Assembly (NCBI GenBank): GCA_963847705.1
Contig: CAWKBC010000040.1
Location: 64,001-128,000, forward strand
Reading direction: 5' to 3'
DNA from: an uncultured Pseudomonadota bacterium
Lineage (GTDB): Bacteria > Myxococcota_A > Polyangia > Fen-1088
Length of the DNA: 64,000 nucleotides
Shown: positions 1 through 64,000 of the stretch, piece by piece
How positions within the stretch are numbered: position 1 is the first letter of the stretch
How the letters are laid out: every line of letters begins with the position of its first letter
Program-made: the position numbers and the translations under genes
The notes under the pieces: model-generated
Databases searched by the model: none
Told to the model about the DNA's origin: nothing
The model's input: the letters and a program-made list of their open reading frames with translations, nothing else

Positions 1-117
1 CGCGCCGAGGACCGGACTGGACCACAGCCACTTCAGCGCCCTCCACAGCGCCTTCAGGGCTTTCCAAATCCATTTCGACGCCGCCCAAACAGCCCGGCCT
101 GCCTGCCGGTCACTCAT
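1..117 (-). CDS. Hypothetical protein, partial (runs off the window edge); Trp/Lys-rich amphipathic N-terminus
   Basis: ATG at 117 overlaps the TGA of the 117-314 ORF (TGATG coupling); reads MSDRQAGRAVWAASKWIWKALKALWRALKWLWSSPVLGA with no stop before base 1. Confidence 0.55.
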   Translation of the reverse strand, partial: MSDRQAGRAVWAASKWIWKALKALWRALKWLWSSPVLGA

Positions 118-314
118 CAACGAGGACTGGAACTGCTGCTGTCGCTGCCGGCCGTCCTCGACGACGCAGGCTTCTGATCCTGATTTTGCGTGGTGACCGC
201 CGGGAACGAACGCGGACCCTCGCTAATGATGGTCGCCTTTCGCAACTTCCCCGTGCCCACCACGCTCAGAGCAGCGGCAGCCTCCGCGAGCGTTTCATCA
301 AACGTCTTGCTCAT
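117..314 (-). CDS. Small hypothetical protein (65 aa)
   Basis: AGGAGG Shine-Dalgarno just upstream of the ATG; translationally coupled to the next ORF. Confidence 0.6.
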   Translation of the reverse strand: MSKTFDETLAEAAAALSVVGTGKLRKATIISEGPRSFPAVTTQNQDQKPASSRTAGSDSSSSSPR

Positions 315-587
315 GGCTGCCTCCTGTTTTTTAGTGTACTGAACACTTGGTCAGTCGTCAACGGGCTTTCTCAGAACCTCGTCTGGTCGGGTGCTCGCAC
401 TTTAGCAGACCCGCGGATCGCGACTCCAAATTTAGACACGTTCCGTCGTCGGAGCCGGTGCGCTCGGGCACTTGAGCGGTAGCTCACAGTAGCGGCCCAA
501 CCGCCGCCCAGCTCTGGCACCGGGTGACGAAGGAGGTCACACATTGAGCGTGACCTCTTGTGCCAGGTCGGGTGCATCATCTCGACC

Positions 588-890
588 ATGAAGTGGCTCT
601 GGACATGGGGCGGAACCTCATTCGGATACCGCGTGGACGATGACCTCCGGACGCACGACGGACGTCATGTTGGAAGGTTCCACGGGGATGAGGTCTACGG
701 AACCGATGGCCGGTATCTAGGCGAGCTGAAGAGTGACAATCGACTGATCACATCTCGGTCGAAGAGCGCGCGTCGACAGGGTGCGTTCACTCCGTACGCT
801 CGGAACGCACCATACTCCCGATACGCCAGCTACGCGGGCTACGCGATGTACGCGGGCTACGAAGACTTCCCCTCTCCCGACGAAATCTGA
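588..890 (+). CDS. Small beta-hairpin-repeat protein (resembles '4-fold beta flower' proteins)
   Basis: MKWLWTWGGTSFGYRVDDDLRTHDGRHVGRFHGDEVYGTDGRYLGEL: repeated (D/G)-G-x-x-h-G hairpin motifs; ATG at 588. Confidence 0.65.
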   Translation: MKWLWTWGGTSFGYRVDDDLRTHDGRHVGRFHGDEVYGTDGRYLGELKSDNRLITSRSKSARRQGAFTPYARNAPYSRYASYAGYAMYAGYEDFPSPDEI

Positions 891-1438
891 CGCATCGTCG
901 GCCCTCACGATTGGTTTCATCACCGCCCCCCGAACGCCTGCTAGCGGGCCCAGCCGCTACGCACACTGGCGTGGGGAGCGACCGGCTCCCGCCGGGTCGG
1001 ATCGGCCAGGCGGCGGGCGATCTCGGCGAGGCAGCCCGAGCACGAGACCTACCTCCGTTCGTTCGTGAACAACGTGGTGAAGGCCGGCGCGCCGCAGAGG
1101 GGTTTTTCGGGTGGGTGATCGGCGGGCGCAGATCGGCTGTGGCTGCCAGGTCAGAGGGTCCCGATCCACGTCCAGAATTCTGGACCCACCGTGACCCAAT
1201 CGGCGATGCTTTCGTGTCGCCTGCCGCGAACACGCGCGATCATCTCCGAGACGGGAGCCGCGACCTGACCGGACTTACGCGCCAGAGCGGCGATCGTGTG
1301 CGCGCTCTGGCCGTGCTCTATCAGCCTAGCCTATCGAACCTCGTCCGATCACTTAAGTCCCCCTTCGCGAACCGTCCCTCCAGGCCAGACGCCCGAAATC
1401 CTTGACGAAACAGCCTTCGAATCCGGCGACGCGGTTGC

Positions 1439-1456
1439 GGAACTTTCGGAACTTTC
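1439..1456 (+). repeat. Tandem 9-bp direct repeat GGAACTTTC x2; candidate arm-type site of the left-hand element
   Basis: GGAACTTTCGGAACTTTC about 50 bp upstream of the tRNA-fragment core. Confidence 0.4.
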
Positions 1457-1505
1457 TGAGAACGCTAACTAAGCCAGACTGCTAAGCGATTCCTCACCAT
1501 GCGGA

Positions 1506-1559
1506 ATTCAGGTTCTGGTGATCGTAAGATTGTGGGAGTTCGACTCTCCCCGACCGCAC
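1506..1559 (+). repeat. att core: 3' half of tRNA-Leu(CAG), junction between two tandem elements
   Basis: ATTCAGGTTCTGGTGATCGTAAGATTGTGGGAGTTCGACTCTCCCCGACCGCAC: anticodon loop TTCAGGT, long variable arm, T-arm GGGAG-TTCGACT-CTCCC, acceptor 3' strand; no 5' half upstream; 53/54 identical to 11132-11185. Confidence 0.9.
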
Positions 1560-2792
1560 TCAAGAAATTCGCAGGGTTGTAGCTGGTTCGGATTCTGGTG
1601 AGATGGGTGGTTTGGCTCGATCCCCCACCTGATCCCCCACTTGGCTGGCCGGAGCCAGTAGGAGGAGGATCTTAGACGCCGCCGCCAGCTTCTCCCGAGC
1701 GTCTACGTGGGAGTAGTGCTCGGTCATCGCCGCCGTGACGTGGCCGGTGATCGACCTCGTCACGATCTCGCCCGCCACCTGACGAGCCAGGTTGTTGAAC
1801 GTCCGGCGCAGGCCGTGCACGCTCACCCGCTTCGTGATGCCGCAGCCCTTGAGCGCCCGACGGAGCGGGAACCGAAGAGCGTTCGGCCGCAACAACCCAC
1901 CGTCCGGTTCCGGGAACACCCACCCTTCCCCAAGCCCTACCGCCTGCCGAGCCAGAAGACGCACCCGATGCTTCTGAAGCGTGTCCGCCAGCTCACCCAC
2001 CAGCGGCACCGTGCGGCTGGTCCCTGTCTTCGTCGTCGACACCACCCCGTGCCACTGCGCCCGACGGACCCGAATGATCCCGGCATCCGCGTCCAGATCG
2101 GCCCACTTCAGTGCGGTCGCCTCACCGTAGCGCAGACCCGTGAGGGCCAGCGTCGCGGCGAGCGGATGATGGTCCGGCTCCTTTGCGGCGAGCCAGGTCA
2201 GAACGCAACCCAGCTCGGCCCCCGTGAGAAGGTTCGGCTCTTCGTCGGTTGGCCTGCGAACCGGAAGACGGCGAACCCGACGTGACGGGTTCCTCGGCAG
2301 ATCGAATTCCTGCACCGCGTCTTCCAGCACCATCCGCAACATCACCAGCGCCCCGTTCACCGTTGCTCCGGACTTCTTGCGCGCGAGCCGCGCCTGCCAC
2401 CCCCGAACATCCGATTCCATGATTCGATCGACGAAGAAATCGCCGAGATACGGCAACACGTAGGTGTCGAGCACCTCCGCGTACCGGCTACTCGACGACG
2501 CCTTGAGCCCGACTATGCGCGACGCCAACCACGAGGTCGCGTAGTCGCCGAGCCGGGGCACCTGGACGTCCCCACGTGCGTCGTTCCTGATTTGCTTCTG
2601 GAGCTCCGTTCGAAAGGACGCCGCTTCCTGCACGGTCCCCTCGACGACGCGATCCACCTCCTTCATCCGGCCGGTCCTTGGGTCGACGGCGCGGAGCCGG
2701 ATTCGCTTCCGTCCGTCGGACAACGTAGTGATTCCCGGATATCGACTCTTCGACATGTTCAGCATCTCCATCCGGGGCCACAGGAGTGCCAT
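1560..2792 (-). CDS. int: Tyrosine recombinase / integrase
   Basis: Full catalytic set: GLRYGE (R), TKTG (K), HGLRR (HxxR), GH, EHYSH (Y); stop codon directly against the att core; true start may be 2756 (MSKSRYPG). Confidence 0.95.
   Translation of the reverse strand: MALLWPRMEMLNMSKSRYPGITTLSDGRKRIRLRAVDPRTGRMKEVDRVVEGTVQEAASFRTELQKQIRNDARGDVQVPRLGDYATSWLASRIVGLKASSSSRYAEVLDTYVLPYLGDFFVDRIMESDVRGWQARLARKKSGATVNGALVMLRMVLEDAVQEFDLPRNPSRRVRRLPVRRPTDEEPNLLTGAELGCVLTWLAAKEPDHHPLAATLALTGLRYGEATALKWADLDADAGIIRVRRAQWHGVVSTTKTGTSRTVPLVGELADTLQKHRVRLLARQAVGLGEGWVFPEPDGGLLRPNALRFPLRRALKGCGITKRVSVHGLRRTFNNLARQVAGEIVTRSITGHVTAAMTEHYSHVDAREKLAAASKILLLLAPASQVGDQVGDRAKPPISPESEPATTLRIS
1619..1643 (+). repeat. 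Candidate integrase arm-type site (ATCCCCCAC x2), left end
   Basis: GATCCCCCACCTGATCCCCCACTTG inside the int 3' end; near-identical copy at 11016-11038. Confidence 0.7.
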
Positions 2793-2958
2793 GACCCAGG
2801 ATTATAGCGTCGAGATCTTCGCGTCTAAAGAGCCATATCCGGCCGCGACGACCGGCGGGGAGCAGCGCACCCGAGCAGACGAGATTCCGAACCGCCGAGG
2901 CCGAGCGATAGCGTAGGTAGGCGGCCGCCTCGAGTGTGGTGAGGTACGGTGAATTCAC
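2488..2958 (-). CDS. Excisionase-like HTH protein overlapping the int 5' end
   Basis: GTG-NSPYLTTLEAAAYLRYRSASAVRNLVCSGALLPAGRRGRIWLFRREDLDA is a typical Xis/HTH_17 pattern; the frame stays open ~300 nt into int. Confidence 0.75.
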   Translation of the reverse strand: MNSPYLTTLEAAAYLRYRSASAVRNLVCSGALLPAGRRGRIWLFRREDLDAIILGHGTPVAPDGDAEHVEESISGNHYVVRRTEANPAPRRRPKDRPDEGGGSRRRGDRAGSGVLSNGAPEANQERRTWGRPGAPARRLRDLVVGVAHSRAQGVVE

Positions 2959-3099
2959 GTCGCTGCTTCGAGCACTCGGGCGAAGGCCGGTCGGGTTGCG
3001 GCTTGGCGCGCGCGGACGAGCTCGATTCTCTAATTCGGAGCCGGGCCTCAGACGGCCCACTGAGAGCCGCAAGTCTCCTCGAACGCCGGGCTACACAGC

Positions 3100-3255
3100 T
3101 CAGGTGTCGCAGGTGACTTTCGAATAGATCTCTTCTTCCCCAATGAGCCAGTTCGCAGCCTGCTGTCGTTCGCGAGCGATGCTCATCACCTCCCGCCATA
3201 CGGACTCAGGAGCTTGGGAAATAGGTGCTCCTTTACGGCGCCGACGAGGCGGCAT
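3100..3255 (-). CDS. Possible small basic hypothetical protein
   Basis: MPPRRRRKGAPISQAPESVWREVMSIARERQQ; upstream of xis and divergent from the HEPN-like gene; no recognisable motif. Confidence 0.3.
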   Translation of the reverse strand: MPPRRRRKGAPISQAPESVWREVMSIARERQQAANWLIGEEEIYSKVTCDT

Positions 3256-3287
3256 GATTCCGTCGGCACGCCACGCTTCCCGCAGCG

Positions 3288-4031
3288 GTGACGGCACCAC
3301 TCACTTGGCAGGCGAGCGTGAAAGCCGCTGTCGAGAACCTCGTGAGGAGCCGCCCTCTGACTTCTGCCGAACTGGCGAGGGCTCAACCTCTTTACGAGGA
3401 GCTGAAACGCAAGCTTGCCGCGCCCAGCGAATTCGACCAGGCTCTGATCGAAAGCGCTACCGGCCAGTCGTTCGCTGAGTTCCTGGAGGGCGCACGCACG
3501 GCCGTCGGCGACAGCACCTTCAAGGCCTTGGTTTCGCCCCTGATCGACGTCGGTGGCTGGGCGGATCTCATCGTGCCTGGCGTAGACCGCAATTTCTCGC
3601 CAACTGGGTCGACCTTCGAAGAACGCGTTCGTTCCATCGCCGCAGTTCTTCACCGAGCCGCGGAGACCGCATACAAGCCCCTCCTCCAGGTTGCTTTGAA
3701 GCTGACGCCAACGCGCGCGTCACCAGCACCCCGCAGCCAGGTTCCGAGCACCGTGGGAGCCCTGCTCGAACAATGCCGGGATGCCTGGCAGCGAACCGGA
3801 GGGCCCGTCGGCATCCTCTATGATCGGATAGAGATCGTACGAAACTCTGAAGGGCACGTTCAGACGGAGTTCGACTTCACTCAGGCAACGGTCTCATTCG
3901 TCAACCGGCCCGAAGGCAGGCCACCCGAGCTAGTCGGTCCCTGGCAGGAGCAGGAGCTTGGGAACTACGCGCGTGGATTCCTCGATCTGGTGGCGCTGTT
4001 GTCCCTTGTCTATCGACGCTCGTTGAACTGA
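3288..4031 (+). CDS. Hypothetical protein with HEPN-like motifs (candidate RNase)
   Basis: Helical protein with HRAAETAYK (ExxxK) followed by IVRNSEGH (Rx4H). Confidence 0.6.
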   Translation: MTAPLTWQASVKAAVENLVRSRPLTSAELARAQPLYEELKRKLAAPSEFDQALIESATGQSFAEFLEGARTAVGDSTFKALVSPLIDVGGWADLIVPGVDRNFSPTGSTFEERVRSIAAVLHRAAETAYKPLLQVALKLTPTRASPAPRSQVPSTVGALLEQCRDAWQRTGGPVGILYDRIEIVRNSEGHVQTEFDFTQATVSFVNRPEGRPPELVGPWQEQELGNYARGFLDLVALLSLVYRRSLN

Positions 4032-4069
4032 CCGGGGGGGAGCCGGCGAGAAATCGATTCTCGGCGCCG

Positions 4070-4482
4070 ATGAGTGGCCCACTGGTCAGCAAACCGGGAA
4101 CCAGCCCCTCCACTAAGGCCAGTAGCGTCGCCAGCGCATGCCGGCCAGGCGCCCAAGCGCACACCACCGCAAGGAGCCAGCCCCCCCTGGCGGCGCAGAT
4201 CGGCGCGCGTATCAAGGCCCTCCGCGGCGAGAAGAAGTTCACTTTCGACGCGTTCACCGAGGAGCTCGGCATGGGCAGGGGCTATCTGTCCGAACTCGAA
4301 CGCGGGCTGGTCGAGCCGTCGGTCACCGCTCTCGCCCGTGTCGCCGAGGCCCTGGAAGTCACCATGGCGGACTCGGTGTTGGGCGCGTCGACCCGTAAGC
4401 AGCTCTTTGCGGTGACGCGGGACCTCCCGCGAAATGCGTCGACGAACTGCTGTCGCGTGCCCGGCAGCTCGTCGTGACGTAG
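4070..4482 (+). pseudogene. XRE/Cro-C1 HTH regulator, probably frameshifted at the 3' end
   Basis: IGARIKALRGEKKFTFDAFTEELGMGRGYLSELERGLVEPSVTALARVAEALEV; a helical tail (VDELLSRARQL) continues in another frame after ...RDLP. Confidence 0.7.
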
Positions 4483-4494
4483 GTCTCTCGGGCC

Positions 4495-5406
4495 TTACCT
4501 CCGTAACGCTAGCGCGAACACCGGCGTCCGGCTGACCACCTCGAAGTCAAAGCTACGGTAGAGAGCCAGCGCCCGATCGTTCTGCGCCTCGACAGTGAGC
4601 TCTACCTCGTTGGCCTCCCGATCGGCGAGCAGGCGCAACCCCTCGCCAACCAAGAGGGCGCCGAGGCCGCGCCCCCGGTAGCGGGGAAGCCGGCCAACCA
4701 CCTCCAGGTCGCCGCGCGGGCCGTGGGGAGCCACCTGGACGAACCCGGCGATTGCCTCGCCGTCGAGCAGGAGCCGCGAGACCCGGTGTCCGGTCGCGAT
4801 CGCCCGCCGGAATTCGTCGAGCGGCGGCAAACCCAGCGATGCCTGTCCGTAGAACGCTTCGGCGATCGCGGCGTGCGCGTCCGCCGCTCGCCCGTCGTCG
4901 AGCTTCGCCCATCGCCACCCATCGGCGAGCGCAACCGGCGCCGGCGGCGCGGGTGCCCCGGCCCCCCGCCGCATGTGAAACGTGTCGTAGGCGTGGCTCC
5001 ACCCCGCGGCCAACAGCGCCCGCTCAGCGGCCTCGACCTCGACCAGCGCCTCGCGGAGCGCGAGGTGCAGCACTCGCCTTACGCCCGCGCGCGCGAACGC
5101 CGCCGCCGGTGCGACCACCTGCGTGAGCAGCGCCTCGGCCCCGAGCCGGGCCCGCGTCCCGAGGATCTCGAGGTTGGCGGCGTCGGCGGCGTTGCTGGTC
5201 CTGTCGACGACCGTCGCCACAGCCGCCGTCCCCGCCCCGTCGGCCAAGACCACCACGCCCGCCAAATCGCTGGTCAGCTCGCCGAGCAGCCGCCCAAGTA
5301 GCCTCCGGTCGAACGGGCTTACATGCGCGACGCAGAACGCCGCAAGCGCGTCCCTGTCGCTGGGCGAAAATATTGCCCGTCGGAGGTCAGCGTCGAATCG
5401 CACCAC
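4495..5406 (-). CDS. GNAT family N-acetyltransferase
   Basis: Motif A PRYRGRGLG and NDRALALYRSFDF. Confidence 0.85.
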   Translation of the reverse strand: MVRFDADLRRAIFSPSDRDALAAFCVAHVSPFDRRLLGRLLGELTSDLAGVVVLADGAGTAAVATVVDRTSNAADAANLEILGTRARLGAEALLTQVVAPAAAFARAGVRRVLHLALREALVEVEAAERALLAAGWSHAYDTFHMRRGAGAPAPPAPVALADGWRWAKLDDGRAADAHAAIAEAFYGQASLGLPPLDEFRRAIATGHRVSRLLLDGEAIAGFVQVAPHGPRGDLEVVGRLPRYRGRGLGALLVGEGLRLLADREANEVELTVEAQNDRALALYRSFDFEVVSRTPVFALALRR

Positions 5407-5439
5407 GGCTCGCTTTTACCACTCCCGCCCGGACTACCA

Positions 5440-5542
5440 CCCGCCGGCCCTTGGAGGTGCTACGCCTTCGCCCCGACGCGCGACCTCCCACGAAGTCCGT
5501 CGACGAGTTGCTCTCGCGCCCGACAGCTCGCGGCGAAGTAGG
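5440..5542 (+). pseudogene. Collapsed second copy of the XRE gene 3' end
   Basis: 5475-5542 aligns with 4414-4483 at roughly 80% identity by eye (GACGCG.GACCTCCC.CGAA.T.CGTCGACGA..TGCT.TCGC...CAGCTCG....GA.GTAGG). Confidence 0.6.
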
Positions 5543-5615
5543 CTGCCGGGCTCTACGGGCACCTGCCTCAAGACGATCGTGGCGGTCGACGGCGAATGCG
5601 CCGACAATCGTCGCC

Positions 5616-6770
5616 ATGGCGAATGAGACCGTCGCATGGGCGCCGGGGAGCAGCGATCCCAAGATCGCGTTCGCCGAATTTCAGCTCCACCTGCGCGAGA
5701 TCACGCCACGCCTCCGCGTGGTGCCGGTGCTGGTCACGCTCAACGTCTTGGTGTTCGGGATCATGGTCGCCGCTGGGGCCAACGTCCTCAGTCCGACGAC
5801 CGAGCAAGTGCTTCGCTGGGGGGCCGATTATGGGCCGGTCACGTTGGGGGGACAGCCCTGGCGCGTCCTGACGAACGTCTTCGTCCACTTCGGGGTCGTC
5901 CATCTGTTGGCGAACATGGTTGCGCTTCTGAGCGCGGGGCCCATCGTCGAGCGGTTGTTCGGGCCGCTGGCGTTCGCGGCGATCTACTTCGCGGCGGGGA
6001 TCGCCGGCAGTCTCCTCAGCGTCGGTGCGCACCCGGTGGTGGTTTCGGCCGGCGCCTCGGGGGCGATCTTCGGCGTTTACGGTGCGCTGGGGGTGTTCGC
6101 GCTGCGCCAGCGAGGCACGATCCCGCGCGTCGTCTTCTCTAAGCTGGGTAGCGTGGCAGGCACCTTTATCGCTTACAACATCATGTACGGCGCGGCGCAC
6201 GCCGCGATCGACAATGCCGCGCATCTCGGTGGCCTGCTGGGCGGTGCGGCGGCCGGTGCGTTCCTTATTCGTCCGCTGGTGCCGGCGCGGCCGAGCGCCC
6301 CGCGCCTGCCCGCGCTGGTCGCCGCCGCGGCGTGCATTTTGGCGGCCGGGGTGACATTCGCGCTGCCAAAGCCCGTGGCGTTCGAGACGATCCTCAAGAC
6401 CTACCAGAATGGCGAGGACACCATCCTCGCCCAATACAACGACATGGTTCGCCGGCTGAGCGCCGGAAAGATCGGCATGCGCGAGGTCGCCCACGAGATC
6501 GATCACACGACCGTCCCTGCCTGGCAGACGCTCGGCGCCGCGGTCAAGCGACAACGCCAGGACTGGGAAAGGAGGCGGAAGCCCACGCCGGCGCAGGGCC
6601 GCCTGCTCGATCTCCTGGAACAGTTGGTCGCGACGCGGGAGGACGGTTGGACGCGAATGTCCGCGGCACTCGGCGTCCAAGACGCCGACGCTTTCGAGCA
6701 GACCTCCGCCGACACCGAAGTAGCCGTCCGCGAGATCCTGAAACAAGTGGAGGATCTGAAATCGCAGTAA
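5616..6770 (+). CDS. Rhomboid intramembrane serine protease with a soluble C-terminal extension
   Basis: PWR, FVHFGVVHLLANM, GASG (catalytic Ser), AAHLGG (catalytic His). Confidence 0.92.
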   Translation: MANETVAWAPGSSDPKIAFAEFQLHLREITPRLRVVPVLVTLNVLVFGIMVAAGANVLSPTTEQVLRWGADYGPVTLGGQPWRVLTNVFVHFGVVHLLANMVALLSAGPIVERLFGPLAFAAIYFAAGIAGSLLSVGAHPVVVSAGASGAIFGVYGALGVFALRQRGTIPRVVFSKLGSVAGTFIAYNIMYGAAHAAIDNAAHLGGLLGGAAAGAFLIRPLVPARPSAPRLPALVAAAACILAAGVTFALPKPVAFETILKTYQNGEDTILAQYNDMVRRLSAGKIGMREVAHEIDHTTVPAWQTLGAAVKRQRQDWERRRKPTPAQGRLLDLLEQLVATREDGWTRMSAALGVQDADAFEQTSADTEVAVREILKQVEDLKSQ

Positions 6771-7016
6771 GGGACGTCGCTCCGGCCCCCGAGCCGCCGA
6801 TCGACGGCGCCGCCCCAGAGGGCTTGCTCGTCGTTCGAGCGGCGCGCCTGGACAACGGACGGACCTGGCCACGCCTCCAGCCGCCGGACAGGGTATAGAC
6901 GTTGACGCGGAGGGGGTGGCCCGGAAACCCGTGGCGTGAAGCCCAATCATGTCACCACGTTGGACTAGGGGTGCGCAACCACCTCTAAGAAGATGATTCT
7001 CATAAGCAGTTGCATA

Positions 7017-7283
7017 CTACTGCTCTGGTCGCCGCCTTTCGCCGCCAGGCACCAAGCCATAGCTAAAGACCGGCTCTCGCCGGTCAAGGTGCTCACCCCC
7101 CTGACGAGCCTCGAGCCGGCGACCGACGACGAAGGTCGACGGCGGCGCCATCGCCAGGAAGCGGGAGAGGCGTCGCGGGTACACCGCCAGCGGGGAACCG
7201 TAGCTCCAGAGCAAATCGGCGAACCACTCGCCGCCGATCTGGAAGAAAGGCACCCGATTGGCCACCACCTTCCTGCCGCTCAC
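7017..7283 (-). CDS. Small hypothetical protein coupled to the nuclease remnant
   Basis: GTG at 7283 overlaps the nuclease TGA (GTGA); VSGRKVVANRVPFFQIGGEWFADLLWSYG. Confidence 0.4.
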   Translation of the reverse strand: MSGRKVVANRVPFFQIGGEWFADLLWSYGSPLAVYPRRLSRFLAMAPPSTFVVGRRLEARQGGEHLDRREPVFSYGLVPGGERRRPEQ

Positions 7284-7530
7284 GACTCTCTCCCGCACGG
7301 TCCGGCATACGGGCACGATCGGCACTGGAACCCGCGGACCGGGAAGAAGATGCCCGCGTCGACGGCCCGCAGAACACCGATGACGGTCTGCAGCGCCTCG
7401 ATCTCATCCTCAGGTCATCGAGGTAGACCGCTGGCACCCTGGTCTTCGTGAGCACCTGCCATGGGCACCGGAGGTAGGTCTTCACCTGGCTGACGCTGAC
7501 ATGGAGGCCGTCAGCGTCGTGGACCCCGGG
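7280..7530 (-). pseudogene. Internally deleted Cas4/AddB-like PD-(D/E)XK Fe-S nuclease
   Basis: N-terminal LHVSVSQVKTYLRCPWQ joined directly to QVLTKTRVPAVYLDDL, then after a frameshift EDEIEALQTVIGVLRAVDAGIFFPVRGFQCRSCPYAGPC*; 1+3 Cys layout kept, nuclease core absent. Confidence 0.75.
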
Positions 7531-7545
7531 TCAGTCGAGTACCAT

Positions 7546-9144
7546 CTACGCCGACGGGCTTTCGCAACCGCCGTCGGGTCCCGTCGGCAGCTGAAGCGCA
7601 CACTCGATCGTCTCGCTGAGGGATTCGGCCTGCATGTCAGCCGGGCTATTGGTGATGCTGAGCTGCAGGCCCGCGCAGTTCATGTTCCCCGGCGTCAGCG
7701 ACCAGCAGGGGGGGGCGTTGCCATTCTCGGCGCAGTGCTGGAGAGCGACGTCCGTCCTGTTGCCCTGCGAGTCGACGATGTGTTCGATGACCGAGCACAT
7801 CGGATTCCCTTGCGAGTCGTTCTGAATGTTGCCCGTGATGCAAGGAGGCGTGATGAGTGTGGCTAGCTTGGTGGCGATGTTGGTCATCGACGCCGCGTAG
7901 TCGGGATCGCAGATCGACGCCGTCACGCTGTTGGGGAAAGCTTCCAGGAACTGGGCCAAGCGGATGCCCGGATCGCCGAAGCTCCCGTCCGTGGTGAACT
8001 CGCTGGCGTTTGGGCTGACCTTGTCGCCCCCTTGGGCGCCGCAGGAGTGCATTGCATCGGGCCAGAGCTCGCCCGGCGCCAGGTCCTGTCCATCCGTCGG
8101 GGGGTACCATCCGATCTCGACGGGTGTGACGGGAGCAATGATGCCCGAGACCAGAATCTGATTGTCAGGATCGGGCTTGAGGGCCCTGATGTCGCTGACG
8201 AGCTTGCTCACAGGAATGAAGGCGCTCGAGCCGCTGTCGTTATCCTTGCAGTTCACAAGATTGAGGGTGGGAGCGGCCGCTGTCCCTTGTGCGTCCGCAG
8301 GGACGAGGAGGGGCGGCGTCTCGAACGCCGTCGGGTTCCCGCTTGCGGGATCCTGACAAAGGTGTGGGCTGCGAGGACCACCGGTCCGGCGGTAATCAGC
8401 GAGAGGTCCATCCGGGTTCGTGATGTTCTGCGGATAGCCGTTGAGCGAAAAGATCGTGGTTTTCTCGGGCGCCGAGGCGTCGTCCTCGTTCGTGAGCATG
8501 ACGATGTCGAGATACGCCTCCGGCCGAAGAAAGGCGCCGGTCGCCGCCGGCGGCGGCGACTTTCCGTCGGCGCCGAGCGCCCGATCAATCGACGCGAGCT
8601 GATGCCCGAAGCCGCACCCTGAAGTGCCAAGGAGAGCGATGCACTGGAAGACGGTGGCGATCGGGTCGGTGAAGTTCGCCACGCCGTCGGCTTCGGCGAT
8701 GTAGGTGCTGCCCGCCATGAGCGTCGTTTCCGTACACATTCCCTCTGGCGCGTAGTGAAATGCACCGTCGTCACCCAGCTCCGTGCATCCGATGCTGGCG
8801 TCGCTATGAGCGCCCATATCGGAGGAGACCACGGCGACGTGCAGGCTCGGGGGCCCCATCGGCATGTTCTCAAGCACCTGCATAAACGTCGGGAGTTGCG
8901 CGAGCAGCTTCTGCTGCATCGACGCCATCGACGGTGAGTCGTCGATCATGAACAAGAGATCCATCTCGTTGTTGATTTTCTGCGTGAAGTTTGTCTGGAG
9001 GGTCGCCGTCGCACACGCCTTGGGCTGCGGCTGGAGGGGGGCGCTGCACGCCCAGAGGCCCGGCACCCCGGCTGCCAACGCCGCCCAACGAAGCCCGCGC
9101 CAGCTGCGCAGACGATGCGAATCGGCACGCGAGCGAGTGCTCAT
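7546..9144 (-). CDS. Cys-rich vWA-like lipoprotein
   Basis: Lipobox-like GLWAC; MIDAS-like DLLFMIDDSPSM; LTNEDD; many Cys. Confidence 0.8.
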   Translation of the reverse strand: MSTRSRADSHRLRSWRGLRWAALAAGVPGLWACSAPLQPQPKACATATLQTNFTQKINNEMDLLFMIDDSPSMASMQQKLLAQLPTFMQVLENMPMGPPSLHVAVVSSDMGAHSDASIGCTELGDDGAFHYAPEGMCTETTLMAGSTYIAEADGVANFTDPIATVFQCIALLGTSGCGFGHQLASIDRALGADGKSPPPAATGAFLRPEAYLDIVMLTNEDDASAPEKTTIFSLNGYPQNITNPDGPLADYRRTGGPRSPHLCQDPASGNPTAFETPPLLVPADAQGTAAAPTLNLVNCKDNDSGSSAFIPVSKLVSDIRALKPDPDNQILVSGIIAPVTPVEIGWYPPTDGQDLAPGELWPDAMHSCGAQGGDKVSPNASEFTTDGSFGDPGIRLAQFLEAFPNSVTASICDPDYAASMTNIATKLATLITPPCITGNIQNDSQGNPMCSVIEHIVDSQGNRTDVALQHCAENGNAPPCWSLTPGNMNCAGLQLSITNSPADMQAESLSETIECALQLPTGPDGGCESPSA

Positions 9145-9158
9145 GCCGAACACCCGGA

Positions 9159-9173
9159 GCAATCTTCGCGCCA
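9159..9173 (-). promoter_or_regulatory. Candidate sigma-54 promoter for the vWA lipoprotein gene
   Basis: Minus strand TGGCGC-GAAGA-TTGC matches TGGCAC-N5-TTGC; implies a very short leader before ATG 9144. Confidence 0.5.
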
Positions 9174-9514
9174 CGGCAAAGGGCACGGAGCGGGCCGCGT
9201 CGGGAACGGTCGTGACCAACCGAGTTGGCGCCAGCGCCAACGGACACTGTGCCCGCCGCGACAGGACGTCCCAATAACCTGGGGGATCTGGTTCGACGTG
9301 CGAGGCCAGGATGTCCGGAAGTTCGGTAAGAGGGCGGGTGCTTCGGCGTTTCTCGGCCTTGATCGTCTGCGTCCCGGCAGGGCCCGCAGCGCCAGGGGAA
9401 ACACGGGGAGGGTGTTGACGTAGGGCCCCAGTATCAGACCAAAGCCTGCTTGTTCTACCTATCCTCACTGGAGCCTTCCAAGGACTCCCTGGCCGCCGGT
9501 ACAATCCGAGAGCT

Positions 9515-10897
9515 ATGCGATCCTCCACGGCGATTGCGGGCGCGATGTGGCTCGCGGCTGCGGCGGGGTGCGGTCGCAACCTCGGCGGTGCCGCCAGGAC
9601 GGACGGTGCGCCGGGCTGGACCAGCGCGGACGCCTGGACGGAGGCCGCGGGCTCGTTCGACGGCAGTCGAGCGGGCGACGTGCACGGATTTGTGGATCGG
9701 CCGTCGGATGAAGGCGCGACCGGTGCCGATGCAGCGGTCGACAGCGGCGTGGACACGAAAGGAGGGGCCGACGGCGCGGCGAGCGACGCGGAGCCGCCTC
9801 GTTGTGTATCGAGCGGCGGCCTCTGGTTCTCGCCGCCACAAGCGTTGCCCGTTGTCGGGGGGAACCGCGGATTCCGGATGGCCGCCGGCGTCGATCGGCA
9901 GCTCGCGGTGGCGGCGGACTCGGCGGGTGGCCCCGGCGTCTTCTATGTCGACTCGTTGGACGGCGGCCGGACGTTCCGCCCGGCCATGCAGCTCGGCAAC
10001 TTCGGGCCCGACAACGTGCAGATCGCGCTCGGTCCCAATCACGTGTACCTCACGTCCGCGTTGTTCACGCTCTCCGCCTCGACGGTCCTATGGGACGGAC
10101 AGCTCGATTCGCTAATCGATCCATCGAGCTTCGAGGTCATCCAGTTCGGCCCCGAGGGGACGTACATGGGGACGCCGGTGACCGCAGGCGACGGGCGCGT
10201 CGCGCTGCTGCTGCAGAACGGAACGGTGGACACCGCCCCCACTGAGGGCGAATACATCTCCACCGCCTCGAGCGACGCTTCGTTTGGCGATCCGCACCTG
10301 CTCTTCTGGCCAGCCGTGTGCGCCGGGGGCATCTACCACTCGAACGGAAGCTTGTTCATCGCGTATGTGCTCCAGGACGTCAGCGGCAACTCCTTTATGG
10401 AGATGCGCTGGTCGTCCGACAATGGGGCGACGTTCTCCGATCCGGTCTCTGGGGGCGCGTCGGCAGGCCAGATCGGGTGTCCGAAGCTCTACGAACTGCC
10501 GAGCGGCCAGCTGCTGGCAATCACCAGTGTGGGATCCGCGCTCAACTCACCGGCACGGACCATCGCTAGGCCGTTTGACGTGTCGGCGAACCAGTTCGGC
10601 GCCACGGTCATCGTCGAGGAAGGCAAGGTGCTCTGCTTCGATGCCGCCCGCACGGCGAGCGGCCGACAATTCGTCACCAGCACCTTCGGCGATCCGGGCA
10701 TGCCCCCGACGGGCGTCGACCTGCGCTACTCGGATGACGGCGGTCTTACGTGGAGCGGCCCGCTCGCCATCCCGGGGATATCCCCGAGGGACGAGTGCCC
10801 TGTTCTCGCGGCGTCCGCCGACGAACTCTACATCCTTCGGTGGGATGCTGCCCAACTGGTTCTCAGCCGGGCCGGCGCCAGCTCCGTCTGCGAGTGA
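9515..10897 (+). CDS. BNR/Asp-box (sialidase-like propeller) lipoprotein
   Basis: Lipobox AAAGC; Asp-boxes SLDGGRTF, SSDNGATFS, SDDGGLTWS. Confidence 0.8.
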   Translation: MRSSTAIAGAMWLAAAAGCGRNLGGAARTDGAPGWTSADAWTEAAGSFDGSRAGDVHGFVDRPSDEGATGADAAVDSGVDTKGGADGAASDAEPPRCVSSGGLWFSPPQALPVVGGNRGFRMAAGVDRQLAVAADSAGGPGVFYVDSLDGGRTFRPAMQLGNFGPDNVQIALGPNHVYLTSALFTLSASTVLWDGQLDSLIDPSSFEVIQFGPEGTYMGTPVTAGDGRVALLLQNGTVDTAPTEGEYISTASSDASFGDPHLLFWPAVCAGGIYHSNGSLFIAYVLQDVSGNSFMEMRWSSDNGATFSDPVSGGASAGQIGCPKLYELPSGQLLAITSVGSALNSPARTIARPFDVSANQFGATVIVEEGKVLCFDAARTASGRQFVTSTFGDPGMPPTGVDLRYSDDGGLTWSGPLAIPGISPRDECPVLAASADELYILRWDAAQLVLSRAGASSVCE

Positions 10898-11015
10898 ATG
10901 GGCGGGCCGCGCTGCGAGCCCGCCAAGCGGTGGCGAGGAAAGGACAGGTGCAGGGATTTCTGCTCCCCGGGCATGCAGCTCGCAGACGATCCCACCGATC
11001 CCAGAAGACGCCGCC

Positions 11016-11038
11016 ATCCCCCACTTGATCCCCCACTC
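11016..11038 (+). repeat. Candidate integrase arm-type site (ATCCCCCAC x2), right end
   Basis: ATCCCCCACTTGATCCCCCACTC, ~95 bp inside the right core; same orientation as 1619-1643. Confidence 0.7.
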
Positions 11039-11131
11039 GGTCGTGGCGGAGCGTGGCGCTCCGTGACCCCGTGTGACGTTAAGTGCCCGCCACGACACGA
11101 GTTGGGTTGATGCCCTACCGGGCCTTTTCCG

Positions 11132-11185
11132 ATTCAGGTTCTGGTGATCGTAAGATTGTGGGAGTTCGACTCTCCCCGCCCGCAC
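11132..11185 (+). repeat. attR core: 3' half of tRNA-Leu(CAG)
   Basis: ATTCAGGTTCTGGTGATCGTAAGATTGTGGGAGTTCGACTCTCCCCGCCCGCAC; no 5' half upstream. Confidence 0.9.
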
Positions 11186-12100
11186 AATTCTAACGGACAC
11201 CCTCCTCGGGAACCGGTTCCTTCCGAGAATAGACGTGCGGGGCCTTCCCGCTTCGCCGCGAGTCTGATCCGTGCTGAACGATGCGCGACTCGCGACAGCC
11301 GTGACGACGGCTGCCGCTCGAACGCATCGACCACGCTCGTCGCGGGATGGGTGGTTGTTATGGCTTGCCGTCGTCGGGGCGACAGCGCTCTCCCTGCGGA
11401 TAGTCCGGATGGTAGTGGTGCGGTTTCGGACGCGACACGCAACGCAGACATTGCGCCCGCTCGCCTTCCCTCTCAGTTCCCGGTAAGCGCTCGCACTGCG
11501 CGGGAGTACGGGACTCGTGGCCGTTGGAGTGGGCGAACGAGCGCGACCGGCCGGCCAACGCGCCGGAGAACATGGCCACGACGAGTGCCCATTTCAGAAC
11601 AGGACTCTTGCTTCCGTTCATAGCGAACCTCCCTGCGGCGATGGAGCGCCACGATCAAGGGGCGCTTCCAGGTCGGGAAACATTTGACTTGATGACTTCC
11701 GGCATCGACGGCAGCGGGCTCCACTTGAGCGGCGGCCCTTGGACCGTGACCGCGATCGCCATCGGGACACACGACAGCTCGGTGAGAACGCGAGGGCTCA
11801 GCCGGACCCGCACAGTCGGTGAAGGCGGCCGTGCAGATACGGAGGCGCGCATCCCGAAGGCCAAGATCGTCCCTCGGCCCGCCTCGCACATCACTCGACC
11901 TTTAGCGCGGCCGATCGGCGCGCGCGGACAGCGCCCGAGGCTGCGCTGTGCGGCGCTCATCACGCCGCGCTAATCTCCGCAGATCTCGAAAGTTCGAGCG
12001 GATGGCGCGGCGCATTGTCTGCGGTTTGATGACCGCCGGCCTTCTCGGGGCACCAATCAAGAGCAGAAGTAGGTACGCCCCCTTGCTGGTTAGGAGTCCT

Positions 12101-12889
12101 GTGCGCCGCATCGTCTGGTTCGCAAGCTCACTCGTGATCCTCTCCTGCTCGCTCGACACTAGGAACCTCAATGGAGGCGGAGGGACCGGCGGCGCCGTCG
12201 GCACCGGCGGAACCATCTCGACAGGTGGCCAGCGCGGCGATGGCGGCAGTGCCACCGGCGGCCAGGTCGGCGGCGGCGGCAGCGCGACGGGCGGCCAGAT
12301 CAGCGCTGGGGGTGAAACCGGCGGTCAGACAGCGACAGGCGGCAGCGCCACCGGCGGGCAGATCGGCACCGGCGGCCAGATCGGCGCCGGAGGTGAAACC
12401 GGCGGCCAGACAGGGACAGGCGGCAGCACCACCGGCGGGCAGATCGGCACCGGCGGAAGTGCCACCGGCGGCCAGATCGGGACGGGCGGCGACACGGGTA
12501 CGGGGGGCAGCTCCACTGGCGGTCAGACCGGAATCGGCGGCAACAAAGGAACCGGCGGCGAGAGCTGCCAGCAGCTCGGTATGGATTACGTCAACGCACT
12601 TCCGGCGGCGAAGGACTGCACCTACGGCGTGACGGGCCAATGCCAGCAGTTGGTCGGGAGCTCGCTGACCTGCGGCTGCGAAGTGTATGTCAATGACACC
12701 ACCACGCTCAACGCGATCAAGGCGCAGTACATGAGCCAGGGATGCGGGGGCCCTATCTGCAACATCGCCTGCGTGGCCGCACCGGCGAGTTGCACGCTCC
12801 CCGCCGCGACGCCACGGAGCCCGGGACCCGGAGGCGCTGGCGCCGGGGGCGGGACGGCGGCCGTGCTCGGAACCTGCACCTCCAACTGA
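12101..12889 (+). CDS. Lipoprotein with Gly-rich repeats and a Cys-rich C-terminal domain
   Basis: AGGAG then GTG; lipobox-like VILSC; tandem GGSATGGQIG(T/A)GG repeats. Confidence 0.8.
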   Translation: MRRIVWFASSLVILSCSLDTRNLNGGGGTGGAVGTGGTISTGGQRGDGGSATGGQVGGGGSATGGQISAGGETGGQTATGGSATGGQIGTGGQIGAGGETGGQTGTGGSTTGGQIGTGGSATGGQIGTGGDTGTGGSSTGGQTGIGGNKGTGGESCQQLGMDYVNALPAAKDCTYGVTGQCQQLVGSSLTCGCEVYVNDTTTLNAIKAQYMSQGCGGPICNIACVAAPASCTLPAATPRSPGPGGAGAGGGTAAVLGTCTSN

Positions 12890-12984
12890 CGTCCCCGCCC
12901 GGCTGGCGGGCCGAAAGCTGGCTCTCCGGAGGCGACGACAGAAAGATCGCGGGCTCGTTCGATCGAGCGGCTTTCTGCCCGCCG

Positions 12985-13239
12985 CTAGGGTGGGCCGTAG
13001 AGATCGGCGGACCAGAGGCTGTCGTAGGGGACCTTGGCGGAGTGAAAGGCCTCGCGCACGGTCTCGGCGTCGGCCGCCACGAACTCGCAGAAACCGCGCT
13101 TGCGGTCCTTTGAAAGGTAGGTGCGCAGGCGTCGGACCCCTCGCATCTCGAGGCAGGGGTTGAGCGCCGCGCTCGACGAGTTGAGCGCCTCGTCCGTCAG
13201 CGGCGGGTTGTAGACGTAGTTGACGATGATGTACGACAT
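12985..13239 (-). CDS. DUF4242-like small protein
   Basis: GVRRLRTYLSKDRKRGFCEFVAADAETVREA pattern; GGAG Shine-Dalgarno. Confidence 0.75.
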   Translation of the reverse strand: MSYIIVNYVYNPPLTDEALNSSSAALNPCLEMRGVRRLRTYLSKDRKRGFCEFVAADAETVREAFHSAKVPYDSLWSADLYGPP

Positions 13240-13258
13240 GGCATCTCCTTTTCGTGGG

Positions 13259-16200
13259 TCATGAGGGTGGGGCAGAGCGGCGCGCGCGCCCGGTCAGGGC
13301 GCGCCGACCCGAACCGGATCCAGCGCCGAGCGCATCGGCCAGCTCGTCGACAGCCTTCGTCGCGCGCGCCGACAGCCGCAAGGGCGTGGCGCGATCTGCG
13401 TGGGTGGCTTCGAGCTCGGCCTCGGCAGCGGCTCGATCGCCGCGGGCCAGAGCCAGCCGACCGAGCGTCGCGCGCGCCAGCGCCGCTTCACTGCGGCGAT
13501 CCAACACGCCGGCTGCCGCCAGCGCGGCGGTCGCGCGCCGTTCGGCGTCGGCCGAGTTGCCGGCGGCCAGATCTTGCGCGGCCGCTGTGTTGAGCACGTA
13601 CGCGAGGGCGGCGTTCGCGTCCAGTGTGCGCAACTCGTCGATCGCGGTCGCCAGCGCCGCGTCGGCGGCGCGCTCCCCGAGGGCCCGGGCCGCCAGCGCA
13701 TCCAGCGCCGCAGCGACTGACGGTTCGCTTCCGCCGGTCATCTTGGCCGCGATCTCGCGCAGCGGGGCGCACAGCTGGCGCGCCGCCGCGGGATTCCCAT
13801 GCTCGAGCTCCAGCATCACCCGCTGCGCCATCGCCTGACAGCGCTCCCAGTGCGTCTCTTCGCGAGCGAACCCGTCGACCGCCTCGGCCAGCGCCTGCGC
13901 CGCGGTCGCGCGATCCCCGATGTAACGGTTGATGAGCCCCACCGCCCAGGCCACGTTCACGACCCGCGCGGCGTCGGCCCCCAGCAGCGCGCACGCCTCG
14001 CCGATGAGCGCCTGCGCCCGCGGCACCTCCCGCTCCAGCAGCAGGAAGCAGCGGGCGGAATCGGCCAGCTGCCGCCCGCGCACATCGGGACCGGTGCCGC
14101 CGACCTCTTCGATCGCGCGCAAGGAGGCCTCTCGGGCGCCTTCGAAGTTCTGGTCGGTGAAATTCAGGATGGAGCGTGCGTGGAACCCGCGGGCCGCCTC
14201 GCTGTGCAAGCCGACCTCTTGCGCCTCGACGATCGCGCGCGCGAGGCTGGCTTCCAGATCGGTGACCCGGCGCCATCCCGCCTGCCCGGTCTGGACCAGC
14301 ACGGTGTAAAGCTCGATCTGGAGTCGGACGCGCGTCAGGCGCTCCACGCGCGCGAGGTGCGCCAGGCCGCGCGTCGCCAGTTCGGCCGCTTCGGCCGGCG
14401 CGAAGAGCCGCAGGCTGCGCCGGGCGGCCGCCGCCGACGCCTCGGCCGCCAGCGTCGCGTCGCCGCCGATCGCGGCGTGGTGCGCGATCTCGCCGGCGCG
14501 CGTGTCGTCGCCGGCCCGGGACCGGTCGAGAGCGCGGGCGATCTGCATGTGGACGAGCCGGCGGCGGGGCTCGGACAGCCGCCGGTAAGCTGCCTGGCGG
14601 ATCAGATCGTGGGCGAAGTCGTAGCCGGTCGCTCCCGGGCGGACCACGCCGCGCGCCTCCAGGTGCTCGAGCGCGCGCAGCAGATCGGTCGAGGAGAGCC
14701 CGGTCACTGCCCCGAGCACCTCGGGGGCGAATGATCGCCCGAGCGCCGCCGCCCACGGCAAGAGATCCCGCGCGGCCGGATCGAGGCGCCCGAGCCGCTC
14801 GTCGAGCAGAGCCTCCAGCGATCCGTCGAGCCCGGGCGATCCGGCGGCGGCGGCGCGCGCCAGCTCGAGCGCATAGAGCGGATTCCCCTCGCTCGCCGTG
14901 AACACCTCCGCCACGTCGACGGCGGCGTCCACGGTGCGCACCAGCGCCGCTGTCTCGGCCGGTCCGAGCGGTTCGAGCCGATGCTGGGCCAGGCGGCGCT
15001 CGCGGCCGAGCGTGCGCACCACCCGCAGCGCGGCCGGATTGTCGCCGAGCTCGCCGGGCCGTGCCGCGCAGGCCAGCAGCACCCGTCCGCCCAGCGGCGC
15101 GCGCCCGATGAAGTGGAGCAGCGCCGCCGAGGCTTCGTCGAGCCATTGCACGTCGTCGAGCAGGATGGCCACCGGTCCAGCAGCCGCCAGCGCCCGCAGC
15201 GAATCGGCGACCGTCTCGAACAGCCGCGTCCGATCCGCGGCGGCGTCCCCCGCCAGCCACCCAGCGGGCAGCGCGTCCAGCCAGGGCCCGTACGGGCGGA
15301 TCATTTCGGCCTCGAACGCGCGCCCGCGCAGCACGGTTCCCGAGCTGGTCTCGACCTCGTCGGCGACGAGGTCCATGAGCCGCGTCTTGCCGATCCCTGC
15401 ATCGCCCACGAAAAGCAGCACCGGTGTCGCGCCGCCTCTCCCGGCGACGAGGTCCGCGACCGCCTGCTCGATCGCCCCGCGCACGACGTCGCGGCCCACC
15501 AGAGGCAGCGCCTCGCGCACGATCGCCGCGGGAATCGCGTCCTGCGCGACCGCCGCGGAGGTCGGTAGGATCGTGGGCGAAGGAGCGGCGGGCGTCCCGG
15601 CCGGGGCCGGTGTCCCGCGCGTGGCCTCGCCCGCTGTCTCGGGCGCGCCGCCCCGCGCGCCCAGCTCGCGCCGCGCTTGCTCGAGCGCCGTCGAGATCCG
15701 CGAGCCGAGCTCCGTCTCGACGATCCGGCGGCAGGTCTCGTATTGGGAGAGTGCCTCGCGGGTGCGTCCGAGTCTCCCGAGGATGCGGACCACATCGACG
15801 TGGGCCGCTTCGGTCAGCGGATCGACCGCCACCCGATCCCGCGCGTACCGCAGCGCCGTCTCCCAATCGCCGTCGGCGCCGGCGCGCGCCACCAACTCGG
15901 TGAGCGCCGCTGTCCGCAGCCCGCGCAGGGTCTCGCGTTCGCCCACGCACCATTGGTGATACCGGTAGCAGCCTGGCAGCTCGAGCCCCTCCAGGAACTC
16001 GCCGCGGTAGAGCGCCACCGCCTCGCGCAGGGTGTCGGTCGTGGCCCCGCCGACGCCGGCGGCGAGCAGCCCCCGCCCGAGCTCGACGTCGATCCGTGTG
16101 TCGCCGGCGCCCACGAACCCGACGCGCTCGCGATCGGCGACCAGCGCAGCACCGGCGTACCCGAGCAGCGGGCGGAGCTTGGTCAAGCTCCAGCGCAGCG

Positions 16201-16405
16201 CCGCCCGCGGATCATCCGGACCGTCCCACAGGAGCGCGCACAGCCGTTCGCGCAAGTGCGAGCGGTTGTTGGTCGCAGCCAGATACGCCAGCAGCGCGCG
16301 CGTCTTTTTCGACGCGGGGAGCGGTTGCGGATGTCCGTCGTGCCAGACCTCCAGCTCGCCGAGCAACCTCACTTCGACCGCCGCCGATGACCCCTTCCGG
16401 CTCAC
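13259..16405 (-). CDS. SARP/BTAD + AAA ATPase + TPR-like transcriptional regulator
   Basis: VRLLGEL..ALLAYL wHTH, LYRGEFLEG/DPLTEAAH BTAD, Walker A GDAGIGKT, LDDVQWLD, GNPLY, FAHDLIR. Confidence 0.9.
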   Translation of the reverse strand: MSRKGSSAAVEVRLLGELEVWHDGHPQPLPASKKTRALLAYLAATNNRSHLRERLCALLWDGPDDPRAALRWSLTKLRPLLGYAGAALVADRERVGFVGAGDTRIDVELGRGLLAAGVGGATTDTLREAVALYRGEFLEGLELPGCYRYHQWCVGERETLRGLRTAALTELVARAGADGDWETALRYARDRVAVDPLTEAAHVDVVRILGRLGRTREALSQYETCRRIVETELGSRISTALEQARRELGARGGAPETAGEATRGTPAPAGTPAAPSPTILPTSAAVAQDAIPAAIVREALPLVGRDVVRGAIEQAVADLVAGRGGATPVLLFVGDAGIGKTRLMDLVADEVETSSGTVLRGRAFEAEMIRPYGPWLDALPAGWLAGDAAADRTRLFETVADSLRALAAAGPVAILLDDVQWLDEASAALLHFIGRAPLGGRVLLACAARPGELGDNPAALRVVRTLGRERRLAQHRLEPLGPAETAALVRTVDAAVDVAEVFTASEGNPLYALELARAAAAGSPGLDGSLEALLDERLGRLDPAARDLLPWAAALGRSFAPEVLGAVTGLSSTDLLRALEHLEARGVVRPGATGYDFAHDLIRQAAYRRLSEPRRRLVHMQIARALDRSRAGDDTRAGEIAHHAAIGGDATLAAEASAAAARRSLRLFAPAEAAELATRGLAHLARVERLTRVRLQIELYTVLVQTGQAGWRRVTDLEASLARAIVEAQEVGLHSEAARGFHARSILNFTDQNFEGAREASLRAIEEVGGTGPDVRGRQLADSARCFLLLEREVPRAQALIGEACALLGADAARVVNVAWAVGLINRYIGDRATAAQALAEAVDGFAREETHWERCQAMAQRVMLELEHGNPAAARQLCAPLREIAAKMTGGSEPSVAAALDALAARALGERAADAALATAIDELRTLDANAALAYVLNTAAAQDLAAGNSADAERRATAALAAAGVLDRRSEAALARATLGRLALARGDRAAAEAELEATHADRATPLRLSARATKAVDELADALGAGSGSGRRALTGRARRSAPPS

Positions 16406-16439
16406 GTTTCCCCCCGAGCGGTGACTATCCCACGAATTT

Positions 16440-16469
16440 CAACGCTGGTCCCAACGCAGGCTCCAACGC
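16440..16469. promoter_or_regulatory. Three CAACGC direct repeats at 12-bp period in a divergent promoter
   Basis: CAACGC at 16440, 16452 and 16464. Confidence 0.6.
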
Positions 16470-16544
16470 CCAGGTCGCAGTTTGGGTTTGCAAGTCGGAG
16501 GGCATTTCGCCCTTCGCCAACAGACCCGAAACAGGAGAACGACC

Positions 16545-16856
16545 ATGCGCAACCTCATCAAGAACGTCACGGCTCTCGCCTTCCTCTCGATCCCCGCCCT
16601 CGTCCCCGCGTTCACGACCGTCGCGCGTGCCGAGGTCGAGGCGGCCCAGCCGGCCGCCGTGAAACCCGACCTCGCGCGGGTCAAGCAGCACCTCGTCGCG
16701 CACCAGACCTACCCGGCCACGCGCGCCGAGCTGCTCGCGTCGTGCCACAACCTGATGGAGTTCTCGGCCGGCGAAAAGCGCTGGTTCGCGGATTGGCTGC
16801 CCGACGGAACGTACAGGTCGGCGGACGAGGTCATGAAGACCATCTCCCGTAACTAA
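16545..16856 (+). CDS. Small exported protein (DUF2795-like pattern)
   Basis: AGGAG Shine-Dalgarno; signal peptide ending ARA; YPATRAELL...LPDGTYRSADEV. Confidence 0.7.
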   Translation: MRNLIKNVTALAFLSIPALVPAFTTVARAEVEAAQPAAVKPDLARVKQHLVAHQTYPATRAELLASCHNLMEFSAGEKRWFADWLPDGTYRSADEVMKTISRN

Positions 16857-16893
16857 CCTCGACCAGGCACACAGAAAGAGAGCGAGGAGAGTC

Positions 16894-17961
16894 ATGACCA
16901 CCACGGCAATCGACCAAGACAAGCTGAACGCGTTCATGGGGCGCGCCGTCGGCGACATCGGCGCCGCCATGAGCGCGGCGCTGGTGCTGATCGGCGACGA
17001 GCTCGGCCTCTACAAGGCAATGGCGGCCGCCGGGCCGCTCACGCCGGCGGAGCTGGCCAAGCGGACCGAGACCACCGAACGCTACGTGCGCGAGTGGCTG
17101 AACAACCAGGCGGCTGGCGGCTACGTCACCTACGACCCGAGCACCGCTCGGTACAGTCTGCCGCCCGAGCAGGCTGCCGCCCTGGCCGACGAGGCGAGCC
17201 CGGCCTTCATTCCCGGCGCGTTCCAGGTGATCGCGGCGGTGATGAAGGGGGCGCCGAAGATCGCGCAGGCCTTCCGCAGCGGCGGCGGCCTCGACTGGGG
17301 GGATCAGGATCCGATCCTGTTCGTCGGCACCGAGCGCTTCTTTCGTTCGGGGTACCTCGGCAACCTGATCACCAGCTGGATCCCGGCGCTCGACGGCGTC
17401 GAGGCCAAGTTGAAACGGGGCGCGCGCGTCGCCGACGTCGGCTGCGGCCACGGCGCATCGACCATCCAGATGGCGCTCGCCTATCCCCACTCGACCTTCC
17501 TCGGGATCGACACGCACGCCGGCTCGATCGAGACGGCGCGCAGGCGGGCCCGGGACGCCGGCGTCACGGACCGCGTCAAATTCGAGGTGGCCGGCGCGCA
17601 GGACTTCTCGGGGACGGGCTACGACCTCGTGGCCTGCTTCGACTGCCTGCACGACATGGCTGATCCGAGCGGCGCGGTCCGCCACATCCGGCGGGCGCTG
17701 GCGTCCGACGGCACCTGGCTGCTGGTCGAGCCGTTCGCGCAAGACAAGGTCGAGGACAACCTGAACCCGGTCGGCCGCGTGTTCTACGGCGCGTCGACCA
17801 TGCTGTGCGTCCCGTGTTCGCTGGCGGGACACGGGCCCGCGCTCGGCGCACAGGCCGGCGAGGCCCGGCTGCGGGAGGTGGTGGTCGGGGAGGGGGGCTT
17901 CACCCGCTTCCGGCGCGCCACCGAGACGCCGTTCAACCTGGTGCTCGAAGCGCGCCCGTAG
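16894..17961 (+). CDS. Class I SAM-dependent methyltransferase with N-terminal wHTH (Rv2258c-like)
   Basis: ERYVREWL, VADVGCGHG, FDCLHDM, ETPFNLVLEARP. Confidence 0.92.
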   Translation: MTTTAIDQDKLNAFMGRAVGDIGAAMSAALVLIGDELGLYKAMAAAGPLTPAELAKRTETTERYVREWLNNQAAGGYVTYDPSTARYSLPPEQAAALADEASPAFIPGAFQVIAAVMKGAPKIAQAFRSGGGLDWGDQDPILFVGTERFFRSGYLGNLITSWIPALDGVEAKLKRGARVADVGCGHGASTIQMALAYPHSTFLGIDTHAGSIETARRRARDAGVTDRVKFEVAGAQDFSGTGYDLVACFDCLHDMADPSGAVRHIRRALASDGTWLLVEPFAQDKVEDNLNPVGRVFYGASTMLCVPCSLAGHGPALGAQAGEARLREVVVGEGGFTRFRRATETPFNLVLEARP

Positions 17962-17978
17962 CGGGGCGCGCGCTCACG

Positions 17979-18014
17979 TCGGGTGCGGGCTGCGTCGTGG
18001 CGGCCTGCACCCGA
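17979..18014. terminator. 15-bp stem hairpin between convergent genes
   Basis: TCGGGTGCGGGCTGC-GTCGTG-GCGGCCTGCACCCGA (with G-U pairs); no U-tract. Confidence 0.4.
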
Positions 18015-18228
18015 TCTCCATTCCCGCGTGTGAAGGATTGCCCCCTTCGCGTCCCCGGAAAGCTGTCCCGCAACCTGCCGGCCGCAATGATCGTCAGCGA
18101 ACCAGCGCGATGACCAACAGGCAAGACGACATCTTGGTCGATCCGCCGCACGCGCCGGTGCAGCCAATCAAGGCCCCAGAGTGACGCTCATGCACCTGCG
18201 CACGTATTCGCTCACTCCACGGCCTGTT

Positions 18229-19506
18229 TCATGATGAGAGCGTGAAGGCGACGAGCGCGTTGCAGTCGCAGGCAGCGATTCGTCGCTCGATGAAGCGGCG
18301 CTCGGCGTCGTTGCGCGCCAGTCGATGCGCCTCCTCGAGGTGACGGAGCGCGCCGTCGGCGTTGCCGAGCCTGAGCTCGAGCTCGCCGAGCGCCGCCGCA
18401 TAGAACGGATAGCCCGCCAGGCGCTCCTTGCCCTGCAGGGCGTGGAGCGCCGCCAGCCCCGCCGCCGCGCCCTCGTGCTGGGAGATCGCCATCGCTCGAT
18501 TGAGGGCGACGACCGGCGACGGAGCGATCCGCATCAGCACGTGGTAGAGGCCGACGATCTCGGCCCAAGGGGTCTCGCTGGCCGCGGGAGCCATGGCGTG
18601 CAGGGCGGCGATTCGAGCCTCGAGGTGATAGGGGCTGAGCGCGTCCCCCGTCGCCGAATCGGCCAGCAGCTGCACCCCTTCGGCGATGAGGCGCGCGTCC
18701 CAGCGCCCGCGATCCTGGTCGAACAGGCCTTTCAGGTCGCCGGCGTCGTCGGTGCGCGCGGCCAAGCGCGCCGCGAGCAGGCACATGAGCGACGCCAGCG
18801 CCTTCGTCGAGGGGGTCGCCGAGGGCGCGTGCTCGACGAGCATCGTCACCAGACGCATCGCCTGTCGGCACAGGTCCGTGCGCACGACCGCCTCCGGGGA
18901 TGCGCCGTGATAACCCTCGTTGAACAGGAGGTAGAGCGCGCGCTGGACGGCGGACAGGCGCTCCGCGAAATCGTCAGCGCCCAGATCGAACAGGCGCCGT
19001 GACCCCGCCAGGAGCTTCTTGCTCCGTTGCAGGCGCTTGTGGATGGCCGCCACGCTGGCCAGGAACGCCGCCGCGATCTCGCCGACGCCGAAGCCGCACA
19101 GGATGTTCAAGATCAGCGCCACCTGCGCCTCCTCCGGGAGGCGGGGATGACAGCACGAGAACATCATCCGCAGCTCGTCGTCCTCGAGCGCAGCTGGTTG
19201 AAACATGTCGTCGACGGCCGGCCGCAGCGTCCATTCACACTCGACGAACCGCGCGAGCTCGGGGGCGAACTTCCGCGCCGTCCGTTCGCGGCGAAACACG
19301 TCGATCGCGCGGTTCTTGGCCGCGGTGGTCAACAGCGCCGCGTAGTGCTCGGGCACGCCGCTGTAGCTCCACGCCTCGAAGGCGCTGGCCAGCGTCTCCT
19401 GCACGACGTCCTCGGCGAGCGCGAGGTTCTCGACGCCGAAGACGCGGGTCAGGACGGAGACGAGTCGTGCAGACTCGCGCCGTGAGAAGGGGCCGTCCGG
19501 CTGCAC
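18229..19506 (-). CDS. ECF sigma factor with C-terminal TPR-like extension (ECF42-type)
   Basis: LAEDVVQE, AKNRAID, DDELRMMFSCCHP, LYLLFNEGY, QDRGRWD, SPVVALNRA; downstream of DGPF genes. Confidence 0.92.
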   Translation of the reverse strand: MQPDGPFSRRESARLVSVLTRVFGVENLALAEDVVQETLASAFEAWSYSGVPEHYAALLTTAAKNRAIDVFRRERTARKFAPELARFVECEWTLRPAVDDMFQPAALEDDELRMMFSCCHPRLPEEAQVALILNILCGFGVGEIAAAFLASVAAIHKRLQRSKKLLAGSRRLFDLGADDFAERLSAVQRALYLLFNEGYHGASPEAVVRTDLCRQAMRLVTMLVEHAPSATPSTKALASLMCLLAARLAARTDDAGDLKGLFDQDRGRWDARLIAEGVQLLADSATGDALSPYHLEARIAALHAMAPAASETPWAEIVGLYHVLMRIAPSPVVALNRAMAISQHEGAAAGLAALHALQGKERLAGYPFYAAALGELELRLGNADGALRHLEEAHRLARNDAERRFIERRIAACDCNALVAFTLSS

Positions 19507-19856
19507 TACATCTTCAGGATCGGCCGCACCTCGACCATCCCGCCCTCGTCGTCGAGGATCGGCAGGCCCTCGGTGAGCCGGACCGCCTCCGCGAAGTCCC
19601 TCGCAGCGATCACCGAGTAGCCGATCACGATGTCCTTCGTCTCGGCGTAGGGGCCGTCGGTGACGGTCCCCTTGGCGTCGCGGACGACGCCGCCCCCGGT
19701 CTCTGCGAATGGCTGCCCGAGGTTCACCAGGTGTCCCCCCTTCTGGAGCTTGTCGACCCAGGCCTTGAATCGCTCCGTCCGTTCCTCGATCTGCTTCGGT
19801 GAGAGGTTCTGAGCCGGCCTCCGCGGCTGCCGATAGAGGAAGATGAACTCGCTCAT
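19506..19856 (-). CDS. YciI/DGPF family protein
   Basis: TDGPYAETKDIVIGY...VEVRP. Confidence 0.9.
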   Translation of the reverse strand: MSEFIFLYRQPRRPAQNLSPKQIEERTERFKAWVDKLQKGGHLVNLGQPFAETGGGVVRDAKGTVTDGPYAETKDIVIGYSVIAARDFAEAVRLTEGLPILDDEGGMVEVRPILKM

Positions 19857-19860
19857 GGTC

Positions 19861-20271
19861 TCATTTCTCCTTTGATGTGTCGTCGCTGTCGGCAAGGATG
19901 AAGAATGCGTCCCTTTCTTCTTTGATCTTCTTGTCGTCGTCCAGCGCATAGAGGCAAGACCTCGCCATCGTCACCATCGTCCCGCCGGCGCCCAGGCCGA
20001 TTCGAAAGGTGACCAGGACCAGTGCGTTGACCTCATCGCCGATCGTCGAGAGCACCTGGACGCTTCCTGGCTCGATCAGCCGCGCGGCCTTCGTCTTGCG
20101 CTCCATGTAGGCGTCGACGCCGGTGAATTCGCCCCCCCGAAACTGTCGATGGGTGCTGGTGACCAGCGCGTGGACGTCTGGCGCCAACATGTTCCGTGTC
20201 TTGTCCCAGTCGTGATGGGTCCAGGCGTCAATGTGGGCGAGCGCGATTGAAACGGCCGTCGACTCTGGCAT
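19861..20271 (-). CDS. SnoaL/NTF2-like protein
   Basis: HIDAWTHHDWD..LAPDV, GVDAY, DDKKIKEERD. Confidence 0.75.
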   Translation of the reverse strand: MPESTAVSIALAHIDAWTHHDWDKTRNMLAPDVHALVTSTHRQFRGGEFTGVDAYMERKTKAARLIEPGSVQVLSTIGDEVNALVLVTFRIGLGAGGTMVTMARSCLYALDDDKKIKEERDAFFILADSDDTSKEK

Positions 20272-20305
20272 CTCGATTCTCCCAGTCTGGTTGGTCGTCC
20301 ATCCG

Positions 20306-20647
20306 TTACATCTTCTGGACCGGCCGCACCTCGAGCACTCCGCCCTCGGCGAAGGCGGGCCAGCCCTCGGTGAGCCGGACCGCCTCCGCGAAGTCGGTCG
20401 CGGCGATCACCGAGTAGCCGATTACGATGTCTTTCGTCTCCGCATACGGGCCGTCGGTCATCGTCCCCTTGGCGTCGCGGACGACCCCGCCGCCCTTGTC
20501 TGCCAGCGGCTGGCCGATGCTCAGCAGGTGGCCGCCCTTTTCGAGCTTGTCGAACCACGCCCGCCATCGGTGCATCCGTTCCTCGAGCTGTTTCGGTGAG
20601 AGGTCGGGCGTCTGCGGCCGGCGGTACAGAAAGATGAACTCGCTCAT
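20306..20647 (-). CDS. YciI/DGPF family protein (paralog of 19506-19856)
   Basis: MSEFIFLYR...TDGPYAETKDIVIGY...LEVRP. Confidence 0.9.
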   Translation of the reverse strand: MSEFIFLYRRPQTPDLSPKQLEERMHRWRAWFDKLEKGGHLLSIGQPLADKGGGVVRDAKGTMTDGPYAETKDIVIGYSVIAATDFAEAVRLTEGWPAFAEGGVLEVRPVQKM

Positions 20648-20893
20648 GGCTTCATTTCTCCAGCTGTCCTTGTTTGTCGATCAGTGGGCACACATCGGAC
20701 GAGCTCCATGGTGCCACTCCTTGCTGGGCCCGGGGACTCTCCGCCCCCTTCAGCTCGGTAACGTCCCGGCCGGCTCGCCGTGGACAACTCTTCTTGGAAG
20801 AAGCGCGAGGGCGGCCCCGAAGACATCACCCCGGAGGTGGTCGTTGCCAGAACACTCGCAGGGTAAGTTGCAAAATGTTAGTCTGAAGCGACC

Positions 20894-21430
20894 TTGAACA
20901 AATCGGTCGCTGTCGTCGTCCTGTCGGTCGCGTTGGCTCTGGGATCGGGCGGGTGTTCCTGGCTCTTTGTGCAGCCGCTGGCGCCCACCTACGAGAGAGG
21001 CGATCCGGCCATCAACTGCACATCGAACGTCGCCGCGCCGGTGATCGACACCATCTTCACCGTCCTGGACACGGTGGAGCTGATCGCGATCGGCGGCAGC
21101 AGCTCGAATGTGCAGAACAAGGACTCCGTGCTCCTGGGCGCGACGCTGGGGATCATCATCTGGGGGTCGTCGGCGATCTACGGGTACCGGCACACCAGCG
21201 AATGTTCCGACGCCCAGGCCGATGCGCAGGCTACCTATCGTCCTTACCGGCGCGCGCGACCGCCGGCGCCCGGCTGGGGGCAGCCGGCTCCGCCTCCGCG
21301 GCTGGCTCCGCCGGGCCCGCCGCCCCCGGCCGGTGCTCCCGAGGAGGCGGCACCGCTACCCGCGCCGTCCGTCACCGTTCCCAGCGCTCCGGCGGCACCG
21401 CAGCAGCGAGACAACGACGGCCCGAACTAA
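20894..21430 (+). CDS. Putative lipoprotein with a Pro-rich tail
   Basis: Signal peptide ending SGGC; hydrophobic segments; Pro-rich C-terminus. Confidence 0.75.
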   Translation: MNKSVAVVVLSVALALGSGGCSWLFVQPLAPTYERGDPAINCTSNVAAPVIDTIFTVLDTVELIAIGGSSSNVQNKDSVLLGATLGIIIWGSSAIYGYRHTSECSDAQADAQATYRPYRRARPPAPGWGQPAPPPRLAPPGPPPPAGAPEEAAPLPAPSVTVPSAPAAPQQRDNDGPN

Positions 21431-21436
21431 CGCTTC

Positions 21437-21856
21437 CCAAGAAGCCGAGCGGACACGGTCTTTTCACTCAACGACTGAGTCTGAAACCGAAAGAGAAGCG
21501 GCTGACGGCGGCGGGTACAGGCGGGTACAACACCCGCGCACGGTTAACTAACCTCTTTCGCTCGCACTTCGTCTGACTGGTCGACGTCTTCGCGTCGGTG
21601 ATCCAGAGCAGCCGTCCGTCGTCGTCCAGGTTGCAGACGATCCGGTCTCATCCAGCAGAAGCTTTGGAGGAGACACGGGGCCGGCCGACGCGAGGATAGG
21701 CGCGCACGTACCGTGGAGCGAATTCGACATCCTCCGCGCTCAAGTACGGATAGTCAGCCGAGTCTCGATTCCACCCACCTTGTTGGAGGGAGGGACCGGC
21801 TCGGGTTCTTGGTCAACCGCCGGGAGGTTCGACTTCCGACGCCTTCCCAAGAACCC
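21437..21856. repeat. Non-coding segment with CCAAGAA(G/C)CC inverted and direct repeats
   Basis: CCAAGAAGCCGAGC (21437-21450) vs GCTCGGGTTCTTGG (21799-21812), 13/14 inverted; GGGTTCTTGG/CCAAGAACCC perfect 10-bp inverted repeat (21803-21856). Confidence 0.45.
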
Positions 21857-21873
21857 CCGTGATTGTGCTCAGC

Positions 21874-23271
21874 TCAGATGTGCTGCGCGATGACCTCGTT
21901 TTGAATCTCGCGCAGGCGCTCGGGCACCCGCGTCCGCATCCAGAGGACCCGGCCGACGCCCATGAGCAGGTAGGCCAGGAAGATGTAGGGGAAATAGCGC
22001 ACTGGCGGATCGGGCACCGGGTAAACGCTGCCGATGGCGGGGATCAACATGAGGAGAACGGCCGCTGCGCACAGAGCGACGTCCTTGGGCCTCCGCTCGC
22101 CGAGCTTCTTCACGAAGAGCGGCGCCGCGATCGTCACCAGGAAGTAGGCGCCCAGGAAGCCGAAGGCCCCCATCGTCCCGGCGTCATTGAACTCGTCGAG
22201 CACCTGCAGCTTGAAGACGTAGCGGCAGGCGCTCACCACGACGAACATGATGACGGCCATCGCGCCCAGCGCGACGTGCGGCGTCCCGTGCTTCTCGTGG
22301 GCGGCGCTGGTCGCCTTGTGGAAGAACTGGTGGCGACCCATGGCGAACATCACGCGCGCGCCGGCGTTCATGCACGACGAGGCCAGCGCGAAGAAGCTGA
22401 ACATGGCGCCTGCCGACAGCAGCGGCGACAGGAAGGGCACCTTGTAAATCGTCGCCAGCACGTTGAGGGGCGCGTCGATCTTGTCGAGCGTGTCGCTGTA
22501 GCCGCGCGTGCCCAGCACCTCGAAGTAGCTGACGACGATGAAGAAGCCGCCCGTCAGGATCAGGCTCCAGATGATGGAGCGCGGGATGGTCTTGAGCGGG
22601 TTGATCGACTCCTCGCCGAACGCCGTCGAGCTCTCGAAGCCGACCAGGCTGAAAATGGCGACGACGACCCCCATGCCCAGCTTGGGAAGGGACAGCTCGT
22701 TGAGGTGAAACTGCGCGCCGTCGGGCGCGGGATGGTGGACGAACACCACGACGCAGAGCGCGAGGATGAAGAAGCACGAGAACGCCTCGAGTCCCAGCAT
22801 CACCAGCGTCGAGATCTTGATGTCCTTGTAGGCCAGCAGGAAGCTCGCGCCCAGGCAGACGACGAACAGCAGCACAGGTGGTGCTTCGACGTGGATCATC
22901 TCCAGCAGCTTGCCCGAGAAGATCGCGAAGCCCGTCGTTCCGGCCAGACCGATGAAGCAGTAGGCCCAGACCAGGCACCAGCCGCACAGCGCGCCGCCCC
23001 CGAAGCCGAGGCCCACGGACGCGTAGCCGTACATCGAGCCGGCGTTGGTCGATCGCTTGGCAAACTGGTTCAGGTTGAAGGTCACGAAGAGCAGCATGAG
23101 CGTGCCCACCGCGTAGGCCACCCAGCTCAGGTTGCCGCAGTTCGAAAACATGAGCGGCACGATCAGCGCCGCCGTCATGGTGGGCGAGATGAGCGCGATG
23201 TTCTGCGCCAGCAGCTCGATGAAATTCAGCCGGTTGGCCCTCAGCTTCGGTTCGCTTGTTGCGGTGTTCAT
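21874..23271 (-). CDS. APC family amino acid/amine permease
   Basis: AGSMYGY, FSLVGFESSTAFGEE, PLKTIPR, ARVMFAMGR; about 12 hydrophobic segments. Confidence 0.92.
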   Translation of the reverse strand: MNTATSEPKLRANRLNFIELLAQNIALISPTMTAALIVPLMFSNCGNLSWVAYAVGTLMLLFVTFNLNQFAKRSTNAGSMYGYASVGLGFGGGALCGWCLVWAYCFIGLAGTTGFAIFSGKLLEMIHVEAPPVLLFVVCLGASFLLAYKDIKISTLVMLGLEAFSCFFILALCVVVFVHHPAPDGAQFHLNELSLPKLGMGVVVAIFSLVGFESSTAFGEESINPLKTIPRSIIWSLILTGGFFIVVSYFEVLGTRGYSDTLDKIDAPLNVLATIYKVPFLSPLLSAGAMFSFFALASSCMNAGARVMFAMGRHQFFHKATSAAHEKHGTPHVALGAMAVIMFVVVSACRYVFKLQVLDEFNDAGTMGAFGFLGAYFLVTIAAPLFVKKLGERRPKDVALCAAAVLLMLIPAIGSVYPVPDPPVRYFPYIFLAYLLMGVGRVLWMRTRVPERLREIQNEVIAQHI

Positions 23272-23350
23272 GTCGAATTCCTCCGGATGTGGACGTTGTT
23301 CGGCTCGTTGACGTCGTGACCCGGGGGCGGGGAGACCGTGAACGCGCGCG

Positions 23351-24145
23351 TCAGCTCTCGACGAGCGGATCTCCTATTCTCAGCCGCTTGCCGACTTCGA
23401 CGGCTGAGATGGAGGTGTTCACGGCGAAGCGATAGTAGTGATTGAAGCGGCGGACATCGGACCACGGGGGCAAGCGCCGCTGTCGCCGCTGGGCGAAGCT
23501 CTTCTGAAATCCCGGGATCACTTCACCCGTGTCGGGATCGCGCGTGGGCACGACACAACGCTGGCACGGGTTGTGACCCAGCAGCGCCACCTCTCCCAGG
23601 TGGAACGGCTTGCGCTCGCCGGGCGCGCCGAAGAGGCGGTCCTCGGCGAAAGCCACGTTCCCTTCGAGCTCGATGTTGCTGCGAAAGCGCCGCCGGAGGC
23701 TGGCCAGCGAGATCTGCGGGTACCAATCCTGTACCTCGAGCAGGCTGGCCTCGCTGCTGACCGTGGGACCCGAAGCCTCCCCGTCGTCCGGGAAGCCGCG
23801 GCGGGAGTCGTGCTTGAGCGTCACCGGCATCTCGAAGAAGTCGCTCAACCACCGTTCGAGCGGGGCCCGATCCTCGAGACTGAACTGGGGCCGCGAGGTG
23901 TCGCCTCTTTCCCACAGCGTGACCTCCGTCAGCGAAGGTTCGTAGTGGCAGCGCAGATCGTGCACGCGCGGGGTGCGCTTGCCATTCAGGAAGACGCCCT
24001 CCGCGTCGACCATGGCCCAGACACGATCGTGCTCGAGGATTCCGCCTTCGGTGATGCGAGCCTCGTCGAGCGAAACTCCGGCCAACGACTTGATCGGAAA
24101 GACGTCGATGCGCGCGACGCGGACAGTATTGGAGGTCGACGACAT
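23351..24145 (-). CDS. MOSC domain protein (YcbX/mARC-like)
   Basis: FPIKSL, DRVWA, RRFRSNI, PCQRCVVPTRDP. Confidence 0.9.
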   Translation of the reverse strand: MSSTSNTVRVARIDVFPIKSLAGVSLDEARITEGGILEHDRVWAMVDAEGVFLNGKRTPRVHDLRCHYEPSLTEVTLWERGDTSRPQFSLEDRAPLERWLSDFFEMPVTLKHDSRRGFPDDGEASGPTVSSEASLLEVQDWYPQISLASLRRRFRSNIELEGNVAFAEDRLFGAPGERKPFHLGEVALLGHNPCQRCVVPTRDPDTGEVIPGFQKSFAQRRQRRLPPWSDVRRFNHYYRFAVNTSISAVEVGKRLRIGDPLVES

Positions 24146-24189
24146 GGCTTTCTAAGCAACGATACTGACCTTGGATTGGCAAGCGTGTT

Positions 24190-24376
24190 GTTTCATTTGC
24201 AAATGACTTGCGTAAACAGGACACGAGCGATTCGTCACAACACGATTGCACGCATCGCAAATGTCGGGGCGCACCAGGCGCACCTCGCTCGGGGCCACGA
24301 TGTTGTCGTCCCGAAAAACGACGTCGACCCGCTCTTTGCATGCATGTCGTTTCATTTAGCGATGCCTGTCGTAAAC
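24190..24376. promoter_or_regulatory. Duplicated 28-bp operator-like motif GTTTCATTT-N12-CGTAAAC
   Basis: Copies at 24190-24217 and 24349-24376, 21/28 identical; the first contains the perfect palindrome TCATTTGCAAATGA. Confidence 0.55.
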
Positions 24377-24457
24377 GTGATGCGAGCGCCTCGTTGCAAA
24401 TGTTTGTGAGCCTGGCAAACGACCGCCGCTCCTCGCATGGGAGCGAACGCTGGCCGG

Positions 24458-25183
24458 CTACGCCTTGAAACCGGGAAAGTAACTGTCCTGGAGCAGCATG
24501 TCTTCGTAGAAGGCGCCGTACTTCTCGGTCGGATGCCGGATGTGAATCTCCAGCACCCAGAGCGGACCGGCGGAGGGCGTAAAGTCGAGATCGGCCATGG
24601 AGCCGGCGTAGTGGGCCTCGTGCGGAAATTCAGAGATCCGGTGGCCCGACAGGTCCATGTTGAGCTCCCAGCCCATGCGCCGCGCCTCGGCGACCGCAAA
24701 GTCGTAGAGCGCTCGCCCCGAGCTCCGCTCGGTCTCCCACTTCCTGCGCACCACGTGAAACAGCGTGCGCGCGTCAGCGGCGCAGCGCGCCTTGTCGGGG
24801 TCGGCTCCGGTGACGAAGGTGTCGCCGCCATCGCCCTCCCACTTCTCGAACACTGGACCGATGTCGATCAGGAAGATGTCGTCGGCACCCAAGACGACGC
24901 CCGGATCCGACGCCGCGCCGAACGTCTTGGTCGTGTTGCTCCCGAAGCGGACGTAGACCGCGTGCCAGCCGCGGATCATGCCGCTCTCGGCGAGGATGTC
25001 CTGGGCCATCTGGACGGCGTCCTCCTCGACCATGCCGGGCTTCACGCGGGCGGCGATCTCGTTGATCGCCGCTCGCGTCATGCCGCGAACCTTGAACATC
25101 TTGTCGATCGCGTAGTCCTTACCGACCTTTTCGAGCGGTGACGTCTCCAGCACGGTCGTCGTTTCCAGTGCGGTCGTGGTCAT
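24458..25183 (-). CDS. Short M24 family metallopeptidase-like protein
   Basis: IDIGP..WEGDGGDT, SGHRI, VLEIHIRHP, YED; start overlaps the upstream stop (ATGA). Confidence 0.85.
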   Translation of the reverse strand: MTTTALETTTVLETSPLEKVGKDYAIDKMFKVRGMTRAAINEIAARVKPGMVEEDAVQMAQDILAESGMIRGWHAVYVRFGSNTTKTFGAASDPGVVLGADDIFLIDIGPVFEKWEGDGGDTFVTGADPDKARCAADARTLFHVVRRKWETERSSGRALYDFAVAEARRMGWELNMDLSGHRISEFPHEAHYAGSMADLDFTPSAGPLWVLEIHIRHPTEKYGAFYEDMLLQDSYFPGFKA

Positions 25184-26277
25184 GGTGAGTCTCCTTGGTT
25201 TTCGACACAGGTATGCAGCTCGAGGCCGTCGAGGCCGGCCGTGAGCGGGATCTGGCACGACAGTCGGTCGCCTTCACCGGCCCCCAGGTATTGCAGCAGG
25301 CGCTCCTCGCGCCTCGCGGGCTGTCCGGTCCTCCCTCTCCAGGACGGCGCGACGTGAACGAGGCAGGTGCCGCAGGCCCCTTGTCCGCCGCAGACCGCCT
25401 GAAGGGGAACGCCCGCCCGCTTGAGGGCGAACAGCAGCGCCTCGCCCGTGACGCCCGGGATGGCGCACGGGCGGACCTTCCGGTCGAGGAACAGGTTGAC
25501 CGGCTCGCCGCGGGTCGGCAGTGCGAGGCCTTCCGGGACAGGACCAACCGAGAACACGTCGGCGACCATGCGCCTGGGGTCGAACCCCCGCTCGGCGGCG
25601 CAATCGCGGGCGAGCGCCTCGATCATGGCGGGCGCCCCACAGGCGTAGATGTCGTAGTCCGAAAGGTCGTCGAAGTCTTCGACGACCGCGCGATGAACGT
25701 GGCCCGTGCGTGTCGCAAGATCAGGATGGCCCTGGCTCAACACCGGGGTGAAGCGCACGCCGGGCAGCCGTTCGACCAGCGCGACCACAGCGCCGATGTC
25801 GTAGAGGTCCTCGAGCGAACGTGCGCCCCAGTAGAAGTGGAGGGGGCGGTCCCTGTGGCGGCCGGCGCGCACGGTGGCCATCCGCTCGAGGCAAGCCTTG
25901 ATGGGAGCGAAGCCGGTGCCGCCCGCCACGATGATCGTGCGCGGCGAGGCGTCAGGCGGGATCAAAAACTCTCCGTAGGGTCCTACCAGCCAGAAGCGGT
26001 CGCCGACCTGCGCTGTCTCGAACAGGGCGCTGGTGAAGACGCCCCCGGCCGCGCGGCTCACATGCAGCTCCAGCTCGTCGCCGATGGGCTCGGCGTTGGC
26101 GATGGAGAAGAAGCGTGGCCGCCCGTCATCGGCTTCCAGGCCGATGAACTGCCCGGGCCGATAGCTGAAGTCCTCTCTGTCCTGGAGCTTCAGCTTCAGG
26201 ATCAGGGTCCGACGGGAAGCGCGACGCAGCGCCGAGAGCGTCACCTGGTAGCGCTTTGTCGAGAATCGTTCGTGCAT
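25180..26277 (-). CDS. FAD/NAD(P)H oxidoreductase with a C-terminal [2Fe-2S] ferredoxin
   Basis: PGQF, RFFSIAN, GGTGFAP, YACG; CGGQGACGTC...RLSCQ. Confidence 0.9.
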   Translation of the reverse strand: MHERFSTKRYQVTLSALRRASRRTLILKLKLQDREDFSYRPGQFIGLEADDGRPRFFSIANAEPIGDELELHVSRAAGGVFTSALFETAQVGDRFWLVGPYGEFLIPPDASPRTIIVAGGTGFAPIKACLERMATVRAGRHRDRPLHFYWGARSLEDLYDIGAVVALVERLPGVRFTPVLSQGHPDLATRTGHVHRAVVEDFDDLSDYDIYACGAPAMIEALARDCAAERGFDPRRMVADVFSVGPVPEGLALPTRGEPVNLFLDRKVRPCAIPGVTGEALLFALKRAGVPLQAVCGGQGACGTCLVHVAPSWRGRTGQPARREERLLQYLGAGEGDRLSCQIPLTAGLDGLELHTCVENQGDSP

Positions 26278-26406
26278 CACCGCTCCTCGGCTGCGGCGCC
26301 GGTCCCCCCCTGGGAAAGCCGACACGCCGTTCAGCGCGGACTTTCGTGGGCTCCCGTACCGACACCGGTCGACGTTCATTGCAGCGATTGAGGACGCTAT
26401 GATAGT

Positions 26407-26452
26407 TACTGGACCAGTAGATCACCCAGATTCAAAAAACCGGATGGTCCAG
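26407..26452. promoter_or_regulatory. Candidate MocR operator
   Basis: CTGGACCA (26409-26416) and TGGTCCAG (26445-26452) form a perfect inverted repeat; palindrome TACTGG-A-CCAGTA. Confidence 0.6.
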
Positions 26453-26454
26453 AG

Positions 26455-27924
26455 ATGTTGCGCCCTTGGCCCCTGAGGATCGTGCTCGACCGGCGAAGCG
26501 ACACGCCGGTGGGCCAGCAGATCGTGCACGCCATCATCGAGGAGGTGCGCCGGGGGCGGCTCAAGCCGGGGGCGCCGCTTCCTGGAAGCCGGGAGCTGGC
26601 CGACAGCCTCGGCGTGAACCGGAAGACGGTCATCGTCGCCTTCGAGGAGCTGCAGGCTCAGGGATGGCTGGCCAGCGAGAAGCGGCGCGGGACCTTCGTC
26701 GCGGAGAATTTGCCTCTGATGGACGCCGCCGGCGGCGGGGCCGCGGGGATGCCCGAGCAACCTTTGTTCCGGCCGGCGCGCGCCGCGGCAGGCCTCCTCG
26801 CCGATCTCCCGCCCCGCGACATGCTGTCCTTCGACGACGGCGCGCCGGACCTCCGCTACGTGCCGATCGACCTGCTTGCGCGCGGCTATCGCGACGCTCT
26901 GCGAAGCACGCTGCAGCGGCGCCGGCTGGGCTACGGCGATCCGCGCGGCTCCGAAGCGCTGCGGACGTCGATCGCCGCCATGCTCAGCGCCGAGCGCGGC
27001 CTGGCGGTCACGGCCGAGAACCTCTGTCTCACGCGCGGCAGCCAGATGGCCATCTTCGTGGTCGCCCAGACGCTGGTCTCAGGCGGCGATACGGTGGTGG
27101 TGGAGTCGTTGACCTACCCGCCCGCGCGCGAGGCCTTCCGGCGCGCGGGGGCGGACATTTCGACGGTGGGCGTCGACGAGCGGGGTCTGGTCCCCGCCGA
27201 TCTGGAGCGCATCTGCCGGCGCAAGCGCGTGCGCGCCGTCTACGTGACGCCGCACCACCACTTCCCCACGACGGTGCTGATGACGCCGGAACGGCGCATG
27301 CGCCTGATGCTGCTGGCCTCGCAGTTTGGCTTCGCGGTCGTCGAGGACGACTACGACCACGATTTTCACTTCACGCACCAGCCGATGCTCCCCCTGGCCG
27401 CCTTCGACGGCGAAGGGCGGGTCGTCTATGTCGGCTCTCTGTCGAAGCTGCTGAGCCCCAGCCTGCGCATTGGCTACGTGTCGGCGCCCAAGGCCCTGGC
27501 CCAGCGCCTCGGCGCAGAGGTCATGGTGGTGGACCGCCAGGGAGATCCTGCGATGGAGGCCGCGATCGCAGAGTTCATCGAAGCGGGAGAGCTCCAGCGT
27601 CACACCCGCAAGATGATGCGGCTTTACGCTGAGCGCCGGCAGCGATTCGCCGAGCTACTCGCCGACCACTTCGGCGACGACATCTCGGTCTCGGTTCCCC
27701 CTGGTGGCCTGGCGTTCTGGGTGCGCTTCAAGGGCGTCGATCTCGGCCGCCTGCTCGAGCGCAGCCACGCGCGGCGCGTGCACTTCCAGTCGCCGCAAGC
27801 GTTCGCCTCCAATGGCGCCACGGTCGATGCTCTGCGTCTGGGCTTCGCCAGCCTGGACGTCGACGAGCTGAAGACCGCGACGAAGCGGCTGCGGGCGGCA
27901 TTTCGCGACGTCACCGACCAGTAA
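26455..27924 (+). CDS. MocR/GabR family regulator (GntR wHTH + PLP aminotransferase-like domain)
   Basis: LPGSRELA..LGVNRKTV; EDDYD; GSLSKLLSPSLRIG. Confidence 0.95.
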   Translation: MLRPWPLRIVLDRRSDTPVGQQIVHAIIEEVRRGRLKPGAPLPGSRELADSLGVNRKTVIVAFEELQAQGWLASEKRRGTFVAENLPLMDAAGGGAAGMPEQPLFRPARAAAGLLADLPPRDMLSFDDGAPDLRYVPIDLLARGYRDALRSTLQRRRLGYGDPRGSEALRTSIAAMLSAERGLAVTAENLCLTRGSQMAIFVVAQTLVSGGDTVVVESLTYPPAREAFRRAGADISTVGVDERGLVPADLERICRRKRVRAVYVTPHHHFPTTVLMTPERRMRLMLLASQFGFAVVEDDYDHDFHFTHQPMLPLAAFDGEGRVVYVGSLSKLLSPSLRIGYVSAPKALAQRLGAEVMVVDRQGDPAMEAAIAEFIEAGELQRHTRKMMRLYAERRQRFAELLADHFGDDISVSVPPGGLAFWVRFKGVDLGRLLERSHARRVHFQSPQAFASNGATVDALRLGFASLDVDELKTATKRLRAAFRDVTDQ

Positions 27925-28042
27925 CAACCGAGTGGGTTGTTGGCGGCCGCGCACTGTCCGAGGTTGGGCACCATGCAGGCGAACCCCCGCCGCCTTTCTA
28001 CCCGCGCGTGCGCGCGGCCCGCGGGGCGACGTGGCGGCACGG

Positions 28043-28279
28043 CTATCGGTCGCGCCGCTTCTGCTCGCGCAGCATGAAGAGATAGAGGCTCTCGACCTTC
28101 TCGCGCGCCCACGGCGTGCGCCGGAGGAACTTCAAGCTGGAGGGGATGCTGGGCTCCGTGGTGAAGCAGCGGATGTTCACCTGCCGGCCGAGCTCCGGCC
28201 AACCGAAGTGCGCCACCAGCTCCTTGAGAATCTGCTCGAGCGTGATGCCGTGAAGCGGGTTGTGCGGTTGCGTGCTCAT
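28043..28279 (-). CDS. VF530/DUF2132 family DNA-binding protein
   Basis: [12 protein letters not shown]...[20 protein letters not shown]. Confidence 0.9.
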
Positions 28280-28429
28280 TGGCTCCTCGGGGACGGTGCG
28301 CCGGGCCAGGAGACTACCGGGCACCGGCCGCCTTCGGGAGATTGGATCGCGGCGATTCCGGCGCCGGTGTTGAAAGCAGGGAGGCTCGCCCATGCGGCAA
28401 TCTTTCGTCGGCGCAGCCGATGTCGGCGT

Positions 28430-30049
28430 ATGACTACGGCATTGGCGCCCCACCCGCCCAGCGAACTGCGTCCCTACCAGCGCGCCGCGATCGAGGCCGT
28501 GCTGGCGGCGCGCCGCGCGGGCCGGCGTCGCCTGCTGGTCCACCTGCCCACGGGCGCCGGCAAGACGGTGATCTTCTCACACCTGGCCAGGCTGGCGCGA
28601 CGCCAGGTGCTGGTGCTCGCTCATCGCGAGGAGCTGCTGACCCAGGCGCGGGAGAAGCTGGTCCGGGCGCTCGGGGGCGACGCCGTCGTCGAGATCGAGC
28701 GCGGCGCGCTCCGGGCGTCGGCCGGGGCGAAGGTGCTCGTCTGCTCGATCCGCTCGCTGCACGAGGAGCGGCTGGCGCGCGTCCTGCGGGGCCGCGACGT
28801 GGGGCTCATCGTCTATGACGAGTGCCACCACGCGGCGGCCGAGGACAACCTGCGCGTCCTGCGGCAGCTGGGCGTGTTCGAGCCCGCCTTCGACGGCACG
28901 CTGCTCGGCTTCACGGCCACCACCGCGCGCGGCGACGGTCAGGGGCTCGACCGGGTGTTCGAGGAGGTCGTCTACACACGCGCCCTGCCCGAGCTGATCG
29001 ACGATGGCTACCTGGCGCCATTGCGCGGCTTCCGGATCTCGACGACGGCGGATCTCCGCAAGCTGTCGCCCGGGGGCCTCGACTACGACGAGGAGGAGCT
29101 GGCCGAAGCGATCGACATCGAGGAGCGCAACGCCCTGGTCGCGCGGTCGATCCAGGAGCTGGCGCGCGACCGGCGCACCATCGCCTTCTGCGTGACGGTC
29201 AATCACGCGCGGCATCTGGCGCACGCCCTGAACGCGCTGGGCGTGCCCACGGGCATCGTTCACGGCGCCATGCCCGGACCCACCCGCGCGCAGACCCTGC
29301 GCGACTTTCGCGAAGGGCGCACGCAGGTCCTCACCAACGTGGGCGTCTTGACCGAAGGCTTCGACGATCCGGAGGTGTCGTGCGTCGCGATGGCGCGGCC
29401 CACGCGCTCGGAGGGCCTCTACGCCCAGTGCGTGGGGCGCGGGACGCGCCTCTTCCCCGGCAAGACCGACTGCCTGATCCTGGACTTCGTCGATCTGACG
29501 ACGCTGAGCCTCTGCACGTTGCCGTCGCTGTTCGGCGCGCCGCGGGATCTGGATCTGCGCGGGGGAGATGCGAACGAGGCGCGGCGCCTGTGGCAGCGCA
29601 TCGAGTTCGATCGGCCGGGCTTCGAGCTGGAGGCGGGCGCGGTCACGCTGGCGGAGATTCAGGACCGCGCCGCCAGCTTTGATCCGCTGACGCTGCGGCC
29701 CGACGAGGAGATCCGCGCGATCTCGATCAACGCCTGGTTCTCGCTGGGCCGCCACGGCCTGGGGCTGCATTTTCAGCCGGGCGCCGGCCGCGTGACCGAG
29801 GTGCTGGTCCTGCGGCGCCCCGGCCGCGGGAAGGTGTGGGAGGCCGTCATGGACGACCGGCCGATGGCGCGCTTCGGGCGGATCGAGGAGGCCGTCGACG
29901 CGGTGGACTTCGAGATTGAGCGGATGGGCCGAGCAACGGCGCTCTCGGCCAGGCACGACGCCGGCTGGCGCCGGGCCGCCGATCGAGCCGATGCCCTGCG
30001 CCTGGCGGTGTGGCATCGCCTCCACCCGCCGGTCACTCGACGGCGATGA
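28430..30049 (+). CDS. SF2 DEAD/DEAH helicase (ResIII/Irc3-like)
   Basis: [37 protein letters not shown]. Confidence 0.92.
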
Positions 30050-30225
30050 CGGAGAAGGTCGGGCGGGTGCGGACGTGCAAGCTCGGCCCACACCGACTGG
30101 AGGAGGAGACGGCCTGAATCGAGAGGCACCGCCAGCTCTGGGGCTCACGCTTCGACGAGCTGGACCAGGTCGTCGAGGAGCTGAAACAGAAGGAGAAGAC
30201 CAATGGACGCAGGAAGAGCAGGTGA
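30046..30225 (+). pseudogene. Truncated ArsR/SmtB regulator (C-terminal half, internal TGA)
   Basis: [45 protein letters not shown]; TGA at 30115-30117; overlaps the SRPBCC start. Confidence 0.8.
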
Positions 30226-30730
30226 GACCACCCCCGTGAAGAGCCGCACGACGGTGGAACGGAAGTCCGAGCGTGAGCTCGTCGTGACGCGAACCTTCAA
30301 CGGCCCGGCGCGCCTGGTGTTCGAGGCGTGGACCGAGCCCGAGCTGTTCAAGCGGTGGTGGGTGCCGAAGTCGATCGGCATCTCCCTCCTTTCCTGCGAG
30401 ATGGACGTTCGCGTCGGGGGCGGGTACCGCCTCGTGTTCGGCCAGCAAGCCTCGACGATCGACGCCTCGAAGACCACGGCGTTCTTCGGCAGATACCTCG
30501 AAGTGACACCGCACGCGCGCCTCGTCTGGACCAATGAGGAAGGTGATGGCGGTCAAGCCGTCACCACGGTGACCTTCGAGGAAAAGGGCGGCAAGACGCT
30601 GTTGGTTCTGCACGAGCTCCATCCCTCGAAGGAAGCTCTCGACGAGGCCATCGGCTTCGGGGAGGGGCTGCGCGAGACGTTCCAGCAACTGGACGAGCTT
30701 CTCGTCACCCTGGAAGATGGGTCGCAATGA
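30203..30730 (+). CDS. SRPBCC/AHA1 domain protein
   Basis: ELVVTRTFNGPARLVFEAWTEPELFKRWW, EMDVRVGGGYR. Confidence 0.92.
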   Translation: MDAGRAGETTPVKSRTTVERKSERELVVTRTFNGPARLVFEAWTEPELFKRWWVPKSIGISLLSCEMDVRVGGGYRLVFGQQASTIDASKTTAFFGRYLEVTPHARLVWTNEEGDGGQAVTTVTFEEKGGKTLLVLHELHPSKEALDEAIGFGEGLRETFQQLDELLVTLEDGSQ

Positions 30731-31146
30731 CGAAGGCATCGGGAACGGCGGCACTGCTGGCATGGATGGCGCTCGGCGTTGGTTGCGGCGGCAGCGGAAC
30801 GTCGGCGAGCAGTCCTCCCGCGGATTCGAGCACGATTGCGAGCTTGGGGGACGGAGAGCTCGGGGCGTTCTGCGCGGAGCTGGCGTCGGTCGAGGGCGGG
30901 TACAGCAAGCTCCATGACCTCGCCTGCGAAGGTGGCTCTTCCTCCGTCAGTTTTCAGATCGGGACTGACCAGACATCGTGCGAGGCCCTCTTCAAGGCTC
31001 TCCCCGCAAGTTGCGGGACCTTGACGGTCGGTCAGCTCAAGGCCTGCGTCGCCGACACCTACGCCGCGACCTGCGACACCAGCAACCTGGTCACTGCGTC
31101 TTGCGATCCCTTTTTCACCTGCGCGTTCGGCGCTTCAGGGGGCTGA
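30727..31146 (+). CDS. Small Cys-rich lipoprotein
   Basis: Lipobox GVGC; ATGA coupling to the SRPBCC gene. Confidence 0.7.
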   Translation: MTKASGTAALLAWMALGVGCGGSGTSASSPPADSSTIASLGDGELGAFCAELASVEGGYSKLHDLACEGGSSSVSFQIGTDQTSCEALFKALPASCGTLTVGQLKACVADTYAATCDTSNLVTASCDPFFTCAFGASGG

Positions 31147-31200
31147 CCGCGCGCCATCCGCGCGGGGGCCTCCGACTGCACCAGCCGCTGGTTTGGCGCG

Positions 31201-31719
31201 CTAGAACGGCGGCTCGCGCTCGGCGGCCGTGGCGGCGCTTCGACGTTTGGGGGGCTTCTGGGCGGCCTTGAGGCGCTCGACCACCGCCGGGATGTCGGCG
31301 AGGTCGATGCGCTGTTCAGCGCCCTCGGGTGTGCGGTGGATGACCGCGACGACGTCGAGGTGGTCGATGGCGACCTTGATGTTGCGGTTGCGCCCGCGCG
31401 AGGTCGTCGTCACCTCGATCTTGGGGCGCAGGCCGGGCCGGCGGTCGCGCAGCATGCGGGCCAGGAAGGGGCGGACGGTGTTGCTGAACCTGAGGTGATA
31501 CCGGCGCCGCATCTCGCCGGTCACGAGGTCGATGGAGATCAGCTCGTCGCCGCGGGCCGCCCACTCCAGGGCGACGCTCTCGGCCGCCGGGTACAGTGTC
31601 TCCAGGTCGGCCATCTTGAACCCGTACTCCGAAAGCTTGTCGGCGACCCATTTCGCGTCGACCGACAGCGCCCGGACGTTGGGGTCTGGGGCTCGGGTGG
31701 GCAGTTCGAGCTGGCTCAT
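31201..31719 (-). CDS. Hypothetical protein
   Basis: Strong GC3 codon bias; MSQLELP...RFSNTVRPFLARML...EPPF. Confidence 0.7.
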   Translation of the reverse strand: MSQLELPTRAPDPNVRALSVDAKWVADKLSEYGFKMADLETLYPAAESVALEWAARGDELISIDLVTGEMRRRYHLRFSNTVRPFLARMLRDRRPGLRPKIEVTTTSRGRNRNIKVAIDHLDVVAVIHRTPEGAEQRIDLADIPAVVERLKAAQKPPKRRSAATAAEREPPF

Positions 31720-31857
31720 GGCGTCTGTCGCCACTGTAACTCGCCGAGCGCCGACCTGGGAACGGCCGGTCACGTTTCCGGACGGTCAGCGCGATCCCCG
31801 GTGGACGCTCTCGCCTCTCGAATTGATCTGTCCGAAGGACAGTGATACGCCTGCCGG

Positions 31858-32844
31858 GTGATGGGGTGGTCTCGGAGACTGATGGTCGGTCTGCTGGTGG
31901 CCTGCGGCGGGGCCTGTGGGGGAAGCGGCAGCGCGCCGTACACGCCGGTGTCGGTGACAACCGACGCCACCGGGACGCTCTACACGCTCGACATGGGCGC
32001 GTTGAAGATGGTGGTCGACGCCTCGATGGGCGCCCGCATCACGGAGTTTTCGCTGGACGGGACCAACGTCCTGACCGGCCCCGACGTCGACCCGGAGAAC
32101 TACGGCGGAACGTACTGGCCGAGCCCACAATCGAGCTGGTGCCAATCGGGCACCGGTTGCTGGCCCCCGATCGGCCCTCTCGACAGCCGGATGTACACCG
32201 GCAGCTTCGACCCGACCACCAACGTCATCCAGCTGACCAGCGGCACGGCGTTGATCGTCGCGTTCCCGGACTCGGCCGTCACCGTGACCAAGCAATTCAC
32301 GCCCGTCCCCGCCAGCGGCGCGGTCGACGTCACCTACACGCTCAGCAACGTCTCGTCGAGCGTGGCCATCTCGGTCGCCCCCTGGCAGGTGAGCCGCGTG
32401 CAGGAGACCGGCGGCCTGACGTTCTTCGCGTCACCCGACGGTTCGGCCACCTACGCCGACGGCAGTGACCCGGCCTTCATGTTGGCCGACGCGGGCGGTA
32501 ATCTCTGGTACCAGTCGTCCGCCGTCGCCACCGACTCGAAAGCGCTGGCCGACGGCTCGGGCTGGATGGCGCACGTGACGGCGGGGGGCCTTCTCTACCT
32601 GCTGGCGTATCCAGACATCCAGCCGGCCGAGGCCGCGCCCGGCGAAGCAGAGGTCGAGGTCTTCACCGGACCCGAAGCCGACTACCAGGAGATGGAGACG
32701 CAGGGGGCCTACACCAACGTCCCGCCGGGCGGAGCGCTGGTCTGGACCGTGCGCTGGAAGTTGCGCCGGGTGCCGAGCGGCACCTCGGTCGCCGTCGGCA
32801 GCGCGGACCTCATCGCGCTCACCACCGCGGCGCTCGCCGAGTAG
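31858..32844 (+). CDS. DUF4380-like / mutarotase-fold lipoprotein
   Basis: GARITEF, NYGGTYWPSPQ, APWQVSRV, APGEAEVEVF, EMETQG. Confidence 0.75.
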   Translation: MMGWSRRLMVGLLVACGGACGGSGSAPYTPVSVTTDATGTLYTLDMGALKMVVDASMGARITEFSLDGTNVLTGPDVDPENYGGTYWPSPQSSWCQSGTGCWPPIGPLDSRMYTGSFDPTTNVIQLTSGTALIVAFPDSAVTVTKQFTPVPASGAVDVTYTLSNVSSSVAISVAPWQVSRVQETGGLTFFASPDGSATYADGSDPAFMLADAGGNLWYQSSAVATDSKALADGSGWMAHVTAGGLLYLLAYPDIQPAEAAPGEAEVEVFTGPEADYQEMETQGAYTNVPPGGALVWTVRWKLRRVPSGTSVAVGSADLIALTTAALAE

Positions 32845-32860
32845 TCGGCCCGGAGCGGCG

Positions 32861-33523
32861 TCAGCGCGTCGCGCTCATGGCCCGCTTGGGCTTCTGGCCG
32901 TAGCCGGCGAATTTCTGCGCCACCGCTTCCATCTCGCGCGCCGAGAGAAGAACCGGCGCGCCGATCGAGCGGGCCACGACGTATTGCGTGCAGAGCGCCT
33001 CGACCTCCTCGGCCAGGAGACGCGCGCCGGGGAGGTCGGCGGCCACCACCACCAGCCCGTGGTTGGCGAGCAGGCAGGCGCGGCGGCCGGTCAGCGCCGC
33101 CAGCGCGTTCTTCGACAGGGCGTCCGTTCCGTAGGTGGCGTAGCGCGCGCAGCGAAGCTCGCGGCCGCCTGTCTTGGCGAGCATGTAGTGGAACGCGGGA
33201 ATCGGACGGCGCAGGCAGGAGAGCGCCGTCGCCACGGTCGAGTGGGTGTGGACGATCGCCCCCACGCCCGGCCGATGCCGGTAGATGTCGCGATGCAGGC
33301 GCCATTCGCTGGACGGCAGCAGGTCGCCGCGCGTCCGGCCGTCGAGCCCGACCTCCACCATGTCGGCCGCGCGCAGCTCGTCGCAGGCGATCCCGGTCGG
33401 CGTCACCAGGAATCCGTCCGAGGCGCGGCAGGAGACGTTTCCCGAGGTGCCGGCGTAGAGGCGGCGCTCGGCCAGCCAGCGCACCGTCTCCAGGATCTGG
33501 CGGCGACGCTTGGTCGAGCTCAC
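32861..33523 (-). CDS. Class II aldolase/adducin family (FucA-like)
   Basis: GTSGNVS, PSSEWRLH, VHTHS, LLANHG. Confidence 0.92.
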   Translation of the reverse strand: MSSTKRRRQILETVRWLAERRLYAGTSGNVSCRASDGFLVTPTGIACDELRAADMVEVGLDGRTRGDLLPSSEWRLHRDIYRHRPGVGAIVHTHSTVATALSCLRRPIPAFHYMLAKTGGRELRCARYATYGTDALSKNALAALTGRRACLLANHGLVVVAADLPGARLLAEEVEALCTQYVVARSIGAPVLLSAREMEAVAQKFAGYGQKPKRAMSATR

Positions 33524-34620
33524 GCGCGCGACCTCGCCGCGTGCTCCGGAAACAGCGCCGCCAGCCCCGCGCGGGTGGCAGGCGCGAGGCCCCGCTCGGT
33601 GATGATGCCGGTGACCAGCCGCGCGGGCGTCACGTCGAAGCCGGGGTTCGCGACCGGCGTCCCCTCGGGCGCCAACCGCACGGTCGCGATCGCGCCTGCC
33701 GTGCCACGCCCGGAGAGCTCGACGACCTCCGCCGCCGCGCGCTCCTCGATCACCACCTCGTGCCCGTCGGCCACCGTCCAGTCGATCGACGACGACGGCG
33801 CCGCGACGTAGAACGGCACCCCGCAGTCGCGCGCCGCCAGCGCCTTCAGGTAGGTCCCGATCTTGTTGACGACGTCCCCGGTGGCGGTGGTGCGATCGGT
33901 GCCGACCAGGACCAGGTCGACCTGCCTGCGCTGCATCAGGTGGCCGCCGGCGTTGTCGACGATCAGCGTGTGGGGGACGCCGTGTTGCCCGAGCTCCCAG
34001 GCGGTCAGCGCCGCGCCCTGGTTGCGCGGCCGCGTCTCGTCGACCCAGACGTGCACCGGCAGGCCCGCGTCGTGGGCCGCGTAGACGCCCGCCAGCGCCG
34101 TCCCGCGATCGACGGTCGCCAGCCAGCCCGCGTTGCAGTGCGTGAGCACGTTGACCGGCGTCCGGGGCGCGCGCGCCGCGGCCAGGCGGCGAATGACCGC
34201 CAGCGCGTGGTCGCCGATCGCCCGGTTCACCGCCACGTCCTCGTCGGCCAGCGCGTCGGCGCGGGCGCGGGCGGCGGCGGCGCGCGCCGCTTGCGGCAAG
34301 GGTGCCAGCGTGGCGGCCATGGTTTCGAGCGCCCAGCGCAGGTTCACGGCGGTCGGCCGGGTGGCCAGCAGCGCCGCGCAGGCGGCCTGCAATCCGTCAT
34401 CAGAGGGATCGACCCGCATGGCCAACCAGACGCCGTACGCCGCCGCCGCTCCGATGAGAGGCGCGCCCCGCACCTGCATGGTGGCGATGGCGCGCGCCAC
34501 CTCGGCAGCGGTTCGCAACGGGCGCACCGTGAAATCGTGGGGCAGCGCCGTCTGATCGATGATCTCGACGACGTCATCGGTCACCCAGATCGTGCGTGTC
34601 GGTTGGCCTCGAACGTTCAT
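33520..34620 (-). CDS. mtnA: S-methyl-5-thioribose-1-phosphate isomerase
   Basis: MQVRGAPLIG, TRPTAVNL, LTHCNAGWLA, DETRPRNQG, NKIGTY, FDVTP. Confidence 0.95.
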   Translation of the reverse strand: MNVRGQPTRTIWVTDDVVEIIDQTALPHDFTVRPLRTAAEVARAIATMQVRGAPLIGAAAAYGVWLAMRVDPSDDGLQAACAALLATRPTAVNLRWALETMAATLAPLPQAARAAAARARADALADEDVAVNRAIGDHALAVIRRLAAARAPRTPVNVLTHCNAGWLATVDRGTALAGVYAAHDAGLPVHVWVDETRPRNQGAALTAWELGQHGVPHTLIVDNAGGHLMQRRQVDLVLVGTDRTTATGDVVNKIGTYLKALAARDCGVPFYVAAPSSSIDWTVADGHEVVIEERAAAEVVELSGRGTAGAIATVRLAPEGTPVANPGFDVTPARLVTGIITERGLAPATRAGLAALFPEHAARSRA

Positions 34621-34675
34621 CGTTGATCGCTCCGCGACCAGGGACGCTATCGCATCTGCCGGCGTCCGCCAGACC

Positions 34676-36646
34676 TCAGAGCGCGATGGCGCGCGGGGCC
34701 TCGCGCGCCTCACGTCGTTCGACGAAGAGCGCGACCTGCTCGACCGGCATCGGCCGACCGAAGTAGTAACCCTGCAGGTAGTCGCAGCCCGAGTCGGCCA
34801 GCCGCGCGGCCTGCTCCGCCGTCTCCACCCCCTCGGCGATCACCCGCAGGCTCATGGTGTGCGCCAGCGCGATGATGGAGTCGACGATGGAGCGGCTGGT
34901 CTCGTCGCGATTCATGTCCTTCACGAACTCGCGATCGATCTTGAGCGCGTCGAGCGGCATGCGCTGCAGCTGGCTGAGCGACGAATAGCCGGTGCCGAAG
35001 TCGTCCATGTAGATGAGGATGCCCATCGCGCGCAGCCGCGCCATGGTCTCGATGGTCTGGGCGGCGTTCTGCATGGCCGCCGTCTCGGTGACCTCCAGGC
35101 GCAGGCTGTGCGGCGCCAGGCCGGTCTCCTCGAGGATCTGGGCGACGTCGTCCACCACGGCCGGCGACACGAACTGCCGGTGGGAGATGTTGACCCCCAC
35201 CGCCATCTGCGCCAGCGCCGGGATCTCGCGCTGCCACCGGCGCAGCTGCAGGCAGGCGTTGGCCAGCACCAGCTTGCCCAGCGGCACGATGAGGCCGGTC
35301 TCCTCGGCGACGGAGATGAACGCGTCGGGCATCACCAGCCCGCGCACCGGGTGGCGCCAGCGCACCAGCGCCTCCAGCGCCGCCAGCCGCCCGGCGCCGT
35401 CGACAATCGGCTGGTAGTGAAGCTCGAACTCGTCGCGCTCGATGGCCCGCCGGAGCTCCGTCTCCGTCGACCAGCGGGTCATGGCGCGCTGGTGCATCTG
35501 CGGGTCGAACACGCAGGTGCAGCTCTTGCCCGCCTGCTTCGCCTGGTAGAGCGCGATGTCCGCGTCGCGCAGCACCTCCTCCGGCCGGGCGTAGCCGCCG
35601 TCGCTGGTGGCGACGCCGATGCTCCCGCGGGCCACCAGATCGTGAGCGCCCAGGTTGAACGGCTCCGCCAGCGCGCTGTGGATGCGCTCGGCCACCCGCA
35701 AGGCGTCCTCGGGCGCGGCCAGATCCTCCAGCAGCATCACGAACTCGTCGCCGCCGATCCGGGCCACGTGATCGCCCGGGATGCGGGCGATGGTGTCGAC
35801 CTTGCGGGCGCAGGCCGAGAGTCGCCGCGCCACCTCGATGAGCAGCTTGTCGCCGATCTGGTGGCCCAGGCTGTCGTTGATGACCTTGAACTCGTCGAGA
35901 TCGATGTAGAGGAGCGCGAACCGGTTGTCGGGATCCCGGTTGCTGCGGGCCAGGCTGTGGGTCAGGCGGTCCGCCAGCAGGCTGCGGTTGGCCAGGCCAG
36001 TGAGCGAATCGTGCAGCGCCTCGAAGCGCAGCTGCTCCTCGGCCAGCTTGCGGTCGGTGATGTTGGTGAGCGAGCCGGCGGCCCGCAGGGTGTCGCGCTC
36101 GGGGTCCTTGACGGCGATGCCCCGGCAGAGCACCCAGCGGTACTGGCCGTCGCGGTGGCGGATGCGAAACTCCGACGACAGGTTCTCCTTGTCCTGACGG
36201 AGGTGCACGTCGATGTCGGCGCGCAGCCGCGGCAGATCGTCGGCGTGGACGCGATCGAGCCATTCGCCGAGCCCGTCGCCGATCTCCGCCTCGTCGTAAC
36301 CCAGCATCGCCTTCCAGCGGGTCGAGTAGTAGACGCGGCCGGTCTCGACGTCCCAGTCCCACAGCCCGTCGTTGGCCCCCTGAGCGGCGAGCGTGTAGCG
36401 GTACTCGGTGCGCTTGCGCTGCTCCACCTCGGCCAGGAGGCGCTCCTGCGTCGCCGCCAGCGTGCGGTTGCGCTCGAACAGCTCGTGCGACGACAGCTCC
36501 ATGGCGCGCTCGACGAGCTGCCGGTCCTGGTCCTGTTGCTGGTAGGCCTCGCTCACCGCCTGCAAGAGACGCTGGAGCTCGGGCCCCGCCTCGCCGCGGA
36601 AATGTTTCCGCAGCTGACGCTCCAGCAGTCTGTGCATGTTCGGCAT
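34676..36646 (-). CDS. PAS-GGDEF-EAL c-di-GMP enzyme
   Basis: PAS (GLWDWD..VHADD), GGDEF intact, EALVRW, DDFGTGYSSL, AEGVET. Confidence 0.95.
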   Translation of the reverse strand: MPNMHRLLERQLRKHFRGEAGPELQRLLQAVSEAYQQQDQDRQLVERAMELSSHELFERNRTLAATQERLLAEVEQRKRTEYRYTLAAQGANDGLWDWDVETGRVYYSTRWKAMLGYDEAEIGDGLGEWLDRVHADDLPRLRADIDVHLRQDKENLSSEFRIRHRDGQYRWVLCRGIAVKDPERDTLRAAGSLTNITDRKLAEEQLRFEALHDSLTGLANRSLLADRLTHSLARSNRDPDNRFALLYIDLDEFKVINDSLGHQIGDKLLIEVARRLSACARKVDTIARIPGDHVARIGGDEFVMLLEDLAAPEDALRVAERIHSALAEPFNLGAHDLVARGSIGVATSDGGYARPEEVLRDADIALYQAKQAGKSCTCVFDPQMHQRAMTRWSTETELRRAIERDEFELHYQPIVDGAGRLAALEALVRWRHPVRGLVMPDAFISVAEETGLIVPLGKLVLANACLQLRRWQREIPALAQMAVGVNISHRQFVSPAVVDDVAQILEETGLAPHSLRLEVTETAAMQNAAQTIETMARLRAMGILIYMDDFGTGYSSLSQLQRMPLDALKIDREFVKDMNRDETSRSIVDSIIALAHTMSLRVIAEGVETAEQAARLADSGCDYLQGYYFGRPMPVEQVALFVERREAREAPRAIAL

Positions 36647-36682
36647 GCTCCTGGGCTCCGGTGTTGCGCGCGGCGGCCGCGC

Positions 36683-37816
36683 CTAGATCTCGCTGAAGAG
36701 GGTGACGGACATCGACTGGTTCTGCAGCGTGCACGGCGCCCCCGGCGCCGCCGGCGAGAGCTCGCCATAGGCGTAGAAGCCGGCGGTGTGGGTCTCCGGA
36801 GCCAGCGCCTCGATCACACCTTCCACCTCTTCCTCGACGCGCTGCTTGAGGAGCTGCTTGCGCCCGACGCAGCTGATCAAGATGCCCAGCTCCGCGGGGA
36901 CGCCGAGCATCTGCTGGCTGGCGCGGCCCGCGGCGCAGGCGCCGTCGACCAGGCGATCGAAGTTCGCGTGCATGAGCCGGACGAAGGACCCTTCCGGCAC
37001 GTCTCCCGCGAAGATCATGCTCTGCGCGCCGTCGTCGATCCCCACCACCGCGCGCGTCACGCTCTCGCCGCTGATCGGATCGCGCACCGTCAGCGGGAAC
37101 AACAGGCCGCTGGCCGGCAGGTTCTTGGCGTGCTCGCCCAGGTACTTTTTGTAAAGCTCCAGCGCGCTCCGCCCGTCCAGCTCGTAGAGCACGTTGCCGG
37201 AGGCGCGGGTGACCAGCCGTTCGGGCCCGAACGGGTCCCACCCGCCCATCGAGCTCCAGCCGACCCGCAGACGATCGCCGTAGAAACCGACCACCACGCT
37301 GCGGCGCTCGGCGACCGAGTCGCCAGCGCAGACAAAGGTGTGGCCGAAGCGCTCGCCGTCGCCCGACCGCCCTCCGGTGGTGGCCACCCCTGCAGGAAGG
37401 GCGGACGACAGGCCGTGAACCAGATCGGTGCCGTTGACGCCGAGGCCGTCCGACAGGACGAAGGTGTGCACCAACCCAGCGTGGGGAATGGCGTTGGCCA
37501 GCTGCCGTCCGGCCGCCAGGCTGTCGCCGCCGCTGTCGATGGTGACCTCGGCGGCCCGCAGCTCGCTCTTCTCCAGCTTGATCGCCGTGACCACCACCGA
37601 ATCATCTCTGACCTCCTTGCCGACGATCTCGCCCGCGGTGGAGCCGCCGCAGACGTAGGCGTTGGGATAGCGGGCGCGAATCTCGGAGAGGCGCGCGGCG
37701 ATCATCGGCCCGGTGGAACCGAACACCAGCGCCAGATCGATCTCGCCGGAGGCGGGACCGCCCGCTTCGTGCGTCCAGCCCGAACCTCGTGACCAGACAG
37801 AGCGATTCGCCTTCAC
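36683..37816 (-). CDS. FIST (NosP-like) sensor protein
   Basis: STAGEI, LSDGLGVNG, GGWDPFGP, ISCVGR, GFYAYGE; GTG at 37816 with a GGAGG Shine-Dalgarno. Confidence 0.92.
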   Translation of the reverse strand: MKANRSVWSRGSGWTHEAGGPASGEIDLALVFGSTGPMIAARLSEIRARYPNAYVCGGSTAGEIVGKEVRDDSVVVTAIKLEKSELRAAEVTIDSGGDSLAAGRQLANAIPHAGLVHTFVLSDGLGVNGTDLVHGLSSALPAGVATTGGRSGDGERFGHTFVCAGDSVAERRSVVVGFYGDRLRVGWSSMGGWDPFGPERLVTRASGNVLYELDGRSALELYKKYLGEHAKNLPASGLLFPLTVRDPISGESVTRAVVGIDDGAQSMIFAGDVPEGSFVRLMHANFDRLVDGACAAGRASQQMLGVPAELGILISCVGRKQLLKQRVEEEVEGVIEALAPETHTAGFYAYGELSPAAPGAPCTLQNQSMSVTLFSEI

Positions 37817-37994
37817 GGAGCTCTCCTCCCCGACACGTATGGTCGACAGACCCACTGTCGGCGGGATTGCGTGCCGGCTTGAGGCCGCCAGGCCCCTTCG
37901 GCGCGTCTCATTGTCACGGCAGCCCCGGCGGCTTTACTCGGCTCCTGCGCTGGGCAACACTGCGGAGCTTCAGGTCCAGGGGGAGGAGGCACGG

Positions 37995-39131
37995 ATGCAA
38001 ACGGCGCAGATGCAATGGCTTCCGCGAGTCGGATGGAGGCCAACTGATTTTTTGGATGCGAAGTGGAAGCCCGACGTGGTCTTCGCCTTCGGGTCCCGCA
38101 ACGTCCTCAACGACGCCGGGTGCATGGACGCCCTGCGCGCGGCCTTTCCCGAGGTCCCGCTCCTCGGATGTTCGACGGCCGGCGAGATCTGCGGGACGAC
38201 GGTGCAAGACGGCACCCTCTCCGTGACGGCGGTGCGATTCGATCACACGCAGCTTCGTTTCGCGCGGGAGGTGGTGTCGGATCGATCGCAAGCGGGCTCG
38301 GCGGCGCGCGCGATCGCCAAGGCGCTCGACCACCAAGAGCTGGTGAGCGTGTTCGTTCTCAGCGACGGCCTCAACGTTCACGGGCCAGATCTCCTGGCCG
38401 GCCTCACCGAGGCCTTTCCGCCGGGCGTCGTGGTCACGGGTGGGATGGCCGCGGACGGCTCCGAGTTTTGTCGGACCCTGGTTCTGTCGGGGCAGGGTGT
38501 CGAGAACAACACGGTGGTCGCGGTGGGGTTCTACGGAACGCGCCTCCAGGTCGGACATGGCACGGGCGGCGGGTGGGATCCCTTCGGCCCCTTTCGTCGC
38601 GTGACGCGGGCCACGGGAAATGTGCTGCACGAGCTCGACGGAAAATCGGCGCTGGCCCTCTACAAGCGGTATCTCGGCGAGCACGCGGCGGGCTTGCCGG
38701 GCTCCGCCTTCTTCTTCCCGCTCTCGGTGAGCCGGACGCGCGACGGGCGGGCCGTGGTGCGCACGGTGATCTCGATCGACGAGGAGGCCCAGACGATGTC
38801 GTTCGGAGGCGACATCCCCGAAGGAGGATACGCGCAGCTCATGCGCGCCAACGTCGACCGGCTGGTGGACGGCGCTCTGGCGGCGGCCCACGCCACCCAG
38901 GAAGGGGGCGCCCAGCAGCCGAGCCTGGCGATGCTGATCAGCTGCTCGGGGCGACGCCTGGTCCTCCGTCAGCGCGTCGAGGACGAGATCGAGGCCGTGC
39001 GCGAGGTGCTGGGCCCCAGCACGACGATTTCGGGATTCTATTCGTACGGTGAATTCGCGCCCAGCTCTCGGGGGGCGAGCTGCGAGCTGCACAATCAAAC
39101 CATGACCCTGGTTACCCTGGCCGAAGTGTAG
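37995..39131 (+). CDS. FIST (NosP-like) sensor protein
   Basis: GCSTAGEI, LSDGLNV, GGWDPFGP, GFYSYGE, CELHNQTMT; GGAGG Shine-Dalgarno. Confidence 0.92.
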   Translation: MQTAQMQWLPRVGWRPTDFLDAKWKPDVVFAFGSRNVLNDAGCMDALRAAFPEVPLLGCSTAGEICGTTVQDGTLSVTAVRFDHTQLRFAREVVSDRSQAGSAARAIAKALDHQELVSVFVLSDGLNVHGPDLLAGLTEAFPPGVVVTGGMAADGSEFCRTLVLSGQGVENNTVVAVGFYGTRLQVGHGTGGGWDPFGPFRRVTRATGNVLHELDGKSALALYKRYLGEHAAGLPGSAFFFPLSVSRTRDGRAVVRTVISIDEEAQTMSFGGDIPEGGYAQLMRANVDRLVDGALAAAHATQEGGAQQPSLAMLISCSGRRLVLRQRVEDEIEAVREVLGPSTTISGFYSYGEFAPSSRGASCELHNQTMTLVTLAEV

Positions 39132-40439
39132 ATGGTGGCGGATTTCCACGCGCTGCTGCGCAGACAGCTTCGCAAGCACTTCGGGAGCGCAGAACCGCTG
39201 GAGTCGATGCGGTCGTTCATCGAAGCGGTGAATGAGGCTTACTTCCAGGCCGACGACGAGCGGATGATGATGGAGAGAGCCTTCGAGCTCTCGTCGCAGG
39301 AGATTCTCGATGCGAACGCCGAGCTCGCCGCCGCGCTGGAGGCGCTTGGACGGGCGGCGGAGCAGAGCGCGGAGGCCAGCCGGGCGAAGGACGAATTCCT
39401 GGCCATGCTGGGCCATGAGCTGCGGAACCCGCTGGCGCCGATCGTGACCACGCTCGATCTGGCGAAGGTCAAGGGTATCCCGACCATCGAAGCCCGAGAC
39501 ATCGAGCGCCCGGTCCGGCAGGTCCTGCGTCTGGTCGACGATCTGCTCGACATCGCTCGCGTGGCGCGCGGCGGGCTGGTGCTGGAGAAGCGTCCTCTCG
39601 AGCTGGCTCTGGTCGTTCGCAATGCGGTGGGGGCGATCCGTCCAGCGGTGTTGCAGCGAGGGCATCTTCTTCGCGTCGAGGTCCCCGAGGAGGGCCTGGT
39701 CGTGGACGGCGACGAGGCGCGGCTGACCCAGGTCGTGACCAACCTTCTGATTAATTCTGTGCGTTACACCGAGACGGGCGGCGCGATCACCATCGCGGCC
39801 TGGCGGGACGGCGAGGAGGCGGTCCTGCAGGTCCGCGACAACGGTCAGGGGATCGAGGCCGAGAGGCTGCCGCACATCTTCGATTCGTTCGGGAAGGCGC
39901 GCCCTCCGGGGGGCTCCGGGCTCGGCCTCGGGCTGACCATCGTGCACAACTTGATGGAGCTCCACGGCGGAACTGCGACGGCCCAGAGCGACGGACCCGG
40001 GAAGGGCGCGACGTTCGAGGTTCGCCTGAAGACCTTCGCCGCGCCGGTGCGGGCAGAGCCGGTCCCCCCCAGGCCACCGCCCGCGGTGCGGAGACGCAGA
40101 ATCCTCATCGTCGACGACAACCGCGAGGCGGCCAACCTCATCGGTGAGGCCCTGAGGCTCTCGGGGCATGAGGTGGCGCTCGCCTACCAGGCGGACGAGG
40201 CGTTGCTCCGCGTCGAGCGCTTCACGCCCGACGTGGCCTTGCTCGACGTCGGGCTGGCCGGTATGAGCGGCCACGATCTGGGCGAGGAGCTGCGGCTGCG
40301 AAACGCCACGCTGAAGCTCGTCGCCATCACGGGCTACGGCCAGCCGTCCGATCGTGAGGCGAGCCGGCGGGCCGGTTTCGCCGCCCACCTGGTCAAGCCG
40401 GTGGGCCTCAGGGAGCTGCTGGAGGTCATCAGCGGCTGA
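39132..40439 (+). CDS. Hybrid histidine kinase (HisKA-HATPase-REC)
   Basis: LGHELRNPL, NLLIN, DNGQGI, GLGLGL; REC LIVDDN..LLDVGL..LVKP. Confidence 0.93.
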   Translation: MVADFHALLRRQLRKHFGSAEPLESMRSFIEAVNEAYFQADDERMMMERAFELSSQEILDANAELAAALEALGRAAEQSAEASRAKDEFLAMLGHELRNPLAPIVTTLDLAKVKGIPTIEARDIERPVRQVLRLVDDLLDIARVARGGLVLEKRPLELALVVRNAVGAIRPAVLQRGHLLRVEVPEEGLVVDGDEARLTQVVTNLLINSVRYTETGGAITIAAWRDGEEAVLQVRDNGQGIEAERLPHIFDSFGKARPPGGSGLGLGLTIVHNLMELHGGTATAQSDGPGKGATFEVRLKTFAAPVRAEPVPPRPPPAVRRRRILIVDDNREAANLIGEALRLSGHEVALAYQADEALLRVERFTPDVALLDVGLAGMSGHDLGEELRLRNATLKLVAITGYGQPSDREASRRAGFAAHLVKPVGLRELLEVISG

Positions 40440-40521
40440 TCCTGGCCCTCGTCGGTGATGCCAGCGTGAACTCGCGATCGGTCGTCACCGGATCGGAGCC
40501 GCCTGATTCAATCGCCGGCCG

Positions 40522-41349
40522 TCAGCCGTACTGGACCGCCGAGACGCGCGCGCTCATCAGGTCTTCGTTGAAGGTGATGCGTCCGGTGTCGTCGCCCGCG
40601 GCGCCCGCCACGACCATCAGGGGGATGAGGTGCTCTTCGCGCGGGTGTGCGTGCCGGGCGCCCGGCGCCGAGGTCCAATCCGCCAGCCGGCGCGCGCGGG
40701 TCTCGGGGGCGGCCGTGGCCGCCTCCTTGAGCCAGGCGTCGAAGATCAGCGAGGCCTGATGCGCCGTCGTCGTTCCGAAGTCGCGCATGTTGTGGTAGCT
40801 CATCCCGCTGCCGAGGATGAGCACCCCCTCGTCGCGCAGCGGCGCCAGCGCCCGCCCGATCTCCAGGTGCTCGCGCGGATCGAGCCCCGCCTTCAGCGAG
40901 AGCTGGATCGTCGGCACGTCGGCCTCGGGCCAGGAGAGCTTGAACGGCACGAAACAGCCGTGGTCGAACCCCCGGCGCGCGTCGGTCTTCGCGGGGATGC
41001 CCGCGTCGCCGAGAAGCTGCACCACACGTTCGGCGAGCGCCGGGCTCCCGGGCGCGGGCCAGGTGATCGTGTACGCCTCGGGCGGAAAGCCGCCGTAGTC
41101 GTAGTACATCGGCGGCTGCGGCGACGTCATGACGGTCGGCGCGCTCGCCTCCCAGTGGGCCGAGACGACGAGCAGGGCCTTCGGCGGCGCCGGAAGCTGC
41201 TCCGGCAGCTTCACGAAGTAATCGCGCAAGGCCGCGACGTCTCGGGCGGGCATGAAGCCACCCATGTCGACGAAGGGCCACGGGCCGCCCCCGTGCGGGA
41301 CGTACACGACCGGCTGGCGCACGCGGGTGGGTTCGATTCGGTCGCTCAT
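40522..41349 (-). CDS. Class III extradiol dioxygenase (LigB/DODA-type)
   Basis: HGGGP, SAHWE, YDYGGFP, GFDHG, GSGMSYHN, AHPREEHLIPL. Confidence 0.93.
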   Translation of the reverse strand: MSDRIEPTRVRQPVVYVPHGGGPWPFVDMGGFMPARDVAALRDYFVKLPEQLPAPPKALLVVSAHWEASAPTVMTSPQPPMYYDYGGFPPEAYTITWPAPGSPALAERVVQLLGDAGIPAKTDARRGFDHGCFVPFKLSWPEADVPTIQLSLKAGLDPREHLEIGRALAPLRDEGVLILGSGMSYHNMRDFGTTTAHQASLIFDAWLKEAATAAPETRARRLADWTSAPGARHAHPREEHLIPLMVVAGAAGDDTGRITFNEDLMSARVSAVQYG

Positions 41350-41466
41350 GGCTGCTTCACGTTGGATACCAGGACGCGCGAAAGGTCACGGCCTTTCGCG
41401 ATCTGAAGCGCAGCCGTCATCGCCACGCTCGTGCCACGCTGGGGCCACGCCGGGGCCAAGCTCGGG

Positions 41467-42111
41467 CTAGGGGCGAATCTGCGGGCCCTCGGGCCCCCTT
41501 TGCAGCGCCCGCCCCCGCAACGATCGGTCGACCATGACCTGGAAGATGCCCAGCAGCGCCTCGCGCGCGGCGGGCCCCTGCGCACCTTCGAGCAGGCCGA
41601 GCGCCTCCGCGATCGCCTCCATCGTGGAGAGGCGCCGGGCATCCAGCGTCCTGCGGAGCCGGTACTCGGACGGCGCGTCGCGCGTGACGAACGCGCAAGG
41701 CACGTCGCTCAGACCCGCGAGGCGCCGCCGCACGCGCTGCGCCTGCCTCCAGGTCCCGTCGGGAACGATCAAGGTCACCGGCCTCGGGCCGCCACAGAAG
41801 TCCGCCAGCGGGCGCGCGTCCGGATGGGGGAACAACACGACGGGGTCGCCGTGCTCGGCCCAGGCCGGCACCGCCTGCGGCTGGTCAGGCGCCCCACGGA
41901 TGACGGCGTCGCTGTTGGGGAGGCATCGCAGCGCGAGCCGACCGGTGTTGCTGGGCTTCTGCGTCTCGGCGTGGTGGAGCACGACCAGGACCCGGGTGCG
42001 CGTCTCGACGCGGGGGACCAGATCGCAGAGGCAAGCGGTGACCAGCAGCCGGCAGCCCGGACAGCGGTGTCCCACCAGCCCCTCGACCATCCGGTTGCCG
42101 GGGTTGCGCAT
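41467..42111 (-). CDS. DTW domain tRNA-uridine aminocarboxypropyltransferase (TapT-like)
   Basis: RCPGC..CLC, KPSNTG, DGTWRQA, LSTMEA. Confidence 0.88.
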   Translation of the reverse strand: MRNPGNRMVEGLVGHRCPGCRLLVTACLCDLVPRVETRTRVLVVLHHAETQKPSNTGRLALRCLPNSDAVIRGAPDQPQAVPAWAEHGDPVVLFPHPDARPLADFCGGPRPVTLIVPDGTWRQAQRVRRRLAGLSDVPCAFVTRDAPSEYRLRRTLDARRLSTMEAIAEALGLLEGAQGPAAREALLGIFQVMVDRSLRGRALQRGPEGPQIRP

Positions 42112-42124
42112 CAGCGCCCGCCGC

Positions 42125-42667
42125 TCATTCCCCGAGGCTGTGCCGGACGATCGGCGTCTCGAGACTGACGTCACCGCTCGTCACGTACAGCGTCCCGTCG
42201 TTGCGCGACAGTGACCAGCGCGCGTTGCGGTCGGTGGCCGCGTCGAGCGCGTCGAGAAAGGCGCCCTCCAGCGGGTAGACCTCGATGCTCTCCGCCTTGT
42301 GAATCGGCTTCGCGCGCGCCCCCTTCTGCAGCGCCGCGACGTCGCCGTGCGTGAACACCACCACCCGGGGCGACGCCTTGCTCGCCTTGTGCAGGCGCTC
42401 GGGCGAGGGGGTCCCCACCTCCAGCCACAGGCGAAGACTGCCTTGCATGTCCCTCGCCCAGACCGCGGGCTCATCGGTGCTGGAGAGGCCCTTCGAGAAC
42501 GCGATCCCCGGCTCGTGGCAGAGGCAGTACCCGATCACGCGGGTCAGCAGGTACCGCATCGTCTCGGACGGATGCCGCGCCACCCGCAGGTCGAGCGCCT
42601 CGTAGACGCCACGGTCGACGTCCGAGAGCTCAATTTGGAGGTGATAGACCGTCGCCGACAGAGCCAT
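42125..42667 (-). CDS. yaeQ: YaeQ family protein
   Basis: MALSATVY..LSDVDRG, ARHPSET, GLSSTDEP, WLEVGTP. Confidence 0.92.
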   Translation of the reverse strand: MALSATVYHLQIELSDVDRGVYEALDLRVARHPSETMRYLLTRVIGYCLCHEPGIAFSKGLSSTDEPAVWARDMQGSLRLWLEVGTPSPERLHKASKASPRVVVFTHGDVAALQKGARAKPIHKAESIEVYPLEGAFLDALDAATDRNARWSLSRNDGTLYVTSGDVSLETPIVRHSLGE

Positions 42668-42802
42668 CCGCGCGGACACTACTACCGATCGCACCCTCGG
42701 GCGCGATCGTCTCTCGTTCGTGGTTCAACCCGCCATCGGCTCCTACTGTGGCGCCCGGATCGACGCACGGGGTGGCGCACTCGACGGGGGCAAGCGTCGT
42801 AC

Positions 42803-44596
42803 TCAGTCGGTCGGCGGCGTGTTCGTGAGCGCGATCGTCGCGTCGTCGAGGAACAGGTCCGGACACTCGATTTGTCCCGACCCGGTGCCGCAAGTCCCTT
42901 GGTCCGCCTGGGTCACCCAGAGCGCCGCTCCGGTCATCTGACAGCCTTTGGGCGCGTCGGAGGGCGGGAAGGCGACAGCGCCGCTGCTCAGTGGCGCCCA
43001 ACTTCCGGTCGGGAGGGCCGCGGTTTGGGTGATCGCTTTCGTGCGGACGCTGCCGGAAGGATCACCCTTGCAGCTGTAGGCCGCCCACAGCTGGATGGCA
43101 TGGGACGTCACCCCCGATTGCATGACGTAGAAGGTGACGGCGTAGTCCGCGGCGCCGATCGGCAACGCATACCTCATCGCCGTGATCGAGAGCGACCGAT
43201 TGTGCTCCCAAAGGCTGTTCTTGCCGCCGTTGTGTTGGGCCGTGCTCACGCTGAGCGTCGCCGAGCCCATACTGTTCGTGCTCCACCCGTCGACATACCC
43301 CCCCGTGGCCTCGAAGTTCGGATTGCCGACGAGGTTGTGACCGTCGGTGACCGTCACGACCAGGTCGTCGACGTATAAATTGGGAAATGCCGTCGTGCCG
43401 GCGACCGGGTTGTCACCCGCATCCTCGTTGAGGAAGACCACGGCGTTCCTCACCAGACCGGGCAGGATTCCACTGGTCTTCGGCATCGCGAAGCAGTCCG
43501 ACATCACGGCCGGGTCCATGGTGAGGTCGATGGTCGCGGTGAAGTTCACCCAGGTCCCCGAGGGCATCAGCGCCGCAGTGCTGCCAGCGTAGTAATAGTT
43601 GACACCCTGCGCACACATGAGGCGGAGCTGGAGAAGGGCGCTCGGGGGCGTGCCCGCCTGGTCTTGCATGGCCCACAAGCTGATGTTGTAGGTCCCGATT
43701 CCCGTCGGGACGTAGTAGCCAGGGCCGATGTAGCTCGCCGACCGGCTCGTCTGCTCGGCTGAGTACAGGCCAGCGTGGACAGGCGTGGAGGTCACGGAAA
43801 GCCCGCCGCCGCTGGGAATCGTGGACCATCCGTCGGAGGTGCCGTACTCGAGATCGCCGTTGCCCGCCAGGTTGGGGTTCGTCCCGACGCAGGTCCCCGC
43901 AGCGCAGAATCCGCCTGTAATGCAAGCCGTGCCGTCGGTGCAACTGGTCAGGCAAGCGTTCGACTGACAGAGGAAACCGTTGCAGCTCACCGGGGAGCTC
44001 GGATTGCATCGGCCCGTTCCATTGCAAACGGAACCGTTGATCACGGAATCCGCCGTGCTCGAGCAGGTCGTGGCCTGAGAGCAGGACGTGAGAGCCGGCC
44101 AGAGCAGGCACGCCCCGCTGCCGTTGCACCCCGCGCCACTGACACCGCACGTACTCTTGTCCGTCGCGGGGCAGTCGCCGCGCGGATCCAGCTGGCTGGC
44201 AACGGGGATGCAGCTGTTGCCGGTGCTGTCGCAGGTCTGGCAGGTCCCTGAGCAATCCATGTTGCAACAGAACCCGCTCATGCAGCTGCCCTGTTTGCAG
44301 TCCGCGCCGCTCTGGCAGCGGTCGCCGTACATGCCCGTCGGCGCCTGTCCCCCGGCCCCGCTCTGCCCCGCCGCGCCACCGGCCATGCCGCCGCTCCCCT
44401 GGTTGCCGGCGCCACCCAAGCCGCCGGTCCCCACGCTCCCCCCCCGGCCACCGATCCCGGTTCCGTTGCCACCGTTCCCCATTCCGCCGCTGCCGGTCAC
44501 GAGGCCGTTGCCCCCGAGACCCGCCGCCGCGTCGCGCGCATGGAACGCTTCCTCGCCCTTGCACCCGACGGCGGCGAGCGCGACGAGCGACGCCAA
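42803..44596 (-). CDS. Cys-rich lipoprotein with two CBM4/9-like modules; start uncertain
   Basis: AAVGC lipobox, Gly linker, Cys repeats, NLAGNGDLE and NLVGNPNFE module starts, YVDDL/FLDDA ends. Confidence 0.8.
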   Translation of the reverse strand: MASLVALAAVGCKGEEAFHARDAAAGLGGNGLVTGSGGMGNGGNGTGIGGRGGSVGTGGLGGAGNQGSGGMAGGAAGQSGAGGQAPTGMYGDRCQSGADCKQGSCMSGFCCNMDCSGTCQTCDSTGNSCIPVASQLDPRGDCPATDKSTCGVSGAGCNGSGACLLWPALTSCSQATTCSSTADSVINGSVCNGTGRCNPSSPVSCNGFLCQSNACLTSCTDGTACITGGFCAAGTCVGTNPNLAGNGDLEYGTSDGWSTIPSGGGLSVTSTPVHAGLYSAEQTSRSASYIGPGYYVPTGIGTYNISLWAMQDQAGTPPSALLQLRLMCAQGVNYYYAGSTAALMPSGTWVNFTATIDLTMDPAVMSDCFAMPKTSGILPGLVRNAVVFLNEDAGDNPVAGTTAFPNLYVDDLVVTVTDGHNLVGNPNFEATGGYVDGWSTNSMGSATLSVSTAQHNGGKNSLWEHNRSLSITAMRYALPIGAADYAVTFYVMQSGVTSHAIQLWAAYSCKGDPSGSVRTKAITQTAALPTGSWAPLSSGAVAFPPSDAPKGCQMTGAALWVTQADQGTCGTGSGQIECPDLFLDDATIALTNTPPTD

Positions 44597-44654
44597 TACC
44601 AGCAGCCCCGCCCCCCGAGACGAATCGGGGCGGGGCGACCGGTGGGTCAGTCAA

Positions 44655-47429
44655 TCAAGGAGCGAGCGTGATGGAGGCATCGTCGACGTAGATATCCGGG
44701 CACTCGACCTGCCCCGCCCCGGTTCCGCAGGTTGAACCGTCCTGCTGGATGTAGACGCCCGCGGCGGCCAGCTGGCAGCCCGCCGGCGCGTTCGCGGGCG
44801 GGAAGGTGACGCTGCCGGAGAGCAGGTTCCAGGTGCCCCCGGTGACCTGCGACGCGATGGCGATCTGACCGGGGAACTGCTGCGACCCGCCCTGGCAGGT
44901 GTACACCGGCTGCAGAATCAGATCTCGCGGCACCGAGCCGGTGTGCAAGGCGTAGAAGGAGACGTTGTACTTGGCGACGCCGATCGGCAAGTTCCACTTG
45001 GGGCCCTGGTAGGTCTGCGTCCTGGTCGTATCGACCATGCTGTTGGTCCCACCATGGGCCTGAGCCGTGGTGATCGCCAGCGAGCCGCCGGTTTGCGACC
45101 AGCCAGCCGTCGTGCCGGCCTCGAAGTTCGGGTTGCCGATCAGGTTGTGCCCGTCGGTGACCGTCACGACCAGGTCGTCGATGAACAGATTGGGGAAGGC
45201 CGTCGGCGCCTCGGTTCCCGTCTGATTGAGATAGGCCATCACGGAGTCGACCACGCCCCCCGTCTTGGTTGGGTCGCACCCCGTGATCGTCGTGAGGTCG
45301 ACGGTTCCGGTGATCTTGGTCCACGTCCCTGAGGGGAGCGAGACGCCGTAGCCCCCGACCGCGGGGTAGTTTGCAACGCCGGGCGACCCGCAGTTGAGGC
45401 CGAGCTGGATCACCCCCGACGCGAAGGTCGGGTCGGTGTTCTGCATGGCCCAGGCGGTGATGTTGTACTTCCCAGCCCCGGTCGGGAGCGCGTAGGCCGG
45501 CCCCTGGTAATTCAAGGTTCGCGTGGTGTCGGCCAGGCTGTACGTGCCGCCGTGGACGAGGCCCGCGCCGGTCTCGATCGCCAGCGTGCCGCCGCCGTTC
45601 GTCGACCAACCCGTGGTGGCGTTGTACTCGAGGTCGCCGTTGCCCGCCAGGTTCACGGGCGTGACGCTGTTGTTGGCGACGCAGACCCCGGCGCTGCAGA
45701 ACCCGCTGTTGCAATCGGTGTCGAGGGTGCAGCTGGTCTTGCAAGTCGGGCCGCTGGCGCTGCACTGGTAGGTGCCGCAGGAGCTGGGCACGCCGGCGGC
45801 GCAGGTCCCCGCGCCGTCGCAGGTGGGCACCGGAAGCAGCGTGGCGCCCGTGCAGGCGGCCACGCCGCAGGTGGTCCCGGCGGCCCACTTGCGGCAGGCA
45901 CCGGCGCCGTCGCAGAAGCCGTCGTGACCGCAGGAGGTGGCCGGGTCGGCCGTGCAGTCGTTGTGCACGTCGGTCCCGGAGACGGCGGGGGTGCACTGCC
46001 CGAGGGTCCCCACACCGCCGCAGGTCACGCAGGTCCCGTTGCAGATACTGTCGCAGCAGACCCCGTCGACGCAGAAGCCGCTCTGGCAAGCATCGGCCCC
46101 ACCGCAGGCGGTGCCGTTCGCCTCTTGCGCCGTGCAGACACCGGCCGAGCAGAAGTACCCGGTCGTGCAGTCGGTGTCTGCGGTGCAAGTCGTCGCGCAG
46201 GACGTCGTGCCGCACATGTACGGGGCGCAGGACGCGGTGGTGGCCGTCAGGCAGGTGCCGGCGCCGTCACAGAGCCGGGGCTGCGTGTCGGTCGAACCGC
46301 TGCAGGATTCGTTGCTGCAACCGGTGCCGGCCGCGTAGAGCCGACAGGCACCGGCGCCGTCACAGGTGCCGTCGTGGCCGCAGGAGGTGGTGGGATCCGT
46401 CGCGCATTCGCTGTCGGGATCCGTCCCCGCGGTGATCGGACGACAGAGGCCGTCGGCCGCGCCGGTCTTGGCGCTCGCGCAGGCGTTGCAGAGGCTCCCG
46501 CAGGCCGATTCGCAGCAGACGCCGTCGACGCAGTCGCCGCTCGCGCACTGGCTCGCCGCGGAGCAGGTGGCGCCGTTGGCCTGCGGAGCGATGCAGTGGC
46601 CCGCCGACGAGCAGAAGGTGCTGCTCGAGCAGTCGGCGTTCGAGAGGCAGGAGGTCTTGCAGGAGGTGGCCCCGCAGACGTAGTTGCCGCACGATGCGGT
46701 GGTCGCCGCTCGGCAGGTCCCCGTGCCGTCGCAGGTCTGGGCCGACGTGTCCGTCGCGCCGCTGCACGATTCGGAGGTGCCGCAGGTCGTGCCGATGATC
46801 CACTTGCGGCAGGCCCCGGCCCCGTCGCACATGCCGTCGAATCCGCAGCTGGTTTGCGTCTCCGCCGCGCACTCGTTGTCGGGATCGCTCCCGGCGGTGA
46901 CAGGACGGCAGAGACCGTCGGCCGCGCCGGTCTTGGCGCTCGCGCAGGCGTTGCAGAGGCCCGCGCAGGCCGTCTCACAGCAGACGCCGTCGACACAAAA
47001 ACCACTGAGACAATCCGTGGCCGCGTTGCAGAGGCCGCCGTTGCCGCCGTCCGGACGACCGTCGCTCCCCGCGTCCGTCGGGCCAGAGTCGGCCGCGGCA
47101 TCCAGGCCCGCCGCGCCGCCCACGCCGGCGATGCCGCCCGCGCCGCCGCTGCCGGTCAGGCCCGCCGCGCCGCCCGCCCCCGAGACACCGCCCGTGCCGC
47201 CGGTGGCGACCGCTCCGGCCGCGCCGCCGGCTCCCACCGCGCCACCGGCGCCGGTTCCCCCCGTGCCGACGGCGCCGCCGCCCGTGCCGCCGGTGCCGAG
47301 CTTGCCGGCTTCGCCGGCCCCCCCCTCACCGGTGCCCCCGCTACCGCCACCGCCGCAAGCCACCATGACGAAGATGGACGCCAGGGCCAAGAGACGGACC
47401 CCCCGCGCTTGAAAGCTGAGATTGGCCAT
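44655..47429 (-). CDS. Large Cys-repeat lipoprotein with two CBM4/9-like modules (paralog of 42803-44596)
   Basis: VMVAC lipobox; three CxSGxCVDGVCC...CDGAGAC repeats; NLAGNGDLE and NLIGNPNFE modules. Confidence 0.85.
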   Translation of the reverse strand: MANLSFQARGVRLLALASIFVMVACGGGGSGGTGEGGAGEAGKLGTGGTGGGAVGTGGTGAGGAVGAGGAAGAVATGGTGGVSGAGGAAGLTGSGGAGGIAGVGGAAGLDAAADSGPTDAGSDGRPDGGNGGLCNAATDCLSGFCVDGVCCETACAGLCNACASAKTGAADGLCRPVTAGSDPDNECAAETQTSCGFDGMCDGAGACRKWIIGTTCGTSESCSGATDTSAQTCDGTGTCRAATTASCGNYVCGATSCKTSCLSNADCSSSTFCSSAGHCIAPQANGATCSAASQCASGDCVDGVCCESACGSLCNACASAKTGAADGLCRPITAGTDPDSECATDPTTSCGHDGTCDGAGACRLYAAGTGCSNESCSGSTDTQPRLCDGAGTCLTATTASCAPYMCGTTSCATTCTADTDCTTGYFCSAGVCTAQEANGTACGGADACQSGFCVDGVCCDSICNGTCVTCGGVGTLGQCTPAVSGTDVHNDCTADPATSCGHDGFCDGAGACRKWAAGTTCGVAACTGATLLPVPTCDGAGTCAAGVPSSCGTYQCSASGPTCKTSCTLDTDCNSGFCSAGVCVANNSVTPVNLAGNGDLEYNATTGWSTNGGGTLAIETGAGLVHGGTYSLADTTRTLNYQGPAYALPTGAGKYNITAWAMQNTDPTFASGVIQLGLNCGSPGVANYPAVGGYGVSLPSGTWTKITGTVDLTTITGCDPTKTGGVVDSVMAYLNQTGTEAPTAFPNLFIDDLVVTVTDGHNLIGNPNFEAGTTAGWSQTGGSLAITTAQAHGGTNSMVDTTRTQTYQGPKWNLPIGVAKYNVSFYALHTGSVPRDLILQPVYTCQGGSQQFPGQIAIASQVTGGTWNLLSGSVTFPPANAPAGCQLAAAGVYIQQDGSTCGTGAGQVECPDIYVDDASITLAP

Positions 47430-47495
47430 GCCTTCCATTCTCGTCCTCCTTGGCGACCGGCGCCAAAACGTTGTCAACGACCCGCCAACATTCTC

Positions 47496-48888
47496 CTAAA
47501 GACCTAGAAATGCCTCCAGAACGCCCGCGTAAGCAGGCTTGGGAACGTAATTATCGTCGAACAGCAAAGGTTGAGGAGCGGCGCAGCTAACACCATTGAG
47601 CCACGAATACTTGTCCGGCACGCCCCAGACCGTCACCGCCAGGCAGAGCGGCTCGGCCGCACACACGGCCACGAGGTCGTGAAACCTCGTTTTCTGGGTG
47701 TTCACGTCGCCCGCGCACAGCTGTACATCCATCTCGCTGATCACGACATTGAGCCCGATGGCCTCCAGCCGCTCCATGTTGGCCGCGACCTGAGCGGCCG
47801 ACGGCGATGTATCGGCGGGTCCGGTGTGCATCTGAAGCCCGACGCCGTTGATGGGAACGCCGCGCGCCAGCATCCCCTTCACCATGTTGTAGACGTAATC
47901 GGACTTCGCCCCGGCCCCTTCGGCGCCGTAGTCATTATAGAGAAGCAGCGCGCCCGGGTCGGCCGCGTGGGCCGCGTTGAAAGCATCGTCGATGTAACCG
48001 GCGCCAAGGTATTGGTAAAAGATCGAGTTGCGGAGCGACTGGCCGTCATCCGCCACTGCCTCGTTGACGACATCCCAGGCAATCACCTGCCCACGGTAGT
48101 GCGAGACGACCTGGGTCACGTGGTTGATCATCGCCGCGTGAAGCGCGGTCGCATCCGTGATGGCAGAGACCCAGTCCGGCAGCTGGGAGTGCCAGACCAG
48201 CGTGTGTCCCTTCACCTTCATCCCGTTCTGCTGGGCGAAGGCGGTGATCGCGTCGCCGCCTCCGAACGTGAACACGTTCTGGGTGGGTTCGGTGGCGTCC
48301 CACTTCATCTCGTTCTCGGGGGTGGCGAAGTCGAACGCGGCGGCGGCGGTCGCGGCGTAGGCCGCCTCCGACAGATGAGACGCCCCGATGGCAGCACCAA
48401 TCAGACGTCCAGTCCGCGCGGCGGCAGTCTTGAGCGTCATCGCCTGGCCCGCGTCGATCGAATCCATCGCCGGCGGCGGCGTCGGCTCCGCCTGAAGCGC
48501 CTGCACTGCCTCTGCCTCCTGCACTGCCTGCAGCGCCTGCACGGCCTCCGCCGCCCGCGCTGCCTGCGGAGCCTCCGCCGCCCGCGTCCACGCCGCCCGC
48601 GTCCACGCCGCCCGCTCGGCCTCCGCCGCCCGCGCTGCCTGCACGGCCTCCGCTGCCGGCGTCCACACCGCCCTCACGCCCCGCACCACCGCTGCCGCCA
48701 TCCAGTCGACCACCTCCTGCGCCGCCCGCCACGCCCCCACCGGTCCCGCCGACGACGGCGTCGTCGCGGCGGCACGCGGCGGCGCTCAGGATCATGAGAC
48801 TGGCGAACGTGCGGAGCGCCGGCACGCAGCGACGCTGAACGCAACGATTGGGAAGGCGTTTCGAAAAGCGACGCGCGGCGGGGTTCAT
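47496..48888 (-). pseudogene. GH10 endo-1,4-beta-xylanase with a 1-nt frameshift between the lipoprotein/linker part and the catalytic domain
   Basis: TPENEMKW, GHTLVWHSQ, WDVVNE, GVGLQMH, ISEMD intact; signal SAAAC and Gly linker lie in another frame; removing one T at ~48461 restores ...GDGSIDAG... Confidence 0.8.
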
Positions 48889-49079
48889 ATCAACCGAAGG
48901 CCCCTTGAAGGAGGTTGGTCGGCGGCGTGCGCGAAAAGGGGGAGATCAGTGTTGCAAAATTCGCGGGCGCTCCGATACGTATGCTTTTACGTACAGCGCA
49001 ACAGAGAACTCACCTGCCCCGACATGCACCGTGGTCGTTGTATCCCGGCGCGCGGCCCCATTAGAATTCCCTCGCCGCC

Positions 49080-50906
49080 GTGATACCCAATGTAGAGCCA
49101 GGTACGTTGCTGGGAGGCACGTACCGCATCGTGCGCCGGATCGGGAGCGGCGGCATGGGTGAGGTCTACGAGGCGACCCACGCCCGCCTGGCCCACCGCT
49201 ACGCCGTGAAGTTCCTCCACCCGGGCATGCGCGACCACCCCGAGGCGCTGCCACGGTTCATGCGTGAGGCGCAGGTGACCTCGCGGCTGCGACATCCCGG
49301 GATCGTGTCGGTCGTCGACTTCAACACGCTTGCCGACGGCGTGGCCTACCTGGTGATGGAGTACCTGGAAGGCGAGCCGCTCGGGAAGGTCCTCTCTCGA
49401 ACCGGTCCCTTGCCGCTCCCCCGCGTCGTCGACATCACCGATCAACTGAGCTCGGCGCTCACGGCCGCGCACCTCGAAGGGGTGGTCCATCGCGACATGC
49501 ACCCGCAGAACGTCTTCGTGATGCCCGCCACGGGCGGCCAGGGCGAGCGGGTGAAGATTCTCGACTTCGGCATCTCGAAGATCGCCTCGATCTCCCAGAA
49601 GATCACCGGCATGGCGGCGGTGCTGGGGACGCCCCAGTACATGTCGCCGGAGCAGGCCGAGGGTAAGATCGACCAGCTCGACGCCGCGTCGGATCAGTTC
49701 TCGCTGGCCGCGATCGTGTACGAAATGCTCACCGGGCGGCCGGCGTTCTCCGGCGAGACGCTGGCCTCGGTCGCTTACCAGGTCGTGCACGCCGCCGCGG
49801 CTCCGATTCGAGATGTCCGTCCCGAGCTCCCGGGCGAGCTGGATCAGGTGCTCTCGCGCGCCCTGGCCAAGAACCAGAAGGCCCGATTCCCCTCGGTCTC
49901 GGAGTTCGCGCTGCATTTTCGCTGGACGGCCAGCTTGCCGGTGAACGAAGCCCAACGGCGCTCGCGCGTTGCGGCCGCCGGCGCGCCCGCGCTCGAAGCC
50001 GACACCGAGGAGACGACGGCGGTCTCGGCGCTCCCCTCGGGGATGGCCGAGGTCTTGCGGCAGACCTCCGGGCTCTCCCCGCGCGGCGACGCGCCCGCGG
50101 CGAGCGCGATGCAACGACCACCGGGGGCAGAATCAACGTTCGACGAGGCGACCGTCGTGCGCCCCTCCACGTTCGCCAACAACGAACCGACGGTGGTGGC
50201 CACGTCGCTGCTGGCGGCGGACGATCCGTCGCTGGTGACGAGGGCCCCCCACGCCGAGACGATCCTGACGGTGGCGAGAGAGCGCAGAGGGCGCCTGCGT
50301 CCCTTCGTCGCGCTGGCAGGCCTGCTTCTCATCGTCGGTGCCGCGGTCGCGTTGCGCGGAGGCGCCCGACCGACCGGTGATGCCGCCAGGGCACCCTCGC
50401 CGCCGGCCGCGCCGGCGCCGGCCACCAGCGCCCCGGTCGCTCTCCCCTCGCCTGCGCCCGCACCGCGAGCGCCGGCCGCGCCCCGTGAAACAACAGCCTC
50501 GGGGCAGGCGCCGGGTCCTCCGGGAGCCGCGGCGACGGCGTTGGTCCGCGCGGCGGCGGGCGGCGAAGCGGTGGCCAATGGAAAACCGTTGCCCCGGGGA
50601 CGTGCGCGCGCGGCCGGCCCCCTCAAAGCGAACCCACCGCCCGCGCTCGACCATCCGGAGGCGCGGACCGCCGCGGCGGACTGCCGCCTCACGATCGGCT
50701 CGTACCCCTGGGCCGACCTCTGGATCGACGGCGCAAACACCGGGCAGCAAACGCCGGTTGTCGGATTGCCCGTGACCTGCGGTCCCCACCGGTTGGGGCT
50801 CAAGCGACGGGACCTGAGGGTCGATCAGGAGGAGAACGTGACGGTCAATGAGGGGCGGGAGTTCAAACGTGAGTACGAGCTGGAAGGCGCGGCCCTCGAC
50901 GAATGA
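49080..50906 (+). CDS. Ser/Thr protein kinase with TM segment and C-terminal PEGA-like domain
   Basis: GSGGMGEVY, AVK, HRDMHPQN, DFG, GTPQYMSPEQ; PWADLWIDG..TP. Confidence 0.93.
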   Translation: MIPNVEPGTLLGGTYRIVRRIGSGGMGEVYEATHARLAHRYAVKFLHPGMRDHPEALPRFMREAQVTSRLRHPGIVSVVDFNTLADGVAYLVMEYLEGEPLGKVLSRTGPLPLPRVVDITDQLSSALTAAHLEGVVHRDMHPQNVFVMPATGGQGERVKILDFGISKIASISQKITGMAAVLGTPQYMSPEQAEGKIDQLDAASDQFSLAAIVYEMLTGRPAFSGETLASVAYQVVHAAAAPIRDVRPELPGELDQVLSRALAKNQKARFPSVSEFALHFRWTASLPVNEAQRRSRVAAAGAPALEADTEETTAVSALPSGMAEVLRQTSGLSPRGDAPAASAMQRPPGAESTFDEATVVRPSTFANNEPTVVATSLLAADDPSLVTRAPHAETILTVARERRGRLRPFVALAGLLLIVGAAVALRGGARPTGDAARAPSPPAAPAPATSAPVALPSPAPAPRAPAAPRETTASGQAPGPPGAAATALVRAAAGGEAVANGKPLPRGRARAAGPLKANPPPALDHPEARTAAADCRLTIGSYPWADLWIDGANTGQQTPVVGLPVTCGPHRLGLKRRDLRVDQEENVTVNEGREFKREYELEGAALDE

Positions 50907-51011
50907 ACACGAGGAGCCCCGGCGGTCGAGGTGCGACCGGGTCGGAGGAACTCCCACAACGCCGCGTTTCGATTGGCGACGGCGTGGCTCTTCGCACGAG
51001 ATCGGCTTACG

Positions 51012-52958
51012 ATGATCCCCGTGGAGGTCAGCGGTCAGCCGTGTCCTCTCCCGGGAGCGAAGCCGTTCGGGAAGTACTATCTCCTCGATCGGATCGGAGT
51101 GGGAGGGATGGCGGAGGTGTTCCTGGCCGTCGCCTTCGGGCTGCAGGGATTCCAGCGCACGCTGGTGATCAAGCGGATGCTCGCGCACCTCTCGCAGGAC
51201 AGCGCCTTCGTCAAGATGTTCATCGACGAGGCGAAACTCTCCGGCCTCCTCTCCCACCCGAACCTGGTTCAGATCTTCGAGTTCGGTCAGATCGACGAGA
51301 GCTTCTTCATCGCGATGGAGCACGTCCAGGGTGAGACGTTGCTCACCGTGCAAGCCAAGCTCGCCGAGCAGGGGCGCATCGCGCCCGTCGGCGCCAGCCT
51401 GGAGATCATTCGTCAGGTCTGCCTCGGGCTGAACTACGCGCACGGGCTGCAGTCGGCGAGCGGTCAGCCGATCGGCATCGTCCACCGCGACGTCTCGCCG
51501 TCGAACCTCATGCTCTCGTTCCACGGCGGCATGAAGATCCTCGACTTCGGGATCGCCCGCGTCACCGAGGAGCTGCGCGAGACCAAGACCCAGGCCGGCA
51601 CGATGAAGGGGAAGGTCGCGTACATGTCCCCGGAGCAGGTGCGGATGGAGCAGACCGACAACCGGTCGGACATCTTCGCCACCGGCATCGTGCTGCACGA
51701 GATGTTGACCGGACGCCGGCTGTTCAAATCGGCCAACGAGTTCACTGGCGCCAAGAAGGTGCTCGAGGCGGTGGTGCCGCTCCCCTCCTCGTTGAACCCG
51801 GAGGTGCCGGCGTCCGTCGATCCGATCGTCATGCGCGCGCTCGAGCGAAAGCTCGAGGACCGCTACCAGACCGCGGGCGAGATGGCGGAGGATCTGGAGA
51901 AGGCGCTGTTCGAGATGCGGGCCTCGCCGCACGAGCCGCGGAACCTGATCCTCTCGCTGTTTCCCAAGGGCCCCTCGCGCTCGGGCGAGATCCAGCTCCC
52001 CTTCACCCCGTCCCGGGCCTCGGGGCATGAAGGACAGGACGGCCACGGGACCCCCTCGCGCAGCGCCGCACGAGCCTCGCCGAACAAGGTCACCCGGCCG
52101 ATGCCGGAGGGGCCGCTGGAGATCGATCTCGGGGATCTGGCCGCCTCGGGGCCGGTCGTCGCCAGCCGTCGCCGCCGGGGACGGCGCAAGTGGCTGGCGC
52201 TGGGCGCGCTCGGTGGCGCGGTGGTGGCGCTGGTGCTGCTCGCGCAATCTCCTCGGAAAGGCTCGCAGCAGGCGGTGACCGTGTCGCCGGCGGGCGCTCA
52301 ATCGGCGCCGTCGGCCGCTCAACCGGTGCCGGCGCCCGCACCCCCTTCTGAACCGGCGCCGCCCCCGCCCGTCGCCAGGGCCGCCGTCGTGGAGATCTCA
52401 CTCGATTCGAGCCCCCAGGACGCGCAGGTGATCCGCGAAGACTCCGGCGAGGTGGTCGGTCGCACGCCGCTGACCATCACGCTGCCCCAGGGACAAGAGG
52501 TGGTCTCCTTCCGGTTCGAGAAGCCCGGCTTCGCGCCGACGAGCTACAAGGTGATCCCCGATCTCGCCAAGCCGGTGCGCGCGGAGCTCATCGCCCAGCC
52601 GACGCCGGACCCCAGGCGCGCGATCGCTTCGCAGCAGCACCGGCCGGCGCCGCCACACGCCCACGCCCCAGCGCCGCACGAGGCGCGACCGGCCGCCCCG
52701 ATCGAGAGTGCGCCTGCCGCCGACCAGGCGCGCGACTGCCTGCTGTCGATCGCCTCCTTCCCCTGGGCGGATCTGTGGATCGACGGCCGGGACACCGGCC
52801 AGCGGACACCGGTGGTCCATTACCCGGTCTCCTGCGGCAGCCACAAGCTCGCGCTCAAGCGGCACGATCTCAAGCTCGATCGCGCCGAGCAGATCATGGT
52901 CGCCCCCGGCCACGAGCTCAAACAGCACTACGACCTCGGCGACGACTACGCGGAGTGA
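51012..52958 (+). CDS. Ser/Thr protein kinase with TM segment and two PEGA-like domains
   Basis: GVGGMAEV, HRDVSPSN, DFG, GKVAYMSPEQ. Confidence 0.93.
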   Translation: MIPVEVSGQPCPLPGAKPFGKYYLLDRIGVGGMAEVFLAVAFGLQGFQRTLVIKRMLAHLSQDSAFVKMFIDEAKLSGLLSHPNLVQIFEFGQIDESFFIAMEHVQGETLLTVQAKLAEQGRIAPVGASLEIIRQVCLGLNYAHGLQSASGQPIGIVHRDVSPSNLMLSFHGGMKILDFGIARVTEELRETKTQAGTMKGKVAYMSPEQVRMEQTDNRSDIFATGIVLHEMLTGRRLFKSANEFTGAKKVLEAVVPLPSSLNPEVPASVDPIVMRALERKLEDRYQTAGEMAEDLEKALFEMRASPHEPRNLILSLFPKGPSRSGEIQLPFTPSRASGHEGQDGHGTPSRSAARASPNKVTRPMPEGPLEIDLGDLAASGPVVASRRRRGRRKWLALGALGGAVVALVLLAQSPRKGSQQAVTVSPAGAQSAPSAAQPVPAPAPPSEPAPPPPVARAAVVEISLDSSPQDAQVIREDSGEVVGRTPLTITLPQGQEVVSFRFEKPGFAPTSYKVIPDLAKPVRAELIAQPTPDPRRAIASQQHRPAPPHAHAPAPHEARPAAPIESAPAADQARDCLLSIASFPWADLWIDGRDTGQRTPVVHYPVSCGSHKLALKRHDLKLDRAEQIMVAPGHELKQHYDLGDDYAE

Positions 52959-53024
52959 GCTGGGCGCGCCTCGCGCTCTCGGCGCGGCGGCACTGTCAAA
53001 GAGGGCGCTGTCAGAGGCGCGCCG

Positions 53025-54440
53025 TCAGAGCTGGAAGGCGACGCCGACGTTCAGGTCCGCGTTGGCGGTGAAGTGGGGCGCGCCCACCAGCCCGTCGAGC
53101 TCGACGACCAGCCCGACCCCGTCCGAGACGCGATACTGAAAGCCGACCCCGGGGCCGAACAGCCCCAATCCGGCGGCGACCGTATCCATGCAGGCCTCGG
53201 CTCCCGACGAGCCGCAGGTCGGAGGCGACGAAACCTTGGCGACGTGACGGATGTTGCCGACGCCCGCGGCGAGCGAGACGTACGGTTGAAACGCGCTCTC
53301 CGGCTCGACCAGCAACCATGTCGCCTTCAGCAGCCCCGCGAAGGCCCCGGTCGACGACGCGCAGACGTTGTCGCTGCCGCACTCGCCGGGAGCGGGATTG
53401 GGGACGTGATAGGGCGTGGCGCCGGTGACCAGCTGCAGCCGGGCCTGCACCCCGAGGCGCAACCGCGGCGTGACGAAGTAGCCAATCTCTGGCGCCAGCT
53501 GGCCGGCGCGGGTCCAGGCGACCCCCGACGAGGTCACGCTGTTTTGCGTCTCCTCGCCCGTTCCGCTCACGGTGCCGACCCCGGTCCCGCCGAGGAGCGC
53601 GAAGTAGAACCGCCGGGGCGCCCTCGCCGGCTGCGCTGGCTGGACGGTCACGGCCGCCGGCTTGGCCGTCTCCACCAGCGCCACCACCATCGGATCCGCG
53701 GCGGAGCCGCGCCGGACGATCACCGAACCATCGGCGCGCCGCGCCTCGATGAAATAGACCACCTGCTGCCCTGTCGTCGCCGACACCGGGATGGCCGCCT
53801 CGAAGGCGCCCGCCGGCCCCTTCCGCAGGGCCAGGTCCGTGAAGCCGGGGGCGGACGCCGCGCGGTAACGCAGGACGAGCGCGCTCGCGCCCAGATCCTT
53901 GTCGGGCAGGACCGAGATCGGGACCGGCCGGCCGACCTGTCCGAGGTGCACCGGCTCGTGCACGAGCGCCTTTTCCGGGGAGAGCTCGTCGTTGGCGCCG
54001 AGACTGGCGATCGCTTCGTCGAACGCCGCCTGGATCTCCGGATTGGCGAGCCCGGCGCTGAGCCGCACCTCGGGCTGGATCTGGAGCGCCTTGTGGAAGT
54101 ACGTGATGGCCTGGTCGCGCTGCTTGAAGCCACCGAGGGTCACGATCCCCAGCGTGACGAACGTGCGCGCCCGGATCGGATGCAGCGTGAGGCCCGCCCG
54201 CTCCGAAACGTCGAGCGCCTCGTTGAGGAGCTTCACCGCCGTCTCGAACTCCAGATGTTGGTACGCATCGACGGCCTTGCGGTTGAGCAGAGTGATCTTG
54301 CCGACCGTCGCGCTGTCGCGATCTTCCGCCTGAACGGGCCTCGGAAACAGCATGACGGCGAGGGCGCCGGCGATCAGCCAACGCGCACCGCGCGAGACGC
54401 CTCTTACCGACGGCTTGCCGTCATGAGCGCAGGTTCGCAC
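53025..54440 (-). CDS. Exported TPR-like protein with a probable C-terminal beta-barrel
   Basis: Signal ..PVQA; helical repeats (AITYFHKAL); alternating beta strands ending GVAFQL; start uncertain. Confidence 0.75.
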   Translation of the reverse strand: MRTCAHDGKPSVRGVSRGARWLIAGALAVMLFPRPVQAEDRDSATVGKITLLNRKAVDAYQHLEFETAVKLLNEALDVSERAGLTLHPIRARTFVTLGIVTLGGFKQRDQAITYFHKALQIQPEVRLSAGLANPEIQAAFDEAIASLGANDELSPEKALVHEPVHLGQVGRPVPISVLPDKDLGASALVLRYRAASAPGFTDLALRKGPAGAFEAAIPVSATTGQQVVYFIEARRADGSVIVRRGSAADPMVVALVETAKPAAVTVQPAQPARAPRRFYFALLGGTGVGTVSGTGEETQNSVTSSGVAWTRAGQLAPEIGYFVTPRLRLGVQARLQLVTGATPYHVPNPAPGECGSDNVCASSTGAFAGLLKATWLLVEPESAFQPYVSLAAGVGNIRHVAKVSSPPTCGSSGAEACMDTVAAGLGLFGPGVGFQYRVSDGVGLVVELDGLVGAPHFTANADLNVGVAFQL

Positions 54441-54666
54441 GCTTCAACAATAACGCCGAACGGCATGCCAAGGACAGCCCCGAACGGGTGGTCTCCTCGG
54501 TTAAAGCGGCGTCCGTCCTACGCGCTCGCACATGAACCCACGCTTCCCGCAACGCAGGCTGACCGAATTGGCGTCGCCCGCAGGCCCTGTTCGGCCCTGC
54601 TGGCCAACCTGGATTGTTGGTGGTTTGGCGATTTGCCAACAGACCCCGCGGAGCGCGAATGGACAC

Positions 54667-55146
54667 CTATTTAATGGGGACGACGCCCGCGACCAGCTCG
54701 CGCACGATGGGCAGCGCTCTGTTGACGTGCCCCTTCATGTCGATCATCGACGTGAAGACGTGCCGGACGATCCCTCCGCGGTCGATCACGAAGGTGACCC
54801 TGTCGCGCAGGAATCCCAGCCGGCTGCGGATCCCATAGAGATCGTGAACGCTGCCCTGCGGGTCGGCGAGCAAGACGAAGGGGAGCTTGTGGTGTGCAGC
54901 GAAGCGTCCGTGCGAGACACTGTCGTCGCGGCTCACCCCGACCACCTCGGCGCCGGCCGCCGTGAAGTCGTCGTAGGCGTCGCGGAAGGCACAGGACTCC
55001 GCGGTGCAGCCGGGGGTCTCGTCCTTCGGGTAGAAGTAGAGCACCACCGCCTTCTTCGACAGGAGCTCCCCCAGGTGGACGGGCCTCCCCTCGGCGTCGG
55101 GCAAGGTGAAATCAGGGGCGCGGTCACCGATGTTCGGTCTTGGCAT
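54667..55146 (-). CDS. bcp: Peroxiredoxin (BCP/PrxQ)
   Basis: FYPKDETPGCTAESC, GVSRD, RVTFVID. Confidence 0.92.
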   Translation of the reverse strand: MPRPNIGDRAPDFTLPDAEGRPVHLGELLSKKAVVLYFYPKDETPGCTAESCAFRDAYDDFTAAGAEVVGVSRDDSVSHGRFAAHHKLPFVLLADPQGSVHDLYGIRSRLGFLRDRVTFVIDRGGIVRHVFTSMIDMKGHVNRALPIVRELVAGVVPIK

Positions 55147-55254
55147 GCGGTGTCCTCTCGTCGTCAATTGTAGGTCTGCGGGCCGCCGGTGGCGTCGCCT
55201 GGACGGCCTGAGGCTCGGTTCAAGATCCGCGTGAGATGTCACGAGTATAGGGCC

Positions 55255-58200
55255 ATGCGATTCAGGCTCCCTCTCGTCTTTTGTGCACTCCTGGCTTTGG
55301 GTGGTTGTGGCGGTTCGTCGGGCGGCTCAGCCGGCACGGGCGGCTCGACCGGTCCAGGTGGCTCGGCCGGGGTGGGCGCCAAGGGCGGCTCGGGGGGACA
55401 GAACACCGGTGGCGCAGCGGGCGCCACCGCGGGAAATGACGCCGGTGCTGCGGACGGCGGAGGGGTGACCACCTTCGCCGTCGGGGGCACCGTGACGGGC
55501 CTGGCCGGCAGTGGTCTCACCTTGCAAGACGGCGCCGGGAACCAGCTCTCGGTCACCGCCAACGGCGCATTCACCTTCGCCACCAAGCTGGCCGCGGGAA
55601 CGAGCGTGAGCGTGACGGTCGCGCATCAGCCGTCGGCGCCGACCCAGACCTGCCTGGTGTCGGGCGGAACGATCGCCGCCCTGAGCGCGGACCTGACCGG
55701 CGTCTCGGTCGCCTGCACGACGGCCAGCTACACCATCGGCGGGACGGTCGCCGGGCTCACCGGCTCCGGTCTGATCCTGCAGGACAACGCGGGGGACGAC
55801 CTGGCCGTGAGCGCCAGCGGGTCGTTCGTCTTCGCGACGCCCGTCTCGAGTGGAAAGACCTACACCGTCTCCGTCAAGACGCAGCCGGCGGCCCCGGTGC
55901 AAACCTGCCTGGTGTCGGGCGGCTCGGGCACCGTCGGTGCCGCCAACGTGACCAGCGTGTCGATCAACTGCGCCGTCAACAAGTACACCGTCGGGGGAAC
56001 CGTGAGCGGATTGGCGGGCACCGGGTTGGTGTTGCAGAATGAAGCCGGCGACGATCTCTCGCTGACCGGGAACGGCTCCTTCGCGTTCCCGACGTCGGCG
56101 TTGAGCGGCGCCCCCTTCGCCGTCACGGTCAAGACGCAGCCTTCGTCGCCCAAGCAGGTCTGCTCGGTCAGCCAGGGGAACGGCACCGTCGCCTCCAGCA
56201 ACGTCACCTCCGTCATCGTCATCTGCTCGACCGACAGCTACGCGGTCGGCGGCACCGTGACCGGCCTCGTCGGATCGGGACTGGTTCTGCAAGACAACAA
56301 CGGCGACAACCTCTCGGTGTCTGCGGCGGGCACGTTCACCTTCGCCACCCCGGTGGCCGACGGCTCCGTCTACAAGGTGACGGTCCTGACGCCGCCCACC
56401 TCCCCCAGCCAGACCTGCACGGTGACCAACGGCAGCGGCACCATCGCCGCGGCAGCGGTCTCCAACGTGAGCGTCGCCTGCACGACCAACTCGTTCGCGG
56501 TCGGTGGCACGGTGGTCGGTCTGATCGGGACCGGGCTGACGCTTCAAAACGAAGGGGGCGACGACCTGGTCATCAGCGCCAACGGGAACTTCCAGTTCGC
56601 GACCCCAATCCTCAGCGGCGGCGCTTTCTCGGTCGCCATCACCACGCAGCCGAGCGCCCCGGCGCAGAGCTGCTCTGTCTCGGGCGGGACCGGGACCGTG
56701 GGCGCCGCCGCGGTCACCACGGTGACCGTCAACTGCGCCACCGATCAGTTCACGGTGGGCGGCAACGTCACCAACCTGGCCGGCAGCGGGCTCACGCTGT
56801 CGCTGAACGGGGGCGCCTCGACCCTGGTGGTGGGGAACAGCGGATCGTTCTCGTTCCCCAGCACGCTCCCCAGCGGAATGACCTACACCGTGTCGATCGC
56901 CAGCCAACCGACCAGCCCCTCGCAGACCTGCAACGTGACTGCCGGCTCCGGCACGATCGTCAGCTCGAACATCACGTCGGTCGCCGTCGACTGCACCACC
57001 GACATGCACGCCATCGGCGGCACCGTCACCGGCATCATCGGGATGGGGCTCACCCTCGAGGACAACAACGGCGACGATCTGGCGCTCACGGCCGACGGCA
57101 CCTTCGTCTTCCCGACCGACATCGCCAGCGGCCAGGGGTACAGCGTGACGGTGTCCGCGAATCCCACCAACCCCTGGCAGACCTGCGTCGTGTCCAATGG
57201 CTCGGGCGGCGTCACCAGCAGCGACATCACCAGCGTGACGGTCGCCTGCACCACCGACATCTTTCAGGTCGGTGGCAGCATCAGCGGCCTGGCGTCGGCG
57301 GTCACGCTCAACGACGGAACCGACTCCCTGGTCCTGAGCTCGAACGGCGCGTTCGCGTTCCCCACCAGCCTGTCGAGCGGCGGCAGCTATGCCGTCACCG
57401 TCACCAGCCAGCCGACCAACCCGACCCAGACCTGCACGGTCACCAGTGGATCGGGCACGGTGGCCGGGGGCGCGATCGCCGACATCACCGTCTCCTGCAC
57501 GACCAACACCTATGCGGTCGGCGGCATGGCCTCCGGGATTCTCGGGAGCGGCCTCACGCTCCAGGACAACAACGGTGACGATCTCCTGGTGAGCGCCGAC
57601 GGGGTGTTCACCTTCGCGACGCCGGTGCCGAGCGGTGGCAGCTACAAAGTCACGATCAAGACGCAGCCCTCTGCCCCCACCCAGACCTGCACCCTGGGCG
57701 GCGCGACCGGCTCCATCGGGGCCTCCGCGGTCTCCAGCGTGACCGTCAACTGCTCGACCAACTCGTACATCGTCGGCGGCACGGTCACCGGGCTGACCGG
57801 CAGCGGCCTGGTGATCCAGAACAACGGCGGTGGCGATCTCTCCATCTCGGGCTCGGGCACCTTCGCCTTCGCCGCGCCGGTCGCCAGCGGTCAACCCTAT
57901 GCGGTGACCGTCAAGACCTCGCCGACCAATCCCTGGCAGACCTGCACCGTGACCGGCGGCAGTGGCACGGTCACCAACGCCGACATCTCGGCGCAGCTCA
58001 ACTGCACCGCCAACCCCTACCCCGTCTCCGTGGCGGTGACGGGCCTGGCGGGGAGCGGCCTGGTTCTGCAGGACAACGCTGGCGACAACCTGGCGATCAC
58101 CGGCAACAGCACCTTCACCTTCGCCGCGCCGGTCCGCAGCGGATTGACCTACGCCGTGACGGTCCTGTCGCAGCCCACCAACCTTTGGCAGACCTGCACC

Positions 58201-58800
58201 GTCACCGCGCCGGCCGGCACGATCGCCGGCGGCGGGGTCACCCTGGCCGTCAACTGCGTCGACAATCCCTACACCGTCAGCGTCAACGTCTCCGGGTTGA
58301 ACGGCAGCGGGCTCGTGCTGCAAGACAACGGCGGCGACAACCTGGCGGTCGGGGCCAACGGCACCTACACCTTCGCCACCAGCGTGCAGAGCGGCAGCCC
58401 CTACGCCGTCACGGTGGCGACCGCACCCTCCTCGCCGGCCCAGAGCTGCGCGATCACCAACGGCAGCGGAACCATCTCCAGTGGGCCGGTGAACAACGTC
58501 AACATCGTCTGCACCAACATCGTCGTCTGCAGCACCGCCGCAGAAAACGGAACGGCCGCGCTCTCCTGCCCGGTCGGCCAGAAGATCTCGGCGGTCAACT
58601 TCGCCAGCTACGGCACCCCGAACGGGACCTGCGGCTCCTTCACCGTCGACCCGACTTGCAACGCCACGACCAGCACGCCGGACGTCAGCACCGCTTGCCT
58701 GGGCCTGAACAGCTGCAGCATCGGGGCGAACAACGGACAGTTCGGAGACCCCTGCGTCGGGACGGTCAAGAGGCTCTACATCTCGGTGACCTGCCAGTAG
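55255..58800 (+). CDS. Surface lipoprotein: 12 ~85-aa beta-rich repeats plus a C-terminal SUEL/Gal_lectin-like domain
   Basis: LGGC lipobox; repeat Y.VGGTV.GL.GSGL.LQ.N.GD.L...G.F.F....QP..P.QTC...V.C; terminal ENG..LSCP..FASYGTP.GTC..CLG.NSC..FGDPC.GT.KRL. Confidence 0.9.
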   Translation: MRFRLPLVFCALLALGGCGGSSGGSAGTGGSTGPGGSAGVGAKGGSGGQNTGGAAGATAGNDAGAADGGGVTTFAVGGTVTGLAGSGLTLQDGAGNQLSVTANGAFTFATKLAAGTSVSVTVAHQPSAPTQTCLVSGGTIAALSADLTGVSVACTTASYTIGGTVAGLTGSGLILQDNAGDDLAVSASGSFVFATPVSSGKTYTVSVKTQPAAPVQTCLVSGGSGTVGAANVTSVSINCAVNKYTVGGTVSGLAGTGLVLQNEAGDDLSLTGNGSFAFPTSALSGAPFAVTVKTQPSSPKQVCSVSQGNGTVASSNVTSVIVICSTDSYAVGGTVTGLVGSGLVLQDNNGDNLSVSAAGTFTFATPVADGSVYKVTVLTPPTSPSQTCTVTNGSGTIAAAAVSNVSVACTTNSFAVGGTVVGLIGTGLTLQNEGGDDLVISANGNFQFATPILSGGAFSVAITTQPSAPAQSCSVSGGTGTVGAAAVTTVTVNCATDQFTVGGNVTNLAGSGLTLSLNGGASTLVVGNSGSFSFPSTLPSGMTYTVSIASQPTSPSQTCNVTAGSGTIVSSNITSVAVDCTTDMHAIGGTVTGIIGMGLTLEDNNGDDLALTADGTFVFPTDIASGQGYSVTVSANPTNPWQTCVVSNGSGGVTSSDITSVTVACTTDIFQVGGSISGLASAVTLNDGTDSLVLSSNGAFAFPTSLSSGGSYAVTVTSQPTNPTQTCTVTSGSGTVAGGAIADITVSCTTNTYAVGGMASGILGSGLTLQDNNGDDLLVSADGVFTFATPVPSGGSYKVTIKTQPSAPTQTCTLGGATGSIGASAVSSVTVNCSTNSYIVGGTVTGLTGSGLVIQNNGGGDLSISGSGTFAFAAPVASGQPYAVTVKTSPTNPWQTCTVTGGSGTVTNADISAQLNCTANPYPVSVAVTGLAGSGLVLQDNAGDNLAITGNSTFTFAAPVRSGLTYAVTVLSQPTNLWQTCTVTAPAGTIAGGGVTLAVNCVDNPYTVSVNVSGLNGSGLVLQDNGGDNLAVGANGTYTFATSVQSGSPYAVTVATAPSSPAQSCAITNGSGTISSGPVNNVNIVCTNIVVCSTAAENGTAALSCPVGQKISAVNFASYGTPNGTCGSFTVDPTCNATTSTPDVSTACLGLNSCSIGANNGQFGDPCVGTVKRLYISVTCQ

Positions 58801-58849
58801 GCCGCCGGAGCAGACGCCCGGAGCGGCTCCGGGCGTGTAGTCTTGGGGC

Positions 58850-59470
58850 ATGTTCGTGTTGGGAATCGCCGGCGGGACCGGGTCCGGCAAGACCACCGTC
58901 GCCGAGCGACTTGTGGCGGGGCTGGCCGGGAGCCCGCTGGTGGTCATCGATCACGACGCCTACTACCGCGATCGCTCGGCGATGCCTGCCGCCGAGCGGC
59001 TGCTCGTCAACTACGACCACCCGTCCGCGATCGAGACCGAGCTGCTGGTCGCGCAGCTCGCCGATCTGCGCGCCGGTCGGGCGGTCGACATCCCCCAGTA
59101 CGACTTCCGCCAGCACGTGCGCCGCCCCGAGACCCGCCGGGTCGAGCCGGCCCCCGTCGTCATCGTGGAAGGGATCCTGGTGCTGGCGGACGAGCGCCTT
59201 CGTGCCCAGATGGACCTGAAGATCTTCGTCGACACGGACGCTGACATCCGCCTGATGCGCCGGCTGGAGCGCGACATCGAGCAACGCGGCCGCACCTTCG
59301 CCCAGGTGCGCGAACAGTACGACGCGACCGTGCGCCCGATGCACCTGGCGTTCGTGGAGCCGTCCAAGCGGTTCGCGGATCTCATCATCCCTGAAGGGGG
59401 CGACAATCGCCCGGCGCTCGACACGATCATCGGCCACCTCGCCCAGGTGACCGCCGCCGCCGCCAGGTAG
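58850..59470 (+). CDS. udk: Uridine kinase
   Basis: GIAGGTGSGKTT, NYDHP, RRLERD, FVEPSKRFAD. Confidence 0.95.
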   Translation: MFVLGIAGGTGSGKTTVAERLVAGLAGSPLVVIDHDAYYRDRSAMPAAERLLVNYDHPSAIETELLVAQLADLRAGRAVDIPQYDFRQHVRRPETRRVEPAPVVIVEGILVLADERLRAQMDLKIFVDTDADIRLMRRLERDIEQRGRTFAQVREQYDATVRPMHLAFVEPSKRFADLIIPEGGDNRPALDTIIGHLAQVTAAAAR

Positions 59471-59608
59471 CGCCGACTCGACCGCCCGGTCACGATCCGG
59501 CATTGTGACAACAATCACGCCCCGAAAGATGGGGTAGTACCGCGGAATTACTCATGAAACTGCGATTGGGCCGGGCCCCACCCTTCCACTGAGCGGGATC
59601 GGCCCTTC

Positions 59609-59626
59609 CTTACAGTTTGGTGACAA
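59609..59626 (-). promoter_or_regulatory. Pho box-like site upstream of phoU-pstSCAB
   Basis: Minus strand TTGTCAC-CAAA-CTGTAAG resembles the PhoB consensus CTGTCAT-N4-CTGT(C/A)A. Confidence 0.6.
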
Positions 59627-59686
59627 CGTGCAATTTTTTGGTTTCGGGCGCCGTGACGGCCCTCAAGGATTGTACGTTCCCGCTCC

Positions 59687-60367
59687 ATGATTGAGCCGAC
59701 TGACCGGGAATTCGCCCACGAGCTGAGGACGCTCAAGGATCGCCTCTCGGCGATGGCGGCGCGTGCGGCCGAGCAGATCGCTCTGGCCATGGAGGCTCTG
59801 ACCAGTCAGGACGACGCCCTCGCCCGACAGGTGATCGATGGCGACCAGCTCATCGACACCGACGAGAACGAGATCGACAAGCTCGCGATGCACATCCTGA
59901 TGTCGCGCCACCCGCTGGCGTCCGACCTTCGCTTCGTGACCATGGCCCTCAAGTTCGTGGTCGACGTCGAGCGGATCGGCGACCTGGCGGCCGGCATCGC
60001 CAAGCGCGCGCTGGAGCTCAACCGCCTCTCCAGCCTGGACGGGCGCGTCGATCTCACCCGCCTGGCCACGCTGGTGCAACGAAACCTGCACCTCGCCATC
60101 GAGAGCTTCGTGCACGGGAACCTCGACGAGGCCAAGGTGGTCATCAACGCGGACGCCGAGATCGACCGGCTCAACTCCAGCCTGTTCGCGGAGCTCATCG
60201 CCAACGTCGCCGCCGACCCGGCCACCGTCACCCGGGTTCTGCCCCTCACCTCGGTCAGCCGCTACCTCGAGCGGATCGGGGACCACGTCAAGAACCTGGC
60301 CGAGGAGGTCATCTTCATGGTGTCTGCCACCGACGTGCGGCACCTGGGACGAAGTCCCTCCAACTGA
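59687..60367 (+). CDS. phoU: Phosphate signalling protein PhoU
   Basis: PLASDLR, DVERIGD, YLERIGDH. Confidence 0.95.
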   Translation: MIEPTDREFAHELRTLKDRLSAMAARAAEQIALAMEALTSQDDALARQVIDGDQLIDTDENEIDKLAMHILMSRHPLASDLRFVTMALKFVVDVERIGDLAAGIAKRALELNRLSSLDGRVDLTRLATLVQRNLHLAIESFVHGNLDEAKVVINADAEIDRLNSSLFAELIANVAADPATVTRVLPLTSVSRYLERIGDHVKNLAEEVIFMVSATDVRHLGRSPSN

Positions 60368-60431
60368 CACCGACGCGATCGCCATCAATTTCACGACGAC
60401 ACCCTCAAACTGACTTCAGGAGACCGCAACG

Positions 60432-61457
60432 ATGATCAAGAAACTGGCTTCTCTCGGCACCCTGCTCGGGCTCAGCTGCGCGACGATCGGTGTCGCCTTC
60501 GGCGGCGGCGTCACCCTGAACGGAAGCGGCTCGACCCTCTCCAAGCCTTATCAGGAGGTGGCCATCGACCAGTTCAAGAAGACGCACAAGGGCGTCACCA
60601 TCAACTACGGTGGAGGCGGCAGCGGCAAGGGGCGGCAGGATCTGGCCGACAGCGTGGTCAACTTCGCCGGATCCGACTCCCCCTTCAAGCCAGATGACGC
60701 GGCCAAGGCCAAGGGCGGAGCGATGCTCTACTTCCCCATTCTCCTGTCCCCGATCGCCGTCATCTACAACGTGGACGGCGTGGACAAGCTGCAGCTCTCC
60801 GCCCCGGTGATCGCCAAGATCTTCCAGCGTGAGATCACCAGGTGGAACGACAAGGCGATCGCCGCCGACAACCCGGGCGCGAAGCTGCCCGACGCCGCGA
60901 TCGTGGTCGCGCACCGCGCCGACGGCTCGGGCACCACCCAGAACTTCACCGAGTTCCTGAACGGCGCGGCCAAGGGGGTCTGGAAGCTGAAGAGCGGCTC
61001 GACCGTCGAGTGGCCGAGCGACACGCAGGCGGGACAGGGGAGCTCCGGCGTCGCCCAGATCGTCAAGTCGACCAAGGGCGCCATCGGCTACGTCGACCTC
61101 TCCGACGCCAAGGCCTCCGCGGTCAAGTACGCCAGCATCAAGAACAAGGCCGGCAAATACATCGAGGCCACCCCGGCCGGCGCCTCGGCCGCGGGCGAGG
61201 GGATCGAGGTCAAGGACAACCTGCTGTTCAGCGCGCTCGACGCCAAGGGCGACAAGGCCTATCCGATCACCGCGCAGACCTGGGTCATCGTTTACGCCAA
61301 GCAGCCGGACCACGCCAAGGGAGAAGCCCTGAAGGCCTATCTCACCTTTCTCGTCAGCGATGGTCAGAGCCTGCTCACCGATATCGACTATGCACCGCTG
61401 CCCCAGGGATTGCGGGACAAGGCGCTCAAGCAGGTCGAGAAGGTCATCCTGCCGTGA
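60432..61457 (+). CDS. pstS: Phosphate ABC transporter binding protein
   Basis: GSGST, GSGKG, FAGSD, HRADGSGTT, YPI. Confidence 0.95.
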   Translation: MIKKLASLGTLLGLSCATIGVAFGGGVTLNGSGSTLSKPYQEVAIDQFKKTHKGVTINYGGGGSGKGRQDLADSVVNFAGSDSPFKPDDAAKAKGGAMLYFPILLSPIAVIYNVDGVDKLQLSAPVIAKIFQREITRWNDKAIAADNPGAKLPDAAIVVAHRADGSGTTQNFTEFLNGAAKGVWKLKSGSTVEWPSDTQAGQGSSGVAQIVKSTKGAIGYVDLSDAKASAVKYASIKNKAGKYIEATPAGASAAGEGIEVKDNLLFSALDAKGDKAYPITAQTWVIVYAKQPDHAKGEALKAYLTFLVSDGQSLLTDIDYAPLPQGLRDKALKQVEKVILP

Positions 61458-62335
61458 GTGAGGAGAGGATCGACTTACGGGGACAGCGGGAGTACAGCGA
61501 CCGCGCCTTCGCCAAGATCACGGCGGGCGCCGCGGGCCTCGTATTGTTGATCCTCGGACTCATCGCCATCACCATGACTCGCCGGGCACTGCCCGTGTTC
61601 GGCGCGATGGGGGCGAAGTTCTTCACCTCGACGCGCTGGTCTCCACCAGACGACCTGTTCGGGGCGCTCCCCTTCATCTGGGGGACGGCCTTCACCGCGG
61701 CCATCGCGATCGTCATCGCGGTGCCGATCAGCCTAGGCGTGGCGCTGTTCATGACCCAGGTTGCGCGCCCCGGTCTGGCGCGGCCGCTCGTCTATCTCAT
61801 GGACCTTCTGGCCGGGGTTCCTTCGGTCGTGTTCGGCCTGTGGGGAGTTCTGGTGCTCTCGCAGCTCTTCGACCTGGGCCGTTCGTTCCTGACCGCCGGC
61901 ATCATCCTGGCGATCATGATCATCCCCATCATCACCTCGCTGGCGCGCGAGGTCATCGATACCACCCCCCCCGGCGACAAGGAGGGGGCGCTGGCGATGG
62001 GGACGACCCGCTGGGAGATGATCACCGAGACCGTCCTCCCCCACAGCGCCGGGGGGCTGGTGGGCGCGGTGATGCTCGGTCTCGGACGCGCGATGGGCGA
62101 GACCATCGCCGCCGCGCTGGTCATCGGCTCGGCGCTGGGTCAGATCACGCTGCGGGCGTTCGCCCCCGGCAATTCGATGCCCGCGGTCATCGCCAACGAG
62201 TGGGGGGAGGCCCAGGATCTCCACAAGTCGGCGCTGATCGCCCTGGCGGTGACGTTGTTCGTCATCACCATCCTGGTCAACCTGGTGGCGACCGGGATCG
62301 TTCAGCGCTCGATGAAGCGGGGGCAAGGAACGTGA
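61454..62335 (+). CDS. pstC: Phosphate ABC transporter permease
   Basis: LLAGVPSVVFGLWG, LGLGRAMGET; GTGA coupling. Confidence 0.95.
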   Translation: MSEERIDLRGQREYSDRAFAKITAGAAGLVLLILGLIAITMTRRALPVFGAMGAKFFTSTRWSPPDDLFGALPFIWGTAFTAAIAIVIAVPISLGVALFMTQVARPGLARPLVYLMDLLAGVPSVVFGLWGVLVLSQLFDLGRSFLTAGIILAIMIIPIITSLAREVIDTTPPGDKEGALAMGTTRWEMITETVLPHSAGGLVGAVMLGLGRAMGETIAAALVIGSALGQITLRAFAPGNSMPAVIANEWGEAQDLHKSALIALAVTLFVITILVNLVATGIVQRSMKRGQGT

Positions 62336-63237
62336 GCGCCGCGAACTTCACGGCGGAGATCGTCGTCCCGCCGGACCTGACGGCGAAGCGGAGCTGGCGG
62401 TCGGTCAAGAGCGCGATCATGACCGGGCTCATGATCGCCTCGGTGGTGGCCGTCGCCTTGCCGCTGGTGGCCGTCGTCTGGGCGATCTTCTCGCGCGGGA
62501 TGGCCGTCGCGTTTCGTGGATTCCCGCACTTCTTCGTCGACGAGATCCCGGTGATCGCGCGAAAGGCTGGACCGGGGATGGGCCCGGCCATCCTGGGAAC
62601 GCTGCTGGCCACCGGTGCGGCGACGCTGATCGCCGTGCCGCTCGGCGTGGCCGGCGCGGTCTACCTTCACGAGTACGGGGTGAAGAACCGCTTTTCTCGG
62701 CTGGTGCGGTTCATGTCCAACGTGATGACCGGGGTTCCGTCGATCGTCATGGGCCTCTTCGTCTACGTCACCTGGACGCTCCGGTTCGGCTACTCCGCGT
62801 TCGGCGGTTCGCTGGCCCTCGCCTGCCTCATGCTTCCGGTCGTCATCGGTTCGACCGAGCAGATGCTGAAGCTGGTGCCGAACCATCTGCGGGAGGCGTC
62901 GTACGCGGTCGGCACCTCCAAGAGCCGAACGATCCTCACGGTGGTGCTGCCCGCCGCCATGCCGGGCATCATCTCGGGCTCCCTGCTGGCGGTCGCGCGC
63001 GCCGCCGGGGAGACCGCGCCGTTGCTGTTCGCCACGGGCGCGGCGACGGAATACAACCCGAACCTGTTCGTCGAGGCGAACACGGCGCTCTCGCTCCAGA
63101 TCTTCGGCAACGCCACCTCGTCGTTCGCCGCGGCTCAGGACCGGGCCTGGGGTGCCGCGCTGACCCTGGTCATGCTGACATTTGTCATCACGTTGATTGC
63201 CCGATTTGTCACGGCGCGCTTTGCCCGCCGGAGGTAA
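62332..63237 (+). CDS. pstA: Phosphate ABC transporter permease
   Basis: GVPSIVMG, LREASYA, ARAAGETAPL, AWGAAL. Confidence 0.95.
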   Translation: MSAANFTAEIVVPPDLTAKRSWRSVKSAIMTGLMIASVVAVALPLVAVVWAIFSRGMAVAFRGFPHFFVDEIPVIARKAGPGMGPAILGTLLATGAATLIAVPLGVAGAVYLHEYGVKNRFSRLVRFMSNVMTGVPSIVMGLFVYVTWTLRFGYSAFGGSLALACLMLPVVIGSTEQMLKLVPNHLREASYAVGTSKSRTILTVVLPAAMPGIISGSLLAVARAAGETAPLLFATGAATEYNPNLFVEANTALSLQIFGNATSSFAAAQDRAWGAALTLVMLTFVITLIARFVTARFARRR

Positions 63238-63243
63238 GAGGAA

Positions 63244-64000
63244 ATGCCCTTGGAAGACGTAAAGAACAAGAAGACCGATGGCCGGCCCATGATCCGGCTC
63301 CCCCCCCAGGCGGCCGTCAAGCCCGAGGGGCCGGCGCCGAGCGCTGCCGTCCAGCCGAGCGTGGTCTTCAATCTGGACAAGCTCGAGGTCTTCTACGGCG
63401 CGTTCCGGGCCGTCCGCAACGTCAGCATGCAGATCTTCAAGAACGAGATCACCGCCTTCATCGGCCCGTCCGGTTGCGGCAAGACCACCGTCTTGCGCTG
63501 CTTCAACCGGATGCACGACGTGACCCCCGGGGCCCGGGTGGCGGGCGGCCTTCGCTACCACACGGCCGATCTGTACGGACCCAACGTGTCGGCCACCGAG
63601 GTTCGCCGGCGCATCGGCATGGTGTTCCAGAAGCCGAACCCTTTTCCCAAGAGCATCTACGACAACGTGGCCTTCGGCCTGCGCTCCAAGGGCATTCGCT
63701 CGAAGAGCGAGATCGACGCCCAGGTCGAAAAGTCGCTGCGCGGCGCGGCGCTCTGGGACGAGGTCAAGGACCGGCTGCGGGCCTCCGCCCTGGGCCTCTC
63801 GGGCGGGCAGCAGCAGCGGCTGTGCATCGCCCGCACCATCGCGGTCGGCCCCGAGGTCGTGCTGATGGACGAGCCCTGCAGCGCGCTCGATCCGGTGGCG
63901 ACGGCGCACATCGAGGAGCTGATGCGCGAGCTCAAGCAGAACTTCACCATCGTGATCGTCACCCACAACATGCAGCAGGCGGCGCGGGTCAGCGACAAGA
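63244..64000 (+). CDS. pstB: Phosphate ABC transporter ATPase (partial, runs off the window)
   Basis: [38 protein letters not shown]. Confidence 0.95.

Follow-up and report, generated by a model that had tools for sequence, protein, structure and literature searches.

HEPN domains that carry an Rx4-6H motif are metal-independent RNases whose motif ends a helix and in which an acidic residue lies one long helix upstream, and in one of them, Csx1, a beta-hairpin follows right after the motif (accessible part of PMC3710099). Such RNases typically act as dimers (accessible part of PMC13043305). The accessible text of the same source describes HepS, a solo HEPN protein of the Gifsy-1 prophage, which forms a tetramer, is activated by the phage tail-tip protein J and cuts tRNA anticodons, and which sets a precedent for a solo HEPN that works without an antitoxin (PMC13043305). 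Stand-alone HEPN RNases are also mentioned as back-up effectors in the accessible part of PMC12839542, where the family considered here does not appear.

Here we compare with these systems an open reading frame (ORF) in a 64,000-nucleotide stretch of bacterial DNA, the whole of which we call the window. We consider it fairly probable that the ORF, broken at its 5' end and likely non-functional, belongs to an unnamed family of proteins about 290 residues long, which are predicted stand-alone HEPN RNases and likely single-gene abortive-infection defences.

The open reading frame and its island

The remaining open frame of the gene lies at 3288..4031 (+) and encodes 247 residues, 199 of them identical to those of the relative P0003, with about 40 N-terminal residues missing. 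A preliminary description of the locus had read this frame correctly, together with the two strings HRAAETAYK and IVRNSEGH and their spacing of about 60 residues (E126 to R185, 59 residues). Within these strings lie an ExxY[KR] motif (E126–K130; 3663..3677, +), on the predicted HEPN helix 2, and an RNxxxH motif (R185–H190; 3840..3857, +), which ends helix 3 and is predicted to be the RNase site, the helix boundaries being taken from models. The pattern R[NDH]xxxH turned up in 1.1% of 10,000 shuffles of the ORF protein, and its occurrence exceeds chance; the looser Rx4-6H turned up in 38% of as many shuffles and so would carry little weight by itself. Searches with the 247-aa ORF gave no match in Pfam, PADLOC or the PDB sequences.

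The frame sits on a 9.6-kb island, the left boundary of which is a 54-nt copy of the 3' end of tRNA-Leu(CAG) (1506..1559, +) and the right boundary a repeat identical to it at 53/54 nt (11132..11185, +). The complete tRNA gene is found 32 kb upstream on this contig (G000:C40:32174-32258), so that islands are stacked at this tRNA: at least two stand behind it, one of ~33 kb and then the 9.6-kb one. In its last 20 kb the upstream island carries relaxase-LPD7, AbiEi antitoxin-like and Fic genes, along with an 806-aa metallophosphoesterase-led protein. A 110-aa protein encoded at 558-890 (+) resembles '4-fold beta flower' weakly, at a score under the cut-off (PF21784, E 2.5e-4), and a short 9-nt repeat run lies near the end of its gene.

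Adjacency to xis and int genes had also been reported, and indeed a gene with an HTH_17 excisionase-like domain (2800..2946, −; PF12728, E 9e-9) and an intact tyrosine integrase with a 410-aa open frame (1560..2792, −; PF00589, E 1e-17) adjoin the ORF. Directly downstream is an XRE-type HTH gene (4070..4477, +; PF13560/PF01381), the tail of which looks frameshifted by eye; the proposal that the ORF is a toxin paired with this gene finds no support. A 53-nt duplication of the XRE tail (4405-4457 and 5466-5518, 79% identical) flanks a GNAT gene, which suggests that the latter was inserted between duplicated remnants. Further along, the stretch at 6150-7500, which covers the tail of a rhomboid ORF, has eight matches of 65–74% identity on six other contigs of the genome. 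It also contains a broken gene (~6940-7520, −), which resembles the remnant of a PD-(D/E)xK nuclease.

Predicted fold

AlphaFold2 modelled P0003 at a pLDDT of 92 and the last 145 residues of the ORF at 95. The models are mainly helical, as the preliminary description had expected of the protein, and the RNxxxH motif stands at the end of a helix, followed by three short strands and then the last helix. The glutamate of ExxY[KR] lies one long helix upstream of RNxxxH, inside helix 139-168 of the P0003 model.

When the P0003 model was compared with 48,161 chains by VIA-align, the ten best rows were all HEPN-bearing (Z 8.8–6.8): 7ae2 came first (Z 8.8, rmsd 3.9, 129 aligned), followed by 8xdj (8.4), 1wwp (8.2), 5yep (8.2) and 1ylm (8.1), and then by Csm6, 2hsb, Roquin, 4nqf and 1jog. 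Two of these rows, 5yep and Roquin (4txa), we presume to carry HEPN domains. The HEPN status of the other eight comes from the entry title or from PMC3710099. The first clearly unrelated row appeared at Z 5.9, and the four best rows for the C-terminal model were likewise HEPN-bearing. In contrast to these top ranks, Foldseek at E ≤ 0.001 returned no match in the PDB, with either the full or the C-terminal model, or in BFVD; its weak rows included the HEPN domain of sacsin. For helical bundles, Z values of about 8 are only moderate, and the case for HEPN rests on the consistency of the rows together with the motifs.

The predicted HEPN domain spans ORF residues ~77-247 (3516..4028, +), with a three-strand insertion after the motif (VIA-align, P0003 106-276 against 7ae2 3-140). 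The remainder of the helical N-terminal domain, ~76 residues here (3288..3515, +) and ~115 aa in full-length relatives, has no clear structural match and was barely covered by the fold search. The unrecognised N-terminal part of ~110 aa that had been proposed is thus too long: only these ~76 residues lie outside the HEPN match, and the rest forms HEPN helix 1. The sequence and fold features of the superfamily are found, namely an Rx4-6H motif with a polar residue after the arginine, an upstream Ex3[KR], and a four-helix up-down fold, predicted at moderate Z, in which the motif ends helix 3. The original HEPN call is therefore upheld by motif conservation (see below) and predicted fold alike, and we predict that in this protein a helical N-terminal domain is followed by a C-terminal HEPN fold.

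Comparison with HepT, HepS and named HEPN families

Structurally the best matches are the HepT chains 7ae2, 8xdj and 5yep (Z 8.8, 8.4 and 8.2; rmsd 3.7–3.9; 125–129 aligned), which share the type of catalytic motif. The HepT chains, however, are only 130–141 aa long, whereas this family has a ~115-aa N-terminal domain and the strand insertion after the motif; identity between the two is only 6–11%, and no MNT gene is adjacent among the scanned neighbours of the family. In a PDB sequence search at E ≤ 10, none of the 23 matches was a HEPN chain.

Like the family, HepS is encoded by one gene of a mobile element, carries an Rx4H motif and lacks a fixed partner gene (as far as the accessible part of PMC13043305 describes it), and its structure 9oik aligns with the P0003 model at Z 5.5 (rmsd 5.4, 133 aligned; VIA-align). 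Size and architecture differ, and for this reason we do not assign the family to HepS: the HepS motif is R100-H105, whereas this family has its motif at about residue 225, preceded by a separate helical domain, and the HepS homologue set consists of proteins of at most 250 aa without extra domains, whereas most relatives here are 270–330 aa long and have the N-terminal domain (HepS values from the same accessible text). In the 12 searched HepS supplements, none of four typical motif strings of the family occurred.

With the HEPN families named in the accessible part of PMC3710099 the family shares an Rx4H motif with asparagine after the arginine, an Ex3[KR] upstream of it and a core of four helices; it differs in that no Pfam model reaches its cut-off.

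Family distribution and conservation

The protein had been called an orphan, but a full HMMER search at E ≤ 0.001 places it among 66 clusters (50% identity), a number that includes the 247-aa ORF itself and its near copy P0004, which is chimeric since its tail matches the opposite strand of the ORF gene. A word-indexed search gave two relatives of the ORF at 73–80% identity. By length the clusters fall into 51 of 270–341 aa, two of 431–442 aa and 13 below 240 aa; relatives are mostly 270–330 aa, typically ~290, and the long forms reach 431–457 aa.

Conservation was read from an alignment (A1) of 54 proteins, comprising P0003, the ORF and 52 full-length representatives and leaving out short fragments and two long forms. 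In P0003 numbering, R214 and H219 are invariant (54/54) and N215 is present in 52 of the 54; upstream, E155 and Y158 each occur in 53/54 and K/R159 in 48/54. The arginine and histidine of the string RNSEGH are thus kept throughout, and the pattern R[NDH]xxxH occurs in 65 of the 66 cluster representatives, the sole miss being the chimeric P0004. The H and R that open HRAAETAYK, considered as further conserved residues, were rejected, as both vary freely in the alignment.

In Pfam, NCBIfam and PADLOC, no family was matched by more than one of the 54 members and none names the family; the single-member Pfam matches, each below cut-off, included HEPN pEK499_p136 (E 0.012), RiboL-PSP-HEPN (E 0.078) and Ribonuc_2-5A (E 0.006). 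For two full-length members, the clusters given by the ESM Atlas at ≥0.9 were all unnamed (one comprises 1,202 members), and recognition scores below threshold make them leads only. Nor did the literature searched, which lay mostly outside subscription papers, hold a description recognisable as this HEPN family, which is thus without a name both there and in the three model libraries.

Members come mostly from environmental bacteria. At family level one of 88 genomes carries a relative; with the best five candidates per genome scored, at least six of 400 genomes at class level do so, and none was found among the best five per genome in 400 genomes at phylum level. Pattern scans of metagenome, genome and viral contigs yielded no real relatives, and two loci picked up on the way (L008, L009) were discarded as chance matches that the family profile did not match. 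Searches by tblastn found nothing in plasmids with P0003, P0061, P0012 and the DUF4272 tail described below, and nothing in phages with P0003 and P0024. The family is rare and patchy.

The 5' end of the gene

The ORF had been portrayed as intact amid decayed element genes. We found instead that similarity to the closest relative extends beyond the called start as far upstream as 3234, where it breaks off abruptly, and that it crosses an in-frame TGA (3255-3257). These 18 orphaned codons (3234..3287, +) match P0003 and P0004 at 12/18 positions, with the TGA reported inside the match; further upstream, identity to the closest relative falls to 1/22, so that 22 codons and the start are missing. 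In 52 of the 54 aligned proteins at least 24 residues precede a conserved proline (median 45.5), compared with three in the ORF and in P0028, a 273-aa protein annotated with the same short start.

On the other side of the joint, which we place at 3232..3233, lies the 3' remnant of a DUF4272 (PF14094) gene, comprising its last ~44 codons (3100..3234, −). Matches to it were found in four of six candidates, three of them with PF14094, and the 43 codons at 3103-3231 (−) are 77–86% identical to the C-terminal end of DUF4272 proteins, which are 236–237 aa when full-length; a distant DUF4272 member gave no significant match to the small ORF, whereas closer members gave a clear one. Similarity stops at 3234, so both homologies end at the joint, and a contig from sequencing run X1 matches 3030-3232 with one difference before diverging from the window, its letters beyond 3232, read by eye, continuing the DUF4272 frame. 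No paper in the searched literature mentions DUF4272; the remnant here sits on an integrative island beside a defence candidate.

The DUF4272 remnant makes up most of the small divergent ORF that had been put forward as a possible partner. This ORF is a chimera of the DUF4272 tail and 23 antisense codons of the HEPN gene, which refutes the pairing; being a gene tail cut at the joint, it is unlikely to be an antitoxin and can be dropped as a candidate for one. The simplest reading of the sequence is that a deletion joined two genes head-to-head, removing the 5' ends of both and anything that stood between them. With start, first 22 codons and upstream region apparently deleted, and a nonsense codon besides, the view of the ORF as an intact survivor is unsupported; it is likely a non-functional pseudogene copy, and the practical point of the locus becomes the opposite of that first drawn from it.

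Could the shortened gene still be used? An unlikely alternative accepts the family as described but has this copy expressed from a GTG at 3288 or 3318, giving a shortened protein with some activity. The HEPN part is complete, with 144/170 residues identical to P0003, and an RNA library from another sample contains a 220-nt contig, possibly from a transcript, that agrees with 3724-3943 except for one difference. No stop or frameshift interrupts the 247 codons that follow the restart, and the sole nonsense codon lies upstream of the restart, where only ~5% of the sites one step from a stop are found; this pattern favours continued use of the short frame, and P0028 starts at the same position. 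Identity to P0003 does not differ significantly between the codons upstream (12/18) and downstream (199/247) of the restart (p 0.22). Against these points, the native start and the upstream region are gone, and the alignment columns of P0003 residues 1-29, which make up three helices in the model, are filled in 93% of the aligned proteins. No sigma-70-like promoter was found on the + strand at 2700-4600, and no Shine-Dalgarno-like match before 3288, with a 3-base one before 3318, both being weak tests in a GC-rich genome. We thus retain the reading of a likely non-functional copy.

Genomic context of the relatives

Of the six relatives with DNA context, five have known or candidate defence genes, or regulators of these, at a distance of at most ~5 kb, a raw count without background control over six loci, of which two are in one genus and three are long forms. 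In that genus (G581 and G624), long forms are divergent from an HTH-IrrE regulator and the DISARM gene drmA, with drmB shown for G581. An intact short form (G695) immediately follows a WYL gene and precedes the PADLOC candidates PDC-M30/M41, with an integrase close by, and a long form with a variant motif, Rx5H by eye, follows an AlbA_2 gene near PDC-M30/M41 (G672). Another copy (G010), which stops before the motif, is beside a cluster of multi-ubiquitin, E2, JAB-ThiF and DUF6527 genes with HTH and IrrE genes. In the last (G625), similarity is lost before the motif near a contig end, and an integrase-like ORF, recognised by eye, adjoins.

The operon at the G010 locus (L012:1567-5018) looks complete, with multi-ubiquitin, Prok-E2_E, JAB-ThiF and DUF6527 genes divergent from the HTH and IrrE peptidase pair. 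The long forms (L018:9551-10885, L019:9584-10942 and L021:1441-2811; 442–457 aa) have ~160 extra N-terminal residues, an extension without a Pfam match in the two long forms scanned.

The neighbourhoods support a link to defence as far as that count goes, and the defence role proposed for the ORF is likely at the level of the family, whereas the copy in the window is likely dead. Absence of an adjacent MNT gene, also noted before, is correct in that none was found in the window, but it says little about this copy, because its upstream DNA was deleted.

That deletion, which took whatever stood upstream, leaves room for a second alternative, which we judge quite unlikely: that the ORF is the toxin of a toxin–antitoxin pair, either HepT/MntA-like or with a small protein antitoxin, the partner having been lost in the deletion and the toxin then inactivated. 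Its closest folds, 7ae2 and 8xdj, are type VII toxins, four loci contain unannotated neighbours, and three of the seven class-level copies look broken (the window, G010 and G625, the latter two close to contig ends), as would be expected of costly genes. However, no MNT family was matched among the eight neighbours of G010 or the 22 proteins scanned for G581, G695 and G672, the gene upstream in the sole intact short-form locus (G695) encodes a WYL regulator, and neighbours vary between loci. Because no MNT was found, we do not assign the family to the type VII toxins, and we keep to the single-gene interpretation.

Assembly and sequencing runs

The source is a GC-rich, metagenome-type assembly (48 contigs, 85% complete, 6% contamination), and it is conceivable, but very unlikely in our estimation, that joint and TGA are assembly artefacts and that the organism carries an intact gene. 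Each of 17 sequencing runs covered only small shares of the stretch, and in the eight compared in detail no outside read or contig bridges the joint or contains the TGA; at 3026, one base is missing from the contigs of two runs. A contig covering 3249-3399 has one difference near an end that could not be placed. Set against this, long matches to housekeeping genes (the gyrA family twice, and alaS) are free of internal stops, the missing 5' parts of both the HEPN and the DUF4272 gene were not found elsewhere in the assembly, and two separate lesions would both have to be errors. Two further genes looked for in the assembly, rpoB and rpoC, were not found. In run X2, a low-depth contig skips 51 nt in frame at 3599-3649 of the HEPN gene and is possibly another decaying copy.

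Possible mode of action

Given a likely non-functional copy of a family of predicted stand-alone HEPN RNases, the family itself is a reasonable new defence candidate, and by analogy it probably works like HepS. In intact members two HEPN domains would pair to form the RNase site, and the enzyme would be held off at rest without an antitoxin. It would then be switched on by a trigger from the phage, which the variable N-terminal domain may sense, and the activated enzyme may cut host RNA, perhaps tRNA, so that the infected cell stops. That the N-terminal domain is a sensor is a guess, made because this domain varies and because the long forms add ~160 residues to it. At the locus studied here, a deletion would have fused the DUF4272 tail head-to-head to the body of the HEPN gene, with loss of the upstream DNA of both.

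It is highly improbable that the family combines a HEPN-like fold with a function outside defence, for example in the processing of RNA or in regulation inside mobile islands: HEPN domains do have non-defence roles (accessible part of PMC3710099), the structural scores are moderate and the neighbourhood count has no control, but a family that is rare and patchy (at least 6/400 class and 0/400 phylum genomes, among the best five candidates each), carried on mobile islands and often broken is unlike a housekeeping enzyme.

More speculatively, and with less confidence than we attach to the reading above, the family may form a hitherto undescribed class of anti-phage HEPN RNases that act as single genes, and its new helical N-terminal domain, longer by about 160 residues in some members, would both restrain the enzyme and sense the phage trigger. 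Carried on integrative islands, such a class would back up DISARM, ubiquitin-like and other systems, at a cost high enough that its copies, like the one here, are often broken.

Solo HEPN defences have to remain inactive with no antitoxin to restrain them, and infection sensing is understood for very few of them, HepS being one example. The family adds a testable new case: its predicted catalytic residues are invariant, the model is a confident one, the N-terminal domain is separate, and both short and long forms exist. It is worth testing although the copy in the window is likely non-functional; since this copy is damaged, a full-length natural relative is the one to study experimentally.

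Follow-up and report, generated by a model that had tools for sequence, protein, structure and literature searches.

How does a stand-alone FIST sensor pass its signal to the protein encoded beside it? This step is described as little understood in the accessible text of PMC8846402. The window, a 64,000-nucleotide stretch of DNA from an uncultured bacterium (contig CAWKBC010000040.1), poses the question for two FIST genes at once, one followed by a c-di-GMP enzyme and the other by a hybrid kinase. An earlier note on this DNA had proposed that both outputs begin with the same portable input module. We examined whether that module exists, how far it is tied to FIST genes, and what else could account for it.

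RESULTS

Two divergent FIST-output cassettes

Reading the open reading frames of the window together with Pfam, we found four genes that form two divergent FIST-output cassettes in the layout first described. Their features are as follows.

34676..36646, minus strand: output 1, module-PAS_3-GGDEF-EAL protein, 656 aa (Pfam)
34751..35458, minus strand: EAL, residues 397-632 of output 1 (Pfam)
35522..36019, minus strand: GGDEF, residues 210-375 of output 1 (Pfam)
36074..36334, minus strand: PAS_3, residues 105-191 of output 1 (Pfam)
36452..36637, minus strand: module copy 1, residues 4-65 of output 1 (pairwise alignment and module profile)
36683..37816, minus strand: FIST1, stand-alone FIST plus FIST_C, 377 aa, module-associated clade (Pfam PF08495, E 8e-46, and PF10442; 511 bits on the clade profile)
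37817..37994, no strand: intergenic region between the divergent FIST genes, 178 bp, ribosome site at both ends
37995..39131, plus strand: FIST2, stand-alone FIST plus FIST_C, 378 aa, same clade as FIST1 (Pfam and clade profile)
39132..40439, plus strand: output 2, module-HisKA-HATPase_c-REC hybrid kinase, 435 aa (Pfam)
39144..39329, plus strand: module copy 2, residues 5-66 of output 2 (alignment, AlphaFold2)
39384..40430, plus strand: HisKA (85-144), HATPase_c (193-300) and REC (324-433) of output 2 (Pfam)

The start of FIST1, as judged from its ribosome site, is a GTG behind GGAGGAG. For output 1, the spacing of the ribosome site favors the ATG at 36637 as the likely start (653 aa), and the protein contains GGDEF, EAL, and DDFGTG motifs. 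The first base of output 2 lies right behind the FIST2 stop codon. A sequence scan of the 178-bp intergenic region returned no sigma-70-like promoter match and no terminator. The Pfam search bore out the statement that the kinase has no other sensor domain, leaving the module as its sole candidate input.

The N-terminal motifs quoted in the earlier note were found in the translations of both outputs, and the shared stretch of about 60 residues that it claimed proved to be about 62 residues long, with 29/58 identities (50%; E 2e-16) in a pairwise alignment. Searching 71,975 six-frame open reading frames of the 6.1-Mb genome with a module profile returned the two window copies only (next match, E 0.28), and a better profile gave the same result. 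Because these two outputs are the only module carriers in the whole genome, the shared N terminus is not due to chance. The third FIST of this genome is from a different clade and lacks a module.

The two systems had also been described as mirror-image twins. Divergent paralogs are indeed present; a conserved twin design is not, as relatives have just one or the other of the cassettes, located elsewhere. FIST1 and FIST2 are 47% identical, which is the median across all FIST pairs, so that they are alike only as FISTs from different phyla are. With this value and with trees that place the two apart, a recent duplication is unsupported, and an AU test did not reject joining them in the tree (p 0.29). 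The layout is two independent cassettes that met locally, back to back.

The module is linked to one FIST clade

Next, we determined how regularly the module accompanies FIST genes. GTDB loci were picked on FIST alone, and the module profile had been built earlier from Myxococcota only. A module gene lay directly downstream of the clade FIST in 73/80 of these loci, representing at least 16 phyla, with gaps of -3 to 103 nt; in 3 further loci of the 80, where FIST is part of a fusion, the upstream gene carried the module. In metagenomes, it headed the gene right after the clade FIST in 77 of 78 scorable loci. In the reverse direction, among loci outside the training set, FIST was directly upstream of 63/66 full-length modules (Pseudomonadota, 28/29; Bacteroidota, 28/29; Cyanobacteriota, 7/8). 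The sampled genomes in all of these counts are not independent of one another. The enrichment of module matches beside FIST genes, which the earlier note had set as its own check, was thus found in both directions. Its broader association of the module with FIST/NosP proteins in general holds for one FIST clade only: the module was in 0/30 NosP-type loci and in 0/37 loci of other FIST clades.

There are exceptions within the clade. In the Myxococcota sample, FIST was directly upstream of only 17/27 module matches. Six genomes (G100, G192, G090, G372, G703, and G894) have a module and no clade FIST that we found, the first three being 97 to 98% complete, and eight cyanobacterial half-modules have no FIST upstream. 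Conversely, clade FISTs without an adjoining module occur at L064, L066, L225, L263, and L362 and on a Legionella plasmid.

Elsewhere, the gap between FIST and module gene ranges from an overlap to about 250 nt and is often 0 to 20 nt. Such close spacing would suit conservation at the RNA level, through translational coupling or a regulatory element across the FIST stop, with the peptide incidental. We consider this highly improbable: amino acids are conserved over about 60 codons in both AT-rich and GC-rich genomes, the gaps vary, 11/151 modules carry a 23-residue in-frame loop insert, and the module is kept inside fused proteins.

Sequence and predicted structure of the module

The module family comprises about 5,000 clusters at 50% identity. 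No named family in Pfam or NCBIfam matched the module above its curated cutoff, and no PDB search names it. The best Pfam match of the first member was EAD1 (18.4 bits; cutoff, 24.2), no Pfam family had matches in more than 3 of the 22 members, and nothing in NCBIfam came near a cutoff. A full-text literature search, largely of papers outside subscription journals, found no paper describing it. Tyr37 is conserved in 97% of modules and His6 in 78%, with Asn there in 15%; Gln12 and Glu57 are near-invariant polar residues.

AlphaFold2 predicts that the module monomer consists of a short and then a long helix joined by a variable loop; in copy 2, the short helix spans residues 7 to 17 and the long helix runs from residue 24 toward HisKA. 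Foldseek returned no specific PDB match, and VIA-align matched generic coiled coils only (best Z 5.6). The absence of a fold match is no proof of a new fold.

This long helix with its generic matches could instead be a generic dimerization or signaling-helix spacer that accompanies the FIST gene through DNA linkage and makes no contact with FIST. Residues 48 to 50 read ERS in 86 and ERA in 16 of 164 modules (102/164 together), near the ERT signature of the S-helix (PMC1592074), and the persistence of orphan modules also fits. However, ERT itself occurs in 5/164 only, and a separate true S-helix motif follows the module in 11/164. The S-helix sits between two domains, whereas the module is extremely N-terminal with no domain ahead of it (starting within 15 residues in 145 of the top 150 matches) and is internal only in six FIST fusions. 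Linkage alone leaves unexplained why, in at least 16 phyla, the output junction falls after the module and not between the two genes, and it does not account for Gln12 and Glu57. Given these points, we judge a spacer of this kind to be unlikely, a little more so than the co-sensor reading considered below.

Outputs, codivergence, and fusions

Among 75 module proteins, 48 were histidine kinases, 14 were GGDEF proteins (one with HD), 6 were SpoIIE proteins, and 7 had no called output; STAS and Ser/Thr kinase outputs were also found behind the module. Mapped on the FIST tree, output class changed 21 times; shuffling gave a mean of 23.4. Across 93 kinase pairs, divergence of the module followed FIST divergence (rho 0.64; 0.60 with ATPase and GC removed) more closely than it followed that of the protein's own ATPase domain (rho 0.26; 0.15 corrected), although gene linkage by itself also makes neighbors codiverge. 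In six of six long proteins that start with FIST and have a catalytic output called, the module was kept in between, although four of these, with linkers of 7 to 34 aa, could reflect the loss of a stop codon or faulty assembly. The module is absent from seven fusions in which a kinase precedes FIST. Mutual information between FIST and module in 150 pairs peaked at a Z of 4.7, within the 4.0 to 5.6 obtained from shuffles, in a test that was underpowered; this outcome, too, is compatible with a spacer. Taken together, enrichment in both directions, codivergence, and fusions support the proposal of a portable FIST-linked input module on interchangeable outputs.

For comparison, 64-column windows of FIST correlated with the rest of FIST at rho 0.62 to 0.78, so the module diverges at the pace of FIST's own pieces. 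This pace, the conservation of Tyr37 and His6, and the order FIST then module kept in fusions would also be expected of a co-sensor, a split-off sensor piece that completes the ligand or cofactor site of FIST (e.g., through His6 or Tyr37) rather than a passive dock. Yet the FIST2 model alone is a complete, confident fold (AlphaFold2 pLDDT 95.5), and Asn often replaces His6. We therefore regard the co-sensor as improbable.

The window FISTs are not NosP

The window FISTs share with NosP the trait of a stand-alone FIST plus FIST_C, and they conform to the general kind of FIST accessory sensor with partner, being co-oriented with and closely coupled to a soluble signaling protein. Against the NosP model NF041558, they scored 53 and 57.2 bits (equivalog cutoff, 450), which, with their different clade, excludes them as NosP. 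The window kinase scored 118 bits against the NahK/ErcS-type model NF041832 (cutoff, 400). NosP partner kinases begin with another conserved coiled coil, and a profile comparison detected no homology of the module to the NahK-type N terminus (probability 8%). Cys59, Cys317, Cys363, and His366 are conserved in the module-associated clade. The FIST profile had no match among PDB sequences below E 0.08; by structure, the FIST2 model best matched the FIST domain of FBXO22 (PDB 8ua3; E 1.5e-11, TM about 0.5).

DISCUSSION

A candidate docking module

The sequence comparisons make it likely that the helical module of about 62 residues is a docking and input domain for the FIST encoded just upstream; FIST and module would then form a two-chain receptor for almost any dimeric output. 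The long helix would dimerize as a parallel coiled coil running into HisKA or PAS, and FIST would bind the conserved polar stretch from Tyr37 to Glu57 plus the first helix. A ligand-dependent change in FIST could then be passed on through a shift of the coiled coil that switches the activity of the kinase, c-di-GMP enzyme, or phosphatase; the most likely effect on a kinase would be inhibition, as with NosP. New systems may arise by recombination behind the module, the output being swapped while FIST and module stay joined, and the window cassettes would be two such independent units, now back to back.

A wider version, to which we give slightly less than even odds, is that FISTs follow a plug-and-socket code in which every clade has a helical module of its own to dock on at the N terminus of the partner; the module described here, the NosP-partner coiled coil, and at least three further motifs that we observed would be such modules. 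FIST plus module could be grafted on any dimeric output, and NosP would bind NahK/NosK-type kinases at their N terminus. The finding also points to an analogous test in NosP systems.

The module is a new domain, but the kind of system to which it belongs is known, and it does not amount to a new type of signaling. It offers a short, concrete candidate contact site in a large FIST clade that spans at least 16 phyla and extends to an archaeon. If the docking reading is true, thousands of seemingly sensorless kinases, c-di-GMP enzymes, and phosphatases would gain an input, and a 62-residue tag through which a separate sensor controls an enzyme would be a useful part for synthetic biology.

Comparison with known systems

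The S-helix is likewise a helix with an E-R-S/T motif ahead of kinase, GGDEF, and PP2C outputs, but as described in the accessible text of PMC1592074 it has about 40 residues and lies between two domains. The module, in contrast, heads its protein, includes a further helix and loop at its start, seldom contains ERT, and is linked to an adjacent gene.

The FBXO22 FIST domain shows that a FIST can serve as a platform on which another protein, here a dimeric one, binds (PMC11185555, accessible text). It differs in being part of a eukaryotic ubiquitin ligase adaptor that binds a BTB dimer and is 14% identical to FIST2.

In H-NOX (HNOB) systems, HnoK kinases and GGDEF/EAL enzymes alike are under in-trans control by a single family of small accessory sensors (PMC8846402, accessible text), whose fold is unrelated to FIST.

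NosP systems share with the window a stand-alone FIST plus FIST_C protein encoded directly before a soluble kinase without a recognized sensor. In Burkholderia pseudomallei, two-hybrid tests show NosP binding to NosK, whose autophosphorylation it inhibits, and about 130 N-terminal residues of NosK have no role assigned in the accessible text of that report (PMC12570481). NosP-NahK-NarR of Legionella pneumophila is a further NosP-kinase system (PMC8846402). The earlier note had taken it as established that FIST/NosP proteins regulate co-encoded kinases and c-di-GMP enzymes in trans. In the accessible text of the papers cited here, this is shown for kinases; in that of PMC8846402, c-di-GMP enzymes are reached via a kinase relay or a fused FIST, and direct in-trans control of a GGDEF-EAL protein is therefore not established there. 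The window systems differ from NosP in their FIST clade, in the N-terminal helix of the partner (a different coiled coil in NosP partners), and in having no response-regulator gene following. Unlike NosP, the module clade has GGDEF/EAL, SpoIIE, STAS, and Ser/Thr kinase proteins directly among its outputs.

A module shared by two divergent cassettes

The two cassettes are divergent pairs of genes on opposite strands, listed here with their flanks.

32861-34713: class II aldolase and IF-2B family genes, left flank
34676-36646, minus: PAS-GGDEF-EAL gene (output 1), second gene of cassette 1, after FIST1
36683-37816, minus: FIST+FIST_C gene (FIST1), first gene of cassette 1
37995-39131, plus: FIST+FIST_C gene (FIST2), first gene of cassette 2
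from the base after the FIST2 stop, plus: HisKA-HATPase-REC hybrid kinase (output 2), second gene of cassette 2
40522-42694: LigB dioxygenase, DTW and YaeQ genes, right flank

The unrelated outputs of these FIST paralogs had been claimed to have a common N-terminal module, and they do: 29/58 residues are identical (E 2e-16), and the similarity is confined to the first ~62 residues. Close homologues of both outputs carry the label Polyangia. The window's genome (6.1 Mb, 85% complete) carries two modules and, besides FIST1 and FIST2, a third FIST gene, which is distant and lacks a module. This third FIST belongs to another clade (G000:C21:326678-327856, locus L001); in its vicinity are a PspA-like gene and ORFs resembling integrases and relaxases, as judged by reading the ORFs. 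The left-flank genes likely belong to methionine salvage. Beyond the right flank (window 42803-48740) are two long secreted-looking proteins, in which we presume cysteine-rich repeats and perhaps a glycoside hydrolase. Directly before its GGDEF, output 1 carries a repeat of ~8 residues between the RxxD motif and GGDEF (window 35760-35825), which we presume to be extra relative to the standard spacing; it is kept in 47/47 close homologues and could affect c-di-GMP feedback at this site.

The module as a domain family

With a 22-sequence module profile, no Pfam family passed its cut-off and no PDB sequence came below E 0.02; an NCBIfam search gave no score near any cut-off, and a full-text literature search returned no account of the module. 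At E values up to 0.001, the profile collected 5,027 clusters at 50% identity. The match begins within 15 residues of the N-terminus in 145 of the 150 best matches, and FIST is absent from all 150. AlphaFold2 modeled the module as a helix (7-17), a loop and a single long helix (24-79) with a pLDDT of 94; structure searches returned either no match or generic coiled coils only. The most conserved positions (Leu9, Arg11, Gln12, Tyr37, Arg49, Ser55 and Glu57) are mostly polar, which we infer to be unusual for a plain coiled coil. That the conservation acts at the RNA level is very hard to credit. The module is real and widespread, an apparently unnamed, putative input domain linked to one FIST clade.

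Variant forms were also observed. A Pseudomonadota form has a ~23-residue insert between both helices (11/151 modules; among loci L145-L164 and L393 and protein P0292) and is present on the Azospirillum lipoferum 4B plasmid AZO_p5. At L067:6144-6485, a 114-residue protein downstream of a clade FIST consists of module and coiled coil only and could be an adaptor or decoy.

Linkage between FIST and module

The earlier note tied the module to FIST genes, and an enrichment check run in both directions bore this out. A GTDB scan used the FIST alignment alone, and the best 80 of 593 confirmed loci were kept, spanning at least 16 phyla and including one Thermoplasmatota archaeon. Scored with an earlier profile built from Myxococcota only, the module heads the next gene in 73/80, while in 3/80 the FIST is part of a long fusion and the gene before it carries the module; two loci are at contig ends and two lack a module. 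Among the 80 of 184 metagenome FIST loci examined, the module lies within 250 nt in 76 and ~256 nt away in 1, with 2 at contig ends and 1 without it.

In the other direction, genome samples were searched by phylum with the module profile, and the best-scoring matches were taken, weaker ones being under-sampled. Pseudomonadota gave 62 matches in 49/301 genomes and Bacteroidota 38 in 34/251; within the best 30 matches of each, a clade FIST was directly upstream in 28/29 new loci. Cyanobacteriota gave 18 matches in 15/201 genomes, with FIST at 7/8 full-length modules (seed and one repeat of a training locus excluded) and at 0/8 half-modules, in which the second half is missing. Over the three phyla, FIST was directly upstream of 63/66 full-length modules, or 63/74 with half-modules counted. 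In Myxococcota, mostly training loci, the figure was 17/27; one further module was at a contig end, one had a FIST fusion downstream, and eight had no FIST within 1.5 kb (one a half-module, one probably spurious).

Among 15 genomes whose module had no adjoining FIST, a clade FIST occurred elsewhere in only two (G139 and G205). The 13 without one comprised six with half-modules, one fragmentary genome with its module at a contig end, and six with fuller modules, three of these in genomes 97-98% complete. Orphan modules tended to retain fewer key residues, 5-13 of 15 versus a mean of 12.5 in FIST-adjacent modules, which also built the profile. Because orphan modules exist, the link is strong, not obligatory. 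A module acting as a co-sensor with FIST is unlikely. Large proteins at L200-L207 and L127 carry the first half of the module only, with no FIST upstream, and a clade FIST was missing from all five cyanobacterial half-module genomes checked. The half-module cases, few as independent events, might point to the second half as the contact surface.

The link to FIST/NosP stood for one FIST clade and failed for NosP and other FISTs. Across 201 Myxococcota genomes, FIST occurred in 106 and the module in only 24. We fetched 40 of 150 listed Myxococcota FIST matches, the best-scoring without a known module link: 37 scored at most 178 bits on the clade profile, none with a module; two were clade members without an adjoining module, and in the last, a fusion of the clade type, the module lay upstream. 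The module was found in 0/30 NosP-type loci (19 above the NosP cut-off). FIST1 and FIST2 score 53-57 bits on the NosP model against a cut-off of 450, so the name NosP is not warranted. A lone clade FIST (502 bits) was also seen on a conjugative plasmid in L394 (NZ_CP011106.1) and seven other Legionella plasmid records, with no module gene in the stretch examined.

Outputs, co-divergence and fusions

The 75 module proteins comprised 48 histidine kinases, 14 GGDEF proteins (some also with EAL or HD) and 6 SpoIIE proteins; the output of the other 7, some truncated, was not called at the threshold used. STAS and Ser/Thr kinase outputs were found behind the module too. On a FastTree tree of 164 dereplicated FISTs (139 rows labeled), output class changed 21 times versus a shuffled mean of 23.4 (12/200 shuffles gave 21 or fewer). 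Output swapping is therefore almost random, in agreement with the claim of interchangeable outputs on one sensor family.

Across 93 kinase pairs, module identity correlated with that of the separate FIST at rho 0.64 (0.60 once ATPase and GC are controlled for) and with that of the ATPase domain of its own chain at 0.26 (conditioned value, 0.15). FIST windows against the remainder of FIST gave 0.62-0.78, and the 64 residues following the module, a poorly aligned region, gave 0.17. Thus, the module tracks FIST more than its own ATPase and evolves like part of FIST. DNA linkage contributes to this co-divergence, yet the module lies on the FIST side of the junction; we consider it improbable that the module is a hitch-hiking spacer. 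Covariation of FIST columns with module columns showed no excess over shuffles.

Scoring 7,995 candidates gave 56 long relatives of the clade FIST. Six of them start with FIST and end in a catalytic output that could be called, and the module lies between both in 6/6 (two Ser/Thr kinases, three histidine kinases, one GGDEF-EAL). Four of these, short-linkered, may be lost stops. The module was absent from the other 50, among them seven with a kinase before FIST. A reversed order was seen in Myxococcota, where the gene for a module-SpoIIE phosphatase comes first and is followed by that of a large protein containing one to four tandem clade FISTs (L072:1221-8387, L092:3546-8597, L104:2647-10115 and L264:4836-10749; proteins P0238-P0288). 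This protein also has a hydrophobic stretch, often a PDZ domain, and segments called STAS-like from sequence reading and one source name. The variant looks like a partner-switching system.

Origin of the twin layout

The mirror-image twin arrangement did not generalize. FIST1 and FIST2 are 47% identical, the median of all pairs in the set, and trees place them apart, with an AU test not rejecting their joining (p 0.29). Among 40 family genomes, G986 has cassette 1 only, and G975 and G982 have cassette 2 only, at sites that are not syntenic with the window and that the window's flanking genes do not accompany. In metagenomes, the twin occurs on three contigs (FIST1 identity, 88-95%); a second FIST was seen in 0/10 contigs at 80-82%, some with little upstream sequence. 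On a fourth contig (L284:1-1900), nearly all of FIST2 is deleted internally and the module kinase is retained, with what we take to be a PASTA-like gene gained between the cassettes. It thus has one FIST and two modules, although on a single contig this could be an assembly error. Since the cassettes occur singly at other sites and the twin was seen only in close relatives, the mirror image is a lineage-specific meeting of mobile cassettes. The layout made the module noticeable and offers a natural pair for comparing cross-talk.

Proposed mechanism and comparison with known systems

FIST2 was modeled with high confidence (pLDDT 95.5). The model resembles the FIST domain of FBXO22, a three-repeat fold described in PMC11185555, and to a lesser degree chorismatases and cyanuric acid hydrolases. 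Judged from the comparative sequence evidence, the module is probably a docking site for FIST. FIST would bind a small ligand or cofactor and dock on a dimeric module, which would change the coiled coil leading into the HisKA or PAS-GGDEF-EAL domains. There is precedent in NosK, which is bound and inhibited by NosP (PMC12570481).

NosP-type partners open with a different conserved coiled coil of their own; homology between it and the module was not detected (profile probability, 8%). Three further FIST groups each have a distinct N-terminal helical motif on four to five partners, judged by eye (all partners with their own helical N-termini: L363-L392, L211, L213, L222, L226-L262, L395 and L396; NahK type plus at least three by eye). 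These distinct motifs suggest that each FIST clade may have its own N-terminal plug on its partners. Taken together, the system, with strong comparative support and a putative docking step, is a variant of the known accessory-sensor design.
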